From positions 1,568,001 through 1,632,000 of the forward strand of contig CBDCCI010000002.1 in assembly GCA_965214705.1 (NCBI GenBank): a stretch of DNA of 64,000 nucleotides. Reading direction: 5' to 3'. How positions within the stretch are numbered: position 1 is the first letter of the stretch; each line of letters opens with the position of its first letter. Made by a program: the position numbers and the translations under genes. The stretch is from Alphaproteobacteria bacterium (GTDB lineage Bacteria > Pseudomonadota > Alphaproteobacteria > UBA828). Below, piece by piece: positions 1 through 64,000 of the stretch. The notes under the pieces were generated by a model. It searched no databases. It worked only from the letters and a program-made list of their open reading frames with translations, and had not been told where the DNA came from.

Positions 1-82
1 GTGCAGGGGATGGAGCGCCTGGATGCGGGCCGCGCCCGTGCGAAGCGCGCCCACCACCCGATCGAATTGCTGGCCAAGAGCT

Positions 83-514
83 ATGGCATCGACGCCTGAC
101 CGCGCGCTCGACGCGCACGCGACCGAGACACTGGCCGCGATGGCGCGCGTGCTCTATCCCCACGACTTCCTGGACGACTCACCCTATCGCCAGGTGGTCG
201 ACATCGTGGCCGGGGAGGCGGATGCCGCGCAGCGCACGCTGCTGGCAGAGGGCGTCGCGGTACTGGATGGGGCCTCGGACCGTCCGTTCCTCACGCTCGC
301 GGAGGGGGAGCGGCTCGCGGCAGTCCAGGCGATCGAGCGCACTCCCTTTTTCGAGACCATGCGCGCGGCCACGGCGCGCCACCTCTATTCCAATCCGGCA
401 GTGTGGCCCCACTTCGGCTATGAGGGGCCGTCCCACCATCGCGGCGGTTACATCGATCGCGGCTTCGACGATATCGACTGGATTTCCGAAGAGGACGTGA
501 GGGTGGACGAATGA
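83..514 (+). CDS. Gluconate-2-dehydrogenase subunit-3-like partner of GMC oxidoreductase
   Basis: C-terminal LYSNPAVWPHFGYEG..GGYIDRGFDDIDW motif; stop overlaps the GMC start (ATGA). Start uncertain because the frame is open to the window edge. Confidence 0.7.
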   Translation: MASTPDRALDAHATETLAAMARVLYPHDFLDDSPYRQVVDIVAGEADAAQRTLLAEGVAVLDGASDRPFLTLAEGERLAAVQAIERTPFFETMRAATARHLYSNPAVWPHFGYEGPSHHRGGYIDRGFDDIDWISEEDVRVDE

Positions 515-2115
515 TTGCGCCTCACCGCGACGACGACGATATCCCTGCCGTCACCTACGACCTGGACGACGACAGCGTCGTCGTGATCATCGGCTCCGGC
601 GCCGGTGGCGGCACCATGGCCGATGAGCTGACCCGGCGGGGCATCGACGTGGTTCTGCTGGAGGCCGGCCCGCGCTTCAAGACGAGCGACTTCGTCAACG
701 ACGAGTGGGCGATGAACGACCTTCTCACCTGGAAGGACAAGCGCGACTGCACCGGCGGCGCGCCCGTCGCCCGTGACTACCCCACTGCGCCCACCTGGAC
801 CTGCAAGGCCCTGGGCGGCACCACTCTCCACTGGACTTCCATGTGCCCGCGTCCCGAGGACTACGAGTTCAAGGTACGCACGACTTACAGCGACATGGAC
901 GGCGCCGCCTTGGAGGACTGGCCGCTCGACAATGAGGAGATGGAGCCCTTCTACCGCGAGGCCGAGATCAAGATGGGCGTCACCGGGCGGAACGGGATCC
1001 CGTTTCACCGATCCTCCAACGCAGTCCGGGTCATGTCCCTCGGCGCGAAGCGCATGGGCTACCGAGACTTCGGCCCCAACAACTTGGCGGTCAACCCGCT
1101 GCCCCGCGACGGCCGCAACGCTTGCGACCAGATCGGCTTCTGCATTCAGGGCTGCCGCTCCGGCGGCAAGTGGTCCACCTTCGTCTCCGAGCTGCCGCGC
1201 GCCGAAGCCACGGGGCGCTGCGAGATTCGCACCCGCTGCATGGTGCTCCGCATCGAGCATGACGAGCGCGGCCGCATCAGCGGCGTCCTCTACGCCGACG
1301 CCGTGGGAGACCATCACTTCCAGAAGGCGCGGCTGGTCTGCGTCGCGGCAAATTCGATCGAGACCACGCGGCTGCTGCTCAACTCCGAGTCAAGCGCGTG
1401 GCCCGACGGGCTCGCCAACTGCTCGGGCATGCTCGGCAAGCACTACATGCGCCACGTGACCGCCTACATGTACGCCGAGTTCCCAAGGCCGGTGCGCATG
1501 TACCGCGGCCTGGTCGCCGCGGGGGTCATTCGCGACGAAGCCCGGCTCGATACCACACGCGGCTTTGCCGGCGGCTACTACTATGGCTCCATCGGCCTCG
1601 GCCTGCCTTTCTACGCGGCGTTCCTGAGTCCGGGGCGCTGGGGCGCCGACTACGCGAGCTGGATCGAGGCCTATGAGCGCGTCGCGGGCCTGTTCGTGAA
1701 CGGCGAGGACATGCCCATCGCCACCAACCGGGTGACGCTCCATCCCACCGAGAAGGACCAGCACGGGCTGCCGATCCCCCGTCTCAACCTCGACGATCAT
1801 CCTAACGATCTGGCGATGAAGCGCCACGCCTACCGCAACGGGATCGCCATGTTGGAGGCGGCCGGCGCGCTCCGCGTCTTCTGCTCGCCGCCGCTGCCTG
1901 TCTCCCACAATCTCGGCACCTGCCGCATGAGCGAGGATCCCGACGCCGGCGTGGTCGACCGCTGGGGCCGGAGCCACGAGATCCCCAACCTCTTCATCTC
2001 CGACGGCAGCCAGTTCACCTCGTCGCTGGCGGGCAATCCCACGCTCACCATCGTCACCCTCGCCATCCGCCAGGCGGGCTACATCGCCCGACAGATGAGC
2101 CGCGGCGAGCTCTGA
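511..2115 (+). CDS. GMC family FAD oxidoreductase
   Basis: IIGSGAGGG Rossmann motif, CDQIGFCIQGC Cys cluster, HNLGTCRM, GNPTLTI. Confidence 0.92.
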   Translation: MIAPHRDDDDIPAVTYDLDDDSVVVIIGSGAGGGTMADELTRRGIDVVLLEAGPRFKTSDFVNDEWAMNDLLTWKDKRDCTGGAPVARDYPTAPTWTCKALGGTTLHWTSMCPRPEDYEFKVRTTYSDMDGAALEDWPLDNEEMEPFYREAEIKMGVTGRNGIPFHRSSNAVRVMSLGAKRMGYRDFGPNNLAVNPLPRDGRNACDQIGFCIQGCRSGGKWSTFVSELPRAEATGRCEIRTRCMVLRIEHDERGRISGVLYADAVGDHHFQKARLVCVAANSIETTRLLLNSESSAWPDGLANCSGMLGKHYMRHVTAYMYAEFPRPVRMYRGLVAAGVIRDEARLDTTRGFAGGYYYGSIGLGLPFYAAFLSPGRWGADYASWIEAYERVAGLFVNGEDMPIATNRVTLHPTEKDQHGLPIPRLNLDDHPNDLAMKRHAYRNGIAMLEAAGALRVFCSPPLPVSHNLGTCRMSEDPDAGVVDRWGRSHEIPNLFISDGSQFTSSLAGNPTLTIVTLAIRQAGYIARQMSRGEL

Positions 2116-2189
2116 TCTGCCGCCCCCGGTCCGGTTTCGCCTATCGAGCGATCCCGGCACCCGAGCCAGACGAATCATGGGAGGAAGAC

Positions 2190-2588
2190 ATGGCAACTCT
2201 GCCGATGGTCGACTACGACGACGCTCCGCCGGAGGTCCGCGCGGTCTACGACGACATCATGGAGACCCGCAAGACCGACTGGATCAACAACTTCTGGAAG
2301 GTGCTGGCCAACGATCCGCCGACTCTCGCGCGCACCTGGAACAGCATCAAGGAGGTGATGGCGCCCGGCGCCCTCGATCCGCTCACCAAGGAGCTGATCT
2401 ACGTCGCGGTGAGTGCCACCAACGGCTGCGAGTACTGCATCCGCTCCCACACCGCAGGTGCGCGGCGGCAGGGGATGACCGATGCCATGCTGGCCGAGCT
2501 GATGGCGGTGGTGGGCATGGCGAACGAAACCAACGCGCTCGCCAACGGCTACGCCGTCGACGTCGACGCGGCGTTTCTGAAGAAGTAG
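2190..2588 (+). CDS. Carboxymuconolactone decarboxylase/AhpD family protein
   Basis: KELIYVAVSATNGCEYCIRSH (CxxC-x3-H); RBS GGAGG. Confidence 0.88.
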   Translation: MATLPMVDYDDAPPEVRAVYDDIMETRKTDWINNFWKVLANDPPTLARTWNSIKEVMAPGALDPLTKELIYVAVSATNGCEYCIRSHTAGARRQGMTDAMLAELMAVVGMANETNALANGYAVDVDAAFLKK

Positions 2589-2672
2589 GAGGAGCGGCGC
2601 CTGCGCACCCTGCCCACATCCCCACGGGCGCAGCAGCAACAGGAAGATCGATTCAAGAGGATTCTGGCGGCC

Positions 2673-2890
2673 TGAACATCAACCCGAATACACCTCAGCC
2701 CAGCCGTCAGGCTGTCCGAAAAGGCGAGGCCACCTCACTCTTTCTCAGGCTGCCATCCCCGAGTGGTGCGCCCGACGCGGTTGAACATCAACCCGAATAC
2801 ACCTCAGCCCAGCCGTCAGGCTGTCCGAAAAGGCGAGGCCACCTCACTCTTTCTCAGGCTGCCATCCCCGAGTGGTGCGCCCGACGCGGT
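2673..2890. repeat. Perfect 109-bp tandem duplication (2673-2781, 2782-2890)
   Basis: TGAACATCAACCCG...CCCGACGCGGT occurs twice head to tail, with no differences seen. Confidence 0.95.
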
Positions 2891-3160
2891 TAGCGCCGGG
2901 TTCATTCCTGGTTGTTGATATATTGGAAACGACGGTGAACAATTGCTCGATTGTTGAATAATTCGGAATTGAACTTCTCATAAAATCGCTTGTCCTGTTG
3001 CCATCCGATCATGCACCAATTGTCCGCTGTGCGCATACGATCCGATGCCTCCATGTTCGAGCGGCTTGGGCACCCCACAGAGCTTGCATCAATTCCGTTG
3101 CCGACGACTTCACGGGTTCTTCCGGGTGGCGTGATTTCGGCTGGGGCGGGCGCAGGGTAG

Positions 3161-3891
3161 TTGCCGATGCCTTCCAGGTACCGCGATATCGCCTTTGGTC
3201 CCGTAAGCACCCGGGTGAGTCGAGCCGTGGGCCGTTTCTTCGTCGGCACCCGCGCGGGGGCCACATCCATCGTTACGGCAGCGGTCGCGGTGATGTCGGT
3301 CGCAGGCTTTGCGTTTGTCACCGACCACATCTGGCTGATCGATCAGCGCGACGTGCTCAAGAACGCCGCCGATGCAGCTGCGATCGCTGCCACGCAGGAG
3401 ATGAATCGCCGGCTTATCCCCACTCCGGACATGAGCGAGGACGATCTGAAGACTGCCATTGCCCCCGTGGCGGAAAACTACATCAAGCTGAATCTCGCCT
3501 ATCTGCCGACTGACCGTCTCACCCGAGCCGAAGAGACGCTCACGGTGGCCGTCACGCCCGATCGCAACCTGGGCACGGTGGATGTGGCGACGACGGCGGA
3601 CCTCGGCGGCACGCTGTTCTCCCGGCATCTGCCGATCCTCAGCAACTACAAAGGGCCTGCAAAGGTCGGCATCCGTGCCGGCGTCGAGACCAGGGTGACA
3701 CCCGTCGAGGCCGTGCTCGCCATCGACGTGAGCATATCCATGCTAGCCAAGCTGGACGGAGGATTTCCGGACAAGGATATGAATGAGAAGAGCCGCATGG
3801 ACATCGTCAAGGACGCGGCCAAGGCACTCGTCAACATCCTCCGGCCCAACGAGCACAACCGCGTCGCGATCGGCGTCGTGCCGTGGCACTT
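3161..3891 (+). pseudogene. TadG-like pilus/adhesin protein with vWA domain, 5' part (interrupted)
   Basis: N-terminal TM followed by LKNAADAAAIAA Tad motif; MIDAS AIDVSISM; breaks at IGVVPWH at the element junction. Confidence 0.85.
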
Positions 3892-4120
3892 GAACGAAGC
3901 CGCTACGCGGAGTTAGCGGCGTAGAGTTCATTCATTTCCGAGGCGTCGCGGGTGCCGTTTGTTCTGTGCGTTCGCTTCCCGGTTGCGTCAGTGGCGCTCC
4001 GCCCGTCGGGTGGCGGATCCCCAGCAGCCTCCCGATCACCAGTGGTTAGCATCGACCCCTGCGACGGACCGTCGCCGGATCGGTCCGGCGGCGCGCCGTC
4101 GCGATCCAGGGAGATCGATA

Positions 4121-4999
4121 ATGACCGGGACCGCGTGCGACACGAACACCGTCACCCCTCTTCGCCAGCGCATGGAGGAGCAGCTCCGCATCGCCAATCT
4201 GGCCGCGAGCACGTCCAAGGCCTACATCTGCGAGATCAAGAACCTGGCCAGGTACTACGACGCCTCGCCGGACGAGCTCGACGCCGAGCAGGTGCGCCAG
4301 TGGTACCTGGGGCGGATCGACAAGGGGCTCAGTCCGGGCACGACCAACGTCTCCTTCGCCGCGCTGAACTTCCTCTACATCGACACACTCGGCTGGCCTG
4401 ACCATGTCGCCGGCCTGCGCTCCCGCAAGAAGCCCGGCAAGCTGCCGCGCTACATGTCGGAGCAGGAGGTCGAGCACCTCATCCTTGCGACACCCGACCT
4501 CCGCCACCGTGCTGCCATTGTCACCGGCTATGGCGGCGGGCTCCGCATCTCCGAGACCTTGGCCATCAAGGTCGGCGACATCCTGTCGGAGAAGAAGCTG
4601 CTGCACATCCCCTCCGGCAAAGGCGGCACCGAGAGAATGGCACCGTTGCCGGACATCGTCATCCACTACTTGCGCGTCTACTACAGGAACATCTGGCCGC
4701 GTCCGACGAGCTGGCTCTTCTACGGCGTCTCGCTCGACAGGCCCATCGCAACGGAGACCTTGCAGGCCGCCTTCAGGAGGGCGCGCGACATTGCCGAGCT
4801 CGACCGCAGCTACACCTTCCATTGCCTGCGCCATTCGGCGGCGACCCATCTCCTCGAGCGCGGCGGCGATATCGAGGTGATCCGGGACATGCTCGGCCAT
4901 CGAAGCGCGAACACGACCCGTCACTACGCCCGCGTCACCGGCAAGATGTTCGAGGGCCTCGACCACCCGATCTCAGGCTTCGCAGCGTTGCGCAACTGA
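4121..4999 (+). CDS. Tyrosine recombinase with N-terminal SAM-like domain
   Basis: GLRISE (R), SGKGG (K), HCLRH, LGH, TRHY (Y); ATG at 4121 after RBS GGAGA. Confidence 0.93.
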   Translation: MTGTACDTNTVTPLRQRMEEQLRIANLAASTSKAYICEIKNLARYYDASPDELDAEQVRQWYLGRIDKGLSPGTTNVSFAALNFLYIDTLGWPDHVAGLRSRKKPGKLPRYMSEQEVEHLILATPDLRHRAAIVTGYGGGLRISETLAIKVGDILSEKKLLHIPSGKGGTERMAPLPDIVIHYLRVYYRNIWPRPTSWLFYGVSLDRPIATETLQAAFRRARDIAELDRSYTFHCLRHSAATHLLERGGDIEVIRDMLGHRSANTTRHYARVTGKMFEGLDHPISGFAALRN

Positions 5000-5005
5000 C
5001 GGCGC

Positions 5006-6247
5006 GTGGAGGCCGAACGCGCGGGCGTGGCGGAGATCTTCCGCCGCGCCGGCGCCGCTTTCCGTGAGCGCCACAAAGGGCGCATCGACGCCGCCCGGCT
5101 CAAGGTCATGGGCGCCATCGAGGCGTGCCGCACCGCCGTGCTCGGCGGCCACATGTACGCCTGCGAGGGCTGCGGGCGCGAGCATCCGCTCTTCAACTCC
5201 TGCCGCAACCGCCACTGCCCCACCTGCCAGGGTCTCGCCGCCAACCTCTGGAGCGAGGAGCGCGCCGGGGACATCCTGCCGGTGCCCTACTTCCATGTGG
5301 TCTTCACCCTGCCCAAGGAGGTTGCCGCCATTGCCTTCTGCAACCGCAGGGTGGTGTTCGACATCCTCTTCCGGGCCGTCGCCGAGACCCTGCGCACCAT
5401 CGCCGCCGATCCCCGCCACGGCGGCATGCGCATCGGCGGCACCGCGGTCCTCCATACCTGGGATCAGAAGCTCCGCTTCCACCCGCACCTGCACGTGGTC
5501 GTGCCCAACGCGGGCTTCGACGTAGACAGTGGCGAGTGGAAGACGGGGAGCACCACCTTCCTCGCCCCCGTCAAGGTCCTCGGCAGCCTGTTCCGCCGCC
5601 TCTTCCTCGAGGAGCTCGCCCGCGCCCACGGCCGGGGGGACCTGGAGTTCCACGGCACCGTCGCCCACCTCGCCAATCCCGGCGAGTTCCACGCCACGCT
5701 TGCCGCCGCCCGGGCCAGGGACTGGGTGGTCTACGCCAAGCGGCCCTTCCGCGGGCCTGAGCAGGTCTTCCGGTACCTCTCGCACTACACGCACAGGATC
5801 GCCATCTCCGACAGCCGCATCGTCTCCTTCGACGGCGAGACGGTCTCCTTCCGCCACCGAAAGCCCAAGGCGCCGGGGCAGAGAAAGCCGCGCTACGGCA
5901 TCGCCACCGTGAGCGCCGACGAGTTCATCCGCCGCTTCCTGAGGCACGTCCTGCCGGACGGCATGCACCGCATTCGCTACTTCGGCATCCTCGCCAACGG
6001 CTGCCGCGCCAGCACGCTGGAGAGAGCACGCCAGGCTCTCGGCGCCCTCGGCTGCGCCGCCCCCGAGGGAAGCGTGGACGGCGCTCGGGCCGAGCCCGAC
6101 GAAGAGCCCGAGATCGGCACCGCGCCCGTGGCCTGCCCCCACTGCGGCGGCGTCATGCGCCTCGTCCGCGAAATCCGCCGCCGCCATGAGCCCCGCTCGA
6201 CGCGCGGCCCGCCGGCGCTGCCGCCGACCCACAGGGGGAAACCGTGA
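5006..6247 (+). CDS. IS91-family rolling-circle transposase (Zn-binding + HUH/Y2)
   Basis: CEGC..SCRNRHCPTC, HVVFTLP, HPHLH (HUH), YLSHY (Y2), C-terminal CPHC. Confidence 0.93.
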   Translation: MEAERAGVAEIFRRAGAAFRERHKGRIDAARLKVMGAIEACRTAVLGGHMYACEGCGREHPLFNSCRNRHCPTCQGLAANLWSEERAGDILPVPYFHVVFTLPKEVAAIAFCNRRVVFDILFRAVAETLRTIAADPRHGGMRIGGTAVLHTWDQKLRFHPHLHVVVPNAGFDVDSGEWKTGSTTFLAPVKVLGSLFRRLFLEELARAHGRGDLEFHGTVAHLANPGEFHATLAAARARDWVVYAKRPFRGPEQVFRYLSHYTHRIAISDSRIVSFDGETVSFRHRKPKAPGQRKPRYGIATVSADEFIRRFLRHVLPDGMHRIRYFGILANGCRASTLERARQALGALGCAAPEGSVDGARAEPDEEPEIGTAPVACPHCGGVMRLVREIRRRHEPRSTRGPPALPPTHRGKP

Positions 6248-6509
6248 GACGCCCGCTCGCTTCGGCCCCGCGCAACGGCGCCAAAGCGCCGACGCACGAC
6301 CGAACCTGTCTCCGCTTGAGCCGGGCTGACAGCCCTCGGCTCACACCCCGCTCAGTCCTCGCAGCGTGCGCCCGCATGCCTGCCGAAAGACCGGCGCGAG
6401 CGTCGATTTTATGCGCAACTCTGCTGCCGGTGGATGCCGCCTGACGCTGACATCAGCGCACTTTCCACATAGCTCAACTTCGCCTCTCGTGGCCCGCGGC
6501 TTCGTTCAA

Positions 6510-6551
6510 AAGGGTTGGGCAGGCTCTCGAGAGAGAGCCTGCCCAACCCTT
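6510..6551. repeat. Perfect 19-bp stem / 4-nt loop hairpin at the element's right end
   Basis: AAGGGTTGGGCAGGCTCTC-gaga-GAGAGCCTGCCCAACCCTT; also present in copy 2 (40241-40282). Confidence 0.9.
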
Positions 6552-6557
6552 AACCTT

Positions 6558-7516
6558 TCACCGTGCGCCTTGCGGATGCGACGGCCACGGATTGGAGCAC
6601 CAAGCGCTGGGCGCGCTATCCGACAGAGCGAACCTACGGCGTGCCCTACGAATGCACTCCTTCGTTGAACACCTGCAAGCCGGACGCCATCAAGGCGGAA
6701 CTCCCGTCGTCTGCGCCGGAAGATTGGGACGGATGCCTCGACGGCCACCGCATGGGAGGCAGCGGAACCAGTGCAGCAAACCCCGCAGTGGCGGATCTCT
6801 TCACCACGCCGTCGGTCAATGCATTCTCTCAGGCGTACTATCCCTCCCTCTACGGGTTCCAATATGAGTGTTCTCCCTGGGACGCCATCGAAGACTACCC
6901 TTCCGATTTTTGGGACATGAGCTGCTACAATCCCTACGATCCCAACGACCTCCGTTCTGGCGATTATCGACCACAGTACGGTTGCGACGACACGGATCCG
7001 ACCATCCTTCCCTTGAGCACCGACCGCACCACCATCATCGGTGCCATAGACGGTCTCTCCGCCGACGGCTCGAAGACTTACTCCGCGCTCGGCGTGCTGT
7101 GGGGCCAACGCATGCTTCTGTCGTCGTGGCGGAGCGTGTGGGGAGGGACCGTTCATCCCGTGGACCCCGCCTCCGCCGACGGGAAGGGCGTCCGCAAGGT
7201 CATCGTTCTCCTCACCGACGGCTATGACTCCATCTGCGGTGACGATAATGTCGCCTGCACCGACAGCGCGATCGGCATATCGCGCACCGACGCGTGCACG
7301 CTGGCGAAGAACGCGGGGATCGAGATCTTTGTCGTGGCGGCCATGCACCCGGACTACGTCTCGACCGATTTCGGGACATCGCTGACCGAATGCTCCAGCG
7401 AATCCGACGACTCGGACGAAACTTACGCGTTTCTCAACAATGCGACCTCGGAGAGCCTTCAGACCGCGTTCGAGAGCATTGCGAACCAGTTGCGGGTCGT
7501 CCGGCGAACTCACTGA
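6558..7516 (+). pseudogene. TadG-like vWA protein, 3' part
   Basis: Same frame as the 3161 ORF; TYSALGVLWG, KVIVLLTDG, IEIFVV, LQTAFESIA are typical of a TadG vWA C-terminus. Confidence 0.85.
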
Positions 7517-7797
7517 CGTGCTCCGAAATCCCGCTTTCCTGGAATGCCCATGACCGGCCTCTGTGGGGCATCGCGCAGCGCGTTCGGGCGCCCGGACCAA
7601 TCAGCCATTGCTGTTGTTGGGCGCGCAATCTAGACCTAGCAGTAGCAAGAAGGTTCAAGAATTTGTGTTGCCGACAGGCGCACAACAACCGGGCTGAACA
7701 TCAGGCGGGAAATGGACCGTACCGGCATCAGCCCTTCATAGTCACCGGCGCGACTGCCCTCAGATAAGGCAAAGGCGTTCAGCCTCGGGAGTATTCA

Positions 7798-7998
7798 ATG
7801 GAAAACGACAATCTGCTTCTTTTTCTGCTGCAGCGCTTCCCCGGATTGAACGATGAGGAACTTTCCAGACTGTCCGGGTTGACGCCGACCCGGCGCGTCA
7901 AGCGAGTCTGCCGCGATCTGGAAAACCGCCAGCTTCTGGAGCGCAGAGCCGGGCACGAAGGCAAAATCGGAAACTATGTGCTCGGTTCCGAGTCGTAG
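7798..7998 (+). CDS. Small winged-helix-like protein
   Basis: 66 aa; PGLNDEELSRLSGL..VKRVCRDLENRQLLER has an HTH-like pattern; RBS GGGAG. Confidence 0.5.
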   Translation: MENDNLLLFLLQRFPGLNDEELSRLSGLTPTRRVKRVCRDLENRQLLERRAGHEGKIGNYVLGSES

Positions 7999-8273
7999 TT
8001 CGTTTCGGTCAGGTTGAGCGCGGTGACCGAAGCGCGGGAAGCTATACGCTGCGTCACCAGCGTTCCGAGACAAAGCTCCCTTGGATGGCTGGCTCTATGA
8101 GCCATTCCACGAGGTCGTGCGCCAGCGGCAATGAGTGTGCTCCCGACGGAGATTTGCCACACGCGACCACGGCGGCTGGCACCTCTTGGATTTCGCGCGC
8201 CTGCGCGGGCGCACCACTGAAGCGGCGGGCCGCGATCGCGGCTTGTCACGCATCCGTCAAAGACGGACGCGCT

Positions 8274-9152
8274 CTATCTAGAGGGACCGTCTGCCGGTGC
8301 GAGCGCGACCCCGAGCCGCCCGGCGAGGTCCTGCACGAACTGCCAGGCCACGCGGCCCGACCGGGCGCCGCGGGTCATGCTCCACTCGATGGCTTCTGCG
8401 TGCAGGGTCTCGCGCTCGACGGCGAGGCCAAAATGATCGGCATAGCCCTCGACCATGGCGAAGAACGTCGCCTGATCGCACGGATGGAAGCCTAGCCAGA
8501 GCCCGAAGCGGTCCGAGAGCGAGACCGACTCCTCCACCGCCTCGCCGGGGTGGATCGCGGTCGAGCGCTCGTTGTCGATCATGTCGCGCGGCATCAGATG
8601 GCGCCGGTTCGAGGTCGCGTAGAAGAGCACGTTGTCGGGCCGGCCGCTGATGCCGCCCTCCAGCGCCGCCTTGAGCGACTTGTAGGTGGTGTCCTCGGAT
8701 TCGAAGGAGAGGTCGTCGCAGAAGAGCAGGCACTGGTGCGCGCTGCCGCGCAGGCGCCCGAGGAGGACCGGCAGAGAGGAAATCTCTTCCCGGTGAATCT
8801 CGATGAGCTTGAGGCCGCTTGTGGCGTCCGCCGCCACCACGCCGTGCGCAGCCTTGATGAGCGAGCTCTTGCCCATGCCCCGCGCGCCCCAGAGCAGGGC
8901 GTTGTTGGCCGGCAGGCCGCGAGCGAAGCGTTGGGTGTTGTCGAGCAGGATATCGCGCACCCGGTCGATGCCCTTGAGCAGCGATAGCTCAAGCCGGTTG
9001 ATCCGGGGCACGGCCTCGAGACGCGCGCCATCGGCATGCCAGACGAACCCATCTGCCGAGTCGAGGCCCGCGTCCTCTACCCCGGCCGGCGAGAGACGCT
9101 CCAGCGCTTCCGCGACCCGCTTGAGGAGGGGCGCCAACTCAGAGTCCGACAT
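8274..9152 (-). CDS. AAA+ ATP-binding protein (DUF815 type)
   Basis: PANNALLWGARGMGKSS, FCDDLSF, YATSNRRHL, SLSDRFGLW. Confidence 0.9.
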   Translation of the reverse strand: MSDSELAPLLKRVAEALERLSPAGVEDAGLDSADGFVWHADGARLEAVPRINRLELSLLKGIDRVRDILLDNTQRFARGLPANNALLWGARGMGKSSLIKAAHGVVAADATSGLKLIEIHREEISSLPVLLGRLRGSAHQCLLFCDDLSFESEDTTYKSLKAALEGGISGRPDNVLFYATSNRRHLMPRDMIDNERSTAIHPGEAVEESVSLSDRFGLWLGFHPCDQATFFAMVEGYADHFGLAVERETLHAEAIEWSMTRGARSGRVAWQFVQDLAGRLGVALAPADGPSR

Positions 9153-9229
9153 GAGTGCACCGGCTGGTTGAAAGGCGCGCGGACCCTAGCCTGGATGACT
9201 CGCCACTGTCACGGCCTGCGTCGCGGCGC

Positions 9230-12085
9230 CTATGCCTTGGGCGCGACGAAGGCGCGGGTGATCTCGACCGCTTCGGCGAGGCCGACGCGCTCCACCGCGA
9301 CGCCGGCCGGGAAGGCGCCCTTGAGCCGGCTCGGCAGCGCGGGGTCGAGCAGGACGAAGACACCGCGATCGTCCGCGCGGCGCACCAGCCTGCCGTAAGC
9401 CTGCCGGAGCCGCCCGCGCGTGAGCCGGTCGTCGTAGCGCCCGCCCCCAAAAACCCGCCGCCGCGCCTTGTGCAGGATGTCGGGGCGGGGCCACGGCACC
9501 CGGTCGAAGACGATGAGGCGGAGGCTCCGCCCCGGCACGTCGATGCCGTCCCGCATCGCGTCGGTGCCGAGCAGGCAGGCATCGGTCTCGCTGCGGAAGA
9601 TGTCGACCAGCGTGGTCGGGTCGAGCGGGTCCACGTGCTGGGCCCAGAGCGGGAGATTGGCCTCGTCCAGCGCACCGGCGATGCGTTCGTGCACCCCGCG
9701 CAGCCGTGCGATCGCGGTGAAGAGACCCAGAGCGCCACCGCCGGCGGCCGTGAAGAGCGCGCGGTAGGCCGCCGCCACCCGGTCGGGTGCGCCCCTTCTC
9801 ACGTCGGTCACCACCAGCACGCGGGTCTGCGCGCCGTAGTCGAAGGGGGAGGGCAGGGCGGCACGGATCGCCGGGGCCTTCAGGTGGCGCCCGCCCGTGG
9901 TCGCCTCGGCTGCGGCCCAGTCGTGCTCCGGATCGCCGCTGCCGTCCCGCAGGGTCGCCGAGGTGATGAGCGCGCCGTGGGAGCGGCCCGTGACGAAGGC
10001 GGCAAAGGGAATCGTCGGGTCCACGTGGTGGCGGTGCATGCCGACATCGACGTCGCGCCCGTCGATGCGGGAGATCGCGAACCAGTCGACGAAGCCTGTG
10101 GCATCCGGGGCGTCTTCCGCGTCCTGCGACAGCTCCTCGTCGGCGACGGGCGTGGCCGTCATGTCCGACAGCATGGCGCGCCACGAATCGAGCTGTTCGC
10201 CCACCCGGCGCTCGATGCCGCGCACCACGGCCTCGATGCGCTGGCGCTCGGCGGTCTCCAGGCTCTCGGCCTCGGCGTCGAGGTGCGCCGCAAGTGCCGC
10301 CGCGAGCCGGCCGAGGGGCCGGGCGATCCCGTCCAGTGCCGTCTCCAGCGCCGCCGCGGCGTCGGCGATACCAGGAATGAGCGGGTGCACCGGCGCTTCG
10401 ATGCTGTAGCCGCTCCGGGGCTCCGGCGCCCGCGCCATGACCTGGTCCCGCGCCAGCGCGAGGAAGCGCTCGCACGGCCCCTGCGCCGAGCCGGACGCGA
10501 GCCGCTGGTGCCACTCGTTGCCGGGCAGCGCGTGCGCCGCCTTCAATGCGTCGTCGAGGGCCTCGCGCGCCGCCTCGCGGTCCGCGATCAGGTCCTCGAT
10601 CCGGCTGCGCAAGCCCCGCGCGCGGCCGCCATCGCCGCGGCCCCGCGATTCCGGCCCCAGCAGCCAACGCCTGAGCTCCCGCGTCTCGCTGCCGGAGAGA
10701 TGGGCGGAGAAGGCGCTGTCCGCCGCGTCGAAGAGATGGTGCCCCTCGTCGAGCACATAGCGGGACGGCACGCTCCGCTCGTCGCCGGTGCCGAAGACCG
10801 CGCGCGCCGCCTGCACCATGAGCAGCGCGTGGTTGGCGATCACCATGTCCGCCCGCCGCGCCTTGCGCTGGCTCTTCTCGATGAAGCAGCGGCGATAGTG
10901 GGTGCAGGCGCTGTGGATGCATTCGCCGCGGCGATCCGCGAGGCCGAGGGTGCGGCCGTAGCCGAGCAGGTCGGCGAGCCAGGCCGGCAGGTCGCCGCCG
11001 GTGATGTCGCCGTCCCGCGTCGCCGCCGCCCAGCGGGCCATGAGGCCCAAAGCGATGCGGTCTCCGGTCATCAGCGCGCTGCGGCCGAGCGCCTCCTCCA
11101 TGTTGAGCAGGCAGAGATAGTTCTCGCGGCCCTTGCGCAGCACCACCTTCTCGGCCTTGACCCTGGGCTCCGGGTAGAGCCGGTCGAGCTCCTGGTCGAT
11201 CTGGCGCTGCAGGTTGCGGGTGAATGTGGAGAGCCAGACCGTGCCCTCGTTGCGCTCGGCCCAGAGGCTCGCCGGCGCGATGTAGCCGAGGGTCTTGCCG
11301 ACCCCGGTGCCGGCCTCGGCCAGCACAACGTGGGGCTCTTCCTCCGCCTCGATGGGATCGAACGCGGCGCACGCGGCCGACGCATAGTCCGCCTGCTCGG
11401 GCCTGGGCTCGGCGCCTTCGCCCAGCAGGTGCGCGAGTCGCTGCCGCGCGGCTGCGGTCGGCACCGGGTCGTGGCCGGGCGCCGGTGGCGGTGCACTCTC
11501 CTGCCACTCCTTGAGCCGGGTCCAGACCGCGAGCGCGCCGCCGTCGCCGGTGCGGCCCGCGCCCGCTGCGGAGCGTCCGCCCGCTGCCAGCGCCGCCACC
11601 GCCGCATCGCCCCAGAGCCAGCCGGCGCGGGCCATGGTGCGCGCAATGGCGGGCGCGTCCTTCTCGCCCGCGAGGCCCGGTGCCGAGAGTGCGGCGAGCA
11701 GGGTCTCGGCCGCCCTGAGCAGGGTCGATGCTTCGTCCTCGATGCTCGCGGGCAGCGGGAGCCCCAGCGCCCGTGCGAGTCCCCGCACCGTGGGCACGGC
11801 CTGCCGCGCCGGATGGACGAAGGCGAAGAGCTCCAGCACGTCGAGCGCCGCCAGCGTGTGCAGGCCGAGCCGGCGCGCGGTCGCCTTGGCGTGGCAGACG
11901 TAGGGCGGGCGGCCGTCGGCGGCCAGGCGCTCGGCTGCGTCCTTGTGGGTGAGCCGCGCGAGCGCGCCGTGCTCGTCCAGCCAGGCCGCGTGGCGCGGCG
12001 CCACCGCGAGCACGGGCGCGCGCGGCAGCAGCGGCGGCGCGGATGGCGCTGGGGAAGGCTCGGGTGACTCGAGGGGCGCCGGCAT
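9230..12085 (-). CDS. DinG/XPD-family ATP-dependent DNA helicase
   Basis: [18 protein letters not shown], Cys cluster [33 protein letters not shown]. Confidence 0.9.
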
Positions 12086-12156
12086 CGGGCGGCAGTATAG
12101 CGGTTGACGCGCGCCGGCGGCCCGGCGCATGTTCCGCCCGCTTCCGGACCGGGACG

Positions 12157-13752
12157 ATGAACGAGACCTCACACGACCTGCGGGCGCTGGCCCAGAACGC
12201 CAAGGCCTGGCCTTTCAAGGAGGCTGCGGCGCTCCTGAAGCGCATCGGCGGCACGACGCCGGCGAAGGGCTACGCGCTGTTCGAGACCGGCTACGGCCCC
12301 TCCGGCCTGCCCCATATCGGCACCTTCGCCGAGGTCGCACGCACGACCATGGTGCGCCACGCCTTCGCGACGCTTTGCGACATCCCGACGCGCCTCGTCG
12401 CCTTCTCGGACGACATGGATGCGCTGCGCAAGGTGCCGGACAACATCCCCGAGCGGGCGATGGTCGAGCAGCATCTAGGCAAGCCGCTGACGCAGATCCC
12501 GGACCCCTTCGGCACCCACGAGAGCTTCGGGGCGCACAACAACGCGCGTCTGCGCGCCTTCCTCGACGACTTCGGCTTCGACTACTCCTTCAAGAGCTCG
12601 AGCGAGGCCTATCGCTCGGGCGAGTTCGACGGCGCGCTCATGGACGTGCTGCGTCACTACGACGAGATCATGCGGATCATCCTGCCGACGCTGGGGGCGG
12701 AGCGGCAGGCGACCTACAGCCCCTTCCTGCCGCTTTGCCCGAAGACCGGCCGCGTGCTGCAGGTGACCATCACCGCGCGCGACGAGGACGCGGGCACCGT
12801 GAGCTACGTCGACGAGGACGGCGAGACCATGACGGTCCCGGTCACCGGCGGCCGGTGCAAGCTGCAGTGGAAGGCGGACTGGGCCATGCGCTGGCATGCG
12901 CTCGGCGTTGACTACGAAATGGCGGGCAAAGACCTGATCAGCTCCGTCGAGCTCTCGGGCAAGATCTGCCGCGCGCTGGGCTCAAAGCCGCCCGCCGGCT
13001 TCATCTATGAGCTCTTCCTCGACGAGAGCGGCGAGAAGATATCGAAGTCGCGCGGCAACGGCCTCGCCATCGAGGAGTGGCTCACCTACGGGCCGCGCGA
13101 TTCGCTCTCGCTCTACATGTACAACGCGCCGAGGCGGGCCAAGCGGCTCTACTTCGACGTGATCCCACGCCACGTCGACGATTACCTGACCCACCTCGCG
13201 AAGTACCCGGAGCAGGAGGAGGCCGAGCGGCTCGAGAGCCCGGCCTGGCATATTCACGCGGGCCACCCGCCCGCGCCCGAGAGCGGATTGAGCTACGGCA
13301 TCCTTCTCAACCTCGCGAGCGTCTGCAATACCGAGGACCCCGCCGTGCTCTGGGGCTTCATCACCCGCTACGTGCCCGGCGCCTCGTCGGAGACCGAGCC
13401 CATCCTCGACGCGCTGGTAGGCCACGCCATCGCCTATTACCGCGACAGGGTGAAGCCGACGAAGGCGTATCGGGCGCCGCTGCCGGAGGAGCGGGCGGCG
13501 CTCGACGACCTGCGTACCGTGCTCGCCGCAATGCCGGCGGATGCGAGCGCCGAGGATATCCAGACCGAGGTCTACGAGGTGGGCAAGCGCCACCCGTTCG
13601 AGTCATTGCGCGAGTGGTTCCGCGCGCTCTATGAGATTCTCCTGGGCCAGAGCCAGGGCCCGCGCATGGGCTCGTTCATTGCGCTCTACGGGCTCTCGGA
13701 GACGGTCGCGCTGATTGACCGGGCGCTGGCTGGCGAGGACCTGGCGGCCTGA
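12157..13752 (+). CDS. lysS: Lysine--tRNA ligase, class I
   Basis: [14 protein letters not shown] (HIGH), KISKS (KMSKS), QGPRMGSF. Confidence 0.96.
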
Positions 13753-14009
13753 GCAGTACAGCGGCATCCCAAGCGTCCCTTCGACCTCGGCCTCCCTGTT
13801 GGGGCTAGGTGAGAATAGAGCCACTCCAACTCTTCTTCTTTCAAACATCTAACCTGATTTTGGCTGCTGATTGCGGCAAATGAACCGGCATGATTTGTAA
13901 AATATAATCTGGATATCGATGCGGAATGGTGCTATATTAATTGGCGGAGACTGATACCACGACACTCGTTGTATTACGTTAATGTAGGTCTATTGCAAGA
14001 TCATGGTAA

Positions 14010-15284
14010 ATGCCCGGTATATCTAAATTCACTCGCCCAGCGTTCAGAAAACGCATTGCCATACTGGCACCCAGTCTAGCTGGGCAAGGGGCCGAGAGGA
14101 AGGCACTGTATATTGGAGCCGGACTGCTTGAGCGAGGCCACGAAGTCGATCTTCTCCTCTATCGACTCGTCTGCCACTATCCTGAAGAAGTACCGGATGG
14201 GGTACGTATCTTCTATGCTTCAGGCCGAAACGACAGTAGAACGCGTTTGAATTTGGATCGAATCACTGCGATCCATCGGCCTTTCGTGTCCGATCCTCTT
14301 CCTTGGCACATTCGCCTTCCACGTCTGGGAACGGCGAACCGTCTGTCGCGCAAGCAATTGCCGCTGCTCACGAGTACGAGACTACCTCGATGGGCCGTTT
14401 GCATCGCCGCATACATGGATCGAGAGAACCCGGACGCGCTTCTGGCCATGCACGTTCTCGCGACAACAGCAACAGCAATGGCAAGGCATCTCACTTCCCA
14501 CAGGGCGAAAACGGTAGCCTCGCTGCACGGACCGTTAACACGCCGACTTCTGCATCGAGCGCGCCGCTCGTATCCCTACGCGGATGAGGTTGTTGGAGTC
14601 TCTCATGGTATAACGGGCGAGTTTTCCAAAATCCCAGGCTTGTCAGATGATCGGGTTCACACTATTTACAATCCCATTGACATCGACTATATAAAACGCA
14701 AATCGAGAGAACGGATTAGCCATCGTTGGCTTGTTAGTTCTGACTGTCCAGTCATAGTGGCCATCGGTAAGTTGATTAAGAGGAAGGGTTTTGCCACTCT
14801 TCTTCGCGCCTTCGCGCGTCTCGTGTCCAAGCGGAAGGCCCGATTGATCGTTCTCGGAGAAGGTCGCTTTCGATCAAACCTGCTTTCGTTAGCAAATGGG
14901 CTAGACGTCGCTGAGTGTGTCGATTTTCCGGGTTTCGCAGAAAATCCTTTCGCCTTTCTCGCAACAGCCGATTTATTCGTTCTCTCATCCCGAAACGAGG
15001 GGCTTCCTACCGTTCTCATCGAAGCGATGGTTTGCGGATGCCCGGTCGTCAGCACGGACTGTGACTTTGGGCCCAGGGAAATTCTGGAAGACGGCCGCCA
15101 TGGGCCTCTGGTACCCGTGGGAGAGCCGGAGGCACTTGCAGGCGCCATGCTCTCCGTTCTGGACAACCCGCCGCGGCGCGAGGCGCTGCAGACTCGAGCA
15201 GAATTCTTCAACGCCGCTCGGGCAGTAGACCGCTACGAAGAGCTGCTGTTGGGTGAGGAACGCTCGGTAGAACAGCGAGCGTGA
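14010..15284 (+). CDS. GT4 family glycosyltransferase
   Basis: GQGAERK, YNPID, LSSRNEGLPTVLIEAM (EX7E); lower GC than the flanks. Confidence 0.9.
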   Translation: MPGISKFTRPAFRKRIAILAPSLAGQGAERKALYIGAGLLERGHEVDLLLYRLVCHYPEEVPDGVRIFYASGRNDSRTRLNLDRITAIHRPFVSDPLPWHIRLPRLGTANRLSRKQLPLLTSTRLPRWAVCIAAYMDRENPDALLAMHVLATTATAMARHLTSHRAKTVASLHGPLTRRLLHRARRSYPYADEVVGVSHGITGEFSKIPGLSDDRVHTIYNPIDIDYIKRKSRERISHRWLVSSDCPVIVAIGKLIKRKGFATLLRAFARLVSKRKARLIVLGEGRFRSNLLSLANGLDVAECVDFPGFAENPFAFLATADLFVLSSRNEGLPTVLIEAMVCGCPVVSTDCDFGPREILEDGRHGPLVPVGEPEALAGAMLSVLDNPPRREALQTRAEFFNAARAVDRYEELLLGEERSVEQRA

Positions 15285-15366
15285 ACCTCGCGAGATCGGC
15301 GGCCTCCTCGTCCGTCATTGGGTCGATCCGTTCGAGCGTTCTAAATTTAGCTCGTAAGTAAAGTGT

Positions 15367-16419
15367 ATGGTCCGGATCTCCGATATTTGTGTTGTCGCGC
15401 CGCACTTCAAGCGCCGATACTCGGGCGTGACCAGCACGATCATTCAGTTAATTCCCAAACAAGCAGAAAAAGTCGGAATTGCCACGCTGGGGCCGGGCTT
15501 GCCCAACGGTCTTCCCAAGATCGCTTGGTGGCAGATGCCCTTGCTCCTCAAGCGACCGCGCCAGCGCCCCCTCCGCATTTGGCACGCCCGGCGAAATAAC
15601 GAGATGCTGATTGGGTTGTTCCTGAAAACCGCCTTTCGAGCACCGTTGACGCTCGTTTTCACCTCTGCCGCGCAGCGTTCGCGCAGTTGGTTCAGCCGGT
15701 TCCTGATATCGCGAATGGACACTGTTATTGCAACCAGCGGTTCATCTGGACAAACCTTGGCAGTGCCCCACACCGTTGTCATGCATGGAGTGGATTGTGC
15801 GCGATTTCGCCCGCCCGTGTGCCTGGACGATCATTGGAAACGAAGCGGATTGCCAGGTCGGTACGCAATCGGGTGTTTTGGCCGTATGCGATATCTGAAA
15901 GGAACCGATCTCTTCGTCGACGCGATGGTTCACCTGTTGCCAGATTATCCGGACTGGACTGCTGTGCTGGCGGGGAGAGTAACCCGTCGGAACCGTGAGT
16001 TCTATGAAACATTACTACGTCGCATCGCGCGTGCAGACTTGGAGAGGCGGATCGTATTTCTGGGAGAAGTATCTGATGCAGATCTTTGGTTTCGGCGGTT
16101 GACGTTACATGTTTCACCTTCGCGATATGAGGGCTTCGGACTGACCCCGCTCGAGGCCATGGCTTCTCAAACCGCGGTCGTGGCGAGCGACGCCGGATCG
16201 TATCCGGAAATGATCGTGGAGGGTGTAACAGGGACTGTCGTACCAGCCGGGGACGGCGACGCACTCGTCGAGGCAATCAGACGCTATATGGCAGATCCTG
16301 AACTTGCGGCCGTACATGGACGCGACGGTCGCGAACATGTGTGTGAGAACTTCCCTGTCGAGAAGGAAATGAGCGGCATTAACGCCGTTTACGATCGGAT
16401 TTGGCGAGACAGCAAATGA
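15367..16419 (+). CDS. GT4 glycosyltransferase, LpcC/LpsB-like (LPS core)
   Basis: APHFKRRYSGVTSTI, WHARRNNEM, FTSAAQR, EGFGLTPLEAMAS. Confidence 0.85.
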   Translation: MVRISDICVVAPHFKRRYSGVTSTIIQLIPKQAEKVGIATLGPGLPNGLPKIAWWQMPLLLKRPRQRPLRIWHARRNNEMLIGLFLKTAFRAPLTLVFTSAAQRSRSWFSRFLISRMDTVIATSGSSGQTLAVPHTVVMHGVDCARFRPPVCLDDHWKRSGLPGRYAIGCFGRMRYLKGTDLFVDAMVHLLPDYPDWTAVLAGRVTRRNREFYETLLRRIARADLERRIVFLGEVSDADLWFRRLTLHVSPSRYEGFGLTPLEAMASQTAVVASDAGSYPEMIVEGVTGTVVPAGDGDALVEAIRRYMADPELAAVHGRDGREHVCENFPVEKEMSGINAVYDRIWRDSK

Positions 16420-16441
16420 GCTTCGTGAAGTGCCCCCGCCG

Positions 16442-18120
16442 GGGTGTGATTCTCGTATGGCGATATGCCAGTCGTGATGGCGCTAAAGGATATGGGCTGG
16501 TTCATTTTGGTCAAGCAGCGAGTGCCAGGACTTCGGTTGGGCTGATGTTGTCGTTAGCTGGTCCGGATCGGGCGTCCATGAGCGCATCCCATGCCCGGTC
16601 GAAGAGGCCGGATTTGATCAGGGCGCGGAAGGTCAGAACCGCCTGCCCGCCGTCGATCCGCCAGCGCATGCCCGAGCGTTTCAAGCGCTGCGCGACGAGG
16701 GTCTTGCAGGCCGCCTCGACCACACCCGAGCCGATGGCGATGCCCTCTTCCTTCAGGGCGTGGTAGCGCATCCGATGGCGGTGCTTTCGGAAGAAGGCCA
16801 GCTCGCGCTCGATCTCGGCCGGGTCCCCCTTTGCCCTGTCCAGGAGGTAGCGCAGTGCCCGGATCACCTTGTCGACGCCGCGGGGGTCGTGGCGCAGGAT
16901 TTCGCGGTGCTTCTCGAACCAGTGGCGCGCCACCGCATGGTCAGAGGCCACGCGGAGATGCTCGCAAGCGTGCCAGAAGTCGATGACCTCGGTCTCGGGC
17001 GAGAGGCTTTCGAGGAAGGTCCAGTTGTCGGCGGCCCCGTCGGCGACGGCGCCGATCCTGATCTTCGGGCTCACACGGCGGATATGGGCGACCTCGCTTG
17101 CAAGTTGCGCTTTCAGCGCGGCCTTGCCGCTCTCGGGCATACGGCCGAGATAGAGGGTCTTCAGCCGTTGGCCCTCGGCGTCGTGGAAGGAGACCGTGCC
17201 GCAAGAGGCCTCGCGCCAGCACGCCTCGGCACGGCCGTCCTCGCCGGCCCGCAGCGCCACCATGACGCCGTCAAGGGAGACGGACGCGGTGACCGCATCG
17301 GGCGGTATGCCCTGGGTTTCACGGATGCTGGCCAGCGTCTCCGGGGCGACGCTCTCCCAGTGCTCATGCATGCTCAGGGCCAGGCGCTGCAGCGTGCTCA
17401 CCGACGGCGTCATTCCGCCCATTTTCGCGAAGAACTCCTCCGCTTCACGCGGCGTACAGTGGCCCATCATCATCAGCCCGAGCTGCGCCGCCGGCCGCGT
17501 CAGGTAGTCGTCGATGAGGCCCAGGCTCTCGTCCACCGGCACCAGCGACGTGCTGCTCGCGCCGCTGCGATAGCGCGCACGCCGATAGGTCACGGGACCG
17601 AGCGTCGTCATGATCGTCTTCGGCGTCGCCGCCACCCGGACCCAGCTCTGTCCGTCGCGCTCGATCCGGCTCGCACCGTCGTCGCGGCTCTCGGCGAAGG
17701 CCCCAAGGAGCTTGCAACCCAAGCCGTTCATGGCGTCCCGCAGCCCCGTCTCAACCGTTTCGAACGTCTCGGCAGACGGGTCAGACCCAGCCTGTTCGCG
17801 ACAGAACTCCACCACCTGGGCGACCGCTTCGGCGACTTCGGCAGGCAGGCCCAAAAGGTCGATGGACGAGGCGATGAGAGACTGCGACACTGGCATGGGA
17901 ACGCTCCTGATGTTGGGTCTGATGTTGGGTTGTCGGCGCGGCATCCTACCGCATCTCGCGGTGCGGAGCGTTCCCACCCACCACTGCTGGATGCCGCCGT
18001 TGTGACAAAATCCGGCCCTGCACCGGCCGATTGTCACGAAAACCCGATTCTGGCTGCCTACGGCCACCCGCCAATCGCGCTAAATCAATGACTTACGATC
18101 GCCATGCCAGACCTACACCC
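16442..18120 (-). mobile_element. ISKra4/ISLre2-type (Mutator-like) IS, copy 1, 1679 bp
   Basis: Imperfect IRs GGGTGTGATTCTCGTATGGCGAT / ATCGCCATGCCAGACCTACACCC; TSD CCCGCCG (7-8 bp, ambiguous in the homopolymer); matches 42867-44545. Confidence 0.92.
16511..17896 (-). CDS. DDE transposase (UPF0236 / ISKra4-ISLre2 type)
   Basis: SLDGVMV, ADGA, DFWHACEHL, IGSGVVEAACK, RLKRSGMRW; RBS AGGAG before MPVSQ. Confidence 0.88.
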   Translation of the reverse strand: MPVSQSLIASSIDLLGLPAEVAEAVAQVVEFCREQAGSDPSAETFETVETGLRDAMNGLGCKLLGAFAESRDDGASRIERDGQSWVRVAATPKTIMTTLGPVTYRRARYRSGASSTSLVPVDESLGLIDDYLTRPAAQLGLMMMGHCTPREAEEFFAKMGGMTPSVSTLQRLALSMHEHWESVAPETLASIRETQGIPPDAVTASVSLDGVMVALRAGEDGRAEACWREASCGTVSFHDAEGQRLKTLYLGRMPESGKAALKAQLASEVAHIRRVSPKIRIGAVADGAADNWTFLESLSPETEVIDFWHACEHLRVASDHAVARHWFEKHREILRHDPRGVDKVIRALRYLLDRAKGDPAEIERELAFFRKHRHRMRYHALKEEGIAIGSGVVEAACKTLVAQRLKRSGMRWRIDGGQAVLTFRALIKSGLFDRAWDALMDARSGPANDNISPTEVLALAA

Positions 18121-18296
18121 CCCGCCGGCCATGGCTGACCGTTTCCCGCATTTCTCGGAATTCCGCTCATGGCAATCGTCTGGCGAGGGAGTCGAGAGCC
18201 CGGCCTGGCACGGCTTTCTGCCACGAAGGATCGACGGCGTGTGCCGAACCTTGATCATCAATTTCGTCACGAAGGAATGGCGTAACCGTCACGAGT

Positions 18297-19367
18297 GTGC
18301 CTGTCCCAACAAACCCGTCGGTTAGAACCGTCTGGGCTGTGACCACCGGTGAAGCCGGCAAGGTGTCTCAGGCGGAGGGGTTGGCCGAGGCGCTCGGCTG
18401 GCCGTTCGAGAGCATCGTCGTCCGGCTGCGCCGGCCCTGGTCGTGGCCGCCCGCGCATTGGCAGTCGCCGGGTCTCTTGCGCTATGGGGTGGAGGAAAAC
18501 CTCCCGCGGCCCTGGCCTAACCTGCTGATCAGCTGCGGCAGGCGCAGCGCCGCGGTCTCGGCTGCGGTGCGGCGCGCCACCGGCGGCCGAACCTTCGCCG
18601 TGCACATCCAGAACCCGCGAACGCCTCTCCCTTGTTTCGACCTGATTGTGCCGCTGGCGCATGACGGGATCGCCGGGCCCAACGTGGTGGCGACGCAGGC
18701 CGCCCTGAACCGTATAACGCCCGAGAAGCTCGCGGCCGCGGCCGAGGAATGGCAGGAACGGCTCGGCAACCTGACTGTCGCCGTGCTGCTCGGCGGCCGC
18801 TCGCGGTCATATCGCTTTACGCGGGAGACAATCGACAAGCTGGCGCGCGGCCTCGCGAGCCTCGACGGGGAAATCGCGATCACGCCGTCGCGGCGGACGA
18901 GCCCCGGCGTGGTCGATGCGCTCAAGGCCCGTGTGCCGAAGGCTTGGTTCTGGGACGGCACCGGTCCCAACCCCTATCTCGGCATGCTGGCGTTGGCGCG
19001 GCACGTCGTGGTCACCGAGGACTCGGTCTCCATGATCAGCGAGGCCATCTCCACCGGAAAGCCGGTCTACGTTGCCAAGATGGCGGGCGGTAGCCGCCGG
19101 CTCGCGCAGTTCCACGCCTCGCTCGCGGAAGGCGGTGTCGTGCGGCCCTTTGACGGCCGGCTCGCTCAATGGCGCTACGAGCCGGTCAACGAGACTCCGC
19201 GCATCGCTGCCGAAGTGCGCCGACGGATGGGAGCCGCTTCAGCCGCCGCGCCATCCCCCTGGACCTGTCACCAGGGTATGCCTCTCTCGCAGGGGTTGGG
19301 AAGGTCTGCTACTGTCCCCGCCAACTCTTGTGTACGGCGATTTCCGGGAGAGGAGACCAGTCAATGA
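18297..19367 (+). CDS. ELM1/GtrOC1-like nucleoside-diphosphate-sugar binding protein
   Basis: SQAEGLAEAL, WPNLLISCGRR, TPSRRT, NPYLGML, VTEDSVSMISEA; start uncertain. Confidence 0.82.
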   Translation: MPVPTNPSVRTVWAVTTGEAGKVSQAEGLAEALGWPFESIVVRLRRPWSWPPAHWQSPGLLRYGVEENLPRPWPNLLISCGRRSAAVSAAVRRATGGRTFAVHIQNPRTPLPCFDLIVPLAHDGIAGPNVVATQAALNRITPEKLAAAAEEWQERLGNLTVAVLLGGRSRSYRFTRETIDKLARGLASLDGEIAITPSRRTSPGVVDALKARVPKAWFWDGTGPNPYLGMLALARHVVVTEDSVSMISEAISTGKPVYVAKMAGGSRRLAQFHASLAEGGVVRPFDGRLAQWRYEPVNETPRIAAEVRRRMGAASAAAPSPWTCHQGMPLSQGLGRSATVPANSCVRRFPGEETSQ

Positions 19368-20674
19368 CGACCGAGAGCCGCAGGGCAAAGGGTGCCGGCC
19401 GCACCCGTCGCGAGATCCTGAAAGCAGGCGCCGCCGGTGCCCTGGGGACGGCCGCGCTCAGCGCAGGCTTCCCCTCAATCGTCCGCGCTGCGGATACGGT
19501 GCGGATCGGTTACGTCAGCCCCAAGACCGGGCCGCTCGCGCCCTTCGCCGTTTCCGACGAGTTCAACGTCGCCACGGTGCTGGAGGCCATCGGCGGCAAG
19601 GTTCAATCCGGTGGCAAGAGCCTCGATGTCGAGATCATCGTTAAGGACAGCCAGTCGAACCCGAACCGCGCGGCCGAGGTGGCGAGCGAGCTGATCCTCT
19701 CCGACGAGGTGCATTTGCTCTGCGCCGGCAACACGCCGGAGACGACCAACCCGGTTGCGGACCAGGCCGAGATCAACGAGGTCCCCTGCGTCACCACGCT
19801 TTGCCCGTGGCAGCCATACTTCTTCGGCCGCGGCGGCAATCCGGCGGAGGGCTTCCAGTGGACCTACCACTATTTCTGGGGGCTGGAGGACGTGATCGCG
19901 GTCTTCCTCAACCTCTGGGCCAAGATCGAGACCAACAAGGTTGTCGGCGGGCTGTTCCCCAACGACGGCGACGGCAATGCCTGGGGCCATCCCGAGCTGG
20001 GCTTCCCCAAGCCCCTCGCGGCCGCCGGCTATACCCTGATCGATCCGGGCCGCTATCAGAACCTCTCCGACGACTTCTCGGCTCACATTTCCGAGTTCAA
20101 GGAAAACGGCGTCGAGATCGTCACCGGCGTCGTGCTGCCGCCGGACTTCACCACCTTCTGGACCCAGGCCGCGCAGCAAGGCTTCCGGCCCAAGGCGGCG
20201 ACCGTGGGCAAGGCGCTGCTTTTCCCCGAGGCGATCGGGGCACTCGGCGACGCCGGGCACAACCTGAGCTCCGAGATCTGGTGGAGCCCCTCGCACCCCT
20301 TCACCTCGAGCATCACCGGCCAGAGCTGCGGCGAGCTCGCCGCTGCCTTCACCGCCGCCACCGGCAAGCAGTGGAGCCAGCCAGTGGGCTACGGCCACTC
20401 GATCTTCGAGGTGGCGCTGGACGTCGTGAGCCGGGCCGAGGACGTCAACGATCCTGAGTCCATGCTGGCGTCCATCGTCGCCACCAACGTCTCGACGATC
20501 GCAGGGCCGGTCTCGTGGGGCTCGGGCCCGGTGAAAAACGTCGCCAAGATGCCGCTGGTGGGCGGCCAGTGGCGGCGCACGCCGGACGGCCCCTTCGACC
20601 ATGATCTCACCATCACGTCGAACGAGACGGCGCCCGACGTTCCCACCAACGCCGAGATGGAGATCATCGGCTAA
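19364..20674 (+). CDS. Branched-chain amino acid type ABC substrate-binding protein, Tat exported
   Basis: TRREILK twin-arginine signal; [14 protein letters not shown]; [14 protein letters not shown]. Confidence 0.9.
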
Positions 20675-20683
20675 GAAGCGAGA

Positions 20684-20717
20684 CCTGCGGAGGGCGCCCC
20701 CGGCGCCGCTCCGCAGG
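20684..20717 (+). terminator. GC-rich intra-operon stem-loop after the binding-protein gene
   Basis: CCTGCGGAG-GGCGCC...GGCGCC-g-CTCCGCAGG; no U tract, so more likely an mRNA stabiliser than a terminator. Confidence 0.4.
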
Positions 20718-20728
20718 CGCGTGCCGGC

Positions 20729-21454
20729 ATGACGGCGCTGATCGCGCTGGAGGGCGTCTCCAAGAGCTTCGGCTCGGTCAGGGCGACCGACCAGTTCAGC
20801 ATGGAGCTCGTGGACGGCGAGGCGCTCGGCGTCATCGGCCCTAACGGCGCCGGCAAGAGCACCATGTTCAACATCATCACCGGCGCGGTGCGGCCGAACG
20901 CGGGGCGCGTGCTCTTCGCCGGCCGCGACATCACGCGGGCGCCCGCTCACGAGCGCTGCCGCATGGGGATCGGGCGCTCCTACCAGATCCCCCATCCCTT
21001 CGCGAACATGACCGTGTTCGAGAACCTGCTGGTGGGCGCGGCCTTCGGCGGCAGCCGCTCCGAGGCGGCCTGCTACGAGGAGTGCTGCGAAATCCTGGAG
21101 CGCACCGGCCTGCTGGAGAAGGCGAATGCGCTGGCCGGCGCGCTCACCCTGCTGGAGCGCAAGCGGCTGGAGATGGCGCGCGCGCTCGCGACCCGGCCTC
21201 GCGTGTTGCTTCTGGACGAGATCGCAGGCGGGTTGACCGAGCACGAATGCGTTGCGCTGGTCGAGACCATCAAGGCGATCCACCGCACCGGGGTCTCCAT
21301 CGTCTGGATCGAGCACGTGGTCCACGCGCTGCTCTCGGTGGTGAGCCGCCTGATCGTCATCAACTTCGGCCAGAAGCTCGCCGAGGGCGACCCGCACCAG
21401 GTGATGGCGAGCGCCGAGGTGCAGGAGGTCTACATGGGGATCAGCGCCGAATGA
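20729..21454 (+). CDS. ABC ATP-binding protein (LivG-like)
   Basis: [16 protein letters not shown]. Confidence 0.92.
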
Positions 21455-22164
21455 GCGCGGCGCCGGAGCCGGTGCTGGCGACCCACGAACTCACCGCCTT
21501 CTACGGCGATTTCCAGGCGCTGTTCGGGATCGACGTGCATGTCGCGCGCGGCGAGACCGTTGCCATCATCGGGGCCAACGGCGCGGGCAAGTCGACGTTC
21601 CTGAGAAGCGTGGTCGGGCAGCTGTCGTCCGGGCGGGAGCAGGTGACGTTCGAGGGCGAGCCCATCGGCCATCTGCCGGCGCACGAGATCGTGCGCCGCG
21701 GAGTCGCGCTGGTGCCCGAGGGGCGGCTGCTCTTCCCCTCGCTCTTGGTCGAGGAGAACCTGCGTCTCGGGGCCTATGGCAAGCGCGCGGGTCCGTGGAA
21801 GATCGAGCGCGTGCACGAGCTCTTCCCGGTCCTGCGGGAGCGCCGCGCGACGCCCGGCACCGCGCTCAGCGGCGGCGAGCAGCAGATGTGCGCCATCGGC
21901 CGCGCGCTGATGAGCAACCCGACGCTCTTGCTCTGCGACGAGCTCAGCCTGGGGCTCGCGCCGGTCATCATCCGGCAGATCTACGCCGTGCTGCCGGTAA
22001 TCGTTTCCGAGGGGACGACCATCGTCGTGGTCGAGCAGGACATCAACCAGGCGCTTGCCGTCGCCGACCGTGTCTGTTGTTTCCAGGAAGGCCGCGTTTC
22101 GCTCCAGGGCAGGCCGGACGACCTCTCCCGCGAAGACGTCGCCACGGCGTACTTCGGTGTTTAG
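21451..22164 (+). CDS. ABC ATP-binding protein (LivF-like)
   Basis: GANGAGKS, LSGGEQQM, DELSLGLAP; ATGA overlap with the upstream gene. Confidence 0.92.
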   Translation: MSAAPEPVLATHELTAFYGDFQALFGIDVHVARGETVAIIGANGAGKSTFLRSVVGQLSSGREQVTFEGEPIGHLPAHEIVRRGVALVPEGRLLFPSLLVEENLRLGAYGKRAGPWKIERVHELFPVLRERRATPGTALSGGEQQMCAIGRALMSNPTLLLCDELSLGLAPVIIRQIYAVLPVIVSEGTTIVVVEQDINQALAVADRVCCFQEGRVSLQGRPDDLSREDVATAYFGV

Positions 22165-22180
22165 AGCGGCCTGACCCGCG

Positions 22181-23050
22181 ATGGAGTGGCTCGACGCCAT
22201 CATTCAGGGCGTGTTGCTGGGCGGGCTCTACGCGCTGTTCGCGACCGGGCTCTCGCTCATCTTCGGCGTGATGCGGCTGGTCAACATCGCGCACGGCGAT
22301 CTGATCGTGCTCGCCGCCTTCCTCGGCCTCGCCATGGTCAACGGCACCGGCGTGCATCCGCTCATCAGCCTGATCGTCATCGTGCCGGTGATGGCGGCGA
22401 TCGGCTACGCGCTCCAGCGCGGCATCCTCAACTTCACGCTGGGCCGTGACATCCTGCCGCCGCTGCTGGTGACCTTCGGCCTCTCGATCATCATCCAGAA
22501 CGTGCTGCTGGAGGTGTTCTCCGCCGACACGCAGCGCCTCAAGGCCGGTGCGCTCGAGACCGCGAGCATCGCCATCGGCGAGCAGATCGCCATCGGCTGG
22601 TTCCCCCTCATCGTCTTCCTGTCTGCGGTCGGCGTGATCGCTGCCTTGCAGCTCGTGCTCTTCCGCACCCGGCTGGGCACCGCCTTCCGCGCGACCTCCG
22701 ACGACCACGAGACCGCGGCGCTGATGGGCATCGACAACCGCCACGTCTTCGCGCTCGCGATGGCGTTGGCGCTCGCGGTGGTGGCACTCGCCGGCACCTT
22801 CATGGCGATCCGCACCAACTTCTCGCCCGCCATCGGGCCGGCGCGGCTGCTCTACGCTTTCGAGGCGGTGATCATCGGCGGACTCGGCAGCCTGTGGGGC
22901 ACGCTCGCCGGCGGCGTGATCCTGGGCGTGGCGCAGGCCATCGGCGCCAAGTTTCACCCCGGCGGGCAGATCCTCGCGGGGCACGTCGCGTTCCTGATCG
23001 TGCTCGTGCTCCGCCCCAACGGGCTCTTCCCGCGCACGAGGGATCGGTGA
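22181..23050 (+). CDS. ABC permease (LivH-like)
   Basis: GLSLIFGVMRLVNIAHG; multiple TM segments. Confidence 0.92.
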   Translation: MEWLDAIIQGVLLGGLYALFATGLSLIFGVMRLVNIAHGDLIVLAAFLGLAMVNGTGVHPLISLIVIVPVMAAIGYALQRGILNFTLGRDILPPLLVTFGLSIIIQNVLLEVFSADTQRLKAGALETASIAIGEQIAIGWFPLIVFLSAVGVIAALQLVLFRTRLGTAFRATSDDHETAALMGIDNRHVFALAMALALAVVALAGTFMAIRTNFSPAIGPARLLYAFEAVIIGGLGSLWGTLAGGVILGVAQAIGAKFHPGGQILAGHVAFLIVLVLRPNGLFPRTRDR

Positions 23051-24117
23051 GCGAGGGCGCCGCCAGCTACCGCGTCGCGCGCGGCACACGCGCGAGCCGC
23101 TACGGCGCGCTGGTCGCGATCGCAGGCCTCGCCGTCCTGATCTCGCTCCCGTTCTGGGGCGGGCGCGCGGACATGCGGACCATCGTCGAGATCGCCTACT
23201 ACCTGGCGCTGGCACAGCTCTGGAACCTGCTCGCGGGCTACGCCGGGCTGGTCTCGGTCGGCCAGCAGGCCTTCCTGGGCCTCGGCGGCTACGCGCTTTT
23301 CGTCTTCGCGATGAACGCGGGCGTCCACCCCATCGCGGCGATCCCGCTCGCGGGCATCGCCGCCGCGCTCTTCGCCGTGCCGACGGCGTTCATCGTGTTC
23401 CGCCTGCGGGGCGCCTACTTCGCCATCGGCACCTGGGTGGTGGCGGAGGTGTACATGCTCTCCTTCGCCCAGGTGTCCGCGCTCGGCGGCGGCTCCGGCA
23501 TGAGCCTGCCGGCAGCCGTGGTGAAGGGCATCGCCGCAGGCCGCATGTGGCGGGAAACGGCGATCTACTGGACCGGGATTGCCATCGCGGTCGGCGCCAT
23601 CGCGCTGGTCTACCTGCTGCTCCGCTCGCGCCACGGCCTCGCGCTGACCGCGATCCGCGATTCTGAGGAGGCGTCCGGCAGCCTCGGCGTCGACAACTTC
23701 CGCACCAAGATCTGGGTCTATATCGTCGCCGCCTTCGGTACCGGCATGGTCGGCGCGCTGGTGTTCCTGACCAAGCTCCGCATCTCGCCGGAGGCCGGCT
23801 TCAACGTGGTCGACTGGACCGCCAACGTCATCTTCATCGTCGTGATCGGCGGCATCGGCACCATCGAAGGGCCGATCATCGGGGTCATCATCTTCTTCGT
23901 GCTGCGCGAGCTGCTCGCGGACTTCGGCAGCTGGTACCTGATCGTGCTCGGCGGGATTGCGGTGCTGATGATGCTGCGGGCGCCGCAGGGCGTCTGGGGC
24001 CTGATCGCCGAGCGCTTCGATATCCGCTTCTTCCCGGTGCAGCGGCGCCTCGTGTTCGACCCCGCGTCCTTCAGTTTCGTGTCGGACTCCCAAGACGAGA
24101 ACGATCGCAACCGGTGA
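23047..24117 (+). CDS. ABC permease (LivM-like)
   Basis: WNLLAGYAGLVSVGQ, RLRGAYFAIGT; GTGA overlap. Confidence 0.9.
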   Translation: MSEGAASYRVARGTRASRYGALVAIAGLAVLISLPFWGGRADMRTIVEIAYYLALAQLWNLLAGYAGLVSVGQQAFLGLGGYALFVFAMNAGVHPIAAIPLAGIAAALFAVPTAFIVFRLRGAYFAIGTWVVAEVYMLSFAQVSALGGGSGMSLPAAVVKGIAAGRMWRETAIYWTGIAIAVGAIALVYLLLRSRHGLALTAIRDSEEASGSLGVDNFRTKIWVYIVAAFGTGMVGALVFLTKLRISPEAGFNVVDWTANVIFIVVIGGIGTIEGPIIGVIIFFVLRELLADFGSWYLIVLGGIAVLMMLRAPQGVWGLIAERFDIRFFPVQRRLVFDPASFSFVSDSQDENDRNR

Positions 24118-24150
24118 ACTTCCGGCGGGTGTATCGCTTTCGGGTTCCGG

Positions 24151-24966
24151 CTACTTCACGGCGCCGAGGGCGAGGCCGCGGATCATGTGGCGCTGAATCA
24201 GGAACACCACGATCAGCATCGGCACGAGCTGGATCACCACCGCCGCCGAGAGCGGCCCCCAGAGCACGTTGTAGAGGTCGATCATCTTGGCGATCTGCAC
24301 CGGGATCGTGACCGCCTTGTAGCTGGTGAGGTAGAGCGCGAAGAGGAACTCGTTCCAGGCGAAGACGAAGGTGAAGACCGCGGTGACCGCAATGCCGGAA
24401 GTCGCCATCGGCAGCATGATGCGCCAGATGATCGAGAACCAGCCGAGGCCGTCCAGCCGCGCCGCCTCCTCGACCTCGCGCGGCAGGTCGAGCAGGAAGC
24501 CGCGCAGCAGCCACACCGCGAACGGCAGGCCGTAGGCCACGTAGACGATGATCATGCCGAGGTGGCTGTCGGTGAGCCCGGTCCACTGCGCCATCAGGAA
24601 GTAGGGCAGCGCGATCACTACGCCCGGCATGAAGCGGAGCGAGAGGATCAAAAGCGACATGCCGTCGGCGCCCCGCATCTTCATCCGCGCCAACGCGTAG
24701 GCCGAGATCAGCGCCAGGAACATCGTGATGATGGTGGAGACGATGACGATGATCGCGCTGTTGAGGATGGCCTGGGCGAAATCGAAGCGCTCGAAGGTCG
24801 TGTGGTAGTGCTCAAGCGTTGGGTCGAAGGCGAACTGCGGCTTCGGGGCGTTGATCACGTTCGTCGGCTTCACCGAGGTCATCGCGATCCAGTAGAGCGG
24901 CGCGAGGTAGACCGCGACCACGACCACCGCGCCGACATCCAGGAATCGTCTGAGCGGCGTGCGCAT
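24151..24966 (-). CDS. Carbohydrate-type ABC permease
   Basis: EVEEAARLDG (EAA loop), FAWNEFL. Confidence 0.92.
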   Translation of the reverse strand: MRTPLRRFLDVGAVVVVAVYLAPLYWIAMTSVKPTNVINAPKPQFAFDPTLEHYHTTFERFDFAQAILNSAIIVIVSTIITMFLALISAYALARMKMRGADGMSLLILSLRFMPGVVIALPYFLMAQWTGLTDSHLGMIIVYVAYGLPFAVWLLRGFLLDLPREVEEAARLDGLGWFSIIWRIMLPMATSGIAVTAVFTFVFAWNEFLFALYLTSYKAVTIPVQIAKMIDLYNVLWGPLSAAVVIQLVPMLIVVFLIQRHMIRGLALGAVK

Positions 24967-25910
24967 CAGACGCTCACCTTCTGCCGCGTCGCCTTCTCCT
25001 GCCGATGCAGGACGCGGAGGAAGCTGATCACCACGATGTTGATGGCGATCACCATGAGCACGCCGTAGGCCGCCATGACGCCGAGCCGGCCGGCGTGGAA
25101 GATGGAATAGATGTTCATGCTGGCGAGCAGCGTGGACGAGCCGGGCCCGCCCCGCGTGATGATGAGGATCACGTCGAAGATGCGGATCTCATCCACCAGC
25201 CTCAACAGCAGCACCACCGTCACCACGGGCCAGATCAGCGGCAGCACGATGCGGCGCAGATAGGTGAGGCCGCGCACCCGGTCAAGCCGCGCGGCCTCGA
25301 CCACCTCCGGAGATATCCCCTGCATGCCGGCGAGCAGGATGAGCGTGACGAAGGGCGTCCACTGCCAGATGTCGACGATCATCACCGAGAGCAGCGCCGT
25401 ATCCGGGTGGGTGTGCCACAGGCTCTTCTCGAGGCCCACGCCCTGGAGCAGATAGTTGAGCAGGCCGCCGATGGGCTCGAACATCGCGCGCCAAGAGAGC
25501 CCGAGCGCGACCGGCGTGATGAACACCGGGATCACGATGAGGGTTCTCAGAATGCCGATGCCGCGCATGGTGGTGTCCAGCAGCATGGCCAGGAACAGGC
25601 CCAGGATCAGTTGAACCGGCACCGTGATGGCGCACCAGATGCCGGCGAGCCGGAGCGTCTTCCAGAACGTGTCGTCGTTGAAGAAGAGGAATTCGAAATT
25701 GCGCGGGCCGACCCAGCGCGCCGCCAGCGGGTTGAACAGGTTGTCGCTGCGGAACGCCGTCGCCACGGTCCACCCCAGGGGATAGACCGCGAGCCCGATC
25801 AGGATGAGGAGAGTCGGAAGGACGAGAAGGTAAGCGATCCGATTCTCGCTCAGGTGAAGAAAGGGCTGGCGGCGCCCCCCGGAGGAGCCCGCCAGCCCTG
25901 GTACAGCCAT
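24966..25910 (-). CDS. Carbohydrate-type ABC permease
   Basis: DIWQWTPF, EAARLD, TRGGPG. Confidence 0.92.
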   Translation of the reverse strand: MAVPGLAGSSGGRRQPFLHLSENRIAYLLVLPTLLILIGLAVYPLGWTVATAFRSDNLFNPLAARWVGPRNFEFLFFNDDTFWKTLRLAGIWCAITVPVQLILGLFLAMLLDTTMRGIGILRTLIVIPVFITPVALGLSWRAMFEPIGGLLNYLLQGVGLEKSLWHTHPDTALLSVMIVDIWQWTPFVTLILLAGMQGISPEVVEAARLDRVRGLTYLRRIVLPLIWPVVTVVLLLRLVDEIRIFDVILIITRGGPGSSTLLASMNIYSIFHAGRLGVMAAYGVLMVIAINIVVISFLRVLHRQEKATRQKVSV

Positions 25911-25921
25911 GCAGAGAACGC

Positions 25922-27343
25922 TTAGTCGTAGTAGCCGTTATCCGCCATGATCTGGCGCTGCGCCTCGTCGATGTCCACGAGCGCCTCTTCCATGCCCTTT
26001 TCGCCCGCGATCACCGCGGCGACGTCGTTGCCGAGCGTGTCGGCGAGCGTGAAGGTCGGCGGCACCCAGACAAAGCCCGGCGTGCAGATCGGGATGGACC
26101 TCGCAAGCGCGTCGAAGTAGGGCTGCTTCTCCGCGTACTTGTTGAGCAGCGAAGTCCGCGCCGGCTGCCCGGCCGCGTTGACGAAGTCCTCGCCAATGCG
26201 GGTGTCGACGTAGTCGCCCGAGCTCATGTGCTTGACCCACTCGAACGCGGCCCGCTGGTCGTCGCCGAAGCTGTTGACGTAGAAGCCGAAGCCGCCCATC
26301 AGCGGTTCCTGCTTGCTGATCTCGGTCTCGCCGCCGGGTACGACATCCGAGCGGAAGTTCGCGTGGTGATCCGTGAAGTTGGGATCCTGCAGCACCGAGG
26401 TGCCCCACTCCATCGGCGCGAACACGGCGGAGCCCTTGGCGAGCACCGAGTTCGCCTCCTCGTCCGTCGCGTTCATCGTGATCGGGTGGCGATATTCCAT
26501 CAGCTTGAGCAGCATGGAGAACGCCTTGTGACCGATCTCGGTGTTGAACTGCGGCTCCCAGTTCTCGTCGAACCAGACGCCGCCGTAGGAGCGGATCATC
26601 TGGTAGAGCTCGAGGCCGGCGAAGAGGCCGCGGCGCCCGGTGGTGACGAAGCCGTAGATGTCGTTGTCAGGATCGTGCAGAGCCTTGCAGACCTCGATGG
26701 TCTCTTCCCAGGTCGTCGGGACCGAAGTGATGCCCGCTTCGTCGAACTTGTCCTGGCGGTAGTACATCAGCTTCGTGTTGCTATCGAAGGCGATGGAGGC
26801 GTGGTGGCCCTCCGGCGTCTGCGGGAAGTTGTAGCCCACGGTGACGTTGGCCGGGACATCGGCGTGGTAGTCGTCCAGCCAGCCCTGGTCCTCGGCGAGC
26901 CACTCGTCGAGGTTGAGCGGCGTGCCGATGGTGCCGATCGACGACATCACGTTGTGGTCGTTGATGGCGCAGTTGTAGGAGTCCGACTTGGACGCCGCGT
27001 AGACCTGCATCTTGGTGTAGGCCTCGCCCACCGGCTCCGCGATGATCTTCACATTGACGTTGGGGAAGCGCTCCTTGAAGGTCCCGACCACGGCTTCGAG
27101 CGGCAGGCCCCAGCGCTGGCCCGCGAAGGTGTAGGCCACCACGTCGCCCTCGAGGCTGTCGTCGGTGTACCAGCCGGGCCCGTTGGTGTCTGACGAGCGC
27201 GCCCACTTCGGCGCGACGCCGACGCCTGCGGCCGCAGCCATGGCTGCCGAGATCTGGAGCATCTGCCGGCGCGTGATCTTCGCCCGCATGTCACGCGCGT
27301 GCTGCATCGATTGCTTGTAGAGAGTCTCTCTGTCCGTACCCAT
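25922..27343 (-). CDS. Extracellular solute-binding protein (family 1), Tat exported
   Basis: ITRRQMLQ signal; MYYRQD, PTTWEE; RBS GGAGG. Confidence 0.88.
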   Translation of the reverse strand: MGTDRETLYKQSMQHARDMRAKITRRQMLQISAAMAAAAGVGVAPKWARSSDTNGPGWYTDDSLEGDVVAYTFAGQRWGLPLEAVVGTFKERFPNVNVKIIAEPVGEAYTKMQVYAASKSDSYNCAINDHNVMSSIGTIGTPLNLDEWLAEDQGWLDDYHADVPANVTVGYNFPQTPEGHHASIAFDSNTKLMYYRQDKFDEAGITSVPTTWEETIEVCKALHDPDNDIYGFVTTGRRGLFAGLELYQMIRSYGGVWFDENWEPQFNTEIGHKAFSMLLKLMEYRHPITMNATDEEANSVLAKGSAVFAPMEWGTSVLQDPNFTDHHANFRSDVVPGGETEISKQEPLMGGFGFYVNSFGDDQRAAFEWVKHMSSGDYVDTRIGEDFVNAAGQPARTSLLNKYAEKQPYFDALARSIPICTPGFVWVPPTFTLADTLGNDVAAVIAGEKGMEEALVDIDEAQRQIMADNGYYD

Positions 27344-27449
27344 GTGAACCTCCCCTGGGATTTGGTCGTGGAAACTATAGCGCCGCGCCGTGGGGAGTGT
27401 ATACGTTGACGGAGCCGTAAACTCGGCGTCCAACCCGCGGAGAGCCCCC

Positions 27450-28793
27450 ATGTCCTACTGGATCAGCCAGAGCGTCGATGGCGCGCCCTTGCCCAAGGCG
27501 GTTCGTGCCGAAGGCGTCTACGTCTACGGCGAGGACGGCAAGCGCTACATCGACAGCACCGGCGGGCCGGGGCTGTTCTCCCTCGGTCACGGCCACCCGG
27601 AAGTGACGGCGGCGATCAAGGACCAGTTCGACCGGATGGCCTACGGCTTCAGCATGACCTTCACGACGGATGTGGTGGAGGAGCTCTCCGAGAAGGTCGT
27701 GACGGCCGCCGGCGCCGATCGTTTCGGCGGCGTGTTCTACTCGTCGAGCGGGTCCGAGGCCAACGAGCACGCGCTGAAGGCCGCGCTACAGTATCACCTC
27801 GCGAATGGCGAGCCCGAGCGGACCCGCTTCATCGGCCGCAAGCTCTCCTGGCACGGGGCGACGCTCGGTGTGCTCGACGTCGGCCATCACCTCTGGCGGC
27901 GGAGCCTCTACGAGAGCGAGCTCGGCCGCGCGACCCACGTCTCCGCGCCGATGCTTTATCGGCCGCCGGAGGGCGTCGCGCCCGAGGACCTCGCGCAGCA
28001 CTATGCGGACGAGCTCGATGCCGAGATCCGGCGCGTAGGCCCCGGTCGGGTCGCGGCCTTCATCTTCGAGCCCATCGGCGGCGGCACCGGCGGCATCCTG
28101 CCGCCGCCCGCCGGCTACGCCCAGGCCATGCGCGCGGTCTGCGACGAGCACGGCGTGCTCATGATCGCGGACGAGATTTTTTGCGGCGTGGGGCGCTCCG
28201 GCAAATGGCGGGCGCTGGAGCATGACGATGTGAACCCCGACATCATGACCATCGCAAAGGGGCTCTCGGGCGGCTACATGCCGCTCAGCGCCTGCGTGCT
28301 CTCGCGCCAGGTGCGCGAGACGATCGACCGCGCCTACGGCAATCTCGAAGCGGCCCGCACCTATTCCGGCCACACCGCCGCCTGCGCGGCCGGGCGCGCG
28401 GTGCTGGGCATCATCGAGCGCGACGGGCTGGTGGAGAAGGTCGCGAGCGACGGCATCTACCTCAAGGAGCGGCTGGACCGGGCGCTGGGCCAGGACGACG
28501 CGGTCGGCGATATCCGGGGCTGCGGCCTCATGTGGGGGATCGAGCTGGTCAAGGACCGCGACACCAAGGAGCCGTTCGATCCCGCGCTCCAGGTGTGGAA
28601 GCGCTATCGCGACGCCGCGCTGGAGAACGGCATGCTGAGCTACCAGGGCGGCGCCATCATCGACAGTAAGCGCGGCGATTACGCTCTCGTCACCCCGGCC
28701 TACACGGCGACGCGGGACGAGCTCGACGAGATCGTGGACAAGGTCGCCCTCTCGATCCGCCAGGCCGTGGAGTCGGCGCGCGCCGCGGCCTGA
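27450..28793 (+). CDS. Class III PLP aminotransferase
   Basis: SGSEANE, SWHGAT, IADEIFCGVGRSG, IAKGLSGG (PLP lysine). Confidence 0.93.
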   Translation: MSYWISQSVDGAPLPKAVRAEGVYVYGEDGKRYIDSTGGPGLFSLGHGHPEVTAAIKDQFDRMAYGFSMTFTTDVVEELSEKVVTAAGADRFGGVFYSSSGSEANEHALKAALQYHLANGEPERTRFIGRKLSWHGATLGVLDVGHHLWRRSLYESELGRATHVSAPMLYRPPEGVAPEDLAQHYADELDAEIRRVGPGRVAAFIFEPIGGGTGGILPPPAGYAQAMRAVCDEHGVLMIADEIFCGVGRSGKWRALEHDDVNPDIMTIAKGLSGGYMPLSACVLSRQVRETIDRAYGNLEAARTYSGHTAACAAGRAVLGIIERDGLVEKVASDGIYLKERLDRALGQDDAVGDIRGCGLMWGIELVKDRDTKEPFDPALQVWKRYRDAALENGMLSYQGGAIIDSKRGDYALVTPAYTATRDELDEIVDKVALSIRQAVESARAAA

Positions 28794-28839
28794 ATCCGCC
28801 GCGCCGACGGGCTCCCCCGCTTCGACAGCGATACGTCTC

Positions 28840-29931
28840 GTGTTCTCCGTTCCAATTTGGGACGAGCTAGTCCCCACTCTCGGGCTTTCCGGCGTGGCGG
28901 TCCTCGCTCTGGTGGGCGGCTACTTGTACGGCGGCAATCTGTGGTGGGAACGCCACTCAATCCGCTTCGGCGGCGACCCATTGCCACTGCAATTCAGCGG
29001 CGCAGTTGGCGAGCTCGTGGTTCTCGCCATGGTGGTCGCCGGAGTCGTCATTGTGATGGTCTCTTGCCCGGACGCGAGCCTGTACCACTCGGAAGGCCCG
29101 GAGCTGGCCTTAGTCTTCCTCTGGTTCGGCTGCGTCTATGCTGGCGCCGTCTTCCACTCGCAAGGCGAGATTGAAGCCGGCGCAGACAAGAGCGAAATCG
29201 AGGCCATCGGCGGCAGCGATCAGTCGCCCGAAGCGAAAGCCGAGCTTGACAAGCAGCTTCGTCAGAAGTTGCGGAGGGCGTATCGCGTCTACGATCTCTA
29301 TTCCTGTGTGGTCTTTGGCCTTGGCGGTCTGGCGCTTGCCAAAGCCGCTCTCCAATTCTGGCATGACTGGCAGAGCAATGCGTCCGCCTCCCGGCACTTG
29401 GTTGCTCAGGCCGACACGCTCCTGGCGATCCAGCCCGCCGTGTTTAACCTGAACGCCATCATCGAGGTCGAGCGGGCCTATCTGTCATTTCGAGAACTGC
29501 TGAACGACGTGCTCCTCCAGGTCGAGCCGATCGCCTTCCTGTTTCTCTATGTTATGTTGATGAGCCTGCTGGTTTCTGTGACGCCCATCTCGGCCGCGTA
29601 TCGCAACCGTGCGCGTCGGCTGGGCTCGACCGTCTCATTGATCGCGGTGATCGTCCTCCTGGCGATCTCACTTGGTAGCTATTTCCTGCACGCGACGGTC
29701 GCCTCGCGCGGCCTAGCAAGCTCGCTCTCGTACCTGGAGTCGTGGTCCGCCACCGATTTCCGCCATTATCTGCGGTATTCGGAGATCTACACGGAAGTGA
29801 ACGCGGCAGGTGGGCTCAGCGGGTTCATCAGGGCGCTGCTTTCCGAAGCGGTGTTTCTTGTCATCCTGGTGGGTGTTGCCCAGCAGGCGGCCTCCTGGGT
29901 GCGCCATCTGATGGGACGATCAAAGCAGTGA
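28840..29931 (+). CDS. Hypothetical multi-pass membrane protein
   Basis: 363-aa ORF with about 7 hydrophobic segments; stop overlaps the next start. Confidence 0.6.
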   Translation: MFSVPIWDELVPTLGLSGVAVLALVGGYLYGGNLWWERHSIRFGGDPLPLQFSGAVGELVVLAMVVAGVVIVMVSCPDASLYHSEGPELALVFLWFGCVYAGAVFHSQGEIEAGADKSEIEAIGGSDQSPEAKAELDKQLRQKLRRAYRVYDLYSCVVFGLGGLALAKAALQFWHDWQSNASASRHLVAQADTLLAIQPAVFNLNAIIEVERAYLSFRELLNDVLLQVEPIAFLFLYVMLMSLLVSVTPISAAYRNRARRLGSTVSLIAVIVLLAISLGSYFLHATVASRGLASSLSYLESWSATDFRHYLRYSEIYTEVNAAGGLSGFIRALLSEAVFLVILVGVAQQAASWVRHLMGRSKQ

Positions 29932-30953
29932 TCGCAGCCGTGGCGGTCCTGCTCGCGCTGGTTGTCGCGGCCGGCGTCGTGTTCTTTGCCAATCGCCTTA
30001 AGTCTCCGCGCTACGGCGGCATCCCCTTCAGCGGGCCGGACCAGGCAGGCGCAGCCGGCGCCGCGTTGCAGATCGTTACTTGGAACATCGGCTACGGATC
30101 ACTGGGGGCAGGTGCGGACTTTGTCGCGGATGGCGGTCAGAACGTGCGCGCCCTCGGCCGCCGCAGCATAACCAGCGCGGTTGACGCCATCGGCGAGACA
30201 TTGGGGAGGCTGGATGCCGATCTCGTGCTCCTGCAGGAGATGGCGGCGGCAAGTTTCATGACCCGAGGAGTCGATGTCAAAGCGGGTGTACTAAGGGCGT
30301 TGAACCGCTACCGCGTTGCCTTTTGGAAAGATTTTTCAACGACGATGGTGCCGCCGCCCTTCAATCTTTCCAACGGATTGATGACGCTCGCTTGCGTCGC
30401 CGGCGCAGAGTGCACAGCGCAACCTCTGCCGCAAGAGCCAGGCTTTCGCCTCGGAATCCTCAAGAAGCAATACGGTGCTCTCGTGACCCGAATTCCGGTC
30501 GAGGACGGCCGCGAGTGGGTCATCATGAACATCCACCTTGCCGCGTTCGACGACGGCGGACAGGTCAGATCAAGGCAGGTCTCGGCGCTGCTGGAGTTGG
30601 CACAGGCCGCGTATCGAAGCGGCGCGCATGTGGTGATCGGCGGCGACTGGAACTTGCGACTGGTCGATACGGCGTTTCCTCATGGAACGGAGGAGAAGTT
30701 TCTCTGGTGGATTCACGACTTTCCCCACGAGGCCGTTCCCGAGGGATGGACATTCGGCCTCGATCCGTCCGTGCCCAGCGTTCGCACGCTGCATCGGCCC
30801 TATGAATCGGGGGTCAACTACGTGACCGTCATCGACGGATTTCTGGTTTCGCCCAACGTGGTCGTCGAGCGAGTCGAGACGTTGGATCTCGGCTTTCTCC
30901 ACACCGATCATCACCCGGTGCTGGCGACCCTGCGAATGAACACTGTGCAATAA
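29928..30953 (+). CDS. Endonuclease/exonuclease/phosphatase family protein, N-terminally anchored
   Basis: TWNIGY, LLQE, NIHLAAF, GGDWN, IDGFLVS, TDHHPV. Confidence 0.88.
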   Translation: MIAAVAVLLALVVAAGVVFFANRLKSPRYGGIPFSGPDQAGAAGAALQIVTWNIGYGSLGAGADFVADGGQNVRALGRRSITSAVDAIGETLGRLDADLVLLQEMAAASFMTRGVDVKAGVLRALNRYRVAFWKDFSTTMVPPPFNLSNGLMTLACVAGAECTAQPLPQEPGFRLGILKKQYGALVTRIPVEDGREWVIMNIHLAAFDDGGQVRSRQVSALLELAQAAYRSGAHVVIGGDWNLRLVDTAFPHGTEEKFLWWIHDFPHEAVPEGWTFGLDPSVPSVRTLHRPYESGVNYVTVIDGFLVSPNVVVERVETLDLGFLHTDHHPVLATLRMNTVQ

Positions 30954-31025
30954 CGCCCGATCCGGATTCGTCACGACGGTCATGGAGAGCGCCGCGCAAT
31001 CTATGACGCTCGCGCGACACGACGC

Positions 31026-31715
31026 CTACCCGGAGAGCACCACGCCCCAGGGCAGGACCTGGTTGCCGGAGACGAGGCTCGCGCCGAGGATACGCGTCGG
31101 CTTCAGCAGGTGGGTGGGGTCGTCGTCGCTCGGCTCGAAGCGCACCGTGCCTTCGCCCCAGACGGTCTCGGTGATCTCGGTCTCGGCCGGGAGCTGTACG
31201 ATCTGCCGCTTCACCGCGTCCGGCCGGTCCGCCTCCGGCAGTGCCTTCACGAAGAGGCGGGGGAAGGTCTTGAGGGGCTCGAATTCCTGGCCGGTGGGCC
31301 GCATGTCGATCTCGATCACGCGCCGGCCCAGGCGCTCGGTAAAGCCCCAAATCCGGTTTGTATCGACGTGAAGCTCCATGGCCGCGAGCTTCATGCGGAA
31401 GCCCCAGAGCTCGCGGGTGCCGGAGCAGACCTGATCGGTGCTGGTGAAGGCGTGCACCCAATGCCCACCGATCTCGCCGCCGTAGCGCACCTGCGCGATG
31501 ACGGCGCTGTCGTAGTAGGGGCGCGTCGGCACCGTGCTCTCGAAGTGCATGACCGTGATCTGCACGACGTTGGTGGCAAGCTCCAGCGGCGCTGGCACGC
31601 GCGGGGCAAGGGCCGCCTCGTCCACCTCGCAGAAGATGCTGAGGGTGCGGAAGCGATGCTTCCAGGGCGGCAGGGGGTAGGGCAGGAGCTTGGTGTCGAG
31701 CTGCTTCTCGTTCAT
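31026..31715 (-). CDS. Acetoacetate decarboxylase (Adc) family protein
   Basis: PYPLPPW, GTRELWGFRMK (Adc-type Lys motif). Confidence 0.75.
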   Translation of the reverse strand: MNEKQLDTKLLPYPLPPWKHRFRTLSIFCEVDEAALAPRVPAPLELATNVVQITVMHFESTVPTRPYYDSAVIAQVRYGGEIGGHWVHAFTSTDQVCSGTRELWGFRMKLAAMELHVDTNRIWGFTERLGRRVIEIDMRPTGQEFEPLKTFPRLFVKALPEADRPDAVKRQIVQLPAETEITETVWGEGTVRFEPSDDDPTHLLKPTRILGASLVSGNQVLPWGVVLSG

Positions 31716-31741
31716 GGGCGCACTCGTCGGGGGTTGGTCGC

Positions 31742-32836
31742 TCAGGAGCGGAGCCGGGTGATGACCTCGCCGGCATAGAGCCTGAGCGAGCGCACCACGG
31801 CCTCGTGCTCGATGCCGGGCACGCGGAAGCGGCAGATCACGTGGTTGATGCCGGCCTCCTGCTGCAGGGTCTTGAAGCGCTCGAACACCTGGTCGGGGTC
31901 GCCGAGGACGAAGCGCTCCTGCATCAGTCGGTCAAGCGACGCCTCCGCGTCGCCGAGGGCGCCGGCTTCGGCATGGCGGGCGTAGATCGCCCGCAACGGC
32001 TCGCCGGCGATCGCGATGGCCTCATCGCGGGACTCTGCGCAGAACACCTCGCGAATGACCGGGCGCTCGACCTCCGCGAGGCTGCGGCCGGAGCCGGCCA
32101 TGCGTTCGCCATAGGTGCGGTAGAGGGCGATTACCTCCGCATCGCTCGCCGTCGGCGCCGGCAGGATGGCGTAGCCGTTCTGCGCGGCCAGCGCCACGTC
32201 CTCACCGTCCCCCGCCTCGACCCAGATCGGCGGGTGGGGGATCTGCACCGGCCGGGGCGTCACCGCGAGATATTTCGGCTCCAGCCCGGCCCGCTGCCAC
32301 TGCAGCTTGAAGGGCTTTTCGTAAGGCTCGTGGGTGAAGGGTTGCTCGGCGTTCTCCGGCGTCTTGCGCGGGAAGCGGGTGAAGCGCCCGCCGTAGGAGA
32401 ACGCGTCGGAGGTCCACGCCTTGGCGATGAAGTCCAGGGCCTCCTCGAAGCGCGCGCGGCGTTCCTCGAAGGGCACACCAAAGGCGGCGAACGCGGCCTC
32501 GCTATCGCCGATGCCGGCGCCCAGGATGGCGCGGCCGTTGGACAGCAGGTCGATGACCGCGAAGTCCTCTGCCGCGCGCGCCGGGTGCTGCAACGCCAGC
32601 GCCTTGCCCGCCGAGCCCAAGCGGATGAAGCGGGTGGAGCCCGCCAGCGCGCCCAGCAGGTCAACGACAGAGCCGGTGAGGGCGCCGTCCTCGAAATGGC
32701 TCTCGCCGATCAGCGCCGAGTCGAAGCCGAGGTGATCGGCAAGCTCGATCTGCTCCATTATCTCGCCGTAGAGGTCCGCCGCGGCGCGGCTTCCGCCGCC
32801 GGTCAGCTCCCAACCGTAGTAGAGCCCCGACCTCAT
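31742..32836 (-). CDS. Luciferase-like (LLM) flavin-dependent monooxygenase
   Basis: LADHLGFDSALIGESHF, DLLSNGR, PRPVQIPHPPIW. Confidence 0.88.
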   Translation of the reverse strand: MRSGLYYGWELTGGGSRAAADLYGEIMEQIELADHLGFDSALIGESHFEDGALTGSVVDLLGALAGSTRFIRLGSAGKALALQHPARAAEDFAVIDLLSNGRAILGAGIGDSEAAFAAFGVPFEERRARFEEALDFIAKAWTSDAFSYGGRFTRFPRKTPENAEQPFTHEPYEKPFKLQWQRAGLEPKYLAVTPRPVQIPHPPIWVEAGDGEDVALAAQNGYAILPAPTASDAEVIALYRTYGERMAGSGRSLAEVERPVIREVFCAESRDEAIAIAGEPLRAIYARHAEAGALGDAEASLDRLMQERFVLGDPDQVFERFKTLQQEAGINHVICRFRVPGIEHEAVVRSLRLYAGEVITRLRS

Positions 32837-33870
32837 GACGCGCCCCTGAAGTGCGGGATCACGTGCTCGGCGAAGAGCTCCATCTGCCTGAAGAGGCGCT
32901 CCTTCTTCTGGCTGATGTGCATGATGCGCGGCATGAAGTGGTCGAAGTGGACCGTCTCGCGGTAAGTCTCGATCTTGCGGATGATCTGGTCCGGCGTGCC
33001 GACAAACGACGCCTCGATGATCTCCCGGAACACCGGGTGCGCCAGCATCTCGCGGCGGCTGCCGGTGGCCTCGGGCACGTAGCCGTAGGCCACGTACTGC
33101 TCCTCGTACATCGGCAGCAGGTCTTCATCCATGATGCGGAGCGCCTCTTCCTGGGTCTCGGCGATGCAGACATCGCGGAAGAGGCCGCACTTGATGGCGC
33201 TCTCGGGGTGGCCGGCGGCGCGCGCGGCCTCCTTGTAGATCCCCGCGTTCCTCTCGAAGAGATCGATGCTCATGGACGGGCCTTCCCAGAAGCCCAGTCC
33301 GGCCTTGCCGATGTTGGTGGCCTGCAGCTTGGTCCGGTTGGCGCCGACCCAGATCGGCGGGTGCGGCCGCTGAAGGGGCGCGGGATCGAGGCGCAGGTCG
33401 TCGTAGTGGAAGAACTCGCCGTGGTGGGAGAAGGTCTCGCCGGTCCAGGCCTTCTTCATCACTTCGACGGCCTCGTAGAAGCGCTTTCCCCTGGTCTTCT
33501 TCTCGATGTCGAGGCCCTCGAACTCCTCCGGCCGGTAGCCCGGTGCGAGGCCGAGCAGGAGGCGGCCGTTGGAGAGCACGTCGAGGGAGGCTTTGTCCTC
33601 GGCATCGCGCAGGGGGTCGTGCAGGCCGAGCAGCGAGCAGCCGGTGCCGATGCCGATGCGCGACGTGCGGCGCGCGATGGCGGCCAGCACGGGCAGCAGG
33701 TTGGGACAGTAGCCGTCGTACCAGAAGTGATGCTCGGTCAGCCAGAAGCTGTCGAAGCCGACCTCCTCGGCGAAGACCGCGTGCTCGACGACCTCGTCGT
33801 AGAGCCCGGCCCACGAGCGCGGATGAACGCGCGGGCTCTGCATCCCGTATAGGCCAAGCCAGAACTCCAC
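32833..33870 (-). CDS. Luciferase-like (LLM) flavin-dependent monooxygenase
   Basis: AEEVGFDSFWLTEHHF, LDVLSNGRL, PLQRPHPPIWVG; GTG start after AGGGG. Confidence 0.9.
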   Translation of the reverse strand: MEFWLGLYGMQSPRVHPRSWAGLYDEVVEHAVFAEEVGFDSFWLTEHHFWYDGYCPNLLPVLAAIARRTSRIGIGTGCSLLGLHDPLRDAEDKASLDVLSNGRLLLGLAPGYRPEEFEGLDIEKKTRGKRFYEAVEVMKKAWTGETFSHHGEFFHYDDLRLDPAPLQRPHPPIWVGANRTKLQATNIGKAGLGFWEGPSMSIDLFERNAGIYKEAARAAGHPESAIKCGLFRDVCIAETQEEALRIMDEDLLPMYEEQYVAYGYVPEATGSRREMLAHPVFREIIEASFVGTPDQIIRKIETYRETVHFDHFMPRIMHISQKKERLFRQMELFAEHVIPHFRGAS

Positions 33871-33973
33871 GTGATCCCCTAACGGTCGTTTGTTTGTGAC
33901 AGAAGGCGGCGCGCATCGAAGCACAAGACCGCGCGCGGAGGCAAACGTGCGGGGCACGCGGGACGGCGGCTCG

Positions 33974-34981
33974 TCAGGGCAGGTCCAGCTTCGCCCGGTT
34001 CGCGCTCATGCTGGCGCTGATGCGGTGGGCGACCTCGAGCGAGCGGACGCCGTCGGCGCCCGTCACTGCCGGCACGCCGCCGGTCCGCACAGTGTGGACG
34101 AAAGACTCGACCTCGCGCATGAGTGCGTCGCCCTGCTCGAAGTCCATGCGCTCCATCGCCACGCTCTCCATGCTTGGCGGCGCATCGCCCTCCTTCTTGC
34201 GCGCGATCCTGACGCTGCGCGCGCCGTGGTCGACCTTGATGTACGTGTCGGGCTGAAAGATGCGGAGCGTGCGCTCGGTCTTGAGGCTGACCCGGCTCGC
34301 GGTGACGTTGGCGACGCAGCCGTTGGCGAACTTGAGCCGGGCGTTGGCGATGTCCTCGCTGGCGGAGAACACCGGCGTGCCCACGGCATCGATCTCGGTC
34401 ACCGGCGCGTCCACCAGCGCCAGGATGATGTCGATGTCGTGGATCATCACGTCGAGGACCACGCTCACGTCGGTGTTCCGCTGCGGGAAGGGGCTGACCC
34501 GGACCGATTCGATATAGAGCGGGCGGGCGATGCGCGGGGCGATGGCCTGGAAGGCGTCGGAGAAGCGCTCGATCAGCCCGACCTGCAGCACCAGCCCCCC
34601 GGCCTCGGCCAGCGCCGTGAGCTCCCGGGCGGTCGCCACGCTCTCAGTGAAGGGCTTCTCCACCAGCACGTGAATGCCGGCGTCGAGGAAGTCCTTTACC
34701 ACCGCGTAGTGGGCGGCTGCCGGCACGGCGACCGAGGCGGCGTCGATATTGCCGATCAGCGCGTGGTGGTCGGCCACGGCATCGGCGCCGAGCGGGCTGG
34801 CGACGGCAGCGGCACGGTCAGCGTCGATATCCGCGACCGCGACCAGGCGGGCGCCGTCGATGGCCGCCGCCTTCTCGGCGTGGTAGCGCCCGAAGTGGCC
34901 CGCGCCGACCACGCCGAGCCGGAGCGCGCCGTCAGCGCCGTCCTGCGCGGCTCCCTCCCGCGTCGCCGTACCGGGCGCCAC
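33974..34981 (-). CDS. Gfo/Idh/MocA family oxidoreductase
   Basis: GVVGAGHFG, HVLVEKP, DVMIHDID. Confidence 0.92.
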   Translation of the reverse strand: MAPGTATREGAAQDGADGALRLGVVGAGHFGRYHAEKAAAIDGARLVAVADIDADRAAAVASPLGADAVADHHALIGNIDAASVAVPAAAHYAVVKDFLDAGIHVLVEKPFTESVATARELTALAEAGGLVLQVGLIERFSDAFQAIAPRIARPLYIESVRVSPFPQRNTDVSVVLDVMIHDIDIILALVDAPVTEIDAVGTPVFSASEDIANARLKFANGCVANVTASRVSLKTERTLRIFQPDTYIKVDHGARSVRIARKKEGDAPPSMESVAMERMDFEQGDALMREVESFVHTVRTGGVPAVTGADGVRSLEVAHRISASMSANRAKLDLP

Positions 34982-34988
34982 AGCCGCC

Positions 34989-36791
34989 TCAGGCCGCCTC
35001 GTCGACGAAGAGCTCGGCGAGCTCGAAGCGGTCCTGGGTCATGTAGGCGAGGCCCTTGGTGCTGATGCGGTAGTAGGGGATGGTGACGAGCGAGACGAAT
35101 TCGAGGTTCATCTGCGGCGTTTCCAGTTCGCACCCCATGTCACGCCAGGCGTCTATCAGCTTGTATTGACGCTCGAAAAGCTCGTCGAATGGGAGGTCTG
35201 AGGCGAGGCCGTTGAGCGGCGTCGGCAGCGAGGCTTCGACCTCGCCGTTGCGGAGCGCGATGAAGCCGCCGTCCATCTTGATGGTCTCGTTGGCGGCTGC
35301 GGCCATGTCGTCGTCCGAGGCGCTGACCAGCACGATGTTCTGGTTGAAGACGTTGGCGGTGGTGCCGATGCAGCCTTCCTTGATCCCAAACCCCTTGACG
35401 AAGGCGACGCCCACCTCGCCGGTGCCCATGATCCGGTCGATCATGCAGATCTTGTTGATGCCGTTCTCCGGGTCCGCCTGCACGAAGCCATCGACGACGG
35501 GGAGCGTTTCGACCGACCCTGGCGTCTCCAGGGAGCCGTCCCGCGTGTTGATGCACTGGACCCTCACGGTATCGCCGCCACCGGCCGGTGCCTTGATGCG
35601 AAAGTCTCTGGGCTCGAGCACGCGGTCGATGTTCATGGTGCCGTAGAGCCAGTCGGGGTAGTCCGGGTTCTCTAGCGAGGCGACGAGCTTGCCGCCTTCG
35701 ACCCAGACCTTGCCGTTGGCCATCACCCGGTCGATCTCGAAGCCCTCGAGAGTGTCGACGAACACGATGTCGGCGAAGCGGCCCGCCGCTATCATGCCCA
35801 TGTCGTGGTTCACCCGGTAGAACTCCGCCGGCTGGATCGTGGACATCTGAATCGCGGTCATCGGATCCAGGCCATTCTGCACGGCGACGCGGATGGCGTT
35901 GTCCATCTGGCCGCGCTCCAGCATCCAGTCGGGCGTGATCACGTCGGTGCAGAGCTGGTAGGCGCGGGCGTGGTATCCCTCCTCGGTAATCACCGGAAGA
36001 CACGCCTCTATGTCCTTGCAGGCGCTGCCTTCTCGGATCACGATCCAGATGCCGAGCTCGGCCTGGCGGCGGGTCTCCGAGGCATTGACGATCTCGTGGT
36101 TGTGCATGATCCCCGAGGCGACCCAGGCGTTGGTGATCTTCTCGTCGGTCATGCCCGCCGAGTGGCCCTGGATCACCTTGCCCAGGTCGAGCGCCTCTTC
36201 CATGAGGCTGAGCAGCGCCCGGTCGCGCTGGTTCTGATAGAGCATCAGCTCGGGGCTGATCTCCTCGATGCCCTTGGTCTCGGGCCAGGTGAGCGAGTCG
36301 CGCAGGTCCTCGATGCTTGGCGCGTTGGGCGAGGCGGGGAAGCCGATGCCGCGGTTCTGGGTGTAGCACATGGTGGGGGTGACGAAGATCGGCTTGACCG
36401 GCGTCGCCAGCAGCTCGTCGAGGAAGAAGCGCGAGGCGCGCATGCCGTTGACGATGGCGTGGCCATAGAAGCCGTCCACGATGGTGGTCGAGCCGTGCAG
36501 CAGCCGGCAGGCGGCGAAGACGGTGGAGTTGGCGTAGGTGTGCCACTGATGGCAATGGGGGTCGATCAGTCCCGGCACCAGGAAGCGGCCCTCGGCATCG
36601 ATGACCTCGGTGTCGTCGCCGACGGCGTAGGCAACGTCGCCGACAGCGGCGATCCGCTCACCCTTGATGGCGATCCCTTCGGCCTTGATCGTGCCGGTGT
36701 GGACGTTGACCACGCGGCCGCCCGTGATGACAGTGTCGGCGGGCTGGTAGCCCATGGCCACGTCGATCAACGCTTCCCGTTGCAGCTCCAT
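34989..36791 (-). CDS. Adenine deaminase-like amidohydrolase (divergent)
   Basis: PGLIDPHCH, IQGH, IREGSA, LCTD, GMIAAGRFADIV, LVTIPYYRISTKGL. Confidence 0.82.
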   Translation of the reverse strand: MELQREALIDVAMGYQPADTVITGGRVVNVHTGTIKAEGIAIKGERIAAVGDVAYAVGDDTEVIDAEGRFLVPGLIDPHCHQWHTYANSTVFAACRLLHGSTTIVDGFYGHAIVNGMRASRFFLDELLATPVKPIFVTPTMCYTQNRGIGFPASPNAPSIEDLRDSLTWPETKGIEEISPELMLYQNQRDRALLSLMEEALDLGKVIQGHSAGMTDEKITNAWVASGIMHNHEIVNASETRRQAELGIWIVIREGSACKDIEACLPVITEEGYHARAYQLCTDVITPDWMLERGQMDNAIRVAVQNGLDPMTAIQMSTIQPAEFYRVNHDMGMIAAGRFADIVFVDTLEGFEIDRVMANGKVWVEGGKLVASLENPDYPDWLYGTMNIDRVLEPRDFRIKAPAGGGDTVRVQCINTRDGSLETPGSVETLPVVDGFVQADPENGINKICMIDRIMGTGEVGVAFVKGFGIKEGCIGTTANVFNQNIVLVSASDDDMAAAANETIKMDGGFIALRNGEVEASLPTPLNGLASDLPFDELFERQYKLIDAWRDMGCELETPQMNLEFVSLVTIPYYRISTKGLAYMTQDRFELAELFVDEAA

Positions 36792-36911
36792 CGTTACCCC
36801 CCTCTGCCGCATTCTCGGGGCGGCACCGTAGTCGGACTTGTGGGGCCCTTCAAGCCGAGGCCCCGGCCGGCAGCGACAGGGGATGGACACCGGGCGATCG
36901 GCGCGTTATTC

Positions 36912-36926
36912 AGACAATGACTTGCA
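36912..36926. promoter_or_regulatory. Possible Fur/Mur-type metal-responsive box
   Basis: AGACAATGACTTGCA in an AT-rich patch about 22 bp before an Fe3+-type ABC ATPase; by-eye resemblance only. Confidence 0.35.
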
Positions 36927-36948
36927 ATTGCATCGCGTGGTTCGATCC

Positions 36949-38049
36949 ATGGCGGTCGACGGGGAGGCACACGCACCGGGCGAGGGCGCGTCGAGGTGGC
37001 TGGTGCTCGAGGGCATCCACCACGCCTACGATGCGGCACCGGTGGTCCGGGGCGTCGATCTGGTGGTTGGACCCGGCGAGATCATGTGCCTGCTGGGCCC
37101 GTCGGGCTGCGGCAAGACCACCCTGCTCAGGATCGCCGCAGGCCTCGAGCGCCAGAGCGCGGGCCAGGTCTTCATCGACGGCGAAGAGGTCGCCGGCCCG
37201 CACCGCTTCGTCGCACCGGAGAAGCGCCGCATCGGCCTGATGTTCCAGGACTACGCGCTGTTCCCGCACGTGCGCGCCATCGACAACGTGGGCTTCGGGC
37301 TGACGGCCACGCCAAGGGCGGAGCGCCGGCGCGTGGCGTTCGCGATGCTGGAGCGGCTCGGGCTCGCGGACCTCGCCAACGCCTACCCGCACGAGCTCTC
37401 CGGCGGGGAACAGCAGCGCGTGGCGCTCGCCCGTGCGCTCGCGCCCGCGCCCCGCGCGATGCTGCTGGACGAGCCGTTCTCCGGCCTGGACGAGCGCCTG
37501 CGGGAACAGGTCCGCGACGACACCTTGCGCTTCCTCCACGAGGCCGGGGTGCCGATCGTGCTGGTCACCCACGATGCGGACGAAGCGCTGCAGATGGCAG
37601 ACCAGATCGCCCTGATGCGGGACGGGGTGCTGGTCCAGGTGGGCAGCCCGGACCGGCTCTGCCGCAAGCCGGCGAGCCCGTTCGTCGCGCGCTTCTTCGG
37701 CGCGCTCCCGGCTTTCGACGGCTGGGTTAAGGACCGCGCGGTGGAGACGCCGATCGGACGCGCGCCCACCGGCTGCGGCGAGGGTTGCAAGGTGCGGGTC
37801 TACGTCAGGCCCGAGGCCGTGGAGCTGGTGAATGGCACGGCGGACGACGCCAACGGGCTGCCTTCCGCCCGTGTTCTGGACAGCCGGCCGATGGGCTCAA
37901 CCAGCCATTTGAAGCTCGCGATCGACGGCCACGCGGCGCCGCTGACGCTCAACGTCGCCGACGACGGCGCGCCAAGCGTCGATGATGTCGTCCGCATTCG
38001 GCTTGACCCACGCCGCACTTTTGTGTTCCCTGCGACACAGGACCTGTAG
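36949..38049 (+). CDS. ABC ATP-binding protein, Fe3+/polyamine (FbpC/PotA) type
   Basis: GPSGCGKT, FQDYALFPH, LSGGEQQR, C-terminal TOBE-like region. Confidence 0.88.
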   Translation: MAVDGEAHAPGEGASRWLVLEGIHHAYDAAPVVRGVDLVVGPGEIMCLLGPSGCGKTTLLRIAAGLERQSAGQVFIDGEEVAGPHRFVAPEKRRIGLMFQDYALFPHVRAIDNVGFGLTATPRAERRRVAFAMLERLGLADLANAYPHELSGGEQQRVALARALAPAPRAMLLDEPFSGLDERLREQVRDDTLRFLHEAGVPIVLVTHDADEALQMADQIALMRDGVLVQVGSPDRLCRKPASPFVARFFGALPAFDGWVKDRAVETPIGRAPTGCGEGCKVRVYVRPEAVELVNGTADDANGLPSARVLDSRPMGSTSHLKLAIDGHAAPLTLNVADDGAPSVDDVVRIRLDPRRTFVFPATQDL

Positions 38050-38143
38050 GCGACAAGGCTGCGGGACCGGTAACGTGTGGCGGTTGATGCGCCCGCGACC
38101 GGGCGTCGCGCCGCCCCCGCCGTGGTGAGACTGGAGCCGTGTC

Positions 38144-38410
38144 ATGGGTATCTCGATCTGGCAAATCCTTCTGATCGTCCTGGTGATCGTGCTGCTGTTC
38201 GGCGCCGGCAAGCTGCCGCGCCTGATGGGAGACTTCGCCAAGGGCATCAAGAGCTTCAAGACCGGCATGCGGGAGGGCGAAGCGCCTCCGCCGCCGGCAC
38301 AGAGCGCGGCCGCGTCCGCTGAGGCTCCGCAGGAGCCCAAGGTGATCGAGGGCGATGCCGCAACCATCGAAGCCAGCGCCGTCAAGAAGGACGAAGCCGC
38401 CAAGAGCTAG
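38144..38410 (+). CDS. tatA: Twin-arginine translocase TatA
   Basis: SIWQILLIVLVIVLLFGAGKL..GIKSFK. Confidence 0.95.
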   Translation: MGISIWQILLIVLVIVLLFGAGKLPRLMGDFAKGIKSFKTGMREGEAPPPPAQSAAASAEAPQEPKVIEGDAATIEASAVKKDEAAKS

Positions 38411-38474
38411 ACGCTAAACGCCGAGCGGCTGAACAGAAACAGGGAGATCACCCGCTCCTGTAGCGGGCGAAGCA

Positions 38475-39005
38475 ATGCTCGACATCGGTTGGCAAGAGAT
38501 CATCATCCTGATGCTGATCGCCCTGATCGTCGTCGGGCCGAAGGACCTGCCGCGCATCGTCAAGACCGCAGGCCAGTGGATGGGCAAGGCGCGCGGCTAT
38601 GCCCGCGACTTCCAGAGGACCATCGAGGAGGCCGCGGACGCGACCGAGATCGACGCGGTCAAGAAGGAAATCGACGAAGCCAACCGCGAGCTCGCCACGG
38701 CGCGGCGGGATGTGGCTGAGGGTGCGGACGCGATGCAGCGCGATGTCAACGAGGGCACGGAATCGGTGAACAAGATGTTCAGCGAGGATGCCATGGCGCC
38801 CGACAAGGCTGCGGCCGCAAAGGCGAATGGCGGAGAGCCACCGAGCGGTCAGGCGGCCGACGCCGACGGCGGCCAGGCCGAGAACGCTGCCGCAGCTGAG
38901 ATAGAAAGCGAGACCGCCTCCGCGCAGGCGGAAGCGACGGCGCCCGCTGCGGAGACTCCAGGCAACGGCGCGGACGGCCCACCCGGGCGCGGCGCGAGCG
39001 CCTAG
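38475..39005 (+). CDS. tatB: Twin-arginine translocase TatB
   Basis: MLDIGWQE..ALIVVGPKDLP. Confidence 0.95.
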   Translation: MLDIGWQEIIILMLIALIVVGPKDLPRIVKTAGQWMGKARGYARDFQRTIEEAADATEIDAVKKEIDEANRELATARRDVAEGADAMQRDVNEGTESVNKMFSEDAMAPDKAAAAKANGGEPPSGQAADADGGQAENAAAAEIESETASAQAEATAPAAETPGNGADGPPGRGASA

Positions 39006-39142
39006 GCGCACGGCAGAATAGCCGGATGTTGCAGCGGCTCCTGCTTGACGTGTCAACGCCGCACAGGCCCGAATCGAGGGCGAGCGAGCGGCATTCCCTT
39101 CACCGGACGAGACGGGGCGCTGCCCCGGATGGCGGTTAGCCC

Positions 39143-40000
39143 GTGGTCGACAGTATCGAACAATCGCGCGCGCCGCTGATCGACCATCTGATCGAGCTGA
39201 GGCGTCGTCTCGCCTTCGCGGCGATCGGGCTCGTCATCGCGTTTCTCGGCTGCTGGTACGTGGCCTCGGACATTTTCGCCTTCCTGGTCGAGCCGTTGCG
39301 CGACGTGCTGGCCGAGGGAGGGTACGATACCAACCTGATCTACACCCACCTGCTGGAGGCGTTCTTCACCGAGCTGAAGATCGCTTTCTGGGGCGCCTTC
39401 TTCGTCTCCTTCCCGCTGATCGCCACGCAGTTCTGGATGTTCGTGGCGCCGGGGCTCTACCGGAACGAGAAGAAGGCCGTCCTGCCCTTCCTGTTCATAA
39501 CGCCAATCCTGTTCTTCTCGGGCGGCGCACTGGTTTACTACTTCATCTTCCCGCAGGCGTTCAATTTCTTCATCTCCTTCCAGGAAGGAAGCACCGACGA
39601 TCGCCTCGGCCTCGAGCTGCTGCCAAGAATTGGCGAGTACCTCTCGCTGGTGATGAAGCTGATCTTCGCGTTCGGCATCGCCTTCCAGCTTCCGGTGATG
39701 CTGACGCTGATGGGCCGCGCGGGCCTTGCCACGTCTGCCGGGCTCAAGCGCAAGCGCAAGTACGCCATCGTCATCGTGTTCATTGCCGCGGCAATTCTCA
39801 CGCCGCCTGATCTGTTCAGCCAGATCGGCCTCGGCATCCCGCTGATCGCGCTCTACGAGATCTCGATCATCTCGGTCGGCTTCGTCGAGAAGAAGCGCCG
39901 CAAGAAGCAGGAAGAGGAAGAGGCGATGTACGCGGAGATGGACGAGCTGCTCGCCGAGTACGAGGACAGCGAAGAGACCGACTTCAACTTCGGGCGCTAA
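39143..40000 (+). CDS. tatC: Twin-arginine translocase TatC
   Basis: PLIDHLIELRRR, FVAPGLY, FQLP, AAILTPPD. Confidence 0.96.
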   Translation: MVDSIEQSRAPLIDHLIELRRRLAFAAIGLVIAFLGCWYVASDIFAFLVEPLRDVLAEGGYDTNLIYTHLLEAFFTELKIAFWGAFFVSFPLIATQFWMFVAPGLYRNEKKAVLPFLFITPILFFSGGALVYYFIFPQAFNFFISFQEGSTDDRLGLELLPRIGEYLSLVMKLIFAFGIAFQLPVMLTLMGRAGLATSAGLKRKRKYAIVIVFIAAAILTPPDLFSQIGLGIPLIALYEISIISVGFVEKKRRKKQEEEEAMYAEMDELLAEYEDSEETDFNFGR

Positions 40001-40219
40001 ACGCCGCCCCGCGAGCCGGGTCCAGCGGGCCTCGCCGTCATTTGAATAATCTATTTGTGACATAAGAAAATCGATCTTCGATCAGGGGATTGTTGCGCTT
40101 ATGCTCGCGCCATCGTCCGGGCGCCGCGCGTAAGATTCGGCGTTATGCGGCGAGGGGAGGGCACCCGTATGAACGCGACACATGTGAATCCATCCGGCAA
40201 GGGCCGTGGCCGAAACGGA

Positions 40220-40237
40220 ATGAGAGGCCCGAAGAAG
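40220..40237 (+). pseudogene. Severed first codons (MRGPKK) of the TonB-dependent receptor
   Basis: ATG AGA GGC CCG AAG AAG joins in frame to ACC CTT CTG GCG at 48532, giving the signal peptide MRGPKKTLLASLASLAAFVLLATNAVHA. Confidence 0.75.
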
Positions 40238-40544
40238 GTTAAGGGTTGGGCAGGCTCTCTCTCGAGAGCCTGCCCAACCCTTTTGAACGAAGCCGCGGGC
40301 CACGAGAGGCGAAGTTGAGCTATGTGGAAAGTGCGCTGATGTCAGCGTCAGGCGGCATCCACCGGCAGCAGAGTTGCGCATAAAATCGACGCTCGCGCCG
40401 GTCTTTCGGCAGGCATGCGGGCGCACGCTGCGAGGACTGAGCGGGGTGTGAGCCGAGGGCTGTCAGCCCGGCTCAAGCGGAGACAGGTTCGGTCGTGCGT
40501 CGGCGCTTTGGCGCCGTTGCGCGGGGCCGAAGCGAGCGGGCGTC

Positions 40545-41607
40545 TCACGGTTTCCCCCTGTGGGTCGGCGGCAGCGCCGGCGGGCCGCGCGTCGAGCGGG
40601 GCTCATGGCGGCGGCGGATTTCGCGGACGAGGCGCATGACGCCGCCGCAGTGGGGGCAGGCCACGGGCGCGGTGCCGATCTCGGGCTCTTCGTCGGGCTC
40701 GGCCTGAGCGCCGTCCACGCTTCCCTCGGGGGCGGCGCAGCCGAGGGCGCCGAGAGCCTGGCGTGCTCTCTCCAGCGTGCTGGCGCGGCAGCCGTTGGCG
40801 AGGATGCCGAAGTAGCGAGTGCGGTGCATGCCGTCCGGCAGGACGTGCCTCAGGAAGCGGCGGATGAACTCGTCGGCGCTCACGGTGGCGATGCCGTAGC
40901 GCGGCTTTCTCTGCCCCGGCGCCTTGGGCTTTCGGTGGCGGAAGGAGACCGTCTCGCCGTCGAAGGAGACGATGCGGCTGTCGGAGATGGCGATCCTGTG
41001 CGTGTAGTGCGAGAGGTACCGGAAGACCTGCTCAGGCCCGCGGAAGGGCCGCTTGGCGTAGACCACCCAGTCCCTGGCCCGGGCGGCGGCAAGCGTGGCG
41101 TGGAACTCGCCGGGATTGGCGAGGTGGGCGAGGGTGCCGTGGAACTCCAGGTCCCCCCGGCCGTGGGCGCGGGCGAGCTCCTTGAGGAAGAGGCGGCGGA
41201 ACAGGCTGCCGAGGACCTTGACGGGGGCGAGGAAGGTGGTGCTCCCCGTCTTCCACTCGCCACTGTCTACGTCGAAGCCCGCGTTGGGCACGACCACGTG
41301 CAGGTGCGGGTGGAAGCGGAGCTTCTGATCCCAGGTATGGAGGACCGCGGTGCCGCCGATGCGCATGCCGCCGTGGCGGGGATCGGCGGCGATGGTGCGC
41401 AGGGTCTCGGCGACGGCCCGGAAGAGGATGTCGAACACCACCCTGCGGTTGCAGAAGGCAATGGCGGCAACCTCCTTGGGCAGGGTGAAGACCACATGGA
41501 AGTAGGGCACCGGCAGGATGTCCCCGGCGCGCTCCTCGCTCCAGAGGTTGGCGGCGAGACCCTGGCAGGTGGGGCAGTGGCGGTTGCGGCAGGAGTTGAA
41601 GAGCGGA
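40545..41607 (-). pseudogene. IS91-type transposase, 3' part (intron-interrupted)
   Basis: PLFNSCRNRHC... as in copy 1, with a few substitutions (LEE>LKE, GTV>GTL, HRI>HRT, ARA>AQA). Confidence 0.92.
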
Positions 41608-42866
41608 GTGCGCCAGGCGAACTGGTGCGAGTGCAGTTGGTGAAAGTCCAACAGGAAGGAGAAGGTGAGCCACCACTTCCACCCCGAGTCATGGGCCGTC
41701 GCTCGCGAGGGCGAGGGTCAAGCGTTGACAGGGGCGCGTGTGGGCGGGGCTATTGAGCACCGAAAGAAACATCATCCGGGATGCCGAGGCTCTTTCGTTG
41801 GCCGAAGGTCGCATCTGGCCCACCGATATGGCGAGGGGGGTCTGAATCCCGCGGTGTCAGAGAACCCACGCACGTACGTACGCACTGCACCGGGACCTGG
41901 GAGGTCTCCATGTCATCCCGCTGAGTCGTGGCGGGAACGCTGAGGAAAGGAGGAGTCCGTAACCGAAGATGAACGACATGGAGAAATCAGACTCGGCCAT
42001 AGTGTGTGCTGGGCAGCGCCCAGATCAGGTGGGTTCAAGTCCCACTGGCGCTCGGGTAAGGGGCGCCATATCCAAAAGTGGGGGTAATTCCTCACTGGCC
42101 GGAGTGAGCCGATAAGCGAAACTCTAAACGGGCACGAAGCCGGAAACGGCGGAGACAGCCAAGGGAGGAGCTAAGTTGGTCCACTGTCGAAAGACAACCG
42201 GAAGGCAGGGTGTCCACCGCGAGGTGGAATCTGAAGGGCTTGCGGAGAAGTACCGGGCCGTAATCGAGGGGGCCACCCCATGATGAATCGGTCGGCCAAA
42301 GACGGGGCAAGGTCGAGCCGGCACTATGGCGGCGAAGGCGTTCTTACCCACCCGTCGCACCAAGGTGTTTGCGAGCGGCACGGTACGGAAGATCTGGACG
42401 TGACCCCAGGAGGGCTCGCCGCGTTCCCGGGTGGCACCGGGATAACGGACCCTATAAGCCGAAAGGCGAAATGGGAAAGGATGCGCGGCGAGCAATCGGA
42501 CAACCGAATAGTACCTGAAGCCCGGCGAAAGCCGGGTGACCGCGCGAGCGGCGGCCGTGTGGGCCGGGGAAGGCGGTTGGCAGAGGTGGTCGGCGAGAGA
42601 CAGCGATGAGTGAGTAAGGACCATGACGCGGACAAGTTCCTTGAGCGAAAGACCCGGACATCATGGCCCGAGGAGACTCATCGACTGGATCAACCCGGCG
42701 GGTGACAGGAAGGTCCACTCACTGGTGGACAAGGTGTACAAGCGGAAGAACCTTGAGGTGGCCTGGGAAAAGGTGAAGCGCAACCGGGGTGCCGGTGGCG
42801 TGGACGGAGAGGATTTAGCGGCGTTCGAGGCATCGCTGGATGCAAATCTCGATCGCCTGCACCGGG

Positions 42867-44545
42867 GGGTGTGATTCTCGTATGGCGATATGCCAGTCGT
42901 GATGGCGCTAAAGGATATGGGCTGGTTCATTTTGGTCAAGCAGCGAGTGCCAGGACTTCGGTTGGGCTGATGTTGTCGTTAGCTGGTCCGGATCGGGCGT
43001 CCATGAGCGCATCCCATGCCCGGTCGAAGAGGCCGGATTTGATCAGGGCGCGGAAGGTCAGAACCGCCTGCCCGCCGTCGATCCGCCAGCGCATGCCCGA
43101 GCGTTTCAAGCGCTGCGCGACGAGGGTCTTGCAGGCCGCCTCGACCACACCCGAGCCGATGGCGATGCCCTCTTCCTTCAGGGCGTGGTAGCGCATCCGA
43201 TGGCGGTGCTTTCGGAAGAAGGCCAGCTCGCGCTCGATCTCGGCCGGGTCCCCCTTTGCCCTGTCCAGGAGGTAGCGCAGTGCCCGGATCACCTTGTCGA
43301 CGCCGCGGGGGTCGTGGCGCAGGATTTCGCGGTGCTTCTCGAACCAGTGGCGCGCCACCGCATGGTCAGAGGCCACGCGGAGATGCTCGCAAGCGTGCCA
43401 GAAGTCGATGACCTCGGTCTCGGGCGAGAGGCTTTCGAGGAAGGTCCAGTTGTCGGCGGCCCCGTCGGCGACGGCGCCGATCCTGATCTTCGGGCTCACA
43501 CGGCGGATATGGGCGACCTCGCTTGCAAGTTGCGCTTTCAGCGCGGCCTTGCCGCTCTCGGGCATACGGCCGAGATAGAGGGTCTTCAGCCGTTGGCCCT
43601 CGGCGTCGTGGAAGGAGACCGTGCCGCAAGAGGCCTCGCGCCAGCACGCCTCGGCACGGCCGTCCTCGCCGGCCCGCAGCGCCACCATGACGCCGTCAAG
43701 GGAGACGGACGCGGTGACCGCATCGGGCGGTATGCCCTGGGTTTCACGGATGCTGGCCAGCGTCTCCGGGGCGACGCTCTCCCAGTGCTCATGCATGCTC
43801 AGGGCCAGGCGCTGCAGCGTGCTCACCGACGGCGTCATTCCGCCCATTTTCGCGAAGAACTCCTCCGCTTCACGCGGCGTACAGTGGCCCATCATCATCA
43901 GCCCGAGCTGCGCCGCCGGCCGCGTCAGGTAGTCGTCGATGAGGCCCAGGCTCTCGTCCACCGGCACCAGCGACGTGCTGCTCGCGCCGCTGCGATAGCG
44001 CGCACGCCGATAGGTCACGGGACCGAGCGTCGTCATGATCGTCTTCGGCGTCGCCGCCACCCGGACCCAGCTCTGTCCGTCGCGCTCGATCCGGCTCGCA
44101 CCGTCGTCGCGGCTCTCGGCGAAGGCCCCAAGGAGCTTGCAACCCAAGCCGTTCATGGCGTCCCGCAGCCCCGTCTCAACCGTTTCGAACGTCTCGGCAG
44201 ACGGGTCAGACCCAGCCTGTTCGCGACAGAACTCCACCACCTGGGCGACCGCTTCGGCGACTTCGGCAGGCAGGCCCAAAAGGTCGATGGACGAGGCGAT
44301 GAGAGACTGCGACACTGGCATGGGAACGCTCCTGATGTTGGGTCTGATGTTGGGTTGTCGGCGCGGCATCCTACCGCATCTCGCGGTGCGGAGCGTTCCC
44401 ACCCACCACTGCTGGATGCCGCCGTTGTGACAAAATCCGGCCCTGCACCGGCCGATTGTCACGAAAACCCGATTCTGGCTGCCTACGGCCACCCGCCAAT
44501 CGCGCTAAATCAATGACTTACGATCGCCATGCCAGACCTACACCC
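42867..44545 (-). mobile_element. ISKra4/ISLre2-type IS, copy 2
   Basis: 8-bp TSD GCACCGGG (42859-42866, 44546-44553); same IRs and ORF as copy 1. Confidence 0.94.
42936..44321 (-). CDS. DDE transposase (UPF0236 / ISKra4-ISLre2 type)
   Basis: Translation identical to 16511-17896. Confidence 0.88.
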   Translation of the reverse strand: MPVSQSLIASSIDLLGLPAEVAEAVAQVVEFCREQAGSDPSAETFETVETGLRDAMNGLGCKLLGAFAESRDDGASRIERDGQSWVRVAATPKTIMTTLGPVTYRRARYRSGASSTSLVPVDESLGLIDDYLTRPAAQLGLMMMGHCTPREAEEFFAKMGGMTPSVSTLQRLALSMHEHWESVAPETLASIRETQGIPPDAVTASVSLDGVMVALRAGEDGRAEACWREASCGTVSFHDAEGQRLKTLYLGRMPESGKAALKAQLASEVAHIRRVSPKIRIGAVADGAADNWTFLESLSPETEVIDFWHACEHLRVASDHAVARHWFEKHREILRHDPRGVDKVIRALRYLLDRAKGDPAEIERELAFFRKHRHRMRYHALKEEGIAIGSGVVEAACKTLVAQRLKRSGMRWRIDGGQAVLTFRALIKSGLFDRAWDALMDARSGPANDNISPTEVLALAA

Positions 44546-45718
44546 GCACCGGGAGTTGCGGGACGGTGAGTATCACCCGCAGCCGGTTCTCCAATGCCTG
44601 ATCCCCAAGGCGGGCCAGCCGGGGAAGTTCCGCCCGCTCGGCATCCCGACAATCTACGACCGGGTGTGCCAGCAGGCGCTGCTGAACCGGCTGGAACCGA
44701 TCTTCGAGCCGGTGTTCGACGATGCCAACTACGGGTACCGGCAAGGAAGGTCTGCCCATGGAGCGTTACGCAAGATATGGAGGGAACTGGACGAGGGCAA
44801 CGAGTGGGTTCTCGATGCGGATTTGAAAGACTTTTTCGGGTCCGTGGACCACGAAAAGCTCCTCGAACTCGTCAACCAGCGAGTCTCGGATGGCCGGGTA
44901 TTAGGTCTGCTCAGGCAGATGCTCACGGCCGGGGTGGTGGCCGACGGTAAGAGGCTGCCGACCGAACAGGGCACTCCGCAGGGCGGCATCGTTTCACCGC
45001 TGCTCAGCAATATCTTGCTGACCCCGTTCGATTGGGAAATGCGTCGTCGCGGCTATCGACTAACGCGATACGCCGATGATTGGCTGATCACGTGCCGCAC
45101 ACGCGGGGAAGCCCGCGCAGCACTGGAGACGGCCAGGCGGATTCTGGCAAAGCTGGGTGTGTCCCTCAACGCCGGGAAGACCCGCATTGTCCATGTCAGG
45201 CACGGGTTTGAGTTCCTCGGCTACAAGATCAAGCAGGGCGAGCGGCCTCTCCGGCTGTCGTCCTCCAAGATCAAGAGCGGGGTTCGCGGGGGAGCGCGCT
45301 ACGCGGTTCCGCGTGAGAAATCCATCCGGCACTTCAAGGACCAGATTCGCCAGCGTACCCGGCGCAAGGCTCCTGTCAGCACGCAGGAGCTGATTGACGA
45401 GATCAACCCGATCATTCGGGGATGGGGCCAATACTATTGCAAGGCCCACGTCCGCGGGCTCTTCCACCAGCTTGACGGCTGGATCGTGCGGCGGCTCTGG
45501 TCGCATCGTCGCAAGCGCTGGCGCAACGCTGGCTGGAAACAGTTGCCGGAGCGCAAGCTGATCGACGAATACGGGCTTGTTCGCCTGATCTCACTGGTTC
45601 CGTCCTTGAACCTTCGTTGAGACACCTTTGTGAAAGCGGCTTACGGGAAAACCGTACGGGCCGTTTGAGCGGCGGACGGAGGCTAGCCTCGCGGGGCGCC
45701 TCCTCCGACCCGACAGCG

Positions 45719-47158
45719 ATGAAGCCGGCGAACAATGGGGCACCTGCCCCGGCGGAGCCGGTGGAGCCAAGGGCCGAGCCCAAGGGGAATCTGGAAGGCC
45801 AAAGCACGCGCCGGACGCAGGACCGGGAGAGCGTGTCACAAGCGGCTGACCGGATACGGCAGTTTGTACAAAGGGAACCTGGGGTGCGTCTCACGACGCT
45901 CCTCCATCACGTCACGGTCGCTGCGCTGCGCTGGGCGTTCTTCGAGTTGAAGAAGGACGCTGCGGCGGGTGTCGATGGCCTGACGTGGCGGATGTACAAG
46001 GAAGGGCTGGAAGGCCGTCTCGCCGACCTGCACGACCGAGTGCACTCGGGGGCGTACCGGGCGACGCCATCACGGCGGGTGAACATCCCGAAGCCGGATG
46101 GCGGCACACGACCGCTCGGCGTCGCGGCCATAGAGGACAAGATCGTCCAGAAGGCTGTGGCGGAGATAATCCTGACGCCGATCTACGAGGCGGAGTTTCT
46201 GGGGTTTAGCTACGGGTTCCGACCCGAGCGTGGGGCGCACAATGCGCTCGATGCGCTGGCGGTCGGGATCGAAAGGCGCAAGATCAACTGGATAGTGGAC
46301 TGTGACATCCGCAAGTTTTTCGACACGGTTTCGAGGGACTGGCTGGTCCGGTTTCTAGAGCACCGGATAGGGGACAGGCGGGTTATCAGGCTGATTATCA
46401 AGTGGTTGAACGCTGGCGTCATGGAAGCTGGAGAGTGGCGTGACGACCTGCGGGGAACTCCGCAGGGTTCGGTGATTTCGCCGATCTTGGCGAACGTTTA
46501 TCTGCACTACGTCCTCGATCTTTGGTTCCAGAAGAAGTGGCGCAGCCACGAGGTCAACGGCGACTCGATCATCGTTCGCTACGCCGACGACTCTGTGGTG
46601 GGTTTTCAGCACGAGCAGGACGCGGAGTGCTTTCTGGAGGCCGTAAAGGAGCGGCTCGGACGCTTCGACCTGGAACTGCATCCCGACAAGACCCGGCTCA
46701 TCGAGTTCGGGCGGCACGCCATAGAGCGCCGCCAAGGCCGAGGGCAGGGTAGACCGGAGACCTTCGATTTTCTGGGCTTCACACACTACTGCGCGAAGAC
46801 CAGACGGGGGTACTTCATGCTGGGGCGCAGGCCGATGGCGAAGAGGATGGCCCGCACCCTGAAGCGGATCAAAGAGGTGCTACGCAGGCGGATGCATGAC
46901 AACATCGAGGATACGGCCAGGTGGCTGGGCAAAGTGGTGGACGGATGGCTGAACTACTATGCCGTCCCGACCAGCAGCCGGTACTTACAACGCTTCCTCG
47001 TCCGCCTAAAGCGGGTGTGGCTCGCCATTATACGCCGCAGATCGCAAAAGGACCGATTTACATGGGCCGACATCGACAAACTTAAAGCTCGACACTGGCC
47101 CAAGCTGAGAATCCGACACCCGTGGCCGGATCAACGACTAGCCGTCAGTTCGACCTGA
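45719..47158 (+). CDS. ltrA: Outer intron RT/maturase, intact, no endonuclease domain evident
   Basis: AAGVDG, IPKPDGGTRPLG, FSYGFRP, GTPQG, RYADD, FDFLGFTH, GWLNYY; alternative GTG start at 45833. Confidence 0.92.
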   Translation: MKPANNGAPAPAEPVEPRAEPKGNLEGQSTRRTQDRESVSQAADRIRQFVQREPGVRLTTLLHHVTVAALRWAFFELKKDAAAGVDGLTWRMYKEGLEGRLADLHDRVHSGAYRATPSRRVNIPKPDGGTRPLGVAAIEDKIVQKAVAEIILTPIYEAEFLGFSYGFRPERGAHNALDALAVGIERRKINWIVDCDIRKFFDTVSRDWLVRFLEHRIGDRRVIRLIIKWLNAGVMEAGEWRDDLRGTPQGSVISPILANVYLHYVLDLWFQKKWRSHEVNGDSIIVRYADDSVVGFQHEQDAECFLEAVKERLGRFDLELHPDKTRLIEFGRHAIERRQGRGQGRPETFDFLGFTHYCAKTRRGYFMLGRRPMAKRMARTLKRIKEVLRRRMHDNIEDTARWLGKVVDGWLNYYAVPTSSRYLQRFLVRLKRVWLAIIRRRSQKDRFTWADIDKLKARHWPKLRIRHPWPDQRLAVSST

Positions 47159-47235
47159 GGGAGGAGCCGGATGCCTTAGCGGGCACGTCCGGATCTGCGC
47201 GGGGGGAGCGGGGCAACCCGCTTCCCTACCGCGAT

Positions 47236-47414
47236 TGCTCGCGCCCGCAGCCCTCGCAGGCGTACATGTGGCCGCCGAGCACGGCGGTGCGGCACGCCTC
47301 GATGGCGCCCATGACCTTGAGCCGGGCGGCGTCGATGCGCCCTTTGTGGCGCTCACGGAAAGCGGCGCCGGCGCGGCGGAAGATCTCCGCCACGCCCGCG
47401 CGTTCGGCCTCCAC
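47236..47414 (-). pseudogene. IS91-type transposase, 5' part
   Basis: MEAERAG...CEGCGRE identical to copy 1 up to the intron junction. Confidence 0.92.
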
Positions 47415-47420
47415 GCGCCG

Positions 47421-48299
47421 TCAGTTGCGCAACGCTGCGAAGCCTGAGATCGGGTGGTCGAGGCCCTCGAACATCTTGCCGGTGACGCGGGCGTAGTGAC
47501 GGGTCGTGTTCGCGCTTCGATGGCCGAGCATGTCCCGGATCACCTCGATATCGCCGCCGCGCTCGAGGAGATGGGTCGCCGCCGAATGGCGCAGGCAATG
47601 GAAGGTGTAGCTGCGGTCGAGCTCGGCAATGTCGCGCGCCCTCCTGAAGGCGGCCTGCAAGGTCTCCGTTGCGATGGGCCTGTCGAGCGAGACGCCGTAG
47701 AAGAGCCAGCTCGTCGGACGCGGCCAGATGTTCCTGTAGTAGACGCGCAAGTAGTGGATGACGATGTCCGGCAACGGTGCCATTCTCTCGGTGCCGCCTT
47801 TGCCGGAGGGGATGTGCAGCAGCTTCTTCTCCGACAGGATGTCGCCGACCTTGATGGCCAAGGTCTCGGAGATGCGGAGCCCGCCGCCATAGCCGGTGAC
47901 AATGGCAGCACGGTGGCGGAGGTCGGGTGTCGCAAGGATGAGGTGCTCGACCTCCTGCTCCGACATGTAGCGCGGCAGCTTGCCGGGCTTCTTGCGGGAG
48001 CGCAGGCCGGCGACATGGTCAGGCCAGCCGAGTGTGTCGATGTAGAGGAAGTTCAGCGCGGCGAAGGAGACGTTGGTCGTGCCCGGACTGAGCCCCTTGT
48101 CGATCCGCCCCAGGTACCACTGGCGCACCTGCTCGGCGTCGAGCTCGTCCGGCGAGGCGTCGTAGTACCTGGCCAGGTTCTTGATCTCGCAGATGTAGGC
48201 CTTGGACGTGCTCGCGGCCAGATTGGCGATGCGGAGCTGCTCCTCCATGCGCTGGCGAAGAGGGGTGACGGTGTTCGTGTCGCACGCGGTCCCGGTCAT
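47421..48299 (-). CDS. Tyrosine recombinase (copy 2, intact)
   Basis: Translation identical to 4121-4999. Confidence 0.93.
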   Translation of the reverse strand: MTGTACDTNTVTPLRQRMEEQLRIANLAASTSKAYICEIKNLARYYDASPDELDAEQVRQWYLGRIDKGLSPGTTNVSFAALNFLYIDTLGWPDHVAGLRSRKKPGKLPRYMSEQEVEHLILATPDLRHRAAIVTGYGGGLRISETLAIKVGDILSEKKLLHIPSGKGGTERMAPLPDIVIHYLRVYYRNIWPRPTSWLFYGVSLDRPIATETLQAAFRRARDIAELDRSYTFHCLRHSAATHLLERGGDIEVIRDMLGHRSANTTRHYARVTGKMFEGLDHPISGFAALRN

Positions 48300-48531
48300 T
48301 ATCGATCTCCCTGGATCGCGACGGCGCGCCGCCGGACCGATCCGGCGACGGTCCGTCGCAGGGGTCGATGCTAACCACTGGTGATCGGGAGGCTGCTGGG
48401 GATCCGCCACCCGACGGGCGGAGCGCCACTGACGCAACCGGGAAGCGAACGCACAGAACAAACGGCACCCGCGACGCCTCGGAAATGAATGAACTCTACG
48501 CCGCTAACTCCGCGTAGCGGCTTCGTTCAAG

Positions 48532-51012
48532 ACCCTTCTGGCGTCTTTGGCTTCGCTCGCCGCTTTCGTCTTGCTGGCGACGAATGCAGTTCATGCCGGC
48601 TCACTCGCGCCCGGCCCGCAGATCATCACCGAGTACGACCGCAGCTTCATCGAGCGCTCTGGCGCCCAGACCTTCGGCGAGATGCTCGACACGGGCATCA
48701 TCCGCTACTTCTTCACCGGAGGGCGCGATCTGCTCATCCTGGTGAACGGGCGGCCCTACGCAACGACCGCGCACAATCTGGACTCCCTCCCGCTTTCGGC
48801 GGTCGAGCGCATCGAGGTGCTGAGAGGCGAGAGCCTGGGGACGATCGGCGGCCACGCCGCGGTACGTGGCGCATTCAACCTTGTGCTGAGGAAGGATCTG
48901 GACGGCTTCGACGTGCGCACCGTCGCCCGGCTGCCGAGCCGCGACGGCGGCGACGCGCGCCAGGGCAGCGTCGTATGGGGCGGCGCGATTGGCGACGGCG
49001 GACACATGACCCTCGGCGTCGATATCCTCGACCGCGAGGAGATCGTCGGCAGTACACGCGAGCACAGCCGCTCGGAGTGGGCAGAGGGCGGGAGCTTCGC
49101 CGAGGCGAAGAACGTGAGCGTCGGCGGCAACACCGTCTACATCTTCGACACAAGCGCGGGCGAGCTGAGAGCCGTGGCGCTCGGCGCGTGCGACCCGGCG
49201 CACGGCTACACCGGCCCGCTAAGCAACCCGTCGGGGATCGACTCGGGCGACAAAGGCTGCGGGTTCGCTTACGGCAACTTCTGGTGGGACAGCGGGAGCT
49301 ACGACCAGAGTAATGCAATCCTGAGCCTCGACCACCCGCTTGGAGAGCGCGCCGAGCTTCACGTGGACGCAAACGCCACGCTTGGACGCTCGGCGTTCCG
49401 CTACGCACCGTCGATCGATGTCTTCTCGATCGCCCCGAGCGAGAGCCTGCTCGACGCAATCAACGCATCGGCGCGCGAGGCCGACCCGGCGTTCGAGGCG
49501 ACGAGAGACGACATCTTCGCGGTGGGGCACCGCTTCATCGGCCATGGCAACCGAGACTGGAGGACGACCACCGAGGAGTACGACCTCTCGGCAAGCGTCG
49601 AGGGCCGGCTTTCCGAAGACCTGGGCTACGACGCCGAAATCAGCGCCTGGAGGCTCGACGGCTCGGTGAGAGGCGATACCTTCGTGGACGCCGAAACGAT
49701 CGGGCAAGAGATCGAGGCAGGAAGGTACGACCTGACCGATCCACTGTCGATGGAGACGGACCACCTGAGAGCGATCGAGAGGAGCAGCCTGCGCGAGGAG
49801 GAGGACTTCGGCGGGAGGTATCTGGGCGCGCGTCTTGCGCTCGAGGGGGCCGGTCCGGGCATCGGCGGGCGCGACACGGCATGGACTGCGGGGGTCGAAC
49901 TCGCCGACGTGGAGGCCCACAGACTGCTGGCGTTCCGGGCGAGCGACGGCCGGACCCGCGACGTGAACGGGGTGCTCGGGTCGGGCGGCACCAGCTACGC
50001 CGGCGAGCGCGAGGCGGCAGGGGCCTTCGCCGAGGTGTCCCTGCCCCTCGCCGACGCCGTGGACGTGAGAGCCGCGGCACGGGCGGACGAGTACGACGAC
50101 GTCGGCGGGCTGCGTGCGTGGCGCCTCGGGGCCGAATACAGTCCGAGCGACATCGTGACGCTGCGCGGCTCGTGGAGCACGGGCGACCAAGCGCCCTCGA
50201 TGCACCACCTGTACAGCACCGCTGCGCAAGACCACCCCTACGTCCGTTGCGTCCCGGAGAGCGGGCCGCCGCCGCGCACATGCGACACGTCGAACTACCG
50301 GCAAGTGACGCGCAGCACGAGCGGCAACCCCGAGCTCGAGCCGTCTGGATCGGAGAGGCGCACCATCGGCGCCGAGGCCCGCAGGGGGCCGTTCTACCTC
50401 GTCGCCGACTGGTACTGGCTCACGACCTCGGATCTGCCGGGGCAGCACGATGCCACCTGGGCGATGCTGAATTACCCCGAGTGCCCGCCGGGCGGTGGCG
50501 GCAACTGCATCGGGCGCGCGGCCGGAGACATCACCATCCACGACAACTTCGCGAATATCGTCGAGATCGAAATCTCGGGGGTCAACACCCGGTTCGGGGC
50601 CCGCGCGGAGACCGACTGGGGCTTCGTCGCATTGCGCGGATTCTGGCGCTATGTGGCCAGCAGCGAGGAGCGCATCGCAGGCGACGAGCAGCCGTACCCG
50701 CTCCCGCGCAACGCCGTGCGCATCGTGACCTCGGCCGGGCGCGGCGACCTCACCGCCCTCTGGGCCGTCAACTACCGTGATGAGATCGAGAACCAGCGGG
50801 GCGATGGACGGTTCAAATCCTGGATCGGCCACGACCTGACGCTCGACTGGAGAGCGCCGATTGGCCTCGAAGACACGCGGTTAACCGCGGGCGTGTACAA
50901 CGTCACCGACGCGAAGCTCTCCACGAACACCGCGAACCCCTCCTTTACCGACGGGCCGCGCGCAGCCGGCTGGGGGCGCACCTTCTTCCTCACATTCAAC
51001 ATGATGTTCTGA
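48532..51012 (+). pseudogene. TonB-dependent receptor, main body (5' end severed; possible TTG restart at 48547)
   Basis: Plug motifs LILVNGR, LSAVERIEVLR; GNPELEP; GVYNVTD; C-terminal Phe. Confidence 0.85.
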
Positions 51013-51072
51013 GCAGGGGGCGGCGCCTGACCCTCTTCCCGAACTCCGCAGTGGCGCGGTGACAGCTGCGGG

Positions 51073-51690
51073 CTAATCTCCCCCGCCGCCGCCGTCGACC
51101 GAAGGCACGATCTCGGCCGGCTCGACGAAGTTCGGCTCCACCTCGGGCGGCCGGGCCTCGGCGCCGACGGCATCGGACGCCTGCGCCTGAGCCGCCTGCT
51201 GCTGGCGGTTGCGATAGAGGGCGAGGAAGTCGATCGGCGCGAGCAGGAGGGGCGGGAAGCCGCCGTCGCGGGTGACGTCGGCGACAATACGCCGCGCGAA
51301 GGGGAAGAGAAGCCGCGGGCACTCGATCAGCAACGCCGGCTCCATCGCGTTCTCGGGGATGTCGATGAAGTTGAAGACCCCGGCATAGCTCAGCTCCACC
51401 AGGAAGACCGGCTTCTCTTCGTGGCTGGCGTGCGCGGTGATCTGCAGGACGACCTCGAAGGTCTGCTCGTTCAGCCGGCGCGCCTCGACCTGCACGTTGA
51501 CCGTGATCTGCGGCGAGCGCTCCGCCTCGGGCGGCCGCTCCAGCGCGGACGGATTCTCGAACGAGAGGTCCTTCACGTATTGGGTCTGTATCCCGAGCTG
51601 CGGGCGTGTTTCCTGCGCCCCTTGCGCGTTGCCTGCGCCTGCGGCGGCGGCCGACGTGGGGGGTGTGGTGCCGGTCTCGTCAGCCATCAT
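51073..51690 (-). CDS. secB: Protein-export chaperone SecB
   Basis: QYVKDLSFENP, ECPRLLFPFAR, GGFPPL, PIDF. Confidence 0.96.
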   Translation of the reverse strand: MMADETGTTPPTSAAAAGAGNAQGAQETRPQLGIQTQYVKDLSFENPSALERPPEAERSPQITVNVQVEARRLNEQTFEVVLQITAHASHEEKPVFLVELSYAGVFNFIDIPENAMEPALLIECPRLLFPFARRIVADVTRDGGFPPLLLAPIDFLALYRNRQQQAAQAQASDAVGAEARPPEVEPNFVEPAEIVPSVDGGGGGD

Positions 51691-52172
51691 CGCTCTCCTT
51701 GGGGGCGCACATTCGGGGGGCCGGGTTCGGGTGTTTCGTCGAGCACGGTGTATTCGCCGTCGATGACCCGCCCGCCATCGGCGGCCGACGCCGGGCCGGC
51801 ATCGGAGCCGGCATGGCGGGCGTGCGGCGCGAAACGGGCCAGCAGGCGGCGCAGGAGACTACGGCGGAGCGGCGGCAGCAACAACAGCGTCCCCAACGTA
51901 TCGGTGAAGAAGCCGGGCGTCAGCAGCAGCACCGCCGCGAGCGCCAGCGCCGCGCCCTCGGCCATCTCGGCCACCGGCAGACGATTCGCCGCGAGCTGCT
52001 GACGCGCCCGTGCCAGGGTCTGGAGCCCTTGCCAGCGCAGGATCAACCCGCCGACCACGGCGGTGCCGACGATCAGCCCGATGGTCGGCCACGTCCCGAT
52101 GACGCTCCCGACTTCAAGGAAGATAAACACCTCGCCGACGGGAATCGCCAGCAACAGCAGAAGTAGGGGCAT
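51687..52172 (-). CDS. fxsA: FxsA family membrane protein
   Basis: LLLTPGFFTD, VIDGEY. Confidence 0.92.
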   Translation of the reverse strand: MPLLLLLLAIPVGEVFIFLEVGSVIGTWPTIGLIVGTAVVGGLILRWQGLQTLARARQQLAANRLPVAEMAEGAALALAAVLLLTPGFFTDTLGTLLLLPPLRRSLLRRLLARFAPHARHAGSDAGPASAADGGRVIDGEYTVLDETPEPGPPNVRPQGER

Positions 52173-52372
52173 AAAGGCGGTGTGCTCCGTGCTTGCGCTC
52201 GCGCGGCGCTCTACCTATCTTGCGTTATGTCGGCTCCCCGCGCCGGGCTTCGGCGGGACCGTCGCTCACGCCGGGGTTGCCGGCGAGCGCCGCCGACGAG
52301 GGCCCGGAGTTCGCTGGCCGGATTCGGCAGCCATTTTGCGACGGAAGGCCGCCTGCCCACAAGGTTCGGGAC

Positions 52373-53179
52373 ATGTCCGACGGATTTCAATTCTACGACA
52401 TCATATTTTTCGCGCTAATCGCGATCTTCATTATCTTGCGCCTGCGCGGCGTTCTCGGCCGGCGAACCGGCCAGCATCGCCAGCGCCATCCCGATCGTTT
52501 CGCCCGGACCGAGCAGCCCCCTGAGGAAGGCCAGGGGCAGGGGCCGAGCCAGGGCCAGGGCGAGGTCGTCCAGCTGCCGGATCGCACCCGACCCGTGCGC
52601 GAGGCGCCGCAGGACGTGGCACCGCAGGACGAAGAACCGGAGCCAGCCGCACCGCGCCCGGCGTTCGCGGCCAAGAAGGAGGCGCCGGCGCGGGACGCGA
52701 CGGCGGACCGGGACGAGGCCATCGGCGGGCTCCGGGCCGGCCTGGAGCAGATCAGACGGGCGGACCACGAGTTCTCGCCGAAGCGCTTCGTTCAGGGCGC
52801 ACAGGCTGCCTTCGAGATGGTGGTGGACGCCTTCGCCAAGGGCGATACGGCAACGCTCCGGCCGCTCTTGGGCGACGATGTCTACGACGAGTTCGCGGCG
52901 GCCATCCGCGAGCGCATGGCGGACGGCCACGTTCAGGAGACCACCATCGTCGCCCTCGATGCGGCCGAGATCATCAGCGCCGAGATGCGCTCCAGCACCG
53001 CGCGGGTGACGGTGAAGTTCGTGAGCCAGCAGATCAATGTGGTGCGGGACAAGGACGGCGAGGAGGTCGGCGGCGACCCCAGCCTGATCGAGCGGGTCAC
53101 CGACATCTGGATTTTCGCGCGCAACACCCGCTCGTCCGATCCCAACTGGTCGCTGATCGAGACCACCATCCCCAATTGA
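52373..53179 (+). CDS. Tim44/TimA family adaptor
   Basis: LRLRGVLGRRTG, FVQGAQAAFEMVV, DIWIFAR..DPNW. Confidence 0.9.
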   Translation: MSDGFQFYDIIFFALIAIFIILRLRGVLGRRTGQHRQRHPDRFARTEQPPEEGQGQGPSQGQGEVVQLPDRTRPVREAPQDVAPQDEEPEPAAPRPAFAAKKEAPARDATADRDEAIGGLRAGLEQIRRADHEFSPKRFVQGAQAAFEMVVDAFAKGDTATLRPLLGDDVYDEFAAAIRERMADGHVQETTIVALDAAEIISAEMRSSTARVTVKFVSQQINVVRDKDGEEVGGDPSLIERVTDIWIFARNTRSSDPNWSLIETTIPN

Positions 53180-54387
53180 GCGCCATCCTTCGGCGCTGGT
53201 CGTGGCTGCTGGCGTTGGCCCCGCTTCTCATGCAGGCCTGCGCTCCCCAACCCGAGCGAGCCGAACCGGACCGGCTGGTGCTGCGTGCGGTCTCGTTCGA
53301 CGATTTGCCGGGGTGGGAGGCCGACGACCACAGCGCCGCGCTGGGGGCACTGCAACGATCGTGCACGGCGCTCGAGGAACGTGCCGACGACGAACCGCTG
53401 GATATCGCAGCGCTGGGCGGGCGCGTGGGCGATTGGCGCGCGATCTGCGCAGCCTCCGCCGGGTTGGAGGCTGCGGACCAGGCCCGCGAGTTCTTCGAGG
53501 CACACTTCGCGCCCCACGAGGCACGCAACGGCGCGGAGGCCGAGGGCCTCTTCACCGGCTACTTCGAGCCCGAGCTGCGCGGCGCGGCGCGGCCAGGCGG
53601 GCGCTACGCTGTGCCTCTCTACGCGCGCCCGCACGATCTGGTGACGGTCGATCTCGGGCTGTTCCGGCCCGATCTCGCTGGCGACCGGCTGGCGGGACGG
53701 GTCGCGGACGGTGCGCTGGAGCCCTACGCGACGCGGGCCGAAATCGACGGTGGCACGCTGGCGGCGCAGGGGCTGGAGCTCGTCTGGGTGGACGACCCCA
53801 TCGACGCCTTCTTCCTGCACATCCAGGGCTCAGGCCGGATTACCTTCGAGGACGGCACGAGCCGCCGCCTCGCCTACGCCGCCACCAACGGGCACAGCTA
53901 CTTCGCGATCGGCCGGCGGCTGGTCGATCTCGGCGCGCTCGACCGCGAGGACGTGTCGATGCAGACCATTCGGGACTGGTTGGCAGCGAACCCCGAGCGG
54001 GCGTCAGAGGTCATGCACGAGAACGCGTCCTACGTGTTCTTCCGCTGGCTCGAGGAGGAGCAGGCGACGGAAGGCCCGGTCGGCACCCAGGGCGTGGCGC
54101 TCACCGCCGGGCGCTCGCTCGCGGTGGACCGCCGCTTCGTGCCGATGAGCGTGCCGATCTGGCTGGAAAGCACCGCCCCCGACCCCGATCCCGCCAGGGA
54201 GGATCGCCCGCTCAGGCACCTCATGGTGGCACAGGACACGGGCGGCGCGATCCGAGGACCGGTGCGGGGCGACGTCTTCTGGGGCACGGGTGCCGAGGCC
54301 GGCGCGGTGGCCGGGCGCATGAAGCACGCGGGCCGCTACTGGCTGCTCCTGCCCCGCGGTCTCGACGTGAGCGCGCACCTGGACTAA
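53176..54387 (+). CDS. mltA: Membrane-bound lytic murein transglycosylase A
   Basis: Lipobox LMQAC; FTGYFEP, FFLHIQGSG, AQDTGGAIRG..RGDVFWG (3D domain). Confidence 0.93.
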   Translation: MSAILRRWSWLLALAPLLMQACAPQPERAEPDRLVLRAVSFDDLPGWEADDHSAALGALQRSCTALEERADDEPLDIAALGGRVGDWRAICAASAGLEAADQAREFFEAHFAPHEARNGAEAEGLFTGYFEPELRGAARPGGRYAVPLYARPHDLVTVDLGLFRPDLAGDRLAGRVADGALEPYATRAEIDGGTLAAQGLELVWVDDPIDAFFLHIQGSGRITFEDGTSRRLAYAATNGHSYFAIGRRLVDLGALDREDVSMQTIRDWLAANPERASEVMHENASYVFFRWLEEEQATEGPVGTQGVALTAGRSLAVDRRFVPMSVPIWLESTAPDPDPAREDRPLRHLMVAQDTGGAIRGPVRGDVFWGTGAEAGAVAGRMKHAGRYWLLLPRGLDVSAHLD

Positions 54388-54423
54388 CCTCCCGGTCCGT
54401 TTTCCCAAGCTGTAGAGCCGTCC

Positions 54424-55197
54424 ATGCCCGCTACGCCTCGCCGGGTCGGCCTCTTCGTGACATGCCTCGTCGACCTGTTCCGGCCGACGGTAGGCTTCGC
54501 TGCGGCGAAGCTGCTGGAGCGCGCCGGCTGCGAGGTGGTCGTGCCGAAGGCGCAGGTCTGCTGCGGCCAGCCCGCCTACAACTCGGGCGACCGCGCCGAC
54601 ACCAAGGCCGTCGCGCGTGACGTGATCGCCGCGTTCGAGCCCTTCGACGCGACGGTGGCGCCGTCGGGCTCCTGCGCCGGCATGATCAAGCGCCACTATC
54701 CCGCGCTCTTCGCCGGCGATGCTCACTGGGAGGCGCGTACCCAGCGCCTTGCCGAACGCACCTTCGAGCTGGTCTCGTTCCTGATCGATCAGTGCGGTGT
54801 CGAGACGGTGGACGCGCGCCATGAGGGCACGGTCACCTACCACGACTCCTGTTCGAGCCTGCGCGAGCTTGGGGTCCATGCGCAGCCGCGGCGCCTGCTC
54901 GGGACCGTGGATGGGCTGGAGTTGACCGAGCTTTCGGCGCCGGATGTGTGCTGCGGCTTCGGCGGTACCTTCTGCGTCAAGTACCCCGACATCTCCGGCC
55001 GCATGGTGGCGGACAAGGCGAAGGACATCGCCGCCACCGGCGCGGGCACGGTGCTCGCCGGCGACATGGGCTGCCTGCTCAACATCGCCGGGCGGCTGAG
55101 CCGCGAGGGCTCGGGCGTGAAGGCGCGTCACGTCGCCGAGGTGCTGGCAGGCATGGCTGACCGCCCGGCCATCGGCGAGCCCGCGCGGGGGCGCTGA
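54424..55197 (+). CDS. lutA: Lactate utilization protein A (CCG domains)
   Basis: FVTCLVD, CCGQPAYNSG, CCGFGGTF. Confidence 0.9.
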   Translation: MPATPRRVGLFVTCLVDLFRPTVGFAAAKLLERAGCEVVVPKAQVCCGQPAYNSGDRADTKAVARDVIAAFEPFDATVAPSGSCAGMIKRHYPALFAGDAHWEARTQRLAERTFELVSFLIDQCGVETVDARHEGTVTYHDSCSSLRELGVHAQPRRLLGTVDGLELTELSAPDVCCGFGGTFCVKYPDISGRMVADKAKDIAATGAGTVLAGDMGCLLNIAGRLSREGSGVKARHVAEVLAGMADRPAIGEPARGR

Positions 55198-55200
55198 GCC

Positions 55201-56619
55201 GTGGATGCCACCAGCCGCACCTTCGTCGCCAACGCGCGCGCCGGGCTGCAGGACGCCGATCTGCAGACCTCGCTCGCACGCTTCCAGGGCGGCTTTCAGG
55301 TCAAGCGGGCCGACGCCGCGAAGCGCCTGCCGGAGTTCGAGGCGTTGCGCGATGAGGCGCGCGCCATCAAGGACCACGTGCTGGCGCATCTCGACCACTA
55401 CCTGGAACGCTACGAAGAGCAGGTGACGGCGGCGGGTGGGATCGTCCATTGGTGCCAGACGCCGGAAGAGGCGCGCCAGGTCATTCTCTCGCTCTGCCGG
55501 GAGGCGGACGCCAAGACGGTGACCAAGAGCAAGTCCATGATCGCCGAGGAGATGGAGCTCAACCCCTTCCTCGAAGAGCATGGCATCGAGCCGGTGGAGA
55601 CCGATCTCGGCGAGTACGTGGTGCAGCTTGCCGACGAGCGGCCGAGCCACATCATCGCGCCGGCGGTGCACAAGACCCGGGACCAGGTCGCCGATCTCTT
55701 TCACGAGAAGCACACGCCGCTCGGTCGCACCCGCCGGCTCGAGCGCGTCGAGGAGCTGGTGGAGGAGGCGCGCGAGGTGCTGCGCCCGCGCTATCTCGCG
55801 GCCGATGTCGGCATCACGGGCGCGAACTTCCTGATCGCGGAGACCGGGTCCTCCGCCATCGTCACCAACGAGGGCAACGGGGACCTGACCCAGATCCTGC
55901 CGCGCATGCACATCGTGATCGCGACCCTGGAAAAGGTGGTGCCGACGCTGGAGGACGCGACCACCATCATGCGCGTGCTCGCGCGCTCGGCGACCGGGCA
56001 GGAGTTCTCCACCTACACGACCGTCTCGACCGGCCCGCGCCGGCCGGACGACGCCGACGGCCCTGAGGCCTATCACGTCGTGCTGCTCGACAACGGCCGC
56101 TCGCGGATGCTGGGCTCGGAGTTCCGGGAGGTGCTGCGCTGCATCAAGTGCGGCGCCTGCATGAACCACTGCCCGGTGTACGGCACGGTGGGCGGCCACG
56201 CCTACGGCTGGGTCTATCCGGGGCCGGTGGGCGCGGTGCTGACGCCCAACCTGATCGGCCTCGAAGAGGCGCGCCACCTGCCCAACGCATCGAGCTTCTG
56301 CGGCCGCTGCGAGGAAGTCTGCCCCATGCGCATCCCGCTGCCGGGGCTGATGCGCAAGCTCAGGGAGCAGGAGTTCGACCGGCGGTTGAACCCGGCGGCC
56401 GTCCGCACCGGGATCGGTGCCTGGGCCTGGCTCGCGCGGCGGCCCGCGCTCTACCGCTGCATGACCGGCCTCGGCATCCGCGTGCTGGGGGTGATGGGCC
56501 GGCGAAGCGGGCGCTTCACGCGGTTGCCGCTTGCAGGCGGCTGGACTGCGGCGCGCGACCTGCCGGCGCCCGAAGGGGCGACCTTCCACGCGCTCTGGCG
56601 CAAGGGGCGGCGGGCATGA
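55201..56619 (+). CDS. lutB: Lactate utilization Fe-S protein B
   Basis: ETDLGEY, TNEGN, CIKCGACMNHCP, CGRCEEVCP. Confidence 0.92.
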   Translation: MDATSRTFVANARAGLQDADLQTSLARFQGGFQVKRADAAKRLPEFEALRDEARAIKDHVLAHLDHYLERYEEQVTAAGGIVHWCQTPEEARQVILSLCREADAKTVTKSKSMIAEEMELNPFLEEHGIEPVETDLGEYVVQLADERPSHIIAPAVHKTRDQVADLFHEKHTPLGRTRRLERVEELVEEAREVLRPRYLAADVGITGANFLIAETGSSAIVTNEGNGDLTQILPRMHIVIATLEKVVPTLEDATTIMRVLARSATGQEFSTYTTVSTGPRRPDDADGPEAYHVVLLDNGRSRMLGSEFREVLRCIKCGACMNHCPVYGTVGGHAYGWVYPGPVGAVLTPNLIGLEEARHLPNASSFCGRCEEVCPMRIPLPGLMRKLREQEFDRRLNPAAVRTGIGAWAWLARRPALYRCMTGLGIRVLGVMGRRSGRFTRLPLAGGWTAARDLPAPEGATFHALWRKGRRA

Positions 56620-57320
56620 GCGCGGCAAGCGGTCGCGACGCCATCCTCGGCTCGATCCGCCGCTCGCTCGGCCGCGGGCCGCTGGACGATACGGCACGCG
56701 CTGCGGTTGACGAGCGCATCGCTCAACCGAAGCCCAACATCGTGCCGGCGCGCACCGACATTCCCCAGGACGAGAAGGTCGCGCTCTTCACCTCGATGGC
56801 CGAGGCGGTGTTCGCGACCGTAGACCGCGTTGCCGGCCCGGACGCAGTGCCGGGCGCGGTCGCCGACTACCTGGCGCAGCACAACCTGCCGCCGGCGCTG
56901 GTGATGGCGCCCGATCCCGCGCTCGACGCCTATCCCTGGGACGAGCGGCCCATGCTCGCCATCCGCCGGGGCCGGGCGGAAGAGGCCGACCGGGTCGGCG
57001 TGACCGGCGCCGTCATGGGCTTCGCCGAGACCGGCACCCTGATGATGACCTCCGGCTCCGAGCACCCCTCCACGCTCAACTTCCTGCCGGAGACCCACAT
57101 CGTGGTGCTGCCGGCGGAGAAGATCGGCGGCGCCTACGAGGAGGGCTGGGCACACTTGCGCGCCGAAGGCGGGTCGGACGCAGGCGGCGGCTTCATGCCG
57201 CGCACGGTCAATCTCGTCACCGGCCCGTCGCGCACCGCCGATATCGAGCAGACCATCGCGCTCGGCGCTCACGGGCCGCGCCGGCTGCACATCGTCATCG
57301 TGGAAGGCGACGAGTCATGA
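56616..57320 (+). CDS. lutC: Lactate utilization protein C
   Basis: AETGT, TGPSRTADIEQ, GAHGP. Confidence 0.9.
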   Translation: MSAASGRDAILGSIRRSLGRGPLDDTARAAVDERIAQPKPNIVPARTDIPQDEKVALFTSMAEAVFATVDRVAGPDAVPGAVADYLAQHNLPPALVMAPDPALDAYPWDERPMLAIRRGRAEEADRVGVTGAVMGFAETGTLMMTSGSEHPSTLNFLPETHIVVLPAEKIGGAYEEGWAHLRAEGGSDAGGGFMPRTVNLVTGPSRTADIEQTIALGAHGPRRLHIVIVEGDES

Positions 57321-57916
57321 GCGAGCGCGGCCGCCGTATACGGAACGAGGAGGCGGCGCTCTGGCAGCGCGTCTCCCGCGACGTGACGCCGCTCCCGCGC
57401 GGTGCCGTGGTGCTGGAAGAGGCGGAAACGCCGGAGGAGGAGGCGCCACCGCCGCCACCAGCGCCGAAGAAGATCAAGAAGCCCCGTCGTGCGGCGCCTG
57501 CGGCGACCCCGGCACCGCCCCCGCCTCCGCCGCTCCCCGAGCTCGACCCGGTGATGCCGGCCGGCCTCGACCGGCGCACCGCGCGGCGGCTGAGGCGCGG
57601 GCAGCTCGCGGCCGAGGCGCGGCTCGACCTCCACGGCAGGACGCAGGACCAGGCGCACGACGCGCTGCAGGACTTCATCGAAGAGAGCCGCATGGCGCGG
57701 CGCCGCTGCGTGCTGGTCATCACCGGCAAGGGCTCGGTCGCGAGCGGCAGAGGCGGCGTGCTGCGCCAGATGGTGCCGCGCTGGCTCAACGAGCCGGCGC
57801 TGCGCCGGCACATCATCGCCATCACCAACGCGCCCGAGAGCAGCGGCGGCGCCGGCGCGCTCTACGTGCTGCTCAAGAGCCGGGAGCCGCTCGAGCGCGA
57901 CAGTGGCGCCGGCTGA
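57317..57916 (+). CDS. Smr/MutS2 domain protein
   Basis: LDLHG, LVITGKG, GGAGALYVLL. Confidence 0.92.
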   Translation: MSERGRRIRNEEAALWQRVSRDVTPLPRGAVVLEEAETPEEEAPPPPPAPKKIKKPRRAAPAATPAPPPPPPLPELDPVMPAGLDRRTARRLRRGQLAAEARLDLHGRTQDQAHDALQDFIEESRMARRRCVLVITGKGSVASGRGGVLRQMVPRWLNEPALRRHIIAITNAPESSGGAGALYVLLKSREPLERDSGAG

Positions 57917-58313
57917 GCCCGAGCCGGACAAACCGGAGCCCGGCGAGGTCGCCGACGGGCTCATCGCCTTCCTCGACCGGCTGGCGCGGCGGCTCGCGCT
58001 GGAGGTCCACACCCTCTGGCTGGTGTTCCGCCACCGCGAGACGCCCTGGCCGGTCAAGGCGGTGCTGATCTTGCTGCTGGCTTATCTCGCGAGCCCCGTC
58101 GACCTGATTCCCGACGTGATTCCCGTGCTCGGGATGCTCGACGACCTCGTGGTGGCGGCGGTGGCGCTCTGGCTCGCCTACCGGCTGACGCCGCCCCACG
58201 TGATGGAGGAATGCCGGGCCAGGGCGAGCGAAGCGGCGGAGGGAAAAGAGGGCTGGGTCTCGAAGCTCTGGCGCAAGCTCACCGGGCAGGCGCGCCCCAA
58301 TCGCGGGGGCTAA
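57903..58313 (+). CDS. YkvA/DUF1232 family membrane protein
   Basis: AYLASPVDLIPDVIPVLGMLDD. Confidence 0.9.
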   Translation: MAPAEPEPDKPEPGEVADGLIAFLDRLARRLALEVHTLWLVFRHRETPWPVKAVLILLLAYLASPVDLIPDVIPVLGMLDDLVVAAVALWLAYRLTPPHVMEECRARASEAAEGKEGWVSKLWRKLTGQARPNRGG

Positions 58314-58466
58314 CGGCCTCCGCCGCGGGCCGCGAATTGCACTGAAAGGTCACACCAATAGCCGCTCTTGTCATGACTGAAACCGTGGGGCAATTTGCCG
58401 CCGGTTCCGTCGGCCGTTCTGCCTCTGGCGGCTGAGGGAGGCGGGACGCGCGTTAGGGAGGAAAGG

Positions 58467-58895
58467 ATGCGACCGAATATCCCCGAAGAGACCGGTATTC
58501 AGCTCGATCAGGGCCGGGCCTCGACCGATGACTTCATCACCCGCACCTACGTGTTGCCGCTGCTCTCCGACCCGGCGACGCGGGCGAGGCTGATCGAGGA
58601 GCACCGCAACAATCCCGTCGGCAAGCCCGGCAAGGCGGGCAAGGCCGGCGTCGGCCACAGCCCCGATCTCATCACGGTGATCGACAAGCTGCGCCGCGCG
58701 CCGATGACCGGCAAGTACGTGCGAATCTGCACCAGGCCGCACGAGGAATACCGCATCGGCATCACCTCCGGCGTGCGCGGGGAGCCGGTGAAGATCCTGG
58801 AGGATGAGAGTTATCCGAGCGAGGACTCGTGCGAGCACGCGATCTTCGTGAAGCGCGTGCATGACCTGCTCGCGCTCTACGGCTACGACGCCTAG
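58467..58895 (+). CDS. N,N-dimethylformamidase small-subunit-like protein
   Basis: LIEEHRNNPVG..HSPDL..KY..EHAIFVKR; directly upstream of the large subunit; RBS GAAAGG. Confidence 0.7.
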   Translation: MRPNIPEETGIQLDQGRASTDDFITRTYVLPLLSDPATRARLIEEHRNNPVGKPGKAGKAGVGHSPDLITVIDKLRRAPMTGKYVRICTRPHEEYRIGITSGVRGEPVKILEDESYPSEDSCEHAIFVKRVHDLLALYGYDA

Positions 58896-58941
58896 GCGTC
58901 CGCTCCAGGCTTCAACTCAAGACTTAGTTGGGAGACACGAC

Positions 58942-61290
58942 ATGCTTCGGATCACCGGATACAGCGACCGCTACTCGATCCGTCCGGGCGATGACATCAC
59001 GTTCTATGTGAACTCCGAGAACGGCGAAGACTACGAGGCCAAGCTCGTCCGCCTGATTCACGGCGACACCAACCCCGACGGGCCGGGCTACAAGGAAGAG
59101 GAGATCGACGCGCCGTTCGACGGCAACTACACGGGGCGCAACCAGAAGATCCACGGCGGCTCCTACGTGATCGTGCCGCACAATGAGCGCATGTCCGTGT
59201 CGAGCTTCACCATCCAGGCATTCATCTTCCCGACCACGCCGACCAAGGGCCGCCAGGGCATCCTGACCAAGTGGGTGAACGACACCGGTTACGGCCTCTT
59301 CGTCGACGACGACGGCAGCCTCGCGGTCTGCATCGGCGACGGCAACCAGGTGCACAAGCTTTCGAGCGGCAAGCCGCTGCTGCGCAAGGTCTGGTACCTC
59401 GCCGCCGCCTCCTACGACGCCGACAGCGGCGAGGTGCGCCTCTACCAGGAGCCGGTGGTGACGTCCGCCAACGGCGGCCTTGGCATGGCGCTGCTGCATC
59501 CGGCGGAAGAGACCACGGCTGAGGTCTCGGACAGCTGCGACACCGGACCCGGGGCCAACGACGCGCCCTTCCTCATGGCGGCGTCGACGCAGGTCTCGGA
59601 TTCCGGCCGCTCGATCTGCGGCGCGCACTACAAGGAGGCGCTGACCCCGGTGGGGCTGCCCGAGCAGTGCGACACCTACAACGGCAAGATCGACCGCCCC
59701 CGGCTCTCGGACGCAGCCCTCGGCAAGCACGAGATCGACGCGCTGGCGCGGGGCTTCAAGGGCTGCCCGGCGGACCTGCGCCGGAGCGTGGTGGGCGCCT
59801 GGGACTTCCAGGCCAACATCACCAAGCACATCTCGTCCTCCTACATCATCGACACCTCGCCGAGCGTGTTGAACGGCTTTGCGATCAACCTGCCGGCGCG
59901 CGGCATGACCGGCTACAACTGGACCGCGGACGAGATCGTCTACCACCACGCGCCGGAGGAATACGGCGCGATCCACTTCCACGACGACGACATCGACGAC
60001 GCCCGGTGGGACGCGGACTTCAACTTCACGGCGCCCGAGGGGCTGAAGAGCGGCTTCTACGCCGCGCGACTCCGCATCGGCGGGGAGGAGTCGTCGGCGA
60101 CCGAGGACTACATCCCGTTCGTGGTGCGCCCGCCCAAGGACCAGCCCTCGGCGAAGGTCGCGGTGATCATCCCGACCAACAGCTACCTCGCCTATTCCAA
60201 CGACAACCTGGCGACCAACTCGGTGGTGGCGCAGCTCCTGGCCGGCAAGGTGCCGCTGATGCAGGCCTCCGACCTCTACCTCAACGAGCACCGCGAGTAC
60301 GGGCTTTCGACCTACTCGCTGCACTCGGATGGCAGCGGCGTCTGCTACTCGTCGCGGCTCCGGCCGATCCTCAACATGCGGCCGAAATACCGGCACTGGC
60401 TCTCGCCCTCGCTCTGGCAGCTCAACGGCGACCTGCACCTGACCGACTGGCTGGAGGCCGTGGGCTTCGACTACGACCTGCACACCGACGAGGACCTGGA
60501 CCGCGAGGGCGTGGCGCTGCTCAACCAGTACCGCGTGGTGCTCACCGGCTCGCATCCGGAGTACTCGTCCGAGGCCATGATCGACGCCTATGAGGCCTAT
60601 CAGCAGCAGGGTGGCCGCTGGCTCTACCTCGGCGCCGACGGGTTCTACTGGTGCAGCCAGTACCACCCGGACAACGGCAACATCATCGAAGTGCGCAAGG
60701 GCGAGGCCGGCACCCGTGCCTGGACCGCCAATCCCGGCGAGTACAACAACGCCTTCGACGGCAAGTTCGGCGGCATGTGGCGGGCGCGGGGGCGTATCCC
60801 GAGCAAGGTCTGCGGCCTCACCTTCACGGCCTACGGCTTCGACGTCTCCTCCTACTACCAGCGCGAGCCAGACAGCTTCCGCTCCGAGTGCGAGTGGATC
60901 TTCGAGGGCATCGGCGATGACGAGATCATCGGCGACTTCGGGCTGGTGGGCGGTGGCGCTGCGGGGCTGGAGCTCGACCGCTACGACCTCGAGTTCGGCA
61001 CGCCGCACCACGGCTACCTGCTCGCCCGCTCCGAGGGCCACACCGACCTGATGCTCCAGGTCAACGAGGAGATCCACTTCGCCTGCCGCGGCTACTACGG
61101 CGGCGGGCACGAGAACCCGCAAATCCGGGCCGACATGATCTATTACAAGACGCCCAACGACGGCGCGGTGTTCGGGCCCGGCTCGCTGGTCTGGTGCGGC
61201 AGCCTGTCGCACAACAACTACGACAACAACGTCTCTAGGATCATGGAGAACGTGATCAACGGTTTCCTCAAGGACGGGCCGCTGCCCTGA
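58942..61290 (+). CDS. N,N-dimethylformamidase large-subunit-like metalloamidase
   Basis: ITGYSDRYS, LVRLIHGD, YGAIHFHDDD, SYLAYSN, GLSTY, TGSHPEY, GGAAGLELD. Confidence 0.88.
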   Translation: MLRITGYSDRYSIRPGDDITFYVNSENGEDYEAKLVRLIHGDTNPDGPGYKEEEIDAPFDGNYTGRNQKIHGGSYVIVPHNERMSVSSFTIQAFIFPTTPTKGRQGILTKWVNDTGYGLFVDDDGSLAVCIGDGNQVHKLSSGKPLLRKVWYLAAASYDADSGEVRLYQEPVVTSANGGLGMALLHPAEETTAEVSDSCDTGPGANDAPFLMAASTQVSDSGRSICGAHYKEALTPVGLPEQCDTYNGKIDRPRLSDAALGKHEIDALARGFKGCPADLRRSVVGAWDFQANITKHISSSYIIDTSPSVLNGFAINLPARGMTGYNWTADEIVYHHAPEEYGAIHFHDDDIDDARWDADFNFTAPEGLKSGFYAARLRIGGEESSATEDYIPFVVRPPKDQPSAKVAVIIPTNSYLAYSNDNLATNSVVAQLLAGKVPLMQASDLYLNEHREYGLSTYSLHSDGSGVCYSSRLRPILNMRPKYRHWLSPSLWQLNGDLHLTDWLEAVGFDYDLHTDEDLDREGVALLNQYRVVLTGSHPEYSSEAMIDAYEAYQQQGGRWLYLGADGFYWCSQYHPDNGNIIEVRKGEAGTRAWTANPGEYNNAFDGKFGGMWRARGRIPSKVCGLTFTAYGFDVSSYYQREPDSFRSECEWIFEGIGDDEIIGDFGLVGGGAAGLELDRYDLEFGTPHHGYLLARSEGHTDLMLQVNEEIHFACRGYYGGGHENPQIRADMIYYKTPNDGAVFGPGSLVWCGSLSHNNYDNNVSRIMENVINGFLKDGPLP

Positions 61291-61357
61291 CCCGGAGGAG
61301 GCGACACGACCGGCGGCAGGTTAACGCCGCCTCGGCCTGAGCGGAGAGAGTCTGCGG

Positions 61358-61744
61358 ATGAGCATTTCGGACAAGACCCGCAGCTCTCTCATGCCCATGG
61401 TCATGCCGCCGCCGGGCAAGAAGATGCTGCCGACTCGTGCGCAGGCGACCGCGCTGGAGGAGGCGCTGCTCGGCGACCTCGACCCCGACAAGCTCAACGA
61501 CCTTTCCGAGGTGCTGTTCGCGCTCAACGCCCACAAGCTCGGCCCGATCCCCGGCTTCTACGTCGTGGTCTGCACCAAGCCCGACGAGGAATGGTGCGTG
61601 GGCCAGCTTGCCGCCGACCGCGCCAAGCCGCTGATCATGTTCGAGGACATGCGCTTCGATAAGCCGGAGGCGGCGCTGGCTGCGGCCGAGAAGCTCAAGG
61701 CCGAGGACGACGCAGCGGGCCGGAGCCCAATCGTCACCGGCTGA
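61358..61744 (+). CDS. Second DMFase small-subunit-like paralog
   Basis: PIPGFYVVVCTKPDEEWCVG aligns with PMTGKYVRICTRPHEEYRIG of the 58467 ORF. Confidence 0.6.
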   Translation: MSISDKTRSSLMPMVMPPPGKKMLPTRAQATALEEALLGDLDPDKLNDLSEVLFALNAHKLGPIPGFYVVVCTKPDEEWCVGQLAADRAKPLIMFEDMRFDKPEAALAAAEKLKAEDDAAGRSPIVTG

Positions 61745-61778
61745 TGCGGAACGGCCCGGCTCAATCGCCTCGTAACCG

Positions 61779-62558
61779 ATGACTGCCGAGACGCGCCTCG
61801 CCAGCCTGCCGATGTACTGCGAGGACGAGGTTCGTCCCGCGACGGAGCGCTGGTGGGCGGGCCTTGCCCGGCACCTGCGGGAGTGCGGCGTGGAGGGCGT
61901 TCCCGACACGCTGACGTGGCCCGACGACTATCAGGGTCATTGGCGCTCGCCGGGGCTCCTGTTCAGCCAGACTTGCGGCTACCCCTACGTGAACGTTCTC
62001 GGCTCGGCGGTGAAGCTGGTCGCGACCCCCAGTTACGACGCGCCAGGCTGCGAAAGGGCCCGTTATGGGGCGCACGTCATCGTCCGCGAGAGCGCGGAGG
62101 CGCAGAGCGTCGCCGACCTGCGGGGCGCGCGGCTGGCAGCCAACGGCACGGGGTCCTTCTCGGGCTATCACGTCTGGCGGCACATGCTGCCGGCCGGCGA
62201 CGACCCGCCGTCCTTCTTCGGAGAAATCGTCGCCTCCGGCTCCCACCGCGCGAGCATCCGCCTCGTCGCGGCCGGAGAGGCGGATGCCTGCGCGGTCGAT
62301 TGCGTCACCCACGCATTGCTCTCCGACCAGGCCGGGGACGAGCTGCGCGGCACCCGGATCCTGACCTCGTCGCCGACCGCGCCGGGAATGCCTTACGTCA
62401 CCGGCGCCGCGACATCGGACGAGGACATCGCGAAGATGCGCGAAGGGCTCCTCGCCGCCATCGCCGATCCGGCGCTCGCGGCCGACCGCGAAGTGCTGCA
62501 CCTGACCGGCGCCAGTGTCCTGACGGACGAGGACTACCGGAGCGCGTTCCAGGGTTAG
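61779..62558 (+). CDS. PhnD/SsuA-like substrate-binding-fold protein, no signal peptide evident
   Basis: ASLPMY, LLFSQTCGYP, SGSHRASI..GEADACAVDCVT. Confidence 0.8.
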   Translation: MTAETRLASLPMYCEDEVRPATERWWAGLARHLRECGVEGVPDTLTWPDDYQGHWRSPGLLFSQTCGYPYVNVLGSAVKLVATPSYDAPGCERARYGAHVIVRESAEAQSVADLRGARLAANGTGSFSGYHVWRHMLPAGDDPPSFFGEIVASGSHRASIRLVAAGEADACAVDCVTHALLSDQAGDELRGTRILTSSPTAPGMPYVTGAATSDEDIAKMREGLLAAIADPALAADREVLHLTGASVLTDEDYRSAFQG

Positions 62559-62576
62559 GGCCCTATCCGAGCAAAC

Positions 62577-62605
62577 GGGACCGTACCTCGTGGCCGTACG
62601 GTCCC
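62577..62605 (+). terminator. Possible intrinsic terminator
   Basis: 10-bp stem GGGACCGTAC/GTACGGTCCC followed by TTGCTT. Confidence 0.45.
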
Positions 62606-62667
62606 TTGCTTCCCATGCACTGTGGCCCGAGAGCCCCCTCCTCACCCCAGCCCTCTCCTCCCCTCGG

Positions 62668-63836
62668 GGATTCCTCTGCGAAAGGGGGTTTGCGGATTTC
62701 GTTGCATGTGATTCGTTGCAGCAACGATGTGGAGGTCGAGTCGATGAGCGGCACGGGTCAGCTGGGATTTGCGGAAGCGTTCATGTCTGCGGGGCTGGGT
62801 ACGAACCGGAAGCTGGAACGGCTGGATGGGCTGATCGACTGGTCCCGGCTCGAGCGCCTGGCTGCGCGGGTGCGCGAAGGACGGCGGGGGCGCCCGCCCT
62901 ATGCGCCGCTGTCGATGCTGAAGGCGCTCTATCTTCAGGCGCTTTACGACCTCTCGGACCCCGGTCTGGAGGAGGCGCTGCTGGACCGGCTCTCGTTTCG
63001 TCGCTTCTGCGGCTTTGCGCTGGACGGGGGCACGCCGGACGAGACCACGATCTGCCGCTTCCGCGCAGATGCGGGCGCTGTCCTGGAGGCGGCGTTCGAG
63101 GAGATCAACCGCCAGCTGGATGCCGCCGGTCTGATCCTGCGCAAGGGCACGCTGATGGACGCGACCTTGGTGGCCTCGGCCTCGCGGCCGCCGCCTTATG
63201 CGGCCGGTGCTGGCGCCAGGAGTGCGCGCGAGCCGGGCGCGGATTGGACGCGCAAGAAGGGCCGCGCGGTCTTCGGCTACAAGGCGCATCTCGGTGTGGA
63301 CCAGGGCTCGGGGCTGATCCGTCGCCTGGTTCTGAGTTCAGCCAAGACTTACGAGAGCGAGGTTGCGGATCGTCTGGTCTGCGGCGACGAGGGGGCGGTC
63401 TACGGCGACCGCGCCTACGAGGGCAAGCCGAGACGGGCCAGGCTCAAGGCCGCCGGTATCAAGGACCGCATCATGCACCGGCGCAACAAGCACATGGCCT
63501 CGCTGCCGCCCTGGCAGCAGCGCCGCAACGATCTCATTGCGAGGCGCCGGGCGCCGGTGGAAGCGGTCTTTTCGGCGCTGAAGCGCCTCTACGGGCTGAG
63601 GCGGGCGAAGAGCCTCACGCTTGAGAGGAACACCGCCCGCCTCTACGCCGCTGCCACCGCCTGCAACCTGCGCCGCGCCAGCCTGATTGCGGGCTGCTGA
63701 CCGACCAGTGCGCCCGCAAACCGCCGTTTCAGACACAAGATCGTCCAACGATGGCGACACACCCGCCTCCATCAACACCGCCCAGCACCAAAAGCCTTCC
63801 CCAACACCCTGTCGAGCCCCTTTCGCAGAGGAATCC
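62668..63836 (+). mobile_element. IS5-family insertion sequence
   Basis: Perfect 20-bp IRs GGATTCCTCTGCGAAAGGGG (62668-62687, 63817-63836); no clear TSD. Confidence 0.9.
62744..63700 (+). CDS. IS5-family transposase
   Basis: GRPPY, LSDPGLEE, PDETTICRFR, LMDAT, FGYKAH, YGDRAY, RAPVEAVF. Confidence 0.92.
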   Translation: MSGTGQLGFAEAFMSAGLGTNRKLERLDGLIDWSRLERLAARVREGRRGRPPYAPLSMLKALYLQALYDLSDPGLEEALLDRLSFRRFCGFALDGGTPDETTICRFRADAGAVLEAAFEEINRQLDAAGLILRKGTLMDATLVASASRPPPYAAGAGARSAREPGADWTRKKGRAVFGYKAHLGVDQGSGLIRRLVLSSAKTYESEVADRLVCGDEGAVYGDRAYEGKPRRARLKAAGIKDRIMHRRNKHMASLPPWQQRRNDLIARRRAPVEAVFSALKRLYGLRRAKSLTLERNTARLYAAATACNLRRASLIAGC

Positions 63837-63875
63837 GAAGGGCGGAGGGGGGACGTAGGCGGCGCCACCCGTTCT

Positions 63876-63914
63876 CCCTCTCCGCCCCTGGGGGCGGAGA
63901 GGGCCGGGGTGAGG
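63876..63914 (-). repeat. REP-like palindromic element; a second, IS5-split copy lies at 62640-62667 + 63837-63852
   Basis: Reverse complement CCTCACCCCGGCCCTCTCCGCCCCCAGGGGCGGAGAGGG vs CCTCACCCCAGCCCTCTCCTCCCCTCGG|GAAGGGCGGAGGGGGG. Confidence 0.7.
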
Positions 63915-64000
63915 TGGGGCATATGCGCATCCTCACTTGTTTGCGGCTCTTCGATGAAGCGTTCCGCGATTTGGGTCAGGCGCCGTCGGGACAGTTCGGA

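Follow-up and report, generated by a model that had tools for sequence, protein, structure and literature searches.

Genes and copies of the element

The window, a stretch of 64,000 nt from an alphaproteobacterial genome, harbors on its plus strand a mobile unit of 2,666 bp (copy 1, positions 3890..6555). The unit runs from TTGAACG to CCCTTAACC, and its limits are set by the 94 left and 92 right ends found in the genome and by empty sites. It interrupts a host gene for a Tad/TadG-like protein of the vWA type, the 5′ part of which is located at 3161..3889 (plus strand) and the 3′ part at 6557-7516, with one extra T (any of 6556-6558) preceding the TTC of the target. The Pfam Tad match of this host gene is weak (21.9 bits, just under the cut-off), and its ortholog in G006 is an intact frame of 562 aa. 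Two genes follow each other within the unit, both on the plus strand: a tyrosine recombinase gene (4121..4999; 292 aa from an ATG, start uncertain, frame open from 3959) and an IS91-family HUH/Y2 transposase gene (5006..6247; 413 aa). The sequence-only reading had described a mobile element with two enzymes, and Pfam and NCBIfam indeed assign both proteins. The unit is an active insertion sequence (IS) of the IS91 family, belonging to the subgroup with a tyrosine recombinase gene 5′ of the HUH/Y2 transposase gene.

The second insertion that had been noticed in the window is likewise real. Copy 2 lies on the minus strand in two parts, a left one at about 47236..48531 (element positions 2-1296, 100% identity over 1,296 nt) and a right one at about 40235..41611 (element positions 1294-2667, 99.6% identity over 1,377 nt), being split at element position 1296 by an insert of 5,624 bp which disrupts the HUH gene. 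Genome-wide, 94 left and 92 right ends were counted at ≥95% identity, corresponding to about 90 copies with 95-100% identity in one genome. The recombinase frame is open in all 66 uninterrupted copies and the transposase frame in 62 of the 66. A head-to-tail tandem (dimer) is located at C2:643959-649297; it was rejected as a proxy for the circle junction, the joint having been remodelled into a perfect palindrome.

The transposase matches the Pfam domains Zn_Tnp_IS91 (104 bits) and Y2_Tnp (184 bits) and the NCBIfam model NF033538 (382.5 bits against a cut-off of 125). It thus shows the HUH/Y2 architecture with N-terminal zinc-binding domain of the IS91 family, and its residues H159/H161/H163 and Y257/Y261 are invariant in alignment A1.

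The recombinase combines the Pfam domains Phage_integrase and Phage_int_SAM_4, and its best relatives of solved structure are XerA/XerC-like proteins, XerD and IntI4. Alignment with the XerA-like 4a8e and with XerD (1a0p) recovered the catalytic R, K, HxxR, H/W and Y in the segments LRISE, GKGG, HCLRH, GH and RHY; by sequence it is a Xer/IntI-like tyrosine recombinase. Recombinases carried by IS91 elements have been published as “Integron-like” (bioRxiv 10.1101/542381, in the part accessible). The present protein stays below the cut-offs of the integron-integrase models TIGR02249 (130 bits, cut-off 265) and NF011946 (75 bits, cut-off 435) as well as of the equivalog models for XerC (134 bits, cut-off 335) and XerD (118 bits, cut-off 330). 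Since TIGR02249 matches in two stretches, we read the IntI-specific insert as absent.

Both genes are kept in 80 of 83 loci related to the transposase, and according to the record titles such two-gene loci are spread over several phyla. This is the layout of IS91-family entries with an upstream integrase-type gene, such as those named ISShvi3, ISWz1 and ISMno23 in ISfinder. The first two are listed under the IS91 family in PMC9229058 and PMC11322121, the accessible text of which gives no ends, targets or recombinase role; ISfinder or TnPedia may hold such descriptions. In the literature searched outside these two resources, no statement was found on what the recombinase does in this widely distributed IS91 subgroup.

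Structure of the two ends

The part of the element that is invariant over the 94 left and 92 right ends of the genome extends from GAACGAAG through CCCTTAACC. The left-end sequence CTTGAACGAAGCCGC stands at 3889-3903, as had been read. The left terminal repeat itself (3890..3903, plus strand) is invariant in the copies of the genome and forms a terIS-like tip, the bottom strand of which reads ...CGTTCAA and is then cut; a 10-mer motif of this repeat is kept in relatives. It overlaps a small, clade-conserved hairpin (3899..3911, plus strand; nCCGC, loop, GCGGn), a pattern detected in 48 of 49 relatives, with five of five pairs formed in 44 of the 48 and an outermost pair that covaries (C-G, A-T or G-C). 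In the lineage of this genome four of the five positions pair, and a 7-bp alternative stem is formed by 3899-3905 and 3914-3920. The overlapping stems described earlier (GCCGCTA/TAGCGGC and CTACGC/GCGTAG) and their bracket TGAAC/GTTCA are all in the sequence; the fold of the left end is weak (z -1.5 on the plus strand, z -2.5 on the minus strand).

On the right side, a conserved non-coding motif, CTTTCCACATAG (clade consensus aAATCCCCATAG), is located at 6461..6472 (plus strand), 24 nt 5′ of the right repeat copy. Eleven of its twelve columns are conserved to ≥70% in an alignment of 49 sequences, the first column to 50-70%. The subterminal copy of the terminal repeat (IRR; GCGGCTTCGTTCAA, 6496..6509, plus strand) is indeed internal, as the sequence-only reading had it, lying 48 bp inside the shared right boundary. 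Of 80 related loci, 53 have an IRR (up to 2 mismatches in 12 allowed) at a distance of 1.9-2.7 kb on the downstream side of the left repeat. From lineage to lineage, the two repeat copies change together. The hairpin that follows (6510..6551, plus strand) has the perfect 19-bp stem that had been noted (6510-6528 paired with 6533-6551, 4-nt loop GAGA). It folds with -27.3 kcal/mol (z -8.3), which none of 200 shuffled sequences equalled. In relatives, a stem of ten or more pairs starts no further than 30 nt past the IRR in all 47 loci tested, and a sister family shows compensatory changes. The element closes with the tail AACC (6552..6555, plus strand), invariant in 92/92 right ends and itself the end of a conserved AACCCT...-type tail; many contigs of relatives, about 2.5 kb in length, end a few nucleotides past their own hairpin.

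The CCCCATAG-type motif recurs across the clade, as do the left hairpin, the subterminal repeat and the right hairpin with its short tail. Clade conservation supports the right hairpin and the CCACATAG-type motif as functional-looking features. The end architecture, which had been called unusual, is common to the clade and can be aligned with the oriIS/terIS scheme known from IS91. The right end, with motif, subterminal repeat, hairpin and tail, is oriIS-like by its sequence, and the left end, with repeat tip and small hairpin, is terIS-like; the two differ and carry subterminal palindromes rather than simple terminal inverted repeats. Clade-wide, the two-gene layout and this end architecture match the oriIS/terIS logic as far as set out in the accessible part of PMC13181058. 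The element as such is ordinary.

At the junction of the two ends, the repeat arms are 46 bp apart in double-stranded form, and formation of the 19-bp hairpin leaves 4 nt (AACC) between them in the folded donor. A 6-nt donor spacer matching the target core had been considered and was dropped, as the full stem leaves only these 4 nt.

Junctions and empty sites

Insertion of the 2,666-bp unit takes place at N|TT(G) without target duplication, as in the IS91 family. The base preceding the left TT is target-derived, the left TT moves with the element, and the right dinucleotide is again target-derived. In 81 independent copies, one of which (entry C2_646629) was mis-paired with its tandem neighbour so that its own left end was taken as right flank, the base 5′ of the left TT is C in 41, T in 26, A in 11 and G in 3. 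The left TT is almost fixed (first T 78/81, second T 80/81). The right dinucleotide is variable, reading TT in 66 of the 81 and CG in 2 further copies owing to an IS in the tail. In combination, left and right dinucleotides are TT/TT in 64 copies, TT/non-TT in 13, non-TT/TT in 2 and other in 2; two of the 13 are nested-IS artefacts, which leaves 11. Two copies reverse the rule, their left dinucleotide being CT and their right one TT; a further copy shows AT at either junction. The CG right junctions, seen in nine copies as AACC followed by CG, were discarded as a junction type, for another IS of about 2.1 kb has inserted into the TTAA of the tail and a normal CC-TT junction comes after it.

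Comparison with 24 genuine paralogous empty sites gave a net gain of 2,666 bp in 22 cases, one additional T in one and two additional T in another. The orthologous empty site in G006, GGCAC|TTCACC, shows that copy 1 of the window also carries one additional T. At a target GTTA, the left junction became G-TT and the right one C-TT. TC or GT is present at two paralogous empty sites although both filled junctions are TT; we regard this as probable variation between paralogs. For copies L138-L141 of the distant relative G062, the boundaries show no TT and did not yield the N|TT rule.

The alignment of all copies which the sequence-only reading had proposed thus yielded an end and target consensus, but not CTT as a shared end or core. 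The CTT...CTT ends turned out to be an artefact of comparing two copies: both window copies share C-TT...TT because both landed in C|TT targets, and the base before the left TT varies across the 81 copies. In place of a 3-bp CTT core there is a single crossover point, N|TT, with asymmetric junctions.

The target is a dyad

The 81 independent insertions define the dyad consensus CGnnCAA-N6-TTGnnCG. With p values computed over 79 sequence clusters, the left arm is marked by C at -13 (1e-3), G at -12 (3e-3), A at -8 (2e-11) and A at -7 (4e-10), and the right arm by T at +1, T at +2, G at +3 (1e-3), C at +6 (4e-13) and G at +7 (2e-5). Mirror symmetry is maximal at a spacer of 6 nt (190 of 567 complementary cells); 168 cells were counted at 5 nt, 162 at 7 nt and 122-144 at 0-4 and 8-12 nt. 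No covariation of the two arms within a target was detected (z -1.9 to +0.5), which speaks for a pair of half-sites rather than a hairpin.

The dyad mirrors the tip of the terminal repeat, and its strong right arm TTGnnCG equals the 7 nt at the ter end (left tip TTGAACG). A specific short target adjoining the oriIS end and related to the terIS cut site, as known for the IS91 family, is hence present. Integron core sites have the form TTRRRY / RYYYAA. The repeat tips TTGAAC / GTTCAA fit this form, and the crossover, just before TT, sits at the position of the integron G|TT. Of the integron-like scheme suggested earlier, the Xer-like dyad and the core form of the tips remain, and the CTT core does not. 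The dyad resembles a core site of the Xer type. A part of the recombinase in integration is therefore plausible, and it may help to choose the landing site.

Proposed mechanism of transposition

The explanation that we consider best, and hold with moderate confidence, is an active IS91-family IS that is copied out by the HUH enzyme, its recombinase acting in capture or strand exchange at the dyad target. By analogy with IS91, the HUH enzyme would start at the right end, peel off the bottom strand and close a single-stranded circle; such a circle is the published IS91 intermediate (PMC13181058, in the part accessible). Among the assembled contigs of four public runs, no circle joint was listed, which counts neither for nor against a circle. 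Judging from the target logo, the circle would be inserted at the bond 5′-CGnnCAA|N in the bottom strand of the double-stranded dyad. The element's own recombinase would bind the dyad, since the site looks like a Xer/integron-type core with arms that mimic the repeat tip, and may join in capture or strand exchange. Imprecise cutting at the right end could give rise to the occasional one or two extra T.

Some observations speak against this explanation. A dimeric reader is suggested by the weaker mirror arm only, and a dimeric HUH enzyme could also yield such an arm. The target core is not simply reproduced in the donor junction when folded (4 versus 6 nt). The CT/TT and AT/AT copies, the TC and GT empty sites and the G062 boundaries also do not conform.

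Possibly, the transposase acts without help in integration, as in IS91, IS801 and IS1294. The HUH/Y2 protein would then make and insert the bottom-strand circle, guided to the target by the 7-mer at which it also cuts the left end, and the recombinase would be an accessory outside integration, namely a regulator, an Orf121-like termination factor or a resolvase for tandem products. The canonical IS91 hallmarks are all in place: the target is not duplicated, palindromes lie subterminally at either end, and the target motif adjoining the right end equals the left-end cut site. The catalytic residues of the HUH protein are conserved, and the additional T on the right agrees with imprecise processing of ends in rolling-circle transposition. 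The strong arm of the target equals the ter-end 7 nt exactly as this mechanism predicts, which also counts against our preferred explanation. Moreover, Orf121, encoded upstream in IS91, is reported as necessary for precise terIS cleavage (PMC13181058, in the part accessible). However, a mirrored left arm at exactly 6 nt is not predicted, and it is left unexplained why a catalytically complete recombinase is kept in 80/83 loci and open in 66/66 copies, as is the joint change of the two repeat copies from one lineage to another.

Rather unlikely, in our estimate, is a scheme in which two DNA-breaking enzymes work at one bond. The HUH enzyme would copy out the bottom-strand circle; the recombinase would then exchange one strand at CAA|N and so insert the circle into degenerate dyads resembling dif or attI, the paired repeats and the hairpin serving as a folded attC-like donor. 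If true, the subgroup would be an evolutionary bridge from rolling-circle transposons to integron cassette recombination.

Very improbable is an excision and integration of a double-stranded circle by the recombinase alone, the HUH protein merely replicating it. The recombinase is complete and a head-to-tail tandem exists in the genome, but two-strand exchange needs an identical overlap of 6-8 bp and would leave symmetric mosaic junctions, the observed ones being strongly asymmetric (11 versus 2), and the repeat arms of a double-stranded junction are 46 bp apart. An exchange over a 3-bp CTT shared by circle junction and target, with CTT at both ends, agrees with the two window copies and with the many targets reading CTTG but can hardly be right, as the base before the left TT belongs to the target, whichever it is, and the C before the right TT always to the element (the GTTA case), and the junction counts already contradict it with 11 left-TT copies that have a non-TT right dinucleotide. 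Tyrosine recombinases with an overlap of 2-3 bp are not known.

About 90 recent copies within a single genome yield ends defined to the base and 81 independent targets, from which the dyad consensus derives. What the recombinase does in the IS91 subgroup is thereby reduced to a simple genetic test. As IS91-type elements also move resistance genes, knowledge of their target selection is practically useful.

Comparison with related systems

As far as described in the accessible part of PMC13181058, IS91 causes no target duplication, its target tetranucleotide adjoins oriIS, subterminal palindromes are located at both ends, and only bottom-strand circles are inserted. With IS91, IS801 and IS1294, the present element shares the Zn-finger and Y2 transposase, the lack of target duplication, the subterminal palindromes at both ends, a sequence-specific target adjoining the end downstream of the transposase gene, a left-end cut site related to the target motif, and a bottom-strand polarity, which we infer for our element. 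In contrast to these classics, which have no companion gene or, in IS91, Orf121, it carries a tyrosine recombinase. It also has a repeat of 12-17 bp common to left tip and subterminal right site, a target consisting of a 20-bp dyad with 6-bp spacer instead of a tetranucleotide, and CAA as pre-cut motif on the transferred strand instead of CTTG/GTTC.

Integron integrases act on folded attC and on attI by single-strand exchange at G|TT, resolved by replication. The one-sided junction pattern of our element fits such an exchange, and a repeat stem with a hairpin could form in its bottom-strand circle. The recombinase moreover belongs to the subgroup published as “Integron-like” (10.1101/542381, in the part accessible). 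Unlike integrons, the element seems to lack attI and a cassette array, its recombinase gene lying within a 2.7-kb IS of about 90 copies; it has no extrahelical bases, its first base is not G, and an HUH enzyme is present; unlike IntI, the recombinase scores below the integron-integrase cut-offs.

The XerCD/dif system, at which CTX-type phages integrate in single-stranded form, is similar in having two inverted arms, one with AA at its end and the other with TT at its start, which flank a 6-bp spacer, and in the cut at the arm-spacer boundary. It differs in that its recombinase is that of the host and not element-encoded, and in having one chromosomal site instead of many degenerate targets. 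Helitrons, the eukaryotic rolling-circle transposons, share an HUH-Y2 enzyme, insertion at a fixed dinucleotide without target duplication, and a hairpin a few nucleotides from one end; unlike the present element, they have a helicase fusion, no recombinase and different ends.

No bias of orientation relative to replication could be read from the cumulative GC skew, which is weak in this rearranged genome: regions with G>C skew of the top strand hold 27 copies in plus and 32 in minus orientation, those with C>G skew 19 in plus and 13 in minus orientation.

Copy number and coding content of the IS91-type element

The genome of the window (7.92 Mb, three contigs) harbors far more than two copies of the element, with 41 full-length matches in a genome search and 135 pieces detected by BLAST. 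Ends were extracted at a minimum identity of 95%, which gave 94 left and 92 right ends and 91 paired copies; removal of copies sharing their flanks left 81 independent insertions. Among the 66 uninterrupted copies, the recombinase frame is open in all and the transposase frame in 62. Contigs of four public sequencing runs break at window positions 3889-3891 and 6555-6557, and in them the element is covered 50 to 200 times as deeply as its flanks. Judged from its sequence, the element is young and active-looking.

The sequence-only reading had described a two-enzyme element, and Pfam domains confirm frames for a tyrosine recombinase (Phage_integrase and a SAM-like N-domain) and an IS91-family transposase (Zn_Tnp_IS91 and Y2_Tnp). 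The transposase scores 382 bits against NCBIfam NF033538 (cut-off 125). Alignment of the recombinase to XerA-like, XerD and IntI4 structures shows its catalytic residues (R, K, HxxR, H and Y) in place, and its scores stay under the curated cut-offs of the XerC, XerD and integron integrase models. The IS91 family already includes known elements that carry an integrase-type gene, further ones being named in ISfinder, and the present element joins them. A published classification mentions such elements and assigns their recombinases to an "Integron-like" subgroup that lacks the IntI insertion (bioRxiv 10.1101/542381); other examples are ISShvi3, which adjoins an attC site (PMC9229058), and ISWz1 (PMC11322121). 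A literature search, with ISfinder, TnPedia and most subscription journals outside its scope, returned no paper on the role of the recombinase or on a dyad target.

Element ends and insertion junctions

All motifs listed for the copy at 3890-6555 (plus strand) were recovered at their positions by a sequence check, namely the left end CTTGAACGAAGCCGC (3889-3903), its inverted partner (6496-6509), the CTTTCCACATAG motif (6461-6472) and a perfect 19-bp stem (6510-6551; -27.3 kcal/mol, z -8.3), which was equalled in none of 200 shuffles. The alternative stems proposed for the left end exist as sequences but fold weakly (z -1.5 and -2.5). The second copy was likewise recovered by self-comparison of the window; it is a minus-strand copy that a 5,624-bp insert splits into 47236-48531 (100% identity over 1,296 nt) and 40235-41611 (99.6% identity over 1,377 nt).

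Comparison of the genomic copies, as suggested in that reading, provided end and target consensus sequences from the 81 independent insertions. The invariant part of the element, defined by the 94 left and 92 right ends, extends from GAACGAAG to CCCTTAACC. The left dinucleotide hardly varies (T in 78/81 at the first and in 80/81 at the second position); the base in front of it is most often C (41 insertions) or T (26), with A (11) and G (3) less frequent. On the right, TT is found in 66/81, the remainder being AT, CT, GA or CG. Left/right pairs are TT/TT in 64 cases, TT/AT and TT/CT in 4 each, TT/GA in 3, TT/CG and CT/TT in 2 each, and TA/CT and AT/AT in one each. CG was rejected as a true right junction: the TTAA of the tail is occupied by another IS of about 2.1 kb, beyond which a normal CC-TT junction follows. 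At non-TT targets the left junction is still TT and the right junction shows the letters of the target (11 copies versus 2 reversed).

Paralogous empty sites were found for 26 of the 91 copies, two of which were discarded as tandem-pair artefacts. The net gain at the remaining 24 is 2,666 bp in 22 cases, 2,667 bp in one and 2,668 bp in one, the surplus being T at the right end. For the copy at 3890-6555, the intact gene of the same-genus genome G006 provides an orthologous empty site, GGCAC|TTCACC (the bar marks the insertion point), and the gain is therefore 2,667 bp, one extra T. The simplest reading is that N|NN serves as the insertion site of the unit TTGAACG...CCCTTAACC, that N|TT(G) is strongly preferred and that the target is not duplicated. 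A "CTT core" shared by both ends, as previously proposed, is unsupported, given the variable base before the left TT, the variable right dinucleotide and the asymmetric junctions.

Conservation of the end architecture

A profile search with one genome per species (79 loci), together with four loci from relatives, gave 83 related loci, in 80 of which a recombinase gene lies directly upstream on the same strand. In 53/80 loci the 10-mer motif of the left end recurs 1.9-2.7 kb downstream with no more than 2 mismatches in 12; immediately after this second copy come a long hairpin and a short tail of the AACCCT type, where many of the relatives' contigs, about 2.5 kb in length, stop. In all 47 loci tested, a hairpin of at least 10 pairs opens within 30 nt after the downstream repeat copy. 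The small left hairpin fits 48/49 sequences, with full pairing in 44/48 and an outermost pair of C-G in 22, A-T in 13 and G-C in 8. The motif CCACATAG picked out from the sequence is part of the most conserved non-coding block, with the consensus aAATCCCCATAG. The genome of the window also contains a sister family (about 81% identity), which shares the left end N|TTGAACG and terminates on the right in ...CCCTAAAGA|TT, with compensatory changes in the hairpin.

According to a published account of IS91 (PMC13181058), IS91 makes no target duplication, the target tetranucleotide adjoins oriIS, subterminal palindromes occur at both ends and the cut site at terIS is related to the target. The same account describes circles of both single- and double-stranded DNA, the bottom-strand circle being the only form that is inserted, and an upstream accessory protein, Orf121, required for precise terIS cleavage. 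Since the clade-wide end features match this published list, with an oriIS-like right end and a terIS-like left end, the ends follow the normal logic of the family, and the description of their architecture as unusual does not hold.

Target site preference

The 81 targets form 79 clusters at 50% identity and are therefore independent. Their logo shows C -13, G -12, A -8 and A -7 in the left arm and T +1, T +2, G +3, C +6 and G +7 in the right arm (binomial p from 3e-3 to 2e-51), with C or T and seldom G at -1; C at -9 is not significant across the 79 clusters. The arms are exact mirror images, CGnnCAA-N6-TTGnnCG, and the right arm replicates the left tip of the element, TTGAACG. Mirror symmetry is maximal at a 6-nt spacer (190/567 complementary cells), with 168 at 5, 162 at 7 and 122-144 at spacers of 0-4 and 8-12. 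Within single targets, arm-to-arm pairing is no better than with shuffled arms (z -1.9 to +0.5), which argues for two half-sites read on duplex DNA and not for a hairpin; the two free positions per arm likewise show no complementarity. Tyrosine recombinases of the Xer and integron types act at core sites that have two inverted arms, a 6-bp spacer and a crossover point where arm and spacer meet, after AA. The dyad target resembles such sites in its arms, its 6-nt spacer and the boundary crossover, and the logo is a useful lead, not proof.

Possible mechanism of integration

By analogy with the IS91 family, the HUH enzyme would copy out the bottom strand, starting at the right end and finishing at the left, and would then circularise it; the occasional extra T would be consistent with cleavage one or two bases inside the TT flank. 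The target logo suggests that a dimeric reader of duplex DNA participates in integration, which would most plausibly be the element's own recombinase. Two-enzyme integration, in which the recombinase would at least read the target, has about an even chance of being correct. In the folded donor joint, the repeat arms are separated by 4 nt, not 6. A mechanism driven by the transposase alone, with the recombinase as an accessory, is a possible alternative to which we give less than an even chance; the strong target arm on its own is what it predicts. A double-stranded pathway using only the recombinase appears very unlikely, and a literal CTT-core model, which neither the junction dinucleotides nor the empty sites support, is scarcely credible.

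Other insertions and rearrangements

In at least 15 copies of the element the transposase gene is interrupted by an insert at an identical site, CTCTTCA|ACTCC at element position 1307 (locus L149, G000:C1:39380-41140 in the genome of the window; window position 5195). Ten of these inserts are 1,649 bp long, the one examined belongs to the IS110 family, and loose ends in the public runs X1, X2 and X5 show the same insertion, which looks like a site-specific parasite of the element. The IS of about 2.1 kb has 15 copies in this genome (e.g. C2:60100-62203 and C3:1555947-1558046), 9 of them in the TTAA of the right tail of the IS91-type element, in both orientations and with the TTAA region repeated on each side. 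At G000:C2:643959-649297 two IS91-type copies stand head to tail; remodelling of the spacer and the hairpin loop at their joint has merged the repeat arms and the hairpin into a single long, perfect palindrome (-54 kcal/mol).

The insert in the second window copy (41612-47235) was identified as a group II intron by Rfam RF02005 (41643-41866, plus strand); it has two reverse-transcriptase/maturase frames (44529-45620 and 45617-47158) and looks like one intron nested inside another. It also contains a 1,680-bp IS with a UPF0236-type frame (42866-44545), identical to window 16441-18120. The gene broken by the first copy (3161-3889 and 6557-7516) is Tad/TadG-like with vWA-type motifs, and its intact ortholog in G006 is 98% identical with a 562-aa frame; upstream of the broken gene, positions 2673-2891 hold a direct tandem repeat of a 110-bp unit (100% identity). 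In a close relative (locus L051, 79% transposase identity), a run of short tandem GAATTCGCCCGT-like units directly follows the tail.

Follow-up and report, generated by a model that had tools for sequence, protein, structure and literature searches.

Layout of the locus

How does a single bacterial gene come to hold four mobile elements, each inside the one before, and does such depth call for a special explanation? The question is raised by a TonB-dependent receptor gene at positions 40220-51012 of the window, the 64,000-nucleotide stretch of alphaproteobacterial DNA that we analysed. The initial annotation had read five layers here, and this observation is confirmed: the receptor gene contains an integrase- and IS91 transposase-encoding element (E), E contains a group II intron (O1), O1 contains a second group II intron (I), and I contains an insertion sequence (K). 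Comparison of the restored alleles with relatives and with the same genome, a check suggested at the time, gave an empty-site counterpart for each layer, and together with boundaries that hold at base level throughout, these counterparts bear out both the layers and their order. Chance is of no concern for the nest, since all of its layers are repeated elements whose ends are defined.

On the plus strand, the sequence at 40220-40236 reads as the receptor's start codon and opening 5 2/3 codons (MRGPKK...), and the upstream region and start of the orthologue align here at 83-92% identity. The remainder of the gene (48531-51012, plus strand), comprising the rest of the signal peptide, the plug and the beta-barrel, is otherwise intact. 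Both Pfam matches, TonB_dep_Rec_b-barrel (74.7 bits) and Plug (27.9 bits), are above their cut-offs, and the protein aligns without stops to an uninterrupted orthologue at 96% amino-acid identity over residues 1-821. Deletion of 40237-48530 yields MRGPKK|TLLAS, equal in length to the MRGPAKTLLAS of this orthologue, as expected from the split originally proposed. The restored N-terminus, read directly from the sequence and not by a predictor, has basic residues, a hydrophobic stretch and VHA|G.

The outermost insertion belongs to the IS91 family

E spans 40237-48530 as defined by the conserved ends GGTTAAGG...GTTCAA, which delimit approximately 95 copies in the genome; the stretch common to the nested copy and to an insert-free reference in the window (copy 1) is 40235-48531. 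Copy 1 lies at 3890-6555 on the plus strand, with the integrase at 3959-4999 and the IS91 transposase at 5006-6247, the latter scoring 382 bits against NF033538 (IS91 transposase; cut-off 125). The nested copy is on the minus strand. Its integrase-distal part (40237-41607) contains the last 1063 nt of the transposase ORF (41607 to 40545) together with a terminal hairpin (40241-40282), matches Pfam Y2_Tnp (183 bits) and Zn_Tnp_IS91 (58 bits), and is 99.6% identical to copy 1. The integrase-proximal part (47236-48530) contains the first 59 2/3 transposase codons (47414 to 47236) as well as the ORF of the tyrosine recombinase (48461 to 47421), matches Zn_Tnp_IS91, Phage_integrase and Phage_int_SAM_4, and is 100% identical to copy 1. 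E has the HUH/Y2 transposase with an N-terminal zinc-binding domain that marks the IS91 family.

IS91 elements generate no long target duplication, carry a subterminal hairpin and insert next to a GTTC/CTTG-like tetranucleotide. The hairpin of E has perfect 19-nt palindrome arms and lies 5 nt from one end; the opposite end, in transposase orientation, reads NTTG|AAC, with N being C in 48 of 93 copies. Genome-wide, we found 96 left ends, all with GGTTAAGG, and 93 right ends with GTTCAA; 66 copies are uninterrupted. Judged from the ends, the TTG could be part of the element or of the target, and the 6-nt spacing at the E site, which is identical in receptor orthologues from four other species, favours the element. 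In the first step of the history that we propose, E (2.67 kb, IS91 family, with an additional tyrosine recombinase gene and approximately 95 near-identical copies) would have entered the signal-peptide codons antisense to the receptor, inactivating it.

A group II intron lies antisense in the transposase gene

Removal of 41608-47235, previously proposed as an intron that splits the HUH transposase, recovers copy 1 (reverse complement of window 3889-6557) without indels, the two differing by 4 SNPs elsewhere, and an excision started at 41609 leaves one surplus base. In addition to this precise restoration of the target, O1 begins with GTGCG and ends with AT, in line with the GUGYG 5' end and AY 3' end of group II introns. 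The 5' segment (41608-42003, plus strand) comprises domains I-III, the start of domain IV and the first approximately 12 codons of the reverse transcriptase (RT) ORF; Rfam recognises ribozyme domains I-IV as RF02005 (group-II-D1D4-6; 172.1 bits, gathering score 49, full model 1-225). The 3' segment (45715-47235, plus strand) carries the RT/maturase ORF from a downstream in-frame ATG at 45719 to 47158, followed by domains V-VI at 47162-47235, for which the RF00029 match (36.1 bits, E = 2.8e-4) is under the gathering score of 40 and runs full-length to the last intron base. The RT with its maturase domain (RVT_1 and GIIM) scores 361 bits against TIGR04416 (cut-off 300), and beyond these two domains the profile searches that we ran gave no match.

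O1 has 7 5' ends and 5 complete 5' segments in the genome, with 99.7-100% mutual identity. It is flanked by E at one fixed site at 3 of the 7 5' ends and at all 4 complete 3' ends, so that 3-4 of the approximately 95 E sites are occupied. The best EBS1-IBS1 candidate, in a domain I loop, is weak, with only 6 nt and two G-U pairs. IIC introns target hairpins, and a search for a hairpin upstream of the O1 site found none. The O1-bearing E copies have different flanks. They have no private SNPs in common, so O1 entered separate E copies independently. Because it is antisense to the transposase, O1 cannot be spliced from the interrupted transposase mRNA. In the second step, this small group II intron would have retrohomed to its fixed site in the zinc-finger coding region of the E transposase, on the antisense strand, leaving that E copy dead.

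The outer and inner introns form a twintron

The inner intron I (42004-45714) begins with GTGTG and ends with AC, and the same ends recur at 21 5' ends and 20 3' ends across the genome, with 11 full copies; I copies are 99.6-100% identical. The 5' segment (42004-42866, plus strand), which is 100% identical to the intact copy L026, comprises ribozyme domains I-III, RT codons 1-81 and the first copy of an 8-bp duplication. The 3' segment (44546-45714, plus strand) starts with the second copy and continues with the rest of the RT/maturase ORF, to 45620, and domains V-VI. It scores 139 bits for RVT_1 and 71 bits for GIIM, and the RT of intact I scores 384 bits on TIGR04416 (cut-off 300). The EBS1 of I (ACTATGGC, at 42323) can pair with GCCATAGT in the 5' exon, a perfect 8-nt EBS1/IBS1 match. 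Its RT/maturase, its GUGYG...AY ends, the EBS1-IBS1 pairing and the recurrence of the same ends at many sites make I a group II intron, one that Rfam does not recognise at curated thresholds: the best match is RF02001 (D1D4-3) at 21.4 bits against a gathering score of 32, and domain V gave no RF00029 match at E-values up to 1. A canonical domain V is a hairpin with a catalytic AGC, a 2-nt bulge and a GNRA-type loop, with domain VI next to it. The minimum free energy fold of 45615-45714 (z = -2.6), read by eye, has a domain V-like hairpin with an AGC triad, an AC bulge and a GAAA loop, and then a domain VI-like stem.

The homing site, ...(C/G)(A/G)TAGT|A, is present at all 21 I copies, 12 of which are at the homologous position, in the N-terminal coding region, of four outer-intron lineages. 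The positions of both O1 and I come from sequence-specific homing. The boundaries first assigned to I stand; the outer ribozyme that it was said to split can be narrowed down to domain IV, within the first 12 codons of the outer RT. In the third step, I, an unrelated group II intron with the same orientation as O1, would have retrohomed into O1's domain IV, within the first dozen O1 RT codons and two codons upstream of the in-frame ATG of that ORF. This site is uninterrupted in all 6 O1-like introns of four sister species (84-89% identity), e.g., MMNGMEKSDSAIVAAKPANNG. Both introns are on the plus strand, and the outer flanks are contiguous in the 6 sister introns as well as in two paralogous copies (O2) in the same genome, as expected for a twintron. 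A second species (G004, locus L028) has the same twintron arrangement.

The innermost insertion is an ISKra4-like element

K (42867-44545, minus strand) is 1679 bp long, with a transposase ORF at 42936-44492 and imperfect 23-nt terminal inverted repeats at 42867-42889 and 44523-44545, and it is flanked by the 8-bp target duplication GCACCGGG at 42859-42866 and 44546-44553. The earlier placement of this IS and its duplication inside the inner RT holds: an uninterrupted I copy (G000:C3:371266-373289) matches both halves of I at 100%, and its ORF reads ...LDRLHRELRDGEY... The best match of the transposase is NCBIfam NF033572 (ISKra4), over its full length (14-420 of 422; E = 2.7e-49); since the score of 168.4 bits is below the cut-off of 205, we call K ISKra4-like. 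The genome has 26 5' ends and 22 full-length copies of K, and the latter have perfect 8-bp direct repeats in 19 cases and a 9-bp repeat, a 7-bp repeat and none in one case each. In addition to its terminal inverted repeats, K thus has the fixed-length target duplication of an insertion sequence. A second copy in the window (16442-18120, plus strand) is 100% identical and has a 7-bp flanking repeat, CCCGCCG. The K insertion is unique to this locus, so K arrived last: in the fourth step, this ISKra4-like DDE element would have transposed into the RT ORF of I, duplicating 8 bp.

Of 50 K ends, 14 (28%) are within repeats, compared to the 27.2% of the genome that is present in two or more copies, so there is no general repeat bias. 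No K was seen in E, with 0.8 expected. Intron I carries 4 of the 26 K copies, at four different positions, although it makes up just 0.52% of the genome; the Poisson P for this excess, noticed post hoc, is 1.2e-5, or 1.7e-3 if repeats were the sole permissible targets. In G004, one I-like intron is interrupted by an element whose inverted repeats resemble those of K and whose transposase is ISKra4-like, again with an 8-bp duplication. The excess of K in intron I is unexplained and stands beside the lack of an overall repeat bias.

Origin of the nest

The insertion mechanisms would follow from family membership: HUH rolling-circle transposition for the IS91 element, group II retrohoming twice, and DDE-type transposition with an 8-bp duplication for the ISKra4-like element. 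This reduces the four mechanistically different insertions of the initial annotation to three; within E, a tyrosine recombinase gene accompanies the IS91-family HUH transposase gene. The claim that such stacking is rare likewise fails within this genome, 27% of which is repeats and which has at least three other loci with similar or deeper nests, one of them (G000:C1:4022019-4038505) deeper than the locus studied here. E is present in approximately 95 copies, K in 26, I in 21 and O1 in 5-7, and 4 of the 5 I copies in O1 bear further insertions. Multiplying the observed frequencies, a rough estimate made post hoc, gives approximately 0.6 expected nests of the type E>O1>I>K per genome; two are seen. 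We consider it very probable that the locus records four insertions, one after another, in the receptor gene of a genome whose mobile elements are in the midst of a massive and recent expansion. Element abundance and homing specificity would account for the depth, so that no special property of the locus is needed; a nest of this kind is to be expected where site-specific mobile DNA crowds the genome.

There may have been fewer than four separate events at this locus if O1::I retrohomed as one unit or E::O1::I transposed as a unit, a scenario that we regard as possible but on balance improbable. Each of the 5 complete O1 copies has I at one and the same site, and the near-identity among copies of either intron makes the order unreadable from divergence. 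Joint movement is also one of two routes discussed for the twintrons of Thermosynechococcus elongatus (PMC2882425). However, I has independently entered at least four outer-intron lineages and an O-like intron of another species, which makes re-invasion of a freshly homed O1 plausible. Moreover, the O1 RT is without its first 12 codons while I is inserted, unless I is spliced out first, and the different flanks and lack of common private SNPs among O1-bearing E copies argue against E::O1::I having moved as a unit. We can only infer the order of the second and third steps, O1 and then I, given that both introns may have come in together as one twintron.

The initial annotation suggested that each element uses the previous one as a safe haven, which would make the nest a parasite-on-parasite hierarchy of evolved, layer-by-layer preferences rather than an accident of abundance. 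As a general account we find this unlikely. O1 and I are strictly site-specific for other mobile elements, and so is X, an element with an IS110-family RNA-guided transposase and 21 5' ends genome-wide; 16 of its copies are full-length matches that have E as their flanks, all at a single site 10 bp away from that of O1. The frequency of K in I and the K-like element in G004 also point in this direction. However, the idea fits O1 and I solely in the sense already described for group II introns, and O1 occupies few of the E sites available. It does not fit E, which destroys a functional-looking receptor gene, or K, whose ends are in repeats at chance level and which is absent from E; the excess in I was noticed post hoc and comes without a mechanism.

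A false assembly path through near-identical repeats is extremely improbable: although all layers are multi-copy repeats with at least 99.6% identity, the path is perfectly symmetrical, with both halves of every element present in the right order and orientation, the 8-bp K duplication and the O1 excision are exact, the receptor is in frame and of orthologue length, the genome consists of 3 contigs with no N, and comparable nests are present at three other loci and in another species. The joined empty forms 41607>47236 and 42858>44546 are present in collapsed short-read contigs of all four runs (4 of 4), as the other copies predict; across the locus-specific junctions (receptor|E and I|K), it is internal consistency that supports the assembly path.

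Comparison with known systems

Twintrons and introns in IS elements, both mentioned in the initial annotation, and also IS elements in intron ORFs have all been described, for example in Thermosynechococcus. In T. elongatus, with TeI4::TeI3 and TeI4g::ISEL2f, the inner intron separates, within domain IV, the first two in-frame start codons of the outer RT ORF, one intron ORF is split by an IS, some introns home to a conserved IS site, and introns have proliferated in a single genome (Mohr, Ghanem and Lambowitz 2010, PMC2882425), all as seen here. By contrast, I encodes an RT itself and does not derive from the outer intron by deletion, the host IS is an IS91+integrase element entered antisense, and all three relationships are stacked at one locus within a chromosomal gene. 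The genome of Trichodesmium, with its abundance of non-coding and mobile DNA, likewise contains a group II twintron (PMC4649490).

E.c.I4 homes into the transposase genes of IS629, IS911, ISEc16 and ISEc31, which are IS3-family transposases (PMC3522654). As for O1, its homing site is a fixed position in a multi-copy transposase gene, and occupancy varies between copies (PMC3522654). O1 differs in being antisense to an IS91 transposase ORF and in its low occupancy, 3-4 of approximately 95 sites. Our limited literature search met no description of an intron in an IS91-family transposase, and we make no claim of its absence from print. RmInt1 is another group II intron that reportedly homes into its IS target. 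For E itself, ISfinder lists an IS91-family subgroup with an upstream tyrosine recombinase gene. The integrase-transposase pair, in the same order and orientation and with the transposase start 3 nt after the integrase stop, is annotated in both plasmid matches examined (Skermanella rosea pSR-1 and Mesorhizobium sp. L-2-11; approximately 67-68% identity, confined to the transposase-coding part, with 36-39% query coverage). Compared to these plasmid pairs, approximately 95 copies in one genome represent a large expansion.

Nested group II introns are also known from Methanosarcina acetivorans, in which repeated site-specific homing of intron into intron has produced up to five layers (Zimmerly and Semper 2015, PMC4424553). 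These nests act as perpetual homing sites (PMC4424553), a feature that we count as a further likeness. They consist of introns only, without coding flanking exons (PMC4424553), whereas the nest described here has layers of three mechanistic kinds, the outermost of which interrupts a receptor gene.

Results

The source genome (G000; 7.92 Mb in three contigs, C1 to C3, with no N) is the largest of the 21 genus genomes searched, the remaining ones being 2.8-6.3 Mb. The window corresponds to C3:1568001-1632000. Under a repeat definition of ≥200 bp and ≥90% identity, DNA present at two or more copies makes up 27.2% of G000 and DNA present at five or more copies 15.2%; 250 kb consists of the Int+IS91 element (E) alone. 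Genus-wide DNA searches, which scored 14-16 candidates per genome and indicate presence rather than copy number, found near-identical copies of E, the inner group II intron (I) and the ISKra4-like insertion sequence (K) in G000 only, and relatives at 73-91% identity in G004, G005, G012, G013, G015, G017 and G018.

At the nest, ORF and family scans placed the start codon of a plus-strand TonB-dependent receptor gene (Plug and beta-barrel) at 40220 and its body at 48531-51012. Between 40220 and 51012 lie two plus-strand group II intron RT/maturase genes, one of them split in two pieces, together with three minus-strand genes. One of these encodes an IS91-family transposase and is split into 47414-47236 and 41607-40545; the others encode a tyrosine recombinase (48461-47421) and an ISKra4-like transposase (44492-42936). 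In Rfam, the stretch 41643-41866 matches a group II D1-D4 model with 172 bits and 47162-47235 matches D5/D6 with 36 bits, slightly below the gathering score. Elsewhere in the window, self-comparison revealed a perfect 110-bp tandem duplication at 2673-2891 (2673-2782 = 2782-2891).

K, bounded at 42867-44545, has 23-nt imperfect terminal inverted repeats and GCACCGGG on each side, and the interval 42866-44545 is 100% identical to 16441-18120 in the window self-comparison. In G000, K has 26 5' ends and is complete in 22 copies; a perfect 8-bp repeat flanks 19 of these, a 9-bp and a 7-bp repeat one each, and the remaining one has no flanking repeat. The flanks of K at the nest are the two halves of I, a 2024-bp element with 11 uninterrupted copies in G000. 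One of these (C3:371266-373289) is 100% identical to both halves, contains the octamer once and carries a continuous 436-aa RT/maturase ORF reading ...LDRLHRELRDGEY.... The split of the inner RT between LHR and ELR is exact.

The assignment of I as a group II intron rests on its RT (384 bits on TIGR04416), its ends and its exon pairing; Rfam at curated thresholds does not recognise it. Every one of its 21 5' ends in G000 starts with GTGTG and every one of its 20 3' ends finishes with AC, and ACTATGGC at 42323 is a perfect 8-nt complement of the final 8 nt of its 5' exon. When folded and read by eye, the terminal 100 nt form a hairpin resembling domain V and, after it, a stem resembling domain VI.

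None of the five complete copies of the outer group II intron (O1) in G000 lacks I. Empty sites were found in related introns: two copies of O2, a G000 paralogue 71-74% identical to O1, are uninterrupted, with the flanks of the I site abutting exactly, and all six O1-like introns in four sister species (84-89% identical) run without interruption from ...CTCGG(C/T/G)(C/A)ATAGT into AGC.... The RT ORF of these intact introns is continuous across the site (for example, MMNGMEKSDSAIV followed directly by AAKPANNG), which places I in domain IV, among the first 12 codons of the outer RT ORF; an in-frame ATG at 45719 follows two codons downstream. The proposal that the inner intron splits the outer ribozyme is borne out, with the site now located more precisely in the early codons of the domain IV RT ORF. 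I occupies the homologous position in four outer-intron lineages in 12 of its 21 copies; the other nine lie at unrelated sites that have only ...TAGT/A in common (slash, insertion point). In G004, an O-like intron carries a 91% identical I-like intron at the site that I occupies in O1.

We also observed five units of approximately 576 bp in which a 5' ribozyme part like that of O1 (69% identity to its positions 96-396) is joined to an O1-like domain V/VI end (92%, ending CGCGAA), at C1:421655-422230, C1:1859939-1860514, C1:1860610-1861185, C1:2635899-2636474 and C3:1789282-1789857. They could derive from an O-type intron and have lost its ORF.

For O1 itself, the empty site is in the window. 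Removal of 41608-47235 (GTGCG...AT, 5628 bp) recreates the uninterrupted element found at 3889-6557 with 0 indels and 4 SNPs elsewhere, while a deletion begun one base later leaves one G too many, confirming that the outer intron splits the HUH transposase at GAGCGGA/TGCTCG. This junction falls after 59 2/3 transposase codons, within the zinc-binding domain. O1 lies on the strand opposite to the IS91 transposase; it cannot be removed from the transposase mRNA, and the E copy that holds it at the nest is inactivated. E flanks at the O1 site were found at three of the seven O1 5' ends and at all four complete 3' ends. No private variants are common to the O1-bearing E copies, so these look like separate homing events. 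Movement of E and O1 as a unit was considered, and a rare-allele analysis argues against it: the E copy at the nest has one rare allele (6 of 92 copies) that is absent from the remaining E copies with O1. For EBS1 of O1, searches with exact and with wobble pairing gave just a weak candidate. Class C group II introns have an upstream hairpin at their target; upstream of the O1 site, no hairpin stood out (z 0.87 and -1.23).

An IS110-family element of 1661 bp occurs at C1:39422-41082 and at approximately 20 other places in G000, none of them in the window. It scores 174 bits against a cut-off of 140 on NF033542 ("IS110 family RNA-guided transposase") and inserts at one fixed position in E, where the IS91 transposase gene encodes the zinc finger. 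Both E flanks surround 16 full-length matches, several more are split by other inserts, and 3 of 27 HSPs are partial or lack E flanks. Its site and that to which O1 homes are 10 bp apart, so two unrelated elements of RNA-guided families converge on the same 20 bp.

The outermost junction was defined from the termini of E, conserved over 96 left and 93 right ends (GGTTAAGG... and ...GTTCAA), which bound E at the nest at 40237-48530. Outside one end are two variable bases (AA in 74 of 96) and outside the other a single one (G 48, A 28, T 14, C 3). With E removed, the receptor begins ATG AGA GGC CCG AAG AAG ACC CTT..., which reads MRGPKK followed by TLLASLASLAAFVLLATNAVHA..., plausibly a signal peptide. 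The closest orthologue begins MRGPAKTLLAS and is 96% identical in amino acids over 821 residues, with no stops. The restored allele, split by E between MRGPKK and TLLAS as the initial annotation had it, matches the orthologues in spacing, with 6 nt at the insertion point in 4 of 4. The receptor ORF is otherwise undisturbed, so the insertion of E is recent.

The pair of IS91 transposase and tyrosine recombinase is present in both plasmid records examined; a literature search on this pairing returned nothing relevant. On the flanks of copy 1 of E (3890-6555), at window 3161-3916 and from 6558 on, the element adjoins an ORF whose TadE/G-like match is weak at 21.8 bits, slightly below the cut-off. 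Five E copies (C1:3004269, C2:58739, C2:513217, C2:689571 and C3:1553280) are identical over the 30 nt beyond the left end, and three others have a different common 30 nt. IS91-type one-ended transposition can carry flanking DNA; either flanking DNA came along in these copies, or E sits in another repeated element.

Six sequencing runs contained at least half of the sampled words, and contigs of four were compared with the locus. These Logan short-read contigs break at repeat boundaries and show empty forms, which come from other copies; among the contig pieces listed, none bridges junctions unique to the locus, and the contigs neither confirm nor question the assembly of the nest. Summed contig depths stand at roughly 100 (E) : 20 (I, K) : 5-8 (O1) : 1 (flanks), which are not copy numbers. 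In X18, a short-read run labelled as a different organism, one contig links 39999 to 48595 with unknown letters between and differs at 48625 and 48628; it may represent an uninterrupted, diverged receptor allele.

Stacking had been taken to be rare. However, O1 has a fixed site in E and I has one in O-type introns, so stacks are expected, and comparable nests were found at three other G000 loci. That at C1:4022019-4038505 is deeper than the present one: it consists of E with the IS110-family element, and of O1 adjoining it; this O1 holds I, which in turn contains K, a glycosyltransferase-25 fragment and transposase genes of IS1595-like and IS630-like type. The O1 RT ORF there has a separate 2-kb insert with no family match. 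Similar nests lie at C1:790114-796902 and C3:2982884-2993820. A crude, post hoc product of observed frequencies predicts approximately 0.6 E>O1>I>K nests per genome, and 2 are seen.

The suggestion that each element uses the previous one as a safe haven stands in part. The site specificity of O1, I and the IS110-family element is directed at other mobile elements, and homing to a conserved site in mobile DNA is a known strategy (PMC2882425, PMC3522654, PMC4424553). A general safe-haven bias of K is rejected, as 14 of 50 K ends lie in repeats that make up 27.2% of the genome (P = 0.50), and no K copy was found within E. Of the 26 K copies, 4 nevertheless lie in I, each at its own position, against an expectation of 0.13 (P 1.2e-5, or 1.7e-3 with targets restricted to repeats), an excess noticed after the fact. 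In G004 (C1:5280500-5292500), a 3350-bp element interrupts an I-like intron and is flanked by an 8-bp duplication; it has K-like inverted repeats, an ISKra4-like transposase and an IS66-family transposase gene inside.

Discussion

The nest could be a slice of a stable multi-tier "food chain", with E hit by O1 and the IS110-family element, I in O-type introns, and ISKra4-like elements preferring I in at least two species; we consider this unlikely. Under such a scheme, the position of I in conserved N-terminal RT coding sequence may make expression of the outer RT depend on inner splicing. If the preference of K for I is real, it would imply that a DDE transposase responds, rather than to a sequence motif, to some property of group II intron DNA or of the intermediates of retrohoming.

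As a case of how deeply mobile elements can nest in a bacterial chromosome, the locus is clean and can be resolved in full, with an empty-site control for each layer. Its main value is as a way into a genome with 27% repeats, approximately 95 E copies and several group II intron lineages homing into each other. This is a natural system in which to ask whether twintrons are mobile as units or are re-formed by re-invasion, how insertion of an inner intron at the RT start affects the outer intron, and whether some IS families prefer introns.

Each pairwise relation has a precedent: twintrons with the inner intron at the RT start, introns within transposase genes, IS elements in intron ORFs, and IS91 transposases paired with tyrosine recombinases. 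The stack is new as a well-resolved example but not as a kind of system, and the nest alone leaves current understanding unchanged. In the Thermosynechococcus twintrons (PMC2882425), the inner intron lies at the start of the outer RT ORF, and the O1/I twintron has the same arrangement.

Follow-up and report, generated by a model that had tools for sequence, protein, structure and literature searches.

The window, a stretch of 64,000 nucleotides analysed here, contains a twintron, in which an inner group II intron (42004–45714) interrupts an outer, host group II intron (41608–47235) on the same, forward strand. On comparative evidence from aligned sequences, the inner intron targets the 5′ internal loop of its host's domain III, with the conserved sequence AUAGUA. 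We consider it likely that retrohoming of the inner lineage is specialised for this conserved ribozyme motif, as encoded in the DNA of other group II introns.

The host intron (GTGCG...AT) lies antisense in an IS91-family transposase gene, and its limits were derived from Rfam matches and a contig joint. It starts with GTGCGCC at 41608 and gives an RF02005 match at 41643–41866 (172 bits) and an RF00029 (D5/D6) match at 47162–47235, whose 36 bits are below the gathering score of 40. In the unlabelled, DNA-like run X21, a contig connects 41607 with 47236 and thereby skips 5628 nt with the ends GT..AT. The segment 41905–41984, which from the domain order would be domain II, is closed by the stem 41905–41914/41975–41984 and encloses GGAAAGGAG and an ATG at 41970. 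In an alignment of 14 of the 15 host sequences, L089 being left out, 132 of 134 cells of this stem are paired and compensatory changes occur at 8 of the 10 pairs. It is followed by a J2/3-like linker AATCAGA (41985–41991), which reads AAUC(A/G)GA in hosts and AAUCGGA in the inner family. The 5′ half of the putative domain III (41992–42003) comprises the P1 5′ strand CTCGGCC (41992–41998) and the start of the internal loop; the 3′ half (45715–45778) comprises the loop remainder AGCGATGAA, helix P2 (45724–45729/45757–45762), a distal hairpin at 45737–45750 and the P1 3′ strand GGCCGAG (45772–45778). Both helices around the target loop covary among hosts, P1 with 82 of 91 cells paired and compensatory changes at 7/7 pairs, P2 with 79 of 84 cells and 6/6 pairs. 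Since a single-sequence fold around the host target performed no better than shuffles (z −0.46), comparative folding was used; a duplex search for the outer D4 stem gave no crisp helix. Removal of 42004–45714 in silico restores P1 and the loop CAUAGUAGC in base-for-base agreement with uninterrupted host copies, as expected of a twintron. Downstream of the insertion follows the outer RT/maturase ORF (45719–47158, forward strand; RVT_1 1.1e-35, GIIM 1.1e-6). The inner intron interrupts the longest outer RT frame, which begins at the ATG at 41970.

The boundaries of the inner intron are defined by 21 5′ ends and 20 3′ ends in the genome, all with identical termini. As read from the sequence, it starts with GTGTG at 42004 directly after CCATAGT, corresponding to the 5′ GUGYG of mobile group II introns, and its 3′ junction is 45714|45715 with CCGAC on the intron and AGCG on the exon side. 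The 3′ terminus ...CCGACCCGAC holds an A 7 nt from the end, in the range of 7–8 nt upstream of the end for the bulged A of domain VI. Comparative folding places domain II at 42413–42493 (RNAalifold consensus of 18 family members, with compensatory changes) and domain III at 42501–42579, the latter with a P1 helix (42501–42506/42574–42579; compensatory changes at 3/6 pairs in the consensus of family members) and the 5′ internal loop AATAGTA (42507–42513). A D4 stem (42581–42588/45623–45630), read by eye, follows directly 3′ of domain III. Domain V (45634–45666), aligned by alifold over 13 family members, has a covarying stem, the AGC triad and a 2-nt bulge and is succeeded by domain VI with its bulged A up to 45714. 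An RF00029 search found no match for domain V of this copy at E<=1; the gathering score is reached in homologues of the inner intron.

An intact copy is 2024 nt long and was compared with the window copy base by base; the 3711 nt found here are due to an inserted IS. This 1679-bp insertion sequence (42867–44545, reverse strand) has imperfect terminal inverted repeats, an 8-bp target duplication (GCACCGGG, at 42859–42866 and 44546–44553) and a transposase with a Pfam PF06782 match (4.6e-8); about 30 copies exist in the genome, and contigs of X21 that lack the IS connect 42858 with 44546. The IS divides the inner RT/maturase ORF into a 5′ part (42623–42866, identical to the intact copy up to 42866) and a 3′ part (44546–45620; RVT_1 2.6e-40, GIIM 7.9e-20), both on the forward strand; the intact ORF encodes 436 aa in locus L009. 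The inner protein is accordingly an RT with a maturase (X) domain, and Pfam reports no endonuclease domain in it.

The inner intron contains a hairpin GCCG-GC-ACTATGG-CGGC (42317–42333, forward strand; stem 42317–42320/42330–42333), whose loop ACTATGG (42323–42329) is the exact complement of CCATAGT (41997–42003), the last 7 nt upstream of the intron. This perfect complementarity, pointed out in a preliminary description and read directly in the sequence, could in principle be fortuitous, the loop not being an exon-binding site. The 7-mer is short and its occurrence in the window on both strands is unremarkable (3 matches against 1.77 expected, two of them the loop and its target), so that the significance of the pairing rests on comparison across the family; moreover, the RF02001 alignment that sets the hairpin on the corresponding hairpin of the model is weak and not significant in this copy (E 0.56). 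We therefore refer to an alignment, A1, of the window and 35 loci (36 family members, 35 distinct rows). In A1, 94.7% of the cells of the 7-pair loop/exon helix are paired, with two-sided compensatory changes at 6/7 pairs, and the hairpin stem is 99.3% paired. The tested structure of 7 exon/loop pairs and 4 hairpin-stem pairs reaches 96.4%, compared with 25–57% when partners are shifted by 1–3 columns, and in a shuffle control 0/500 attain the observed values. Since exon and loop covary and all 21 genome copies follow TAGT, fortuitous pairing is refuted for practical purposes, and the comparative sequence data identify ACTATGG as EBS1 and CCATAGT as IBS1, in line with the original proposal. 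The extension to 8 bp suggested there, G41996–C42330, is possible on paper and probably does not count because C42330 is part of the hairpin stem, its pair 370:380 showing 17 two-sided changes in A1.

Retargeted family members illustrate the pairing: exon and loop read TACGGTGG and CCACCGTA in L034, matching each other, GCATGGT and ACCATGC in L030, and CCATGGT and ACCATGG in both L041 and L042. Two targets occur in one genome, L015 having CCATAGT/ACTATGG and L026 CCAAAGT/ACTTTGG. EBS1 thereby appears to track host escape mutations (CCAUAGU/ACUAUGG and CCAAAGU/ACUUUGG), an observation that points to a weak point shared between host introns, as considered below. A single further base, U42368 (forward strand), was found by column pairing as EBS3, the partner of the first 3′-exon base A45715; its column pairs with the +1 exon base in 31/31 sequences, is the sole column doing so, and retains the pairing in the retargeted L030 (C opposite G at +1) and L034 (A opposite T at +1). 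EBS1 is preceded by a C, which is unable to pair as a delta base with the +1 A. For EBS2, no consistent partner emerged when domain I was scanned for 6-mers able to pair with exon positions −8 to −24 or when the d2 region was inspected. The single-base EBS3 in domain I in place of a delta base corresponds to the IIB type, and we accordingly regard the inner element as a mobile group II intron of this type that encodes an RT without an endonuclease. An assignment via solved structures was dropped: the best solved relatives of both the inner and the outer RT are IIC-type RTs, a similarity that does not settle the class.

The insertion site had at first been assigned to domain I, close to its end. 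The order of the domains identifies it instead as the 5′ internal loop of domain III, a naming that draws on this order and on an Rfam model without domain labels. The RF01998 consensus contains the target as the loop GcCAUAGUAg, in the order hairpin, linker, GcC-AUAGUA-gccgcc...ggcggc-GAAG-GgC, and in an ORF-less intron of L015 RF02001 is followed by RF01998, about 215 nt and D5. The inner family has the same layout as the hosts, namely D2, AAUCGGA and D3, and then at once the D4 stem. The target motif thus belongs to a helix-loop-helix domain that follows domain II and precedes domain IV, in which the ORF resides. A placement outside the ribozyme, at the 12th codon of the host RT ORF in domain IV, was discarded on the basis of the host alignment, the RF01998 consensus and the inner-family fold.

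The strongest competing explanation regards the inner intron as a parasite of RT genes; as in the Thermosynechococcus twintrons, its target would then lie in domain IV and would be the sequence coding for a conserved N-terminal motif (SDSxIV) of other intron-encoded proteins. Indeed, the ATG at 41970 starts the longest outer ORF, and once the inner intron is taken out, MNDMEKSDSAIV|AMKPANNG reads through in frame at the outer junction. The junction peptides of RF02005- and RF02003-type hosts share (K/E)S(D/A)xxIV(A/P)xKxxN, and several differences between host types fall on third codon positions (TCA/TCT, GAC/GAT, GCG/GCA). In RF02005-type hosts, where an open frame with the conserved peptide (K/E)S(D/A)xxIV(A/P)xK also covers the site, protein-level conservation therefore contributes and is not fully separable from that at the RNA level. 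However, the motif is non-coding in at least three intron types: in family X it lies outside the conserved frame, with in-frame stops and about 27 nt upstream of the ATG, in the RF01998-type hosts L027 and L038 it is again accompanied by in-frame stops, and in the inner family itself the own target-like motif is outside any conserved frame. Furthermore, it forms the loop of a curated RNA consensus, is flanked by the helices with compensatory changes and lies upstream of the D4 stem. All four uninvaded relatives examined keep RTAGTA, that is ATA/GTA GTA, at the site; such codons are expected to be otherwise disfavoured in DNA as G+C-rich as this genome (66.8%). We consequently regard a mere RT-gene parasite as unlikely. 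The earlier contention that the inner intron parasitises intron RNA structure and not RT genes stands as far as the RNA structure is concerned; its exclusive form does not, as the longest outer RT frame also crosses the site. Many intron RTs are annotated with a long N-terminal extension that overlaps domains II–III, and hence “inside the RT ORF” and “inside the ribozyme” may be one and the same place.

Tabulation of the 5′ exons of inner homologues, proposed in the preliminary description as a check for enrichment in other introns, bore out the expectation. The genome contains 21 copies of the inner intron. Their 5′ exons end with TAGT in 21/21 cases, preceded at position −5 by A in 15 and G in 6, and the 3′ exon starts with A in 20/20; one copy (C1 511638) occupies its site despite a G-G mismatch at −6. 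Seventeen of the 21 reside inside other group II introns of at least nine host sequence types, which either share 46–100% identity with the outer RT or fall into different Rfam D1 types. The remaining 4/21 are ectopic, one of them antisense in a hydantoinase-B-like gene. In other genomes, a search for the inner family retrieved 63 loci from many phyla, and of 30 insertions with both ends mapped 26 are located within other group II introns, 17 of them with an RT gene immediately downstream and 9 more with a match to group II D1 or D2-3 immediately upstream (RF02005, RF02003 or RF02001+RF01998). Many insertions have hence occurred at one homologous site in different host introns. A host RT search in 401 genomes of the phylum gave matches in 10 other genomes, too few for an unbiased motif census.

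The enrichment in introns might be a by-product, if chance insertions were copied as whole twintrons or insertions elsewhere were lost by selection. The inner intron is present in each of the five type-A hosts, which are 100% identical and could have spread as whole twintrons, so that the 17 intronic copies represent fewer independent events. Ectopic insertions do exist, and 211 sites C[AG]TAGTA[CG]C in the genome are unoccupied, just 14 of which are preceded by a J2/3-like motif; with 17 intronic and 4 ectopic sites occupied, 197 core-only sites are empty. Either recognition would exceed the 9-nt core or ectopic insertions would be purged, and the empty sites fit selective purging as well as extra recognition. 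Against a by-product speak the nine different host sequence types in this genome, the 26 insertions of other genomes at the homologous site in three ribozyme types, the near-identity of the inner copies (97.8–100% in this genome) in hosts some of which have diverged to 46–70%, and the changes in EBS1 that follow those in host D3 even within one genome (L015 versus L026). This origin of the pattern appears very improbable to us, and a lineage specialised in the intron motif remains the preferred reading.

The inner intron also possesses its own version of the motif, as initially noticed: GAAUAGUACC (= GAATAGTACC) at 42506–42515 is the homologue of the target loop in its own domain III. There, GAAUAGU mismatches the own EBS1 at positions −6 and −7. 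Across the family, own D3 mismatches own EBS1 in 33/33 evaluated members (of 35 sequences), with two or more mismatches in 31; because the members are related, these do not amount to 33 independent observations. The mean number of mismatches to own EBS1 is 2.33 for own D3 versus 0.39 for real exons, and among the inner copies in this genome no invasion at the own D3 was found. Judged from these sequences, the inner lineage may be immune against itself through the mismatched domain III. Self-protection by changed positions −6 and −7 would also point to a weak point common to different introns.

Consistent with these data we propose the following scenario. The inner intron would read (C)AUAGUA in the 5′ internal loop of host domain III, whereby EBS1 ACUAUGG (42323–42329) of the intron RNA would pair with the 7 nt upstream of the site and the one-base EBS3 U42368 with the A just downstream of it. 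Being under constraint from the ribozyme of hosts that are themselves multi-copy selfish elements, the motif would constitute a renewable and harmless landing site. Self-invasion would be prevented by the mismatch between the own domain III GAAUAGU and the own EBS1. As the insertion cuts host domain III and the longest RT frame, the host should work only after the inner intron is spliced; with domain III in two pieces, it is plausible that the outer ribozyme would fold only then, as suggested in the preliminary description. The cut through a catalytic domain would thus make splicing and mobility of the host dependent on excision of the parasite, a further pointer to a shared weak point. The inner RT gene of this copy was broken later by the IS; for splicing or movement, this copy would depend on RT/maturase from other loci of the genome, where about 10 intact copies of 2024 nt exist. 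The spliced joint of 42003 to 45715 was absent from the contigs of three RNA-labelled runs and of the unlabelled, DNA-like X21; the RNA-labelled runs, from relatives (0.17–0.28 of sampled words), were searched as contigs, whose depth is uninformative on expression.

In a wider context, the AUAGUA loop of domain III might be a weak point of several bacterial group II intron classes, exploited across classes and phyla by one cosmopolitan hyperparasite lineage, a tentative generalisation to which we give slightly less than even credence. If true, the lineage could naturally slow the proliferation of group II introns in bacterial genomes. Such introns are the presumed ancestors of spliceosomal introns and also serve as programmable tools for gene targeting. 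Reading a constrained ribozyme loop is a way in which a retroelement can secure an inexhaustible, harmless homing site, and the relationship of parasite on parasite described here would combine apparent self/non-self discrimination with host-parasite covariation. The lineage thus lends itself to testing in which order bacterial twintrons splice, how much change domain III tolerates and whether hyperparasitism limits intron load.

Homing of introns into introns is already known from Thermosynechococcus and Methanosarcina. An endonuclease-less bacterial intron with its natural homing site in another multi-copy mobile element is reportedly represented by RmInt1. The target of RmInt1, ISRm2011-2 of Sinorhizobium meliloti (PMC1802570), is an insertion sequence, whereas that of the inner intron here is an intron ribozyme. 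In nested introns of the archaeon Methanosarcina acetivorans (Dai and Zimmerly 2003, as summarised in PMC4424553), up to five nesting levels occur, and a perpetual homing site leaving host genes unharmed is common to both systems; judged by the title of Dai and Zimmerly 2003, homing there is into related intron ORFs. A literature search retrieved no description of a domain III target, of the host-type range or of self-avoidance, one of which could be contained in Simon et al. 2008 (PMC2525955) or Dai and Zimmerly 2003.

The group II twintron of Trichodesmium erythraeum, for which sequential splicing has been shown (Pfreundt and Hess 2015, PMC4649490), is likewise bacterial, and its inner intron likewise interrupts a host ribozyme domain; it differs in being located in domain I, at a single locus and not as part of a lineage with a conserved target. 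The mat1f twintrons of Porphyridium purpureum (Perrineau et al. 2015, PMC4476101) resemble the present case in that one mobile intron occupies the same site of two different outer introns, and also an ordinary gene, but are of plastid origin with a target in domain IV. The Thermosynechococcus elongatus twintrons, in which TeI3 (F3) introns reside inside TeI4 (F1) introns, share the site near the start of the outer RT ORF, and one TeI4 intron has likewise been hit by an IS (Mohr, Ghanem and Lambowitz 2010, PMC2882425). The T. elongatus inner introns are ORF-less close kin of their hosts, inserted in domain IV between the first two ATGs and confined to a single genome, whereas the inner intron described here encodes its own RT, enters the putative domain III internal loop and belongs to a family with hosts of at least three ribozyme types (RF02005, RF02003 and RF02001+RF01998) in many phyla.

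The locus is a three-level nest on the + strand, in which an outer group II intron harbours an inner group II intron that in turn carries an insertion sequence (IS). The outer intron begins with GTGCG at 41608 and ends with ...CGCGAT at 47235, as indicated by Rfam matches to RF02005 (41643-41866, 172 bits) and, for domains V/VI, to RF00029 (47162-47235, 36 bits and hence below the gathering score of 40). Both ends are fixed by a contig of X21, an unlabelled, DNA-like sequencing run, which presents the empty outer-intron site and joins 41607 straight to 47236, skipping 5628 nt with the ends GT..AT. The outer intron lies antisense in an IS91-family transposase gene (- strand, 40545-41607 and 47236-about 47420; Pfam Y2_Tnp and Zn_Tnp_IS91), whose frame is unbroken after intron removal (...CEGCGREHPLFNSCRNRHCPTCQG...); in this orientation, splicing from the mRNA of the gene is impossible. 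Other identical (type-A) copies of the outer intron are preceded by ...GAGCGGA, GGGAGCGGG or GGGTGCGGA. The inner intron (+) starts with GTGTG at 42004 and ends in ...CCGAC at 45714. When intact, it is 2024 nt long and codes for a 436-aa RT/maturase. In the window copy the RT gene is broken by a 1679-bp IS (42867-44545) with the 8-bp duplication GCACCGGG on both sides, imperfect terminal inverted repeats and a transposase matching Pfam PF06782/UPF0236. About 30 near-identical copies of this IS are present in the genome, other inner-intron copies are struck at other positions, and contigs without it join 42858 to 44546. The 5' part of inner domain I contains a tRNA T-arm-like segment, GGTGGGTTCAAGTCCCAC (42040-42056), conserved in the family.

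The structural context indicates that the target is the conserved 5' internal loop of domain III of the host ribozyme, the domain names following from domain order. In an alignment of 15 RF02005-type hosts, from which the inner intron was cut out by script where present, a 10-bp stem is followed by the linker AAUC(A/G)GA, helix P1, an internal loop (C)AUAGUA(G/C)C..GAA, helix P2 and a distal hairpin. On 14 of the 15 sequences (locus L089 dropped), 132/134 cells are paired in the first stem (41905-41914/41975-41984), 82/91 in P1 (41992-41998/45772-45778) and 79/84 in P2 (45724-45729/45757-45762), with compensatory changes in 8/10, 7/7 and 6/6 pairs, respectively. The RF01998 consensus reads likewise: hairpin, linker, small hairpin and GcC-AUAGUA-gccgcc...ggcggc-GAAG-GgC. 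In the ORF-less intron of locus L015, RF01998 follows the domain I model RF02001 and precedes D5 by about 215 nt, so that its two main helical elements correspond to domains II and III. The same layout recurs in the inner family itself. Folding 18 members to a consensus, with compensatory changes in the helices, gives D2 (42413-42493), a linker AAUCGGA (42494-42500), and D3 with P1 (42501-42506/42574-42579), the loop AAUAGUA (42507-42513) and a P2 capped by a GAAA tetraloop. By eye, a D4 stem (42581-42588/45623-45630) follows D3 directly and closes just before D5 (45634-45666).

At first the site was taken for codon 12 in the RT ORF of the outer intron: starting at ATG 41970, the frame reads MNDMEKSDSAIV|AMKPANNG, and many junctions share the peptide (K/E)S(D/A)xxIV(A/P)xK. 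This reading was overturned by the host structure, the RF01998 consensus, the inner-family layout and occurrences of the motif in non-coding contexts. In another intron family of the genome the motif contains in-frame stops and precedes the ATG by about 27 nt, the RF01998-type hosts L027 and L038 carry stops at the motif, and in the inner family it does not share the frame of the RT ORF. RTAGTA is kept in 4/4 uninvaded relatives from other genomes; the window's genome has 66.8% G+C, and ATA and GTA codons are expected to be disfavoured in DNA this G+C-rich. The longest RT frame of the outer intron type happens to cross the domain III loop. In RF02005-type hosts this frame (read at 41970-42003 plus 45715 onward and in loci L075, L076 and L080-L082) begins at an ATG inside domain II, with GGAAAGGAG before it, and continues across J2/3 and domain III, so that the "N-terminal extension" of the RT, roughly 90 aa long, overlaps covarying ribozyme helices. 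An alternative start is a GTG just before RT block 0 (...MRLTTLLHH). The preliminary description had placed the site near the end of domain I, which is refuted by the host helices, the RF01998 order and the inner layout; its central idea, an EBS1-guided specialist for a conserved intron RNA motif, is borne out by the data below.

ACTATGG (42323-42329), in the 9-nt loop of a hairpin at 42317-42333, is, as originally noted, the exact reverse complement of CCATAGT (41997-42003) directly before the insertion point. Since the 7-mer occurs three times in the window against 1.77 expected, complementarity alone is weak evidence, and the pairing was tested by comparison of relatives. Sixty-three loci with relatives of the inner RT (50-93% identity) were collected from Nitrospirales, Alphaproteobacteria, Thermodesulfobacteriota, Gemmatimonadota, Entotheonella, Acidobacteriota, Planctomycetota, Chloroflexota and others; the 35 with a mappable 5' intron end were aligned with the window copy (15 nt of exon and 400 nt of intron each). 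The seven exon/loop pairs are formed in 94.7% of cells and changed on both sides in 6/7. Together with four hairpin-stem pairs, 96.4% of cells are paired in register versus 25-57% when the partner is slid by 1-3 columns, and the observed values were reached by 0/500 shuffles. Retargeted members combine altered 5' exon ends with matching loops: TACGGTGG with CCACCGTA (L034), GCATGGT with ACCATGC (L030), CCAAAGT with ACTTTGG (L026), CCATGGT with ACCATGG (L041, L042) and GTAAT with ATTAT (L016, L017). Pairing is imperfect in L054 and L055 (one mismatch each) and L024 (two). The loop is thereby identified as EBS1. At 42368, a single alignment column is complementary to the first base of the 3' exon in 31/31 sequences, including the retargeted L034, where A faces T, and L030, where C faces G. 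We assign it on this covariation as EBS3, which implies IIB-type exon recognition; an EBS2 was not found in the inner intron.

In the 7.9-Mb genome (3 contigs), the inner intron is represented by 21 5' ends and 20 3' ends. TAGT ends the 5' exon in all 21 copies, which have 14 distinct 5' flanks; at position -5, fifteen copies have A and six have G, either of which pairs with the U of EBS1, and A starts the 3' exon in 20/20. Seventeen of the 21 copies reside inside other group II introns. Relatives of the outer intron host 11 of them, five in type A (100% identity), two in type B (about 69%) and four in type C (about 65%), and six lie in other introns recognised by an upstream Rfam D1 match (RF02005 three times, RF02003 once), a downstream RT gene or a downstream D5 match. 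Two type B and two type C hosts with the identical target are uninterrupted. No surrounding intron was detected for the remaining four copies, whose ectopic sites all read CGTAGT|A. One of them (contig C3, 2019164-2021187) is antisense within a 597-aa ORF, presumably of the hydantoinase B/oxoprolinase type, at ...AAACGTAGT|ATTCG, so that the gene is disrupted and splicing impossible. The other intron family with the motif in a non-coding context, whose RT is about 37% identical to the inner RT, has seven copies (C1 349203 and 2991710; C2 460145, 574546, 688816 and 489943; C3 57104) and gave no Rfam match in the two scanned (L077, L078); only one copy is invaded, though the copies read share the target CTCGTAGT|AGTCGG.

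Elsewhere the homologues are likewise mostly intronic. Among 30 loci of other genomes with both intron ends mapped, 17 have a same-strand RT gene just downstream, and nine of the other 13 are closely preceded by a group II D1 or D2-3 match, which places 26/30 inside introns of three ribozyme types (RF02005, RF02003, RF02001+RF01998). L034, about 1.5 kb downstream of the D1-D3 of another intron, is uncertain, and neither signature surrounds L024, L028 and L030.

Against 17 intronic and 4 ectopic occupied sites, the genome contains 211 empty C[AG]TAGTA[CG]C sites, where base composition predicts about 149; an upstream J2/3-like motif accompanies only 14 of the 211. Either recognition exceeds IBS1 and IBS3, or ectopic insertions are lost. 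Four empty CGTAGTA(C/G)C sites lie in the window (4251-4259 (-), 25927-25935 (+), 48161-48169 (+), 61091-61099 (-); 0.21 expected); identical 69-nt contexts at 4251 and 48161 imply a second copy of the integrase gene adjoining the IS91 element.

By analogy with endonuclease-less group II introns, EBS1 and EBS3 of a lariat-RT particle would base-pair with a single strand of the target DNA, into which the inner intron would reverse-splice before being copied into DNA. The inner copies are 97.8-100% identical while their hosts are only 46-70% alike, which argues for recent independent insertions; the same logic was applied to T. elongatus by Mohr et al. (PMC2882425). Interruption of domain III would inactivate the host until excision of the inner intron, which for the window copy would need RT/maturase from roughly 10 full-length copies elsewhere in the genome. 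The 42003/45715 joint was absent from contigs of the sequencing runs, of which the RNA-labelled ones come from relatives.

The inner introns appear to avoid their own loop. In each of the 33 members scored out of 35 (L045 with a gap in EBS1 and L072 without a found motif being left out), the own domain III motif, mostly GAAUAGU, mismatches the own EBS1, in 31 at two or more positions, these counts coming from related and not independent sequences. Own motifs average 2.33 mismatches versus 0.39 for real 5' exons, and mismatch at -6 in 29/33 versus 3/33; no inner copy in the genome is interrupted at its own domain III. EBS1 also follows the host within one genome, where the near-identical hosts of L015 and L026 differ at -4 (CCATAGT, CCAAAGT) and their inner introns at the matching base (ACTATGG, ACTTTGG). 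At 4805-5389 of L015, an ORF-less intron with CCAAAGT is unoccupied.

Introns specialised for a conserved insertion site in other mobile introns are already established (PMC2882425), and nested introns of M. acetivorans are summarised in PMC4424553. The domain III target, the occurrence in hosts of several ribozyme types and in many phyla, the self-avoidance and the within-genome host/EBS1 covariation appear to be new: none was found described in the literature searched, and an earlier account of each is possible. T. elongatus TeI3 is inserted in domain IV of TeI4, between its first two ATGs (PMC2882425), Porphyridium mat1f also targets domain IV (PMC4476101), and the Trichodesmium inner intron, for which sequential splicing was shown, occupies domain I (PMC4649490), whereas the intron described here enters the loop of domain III.
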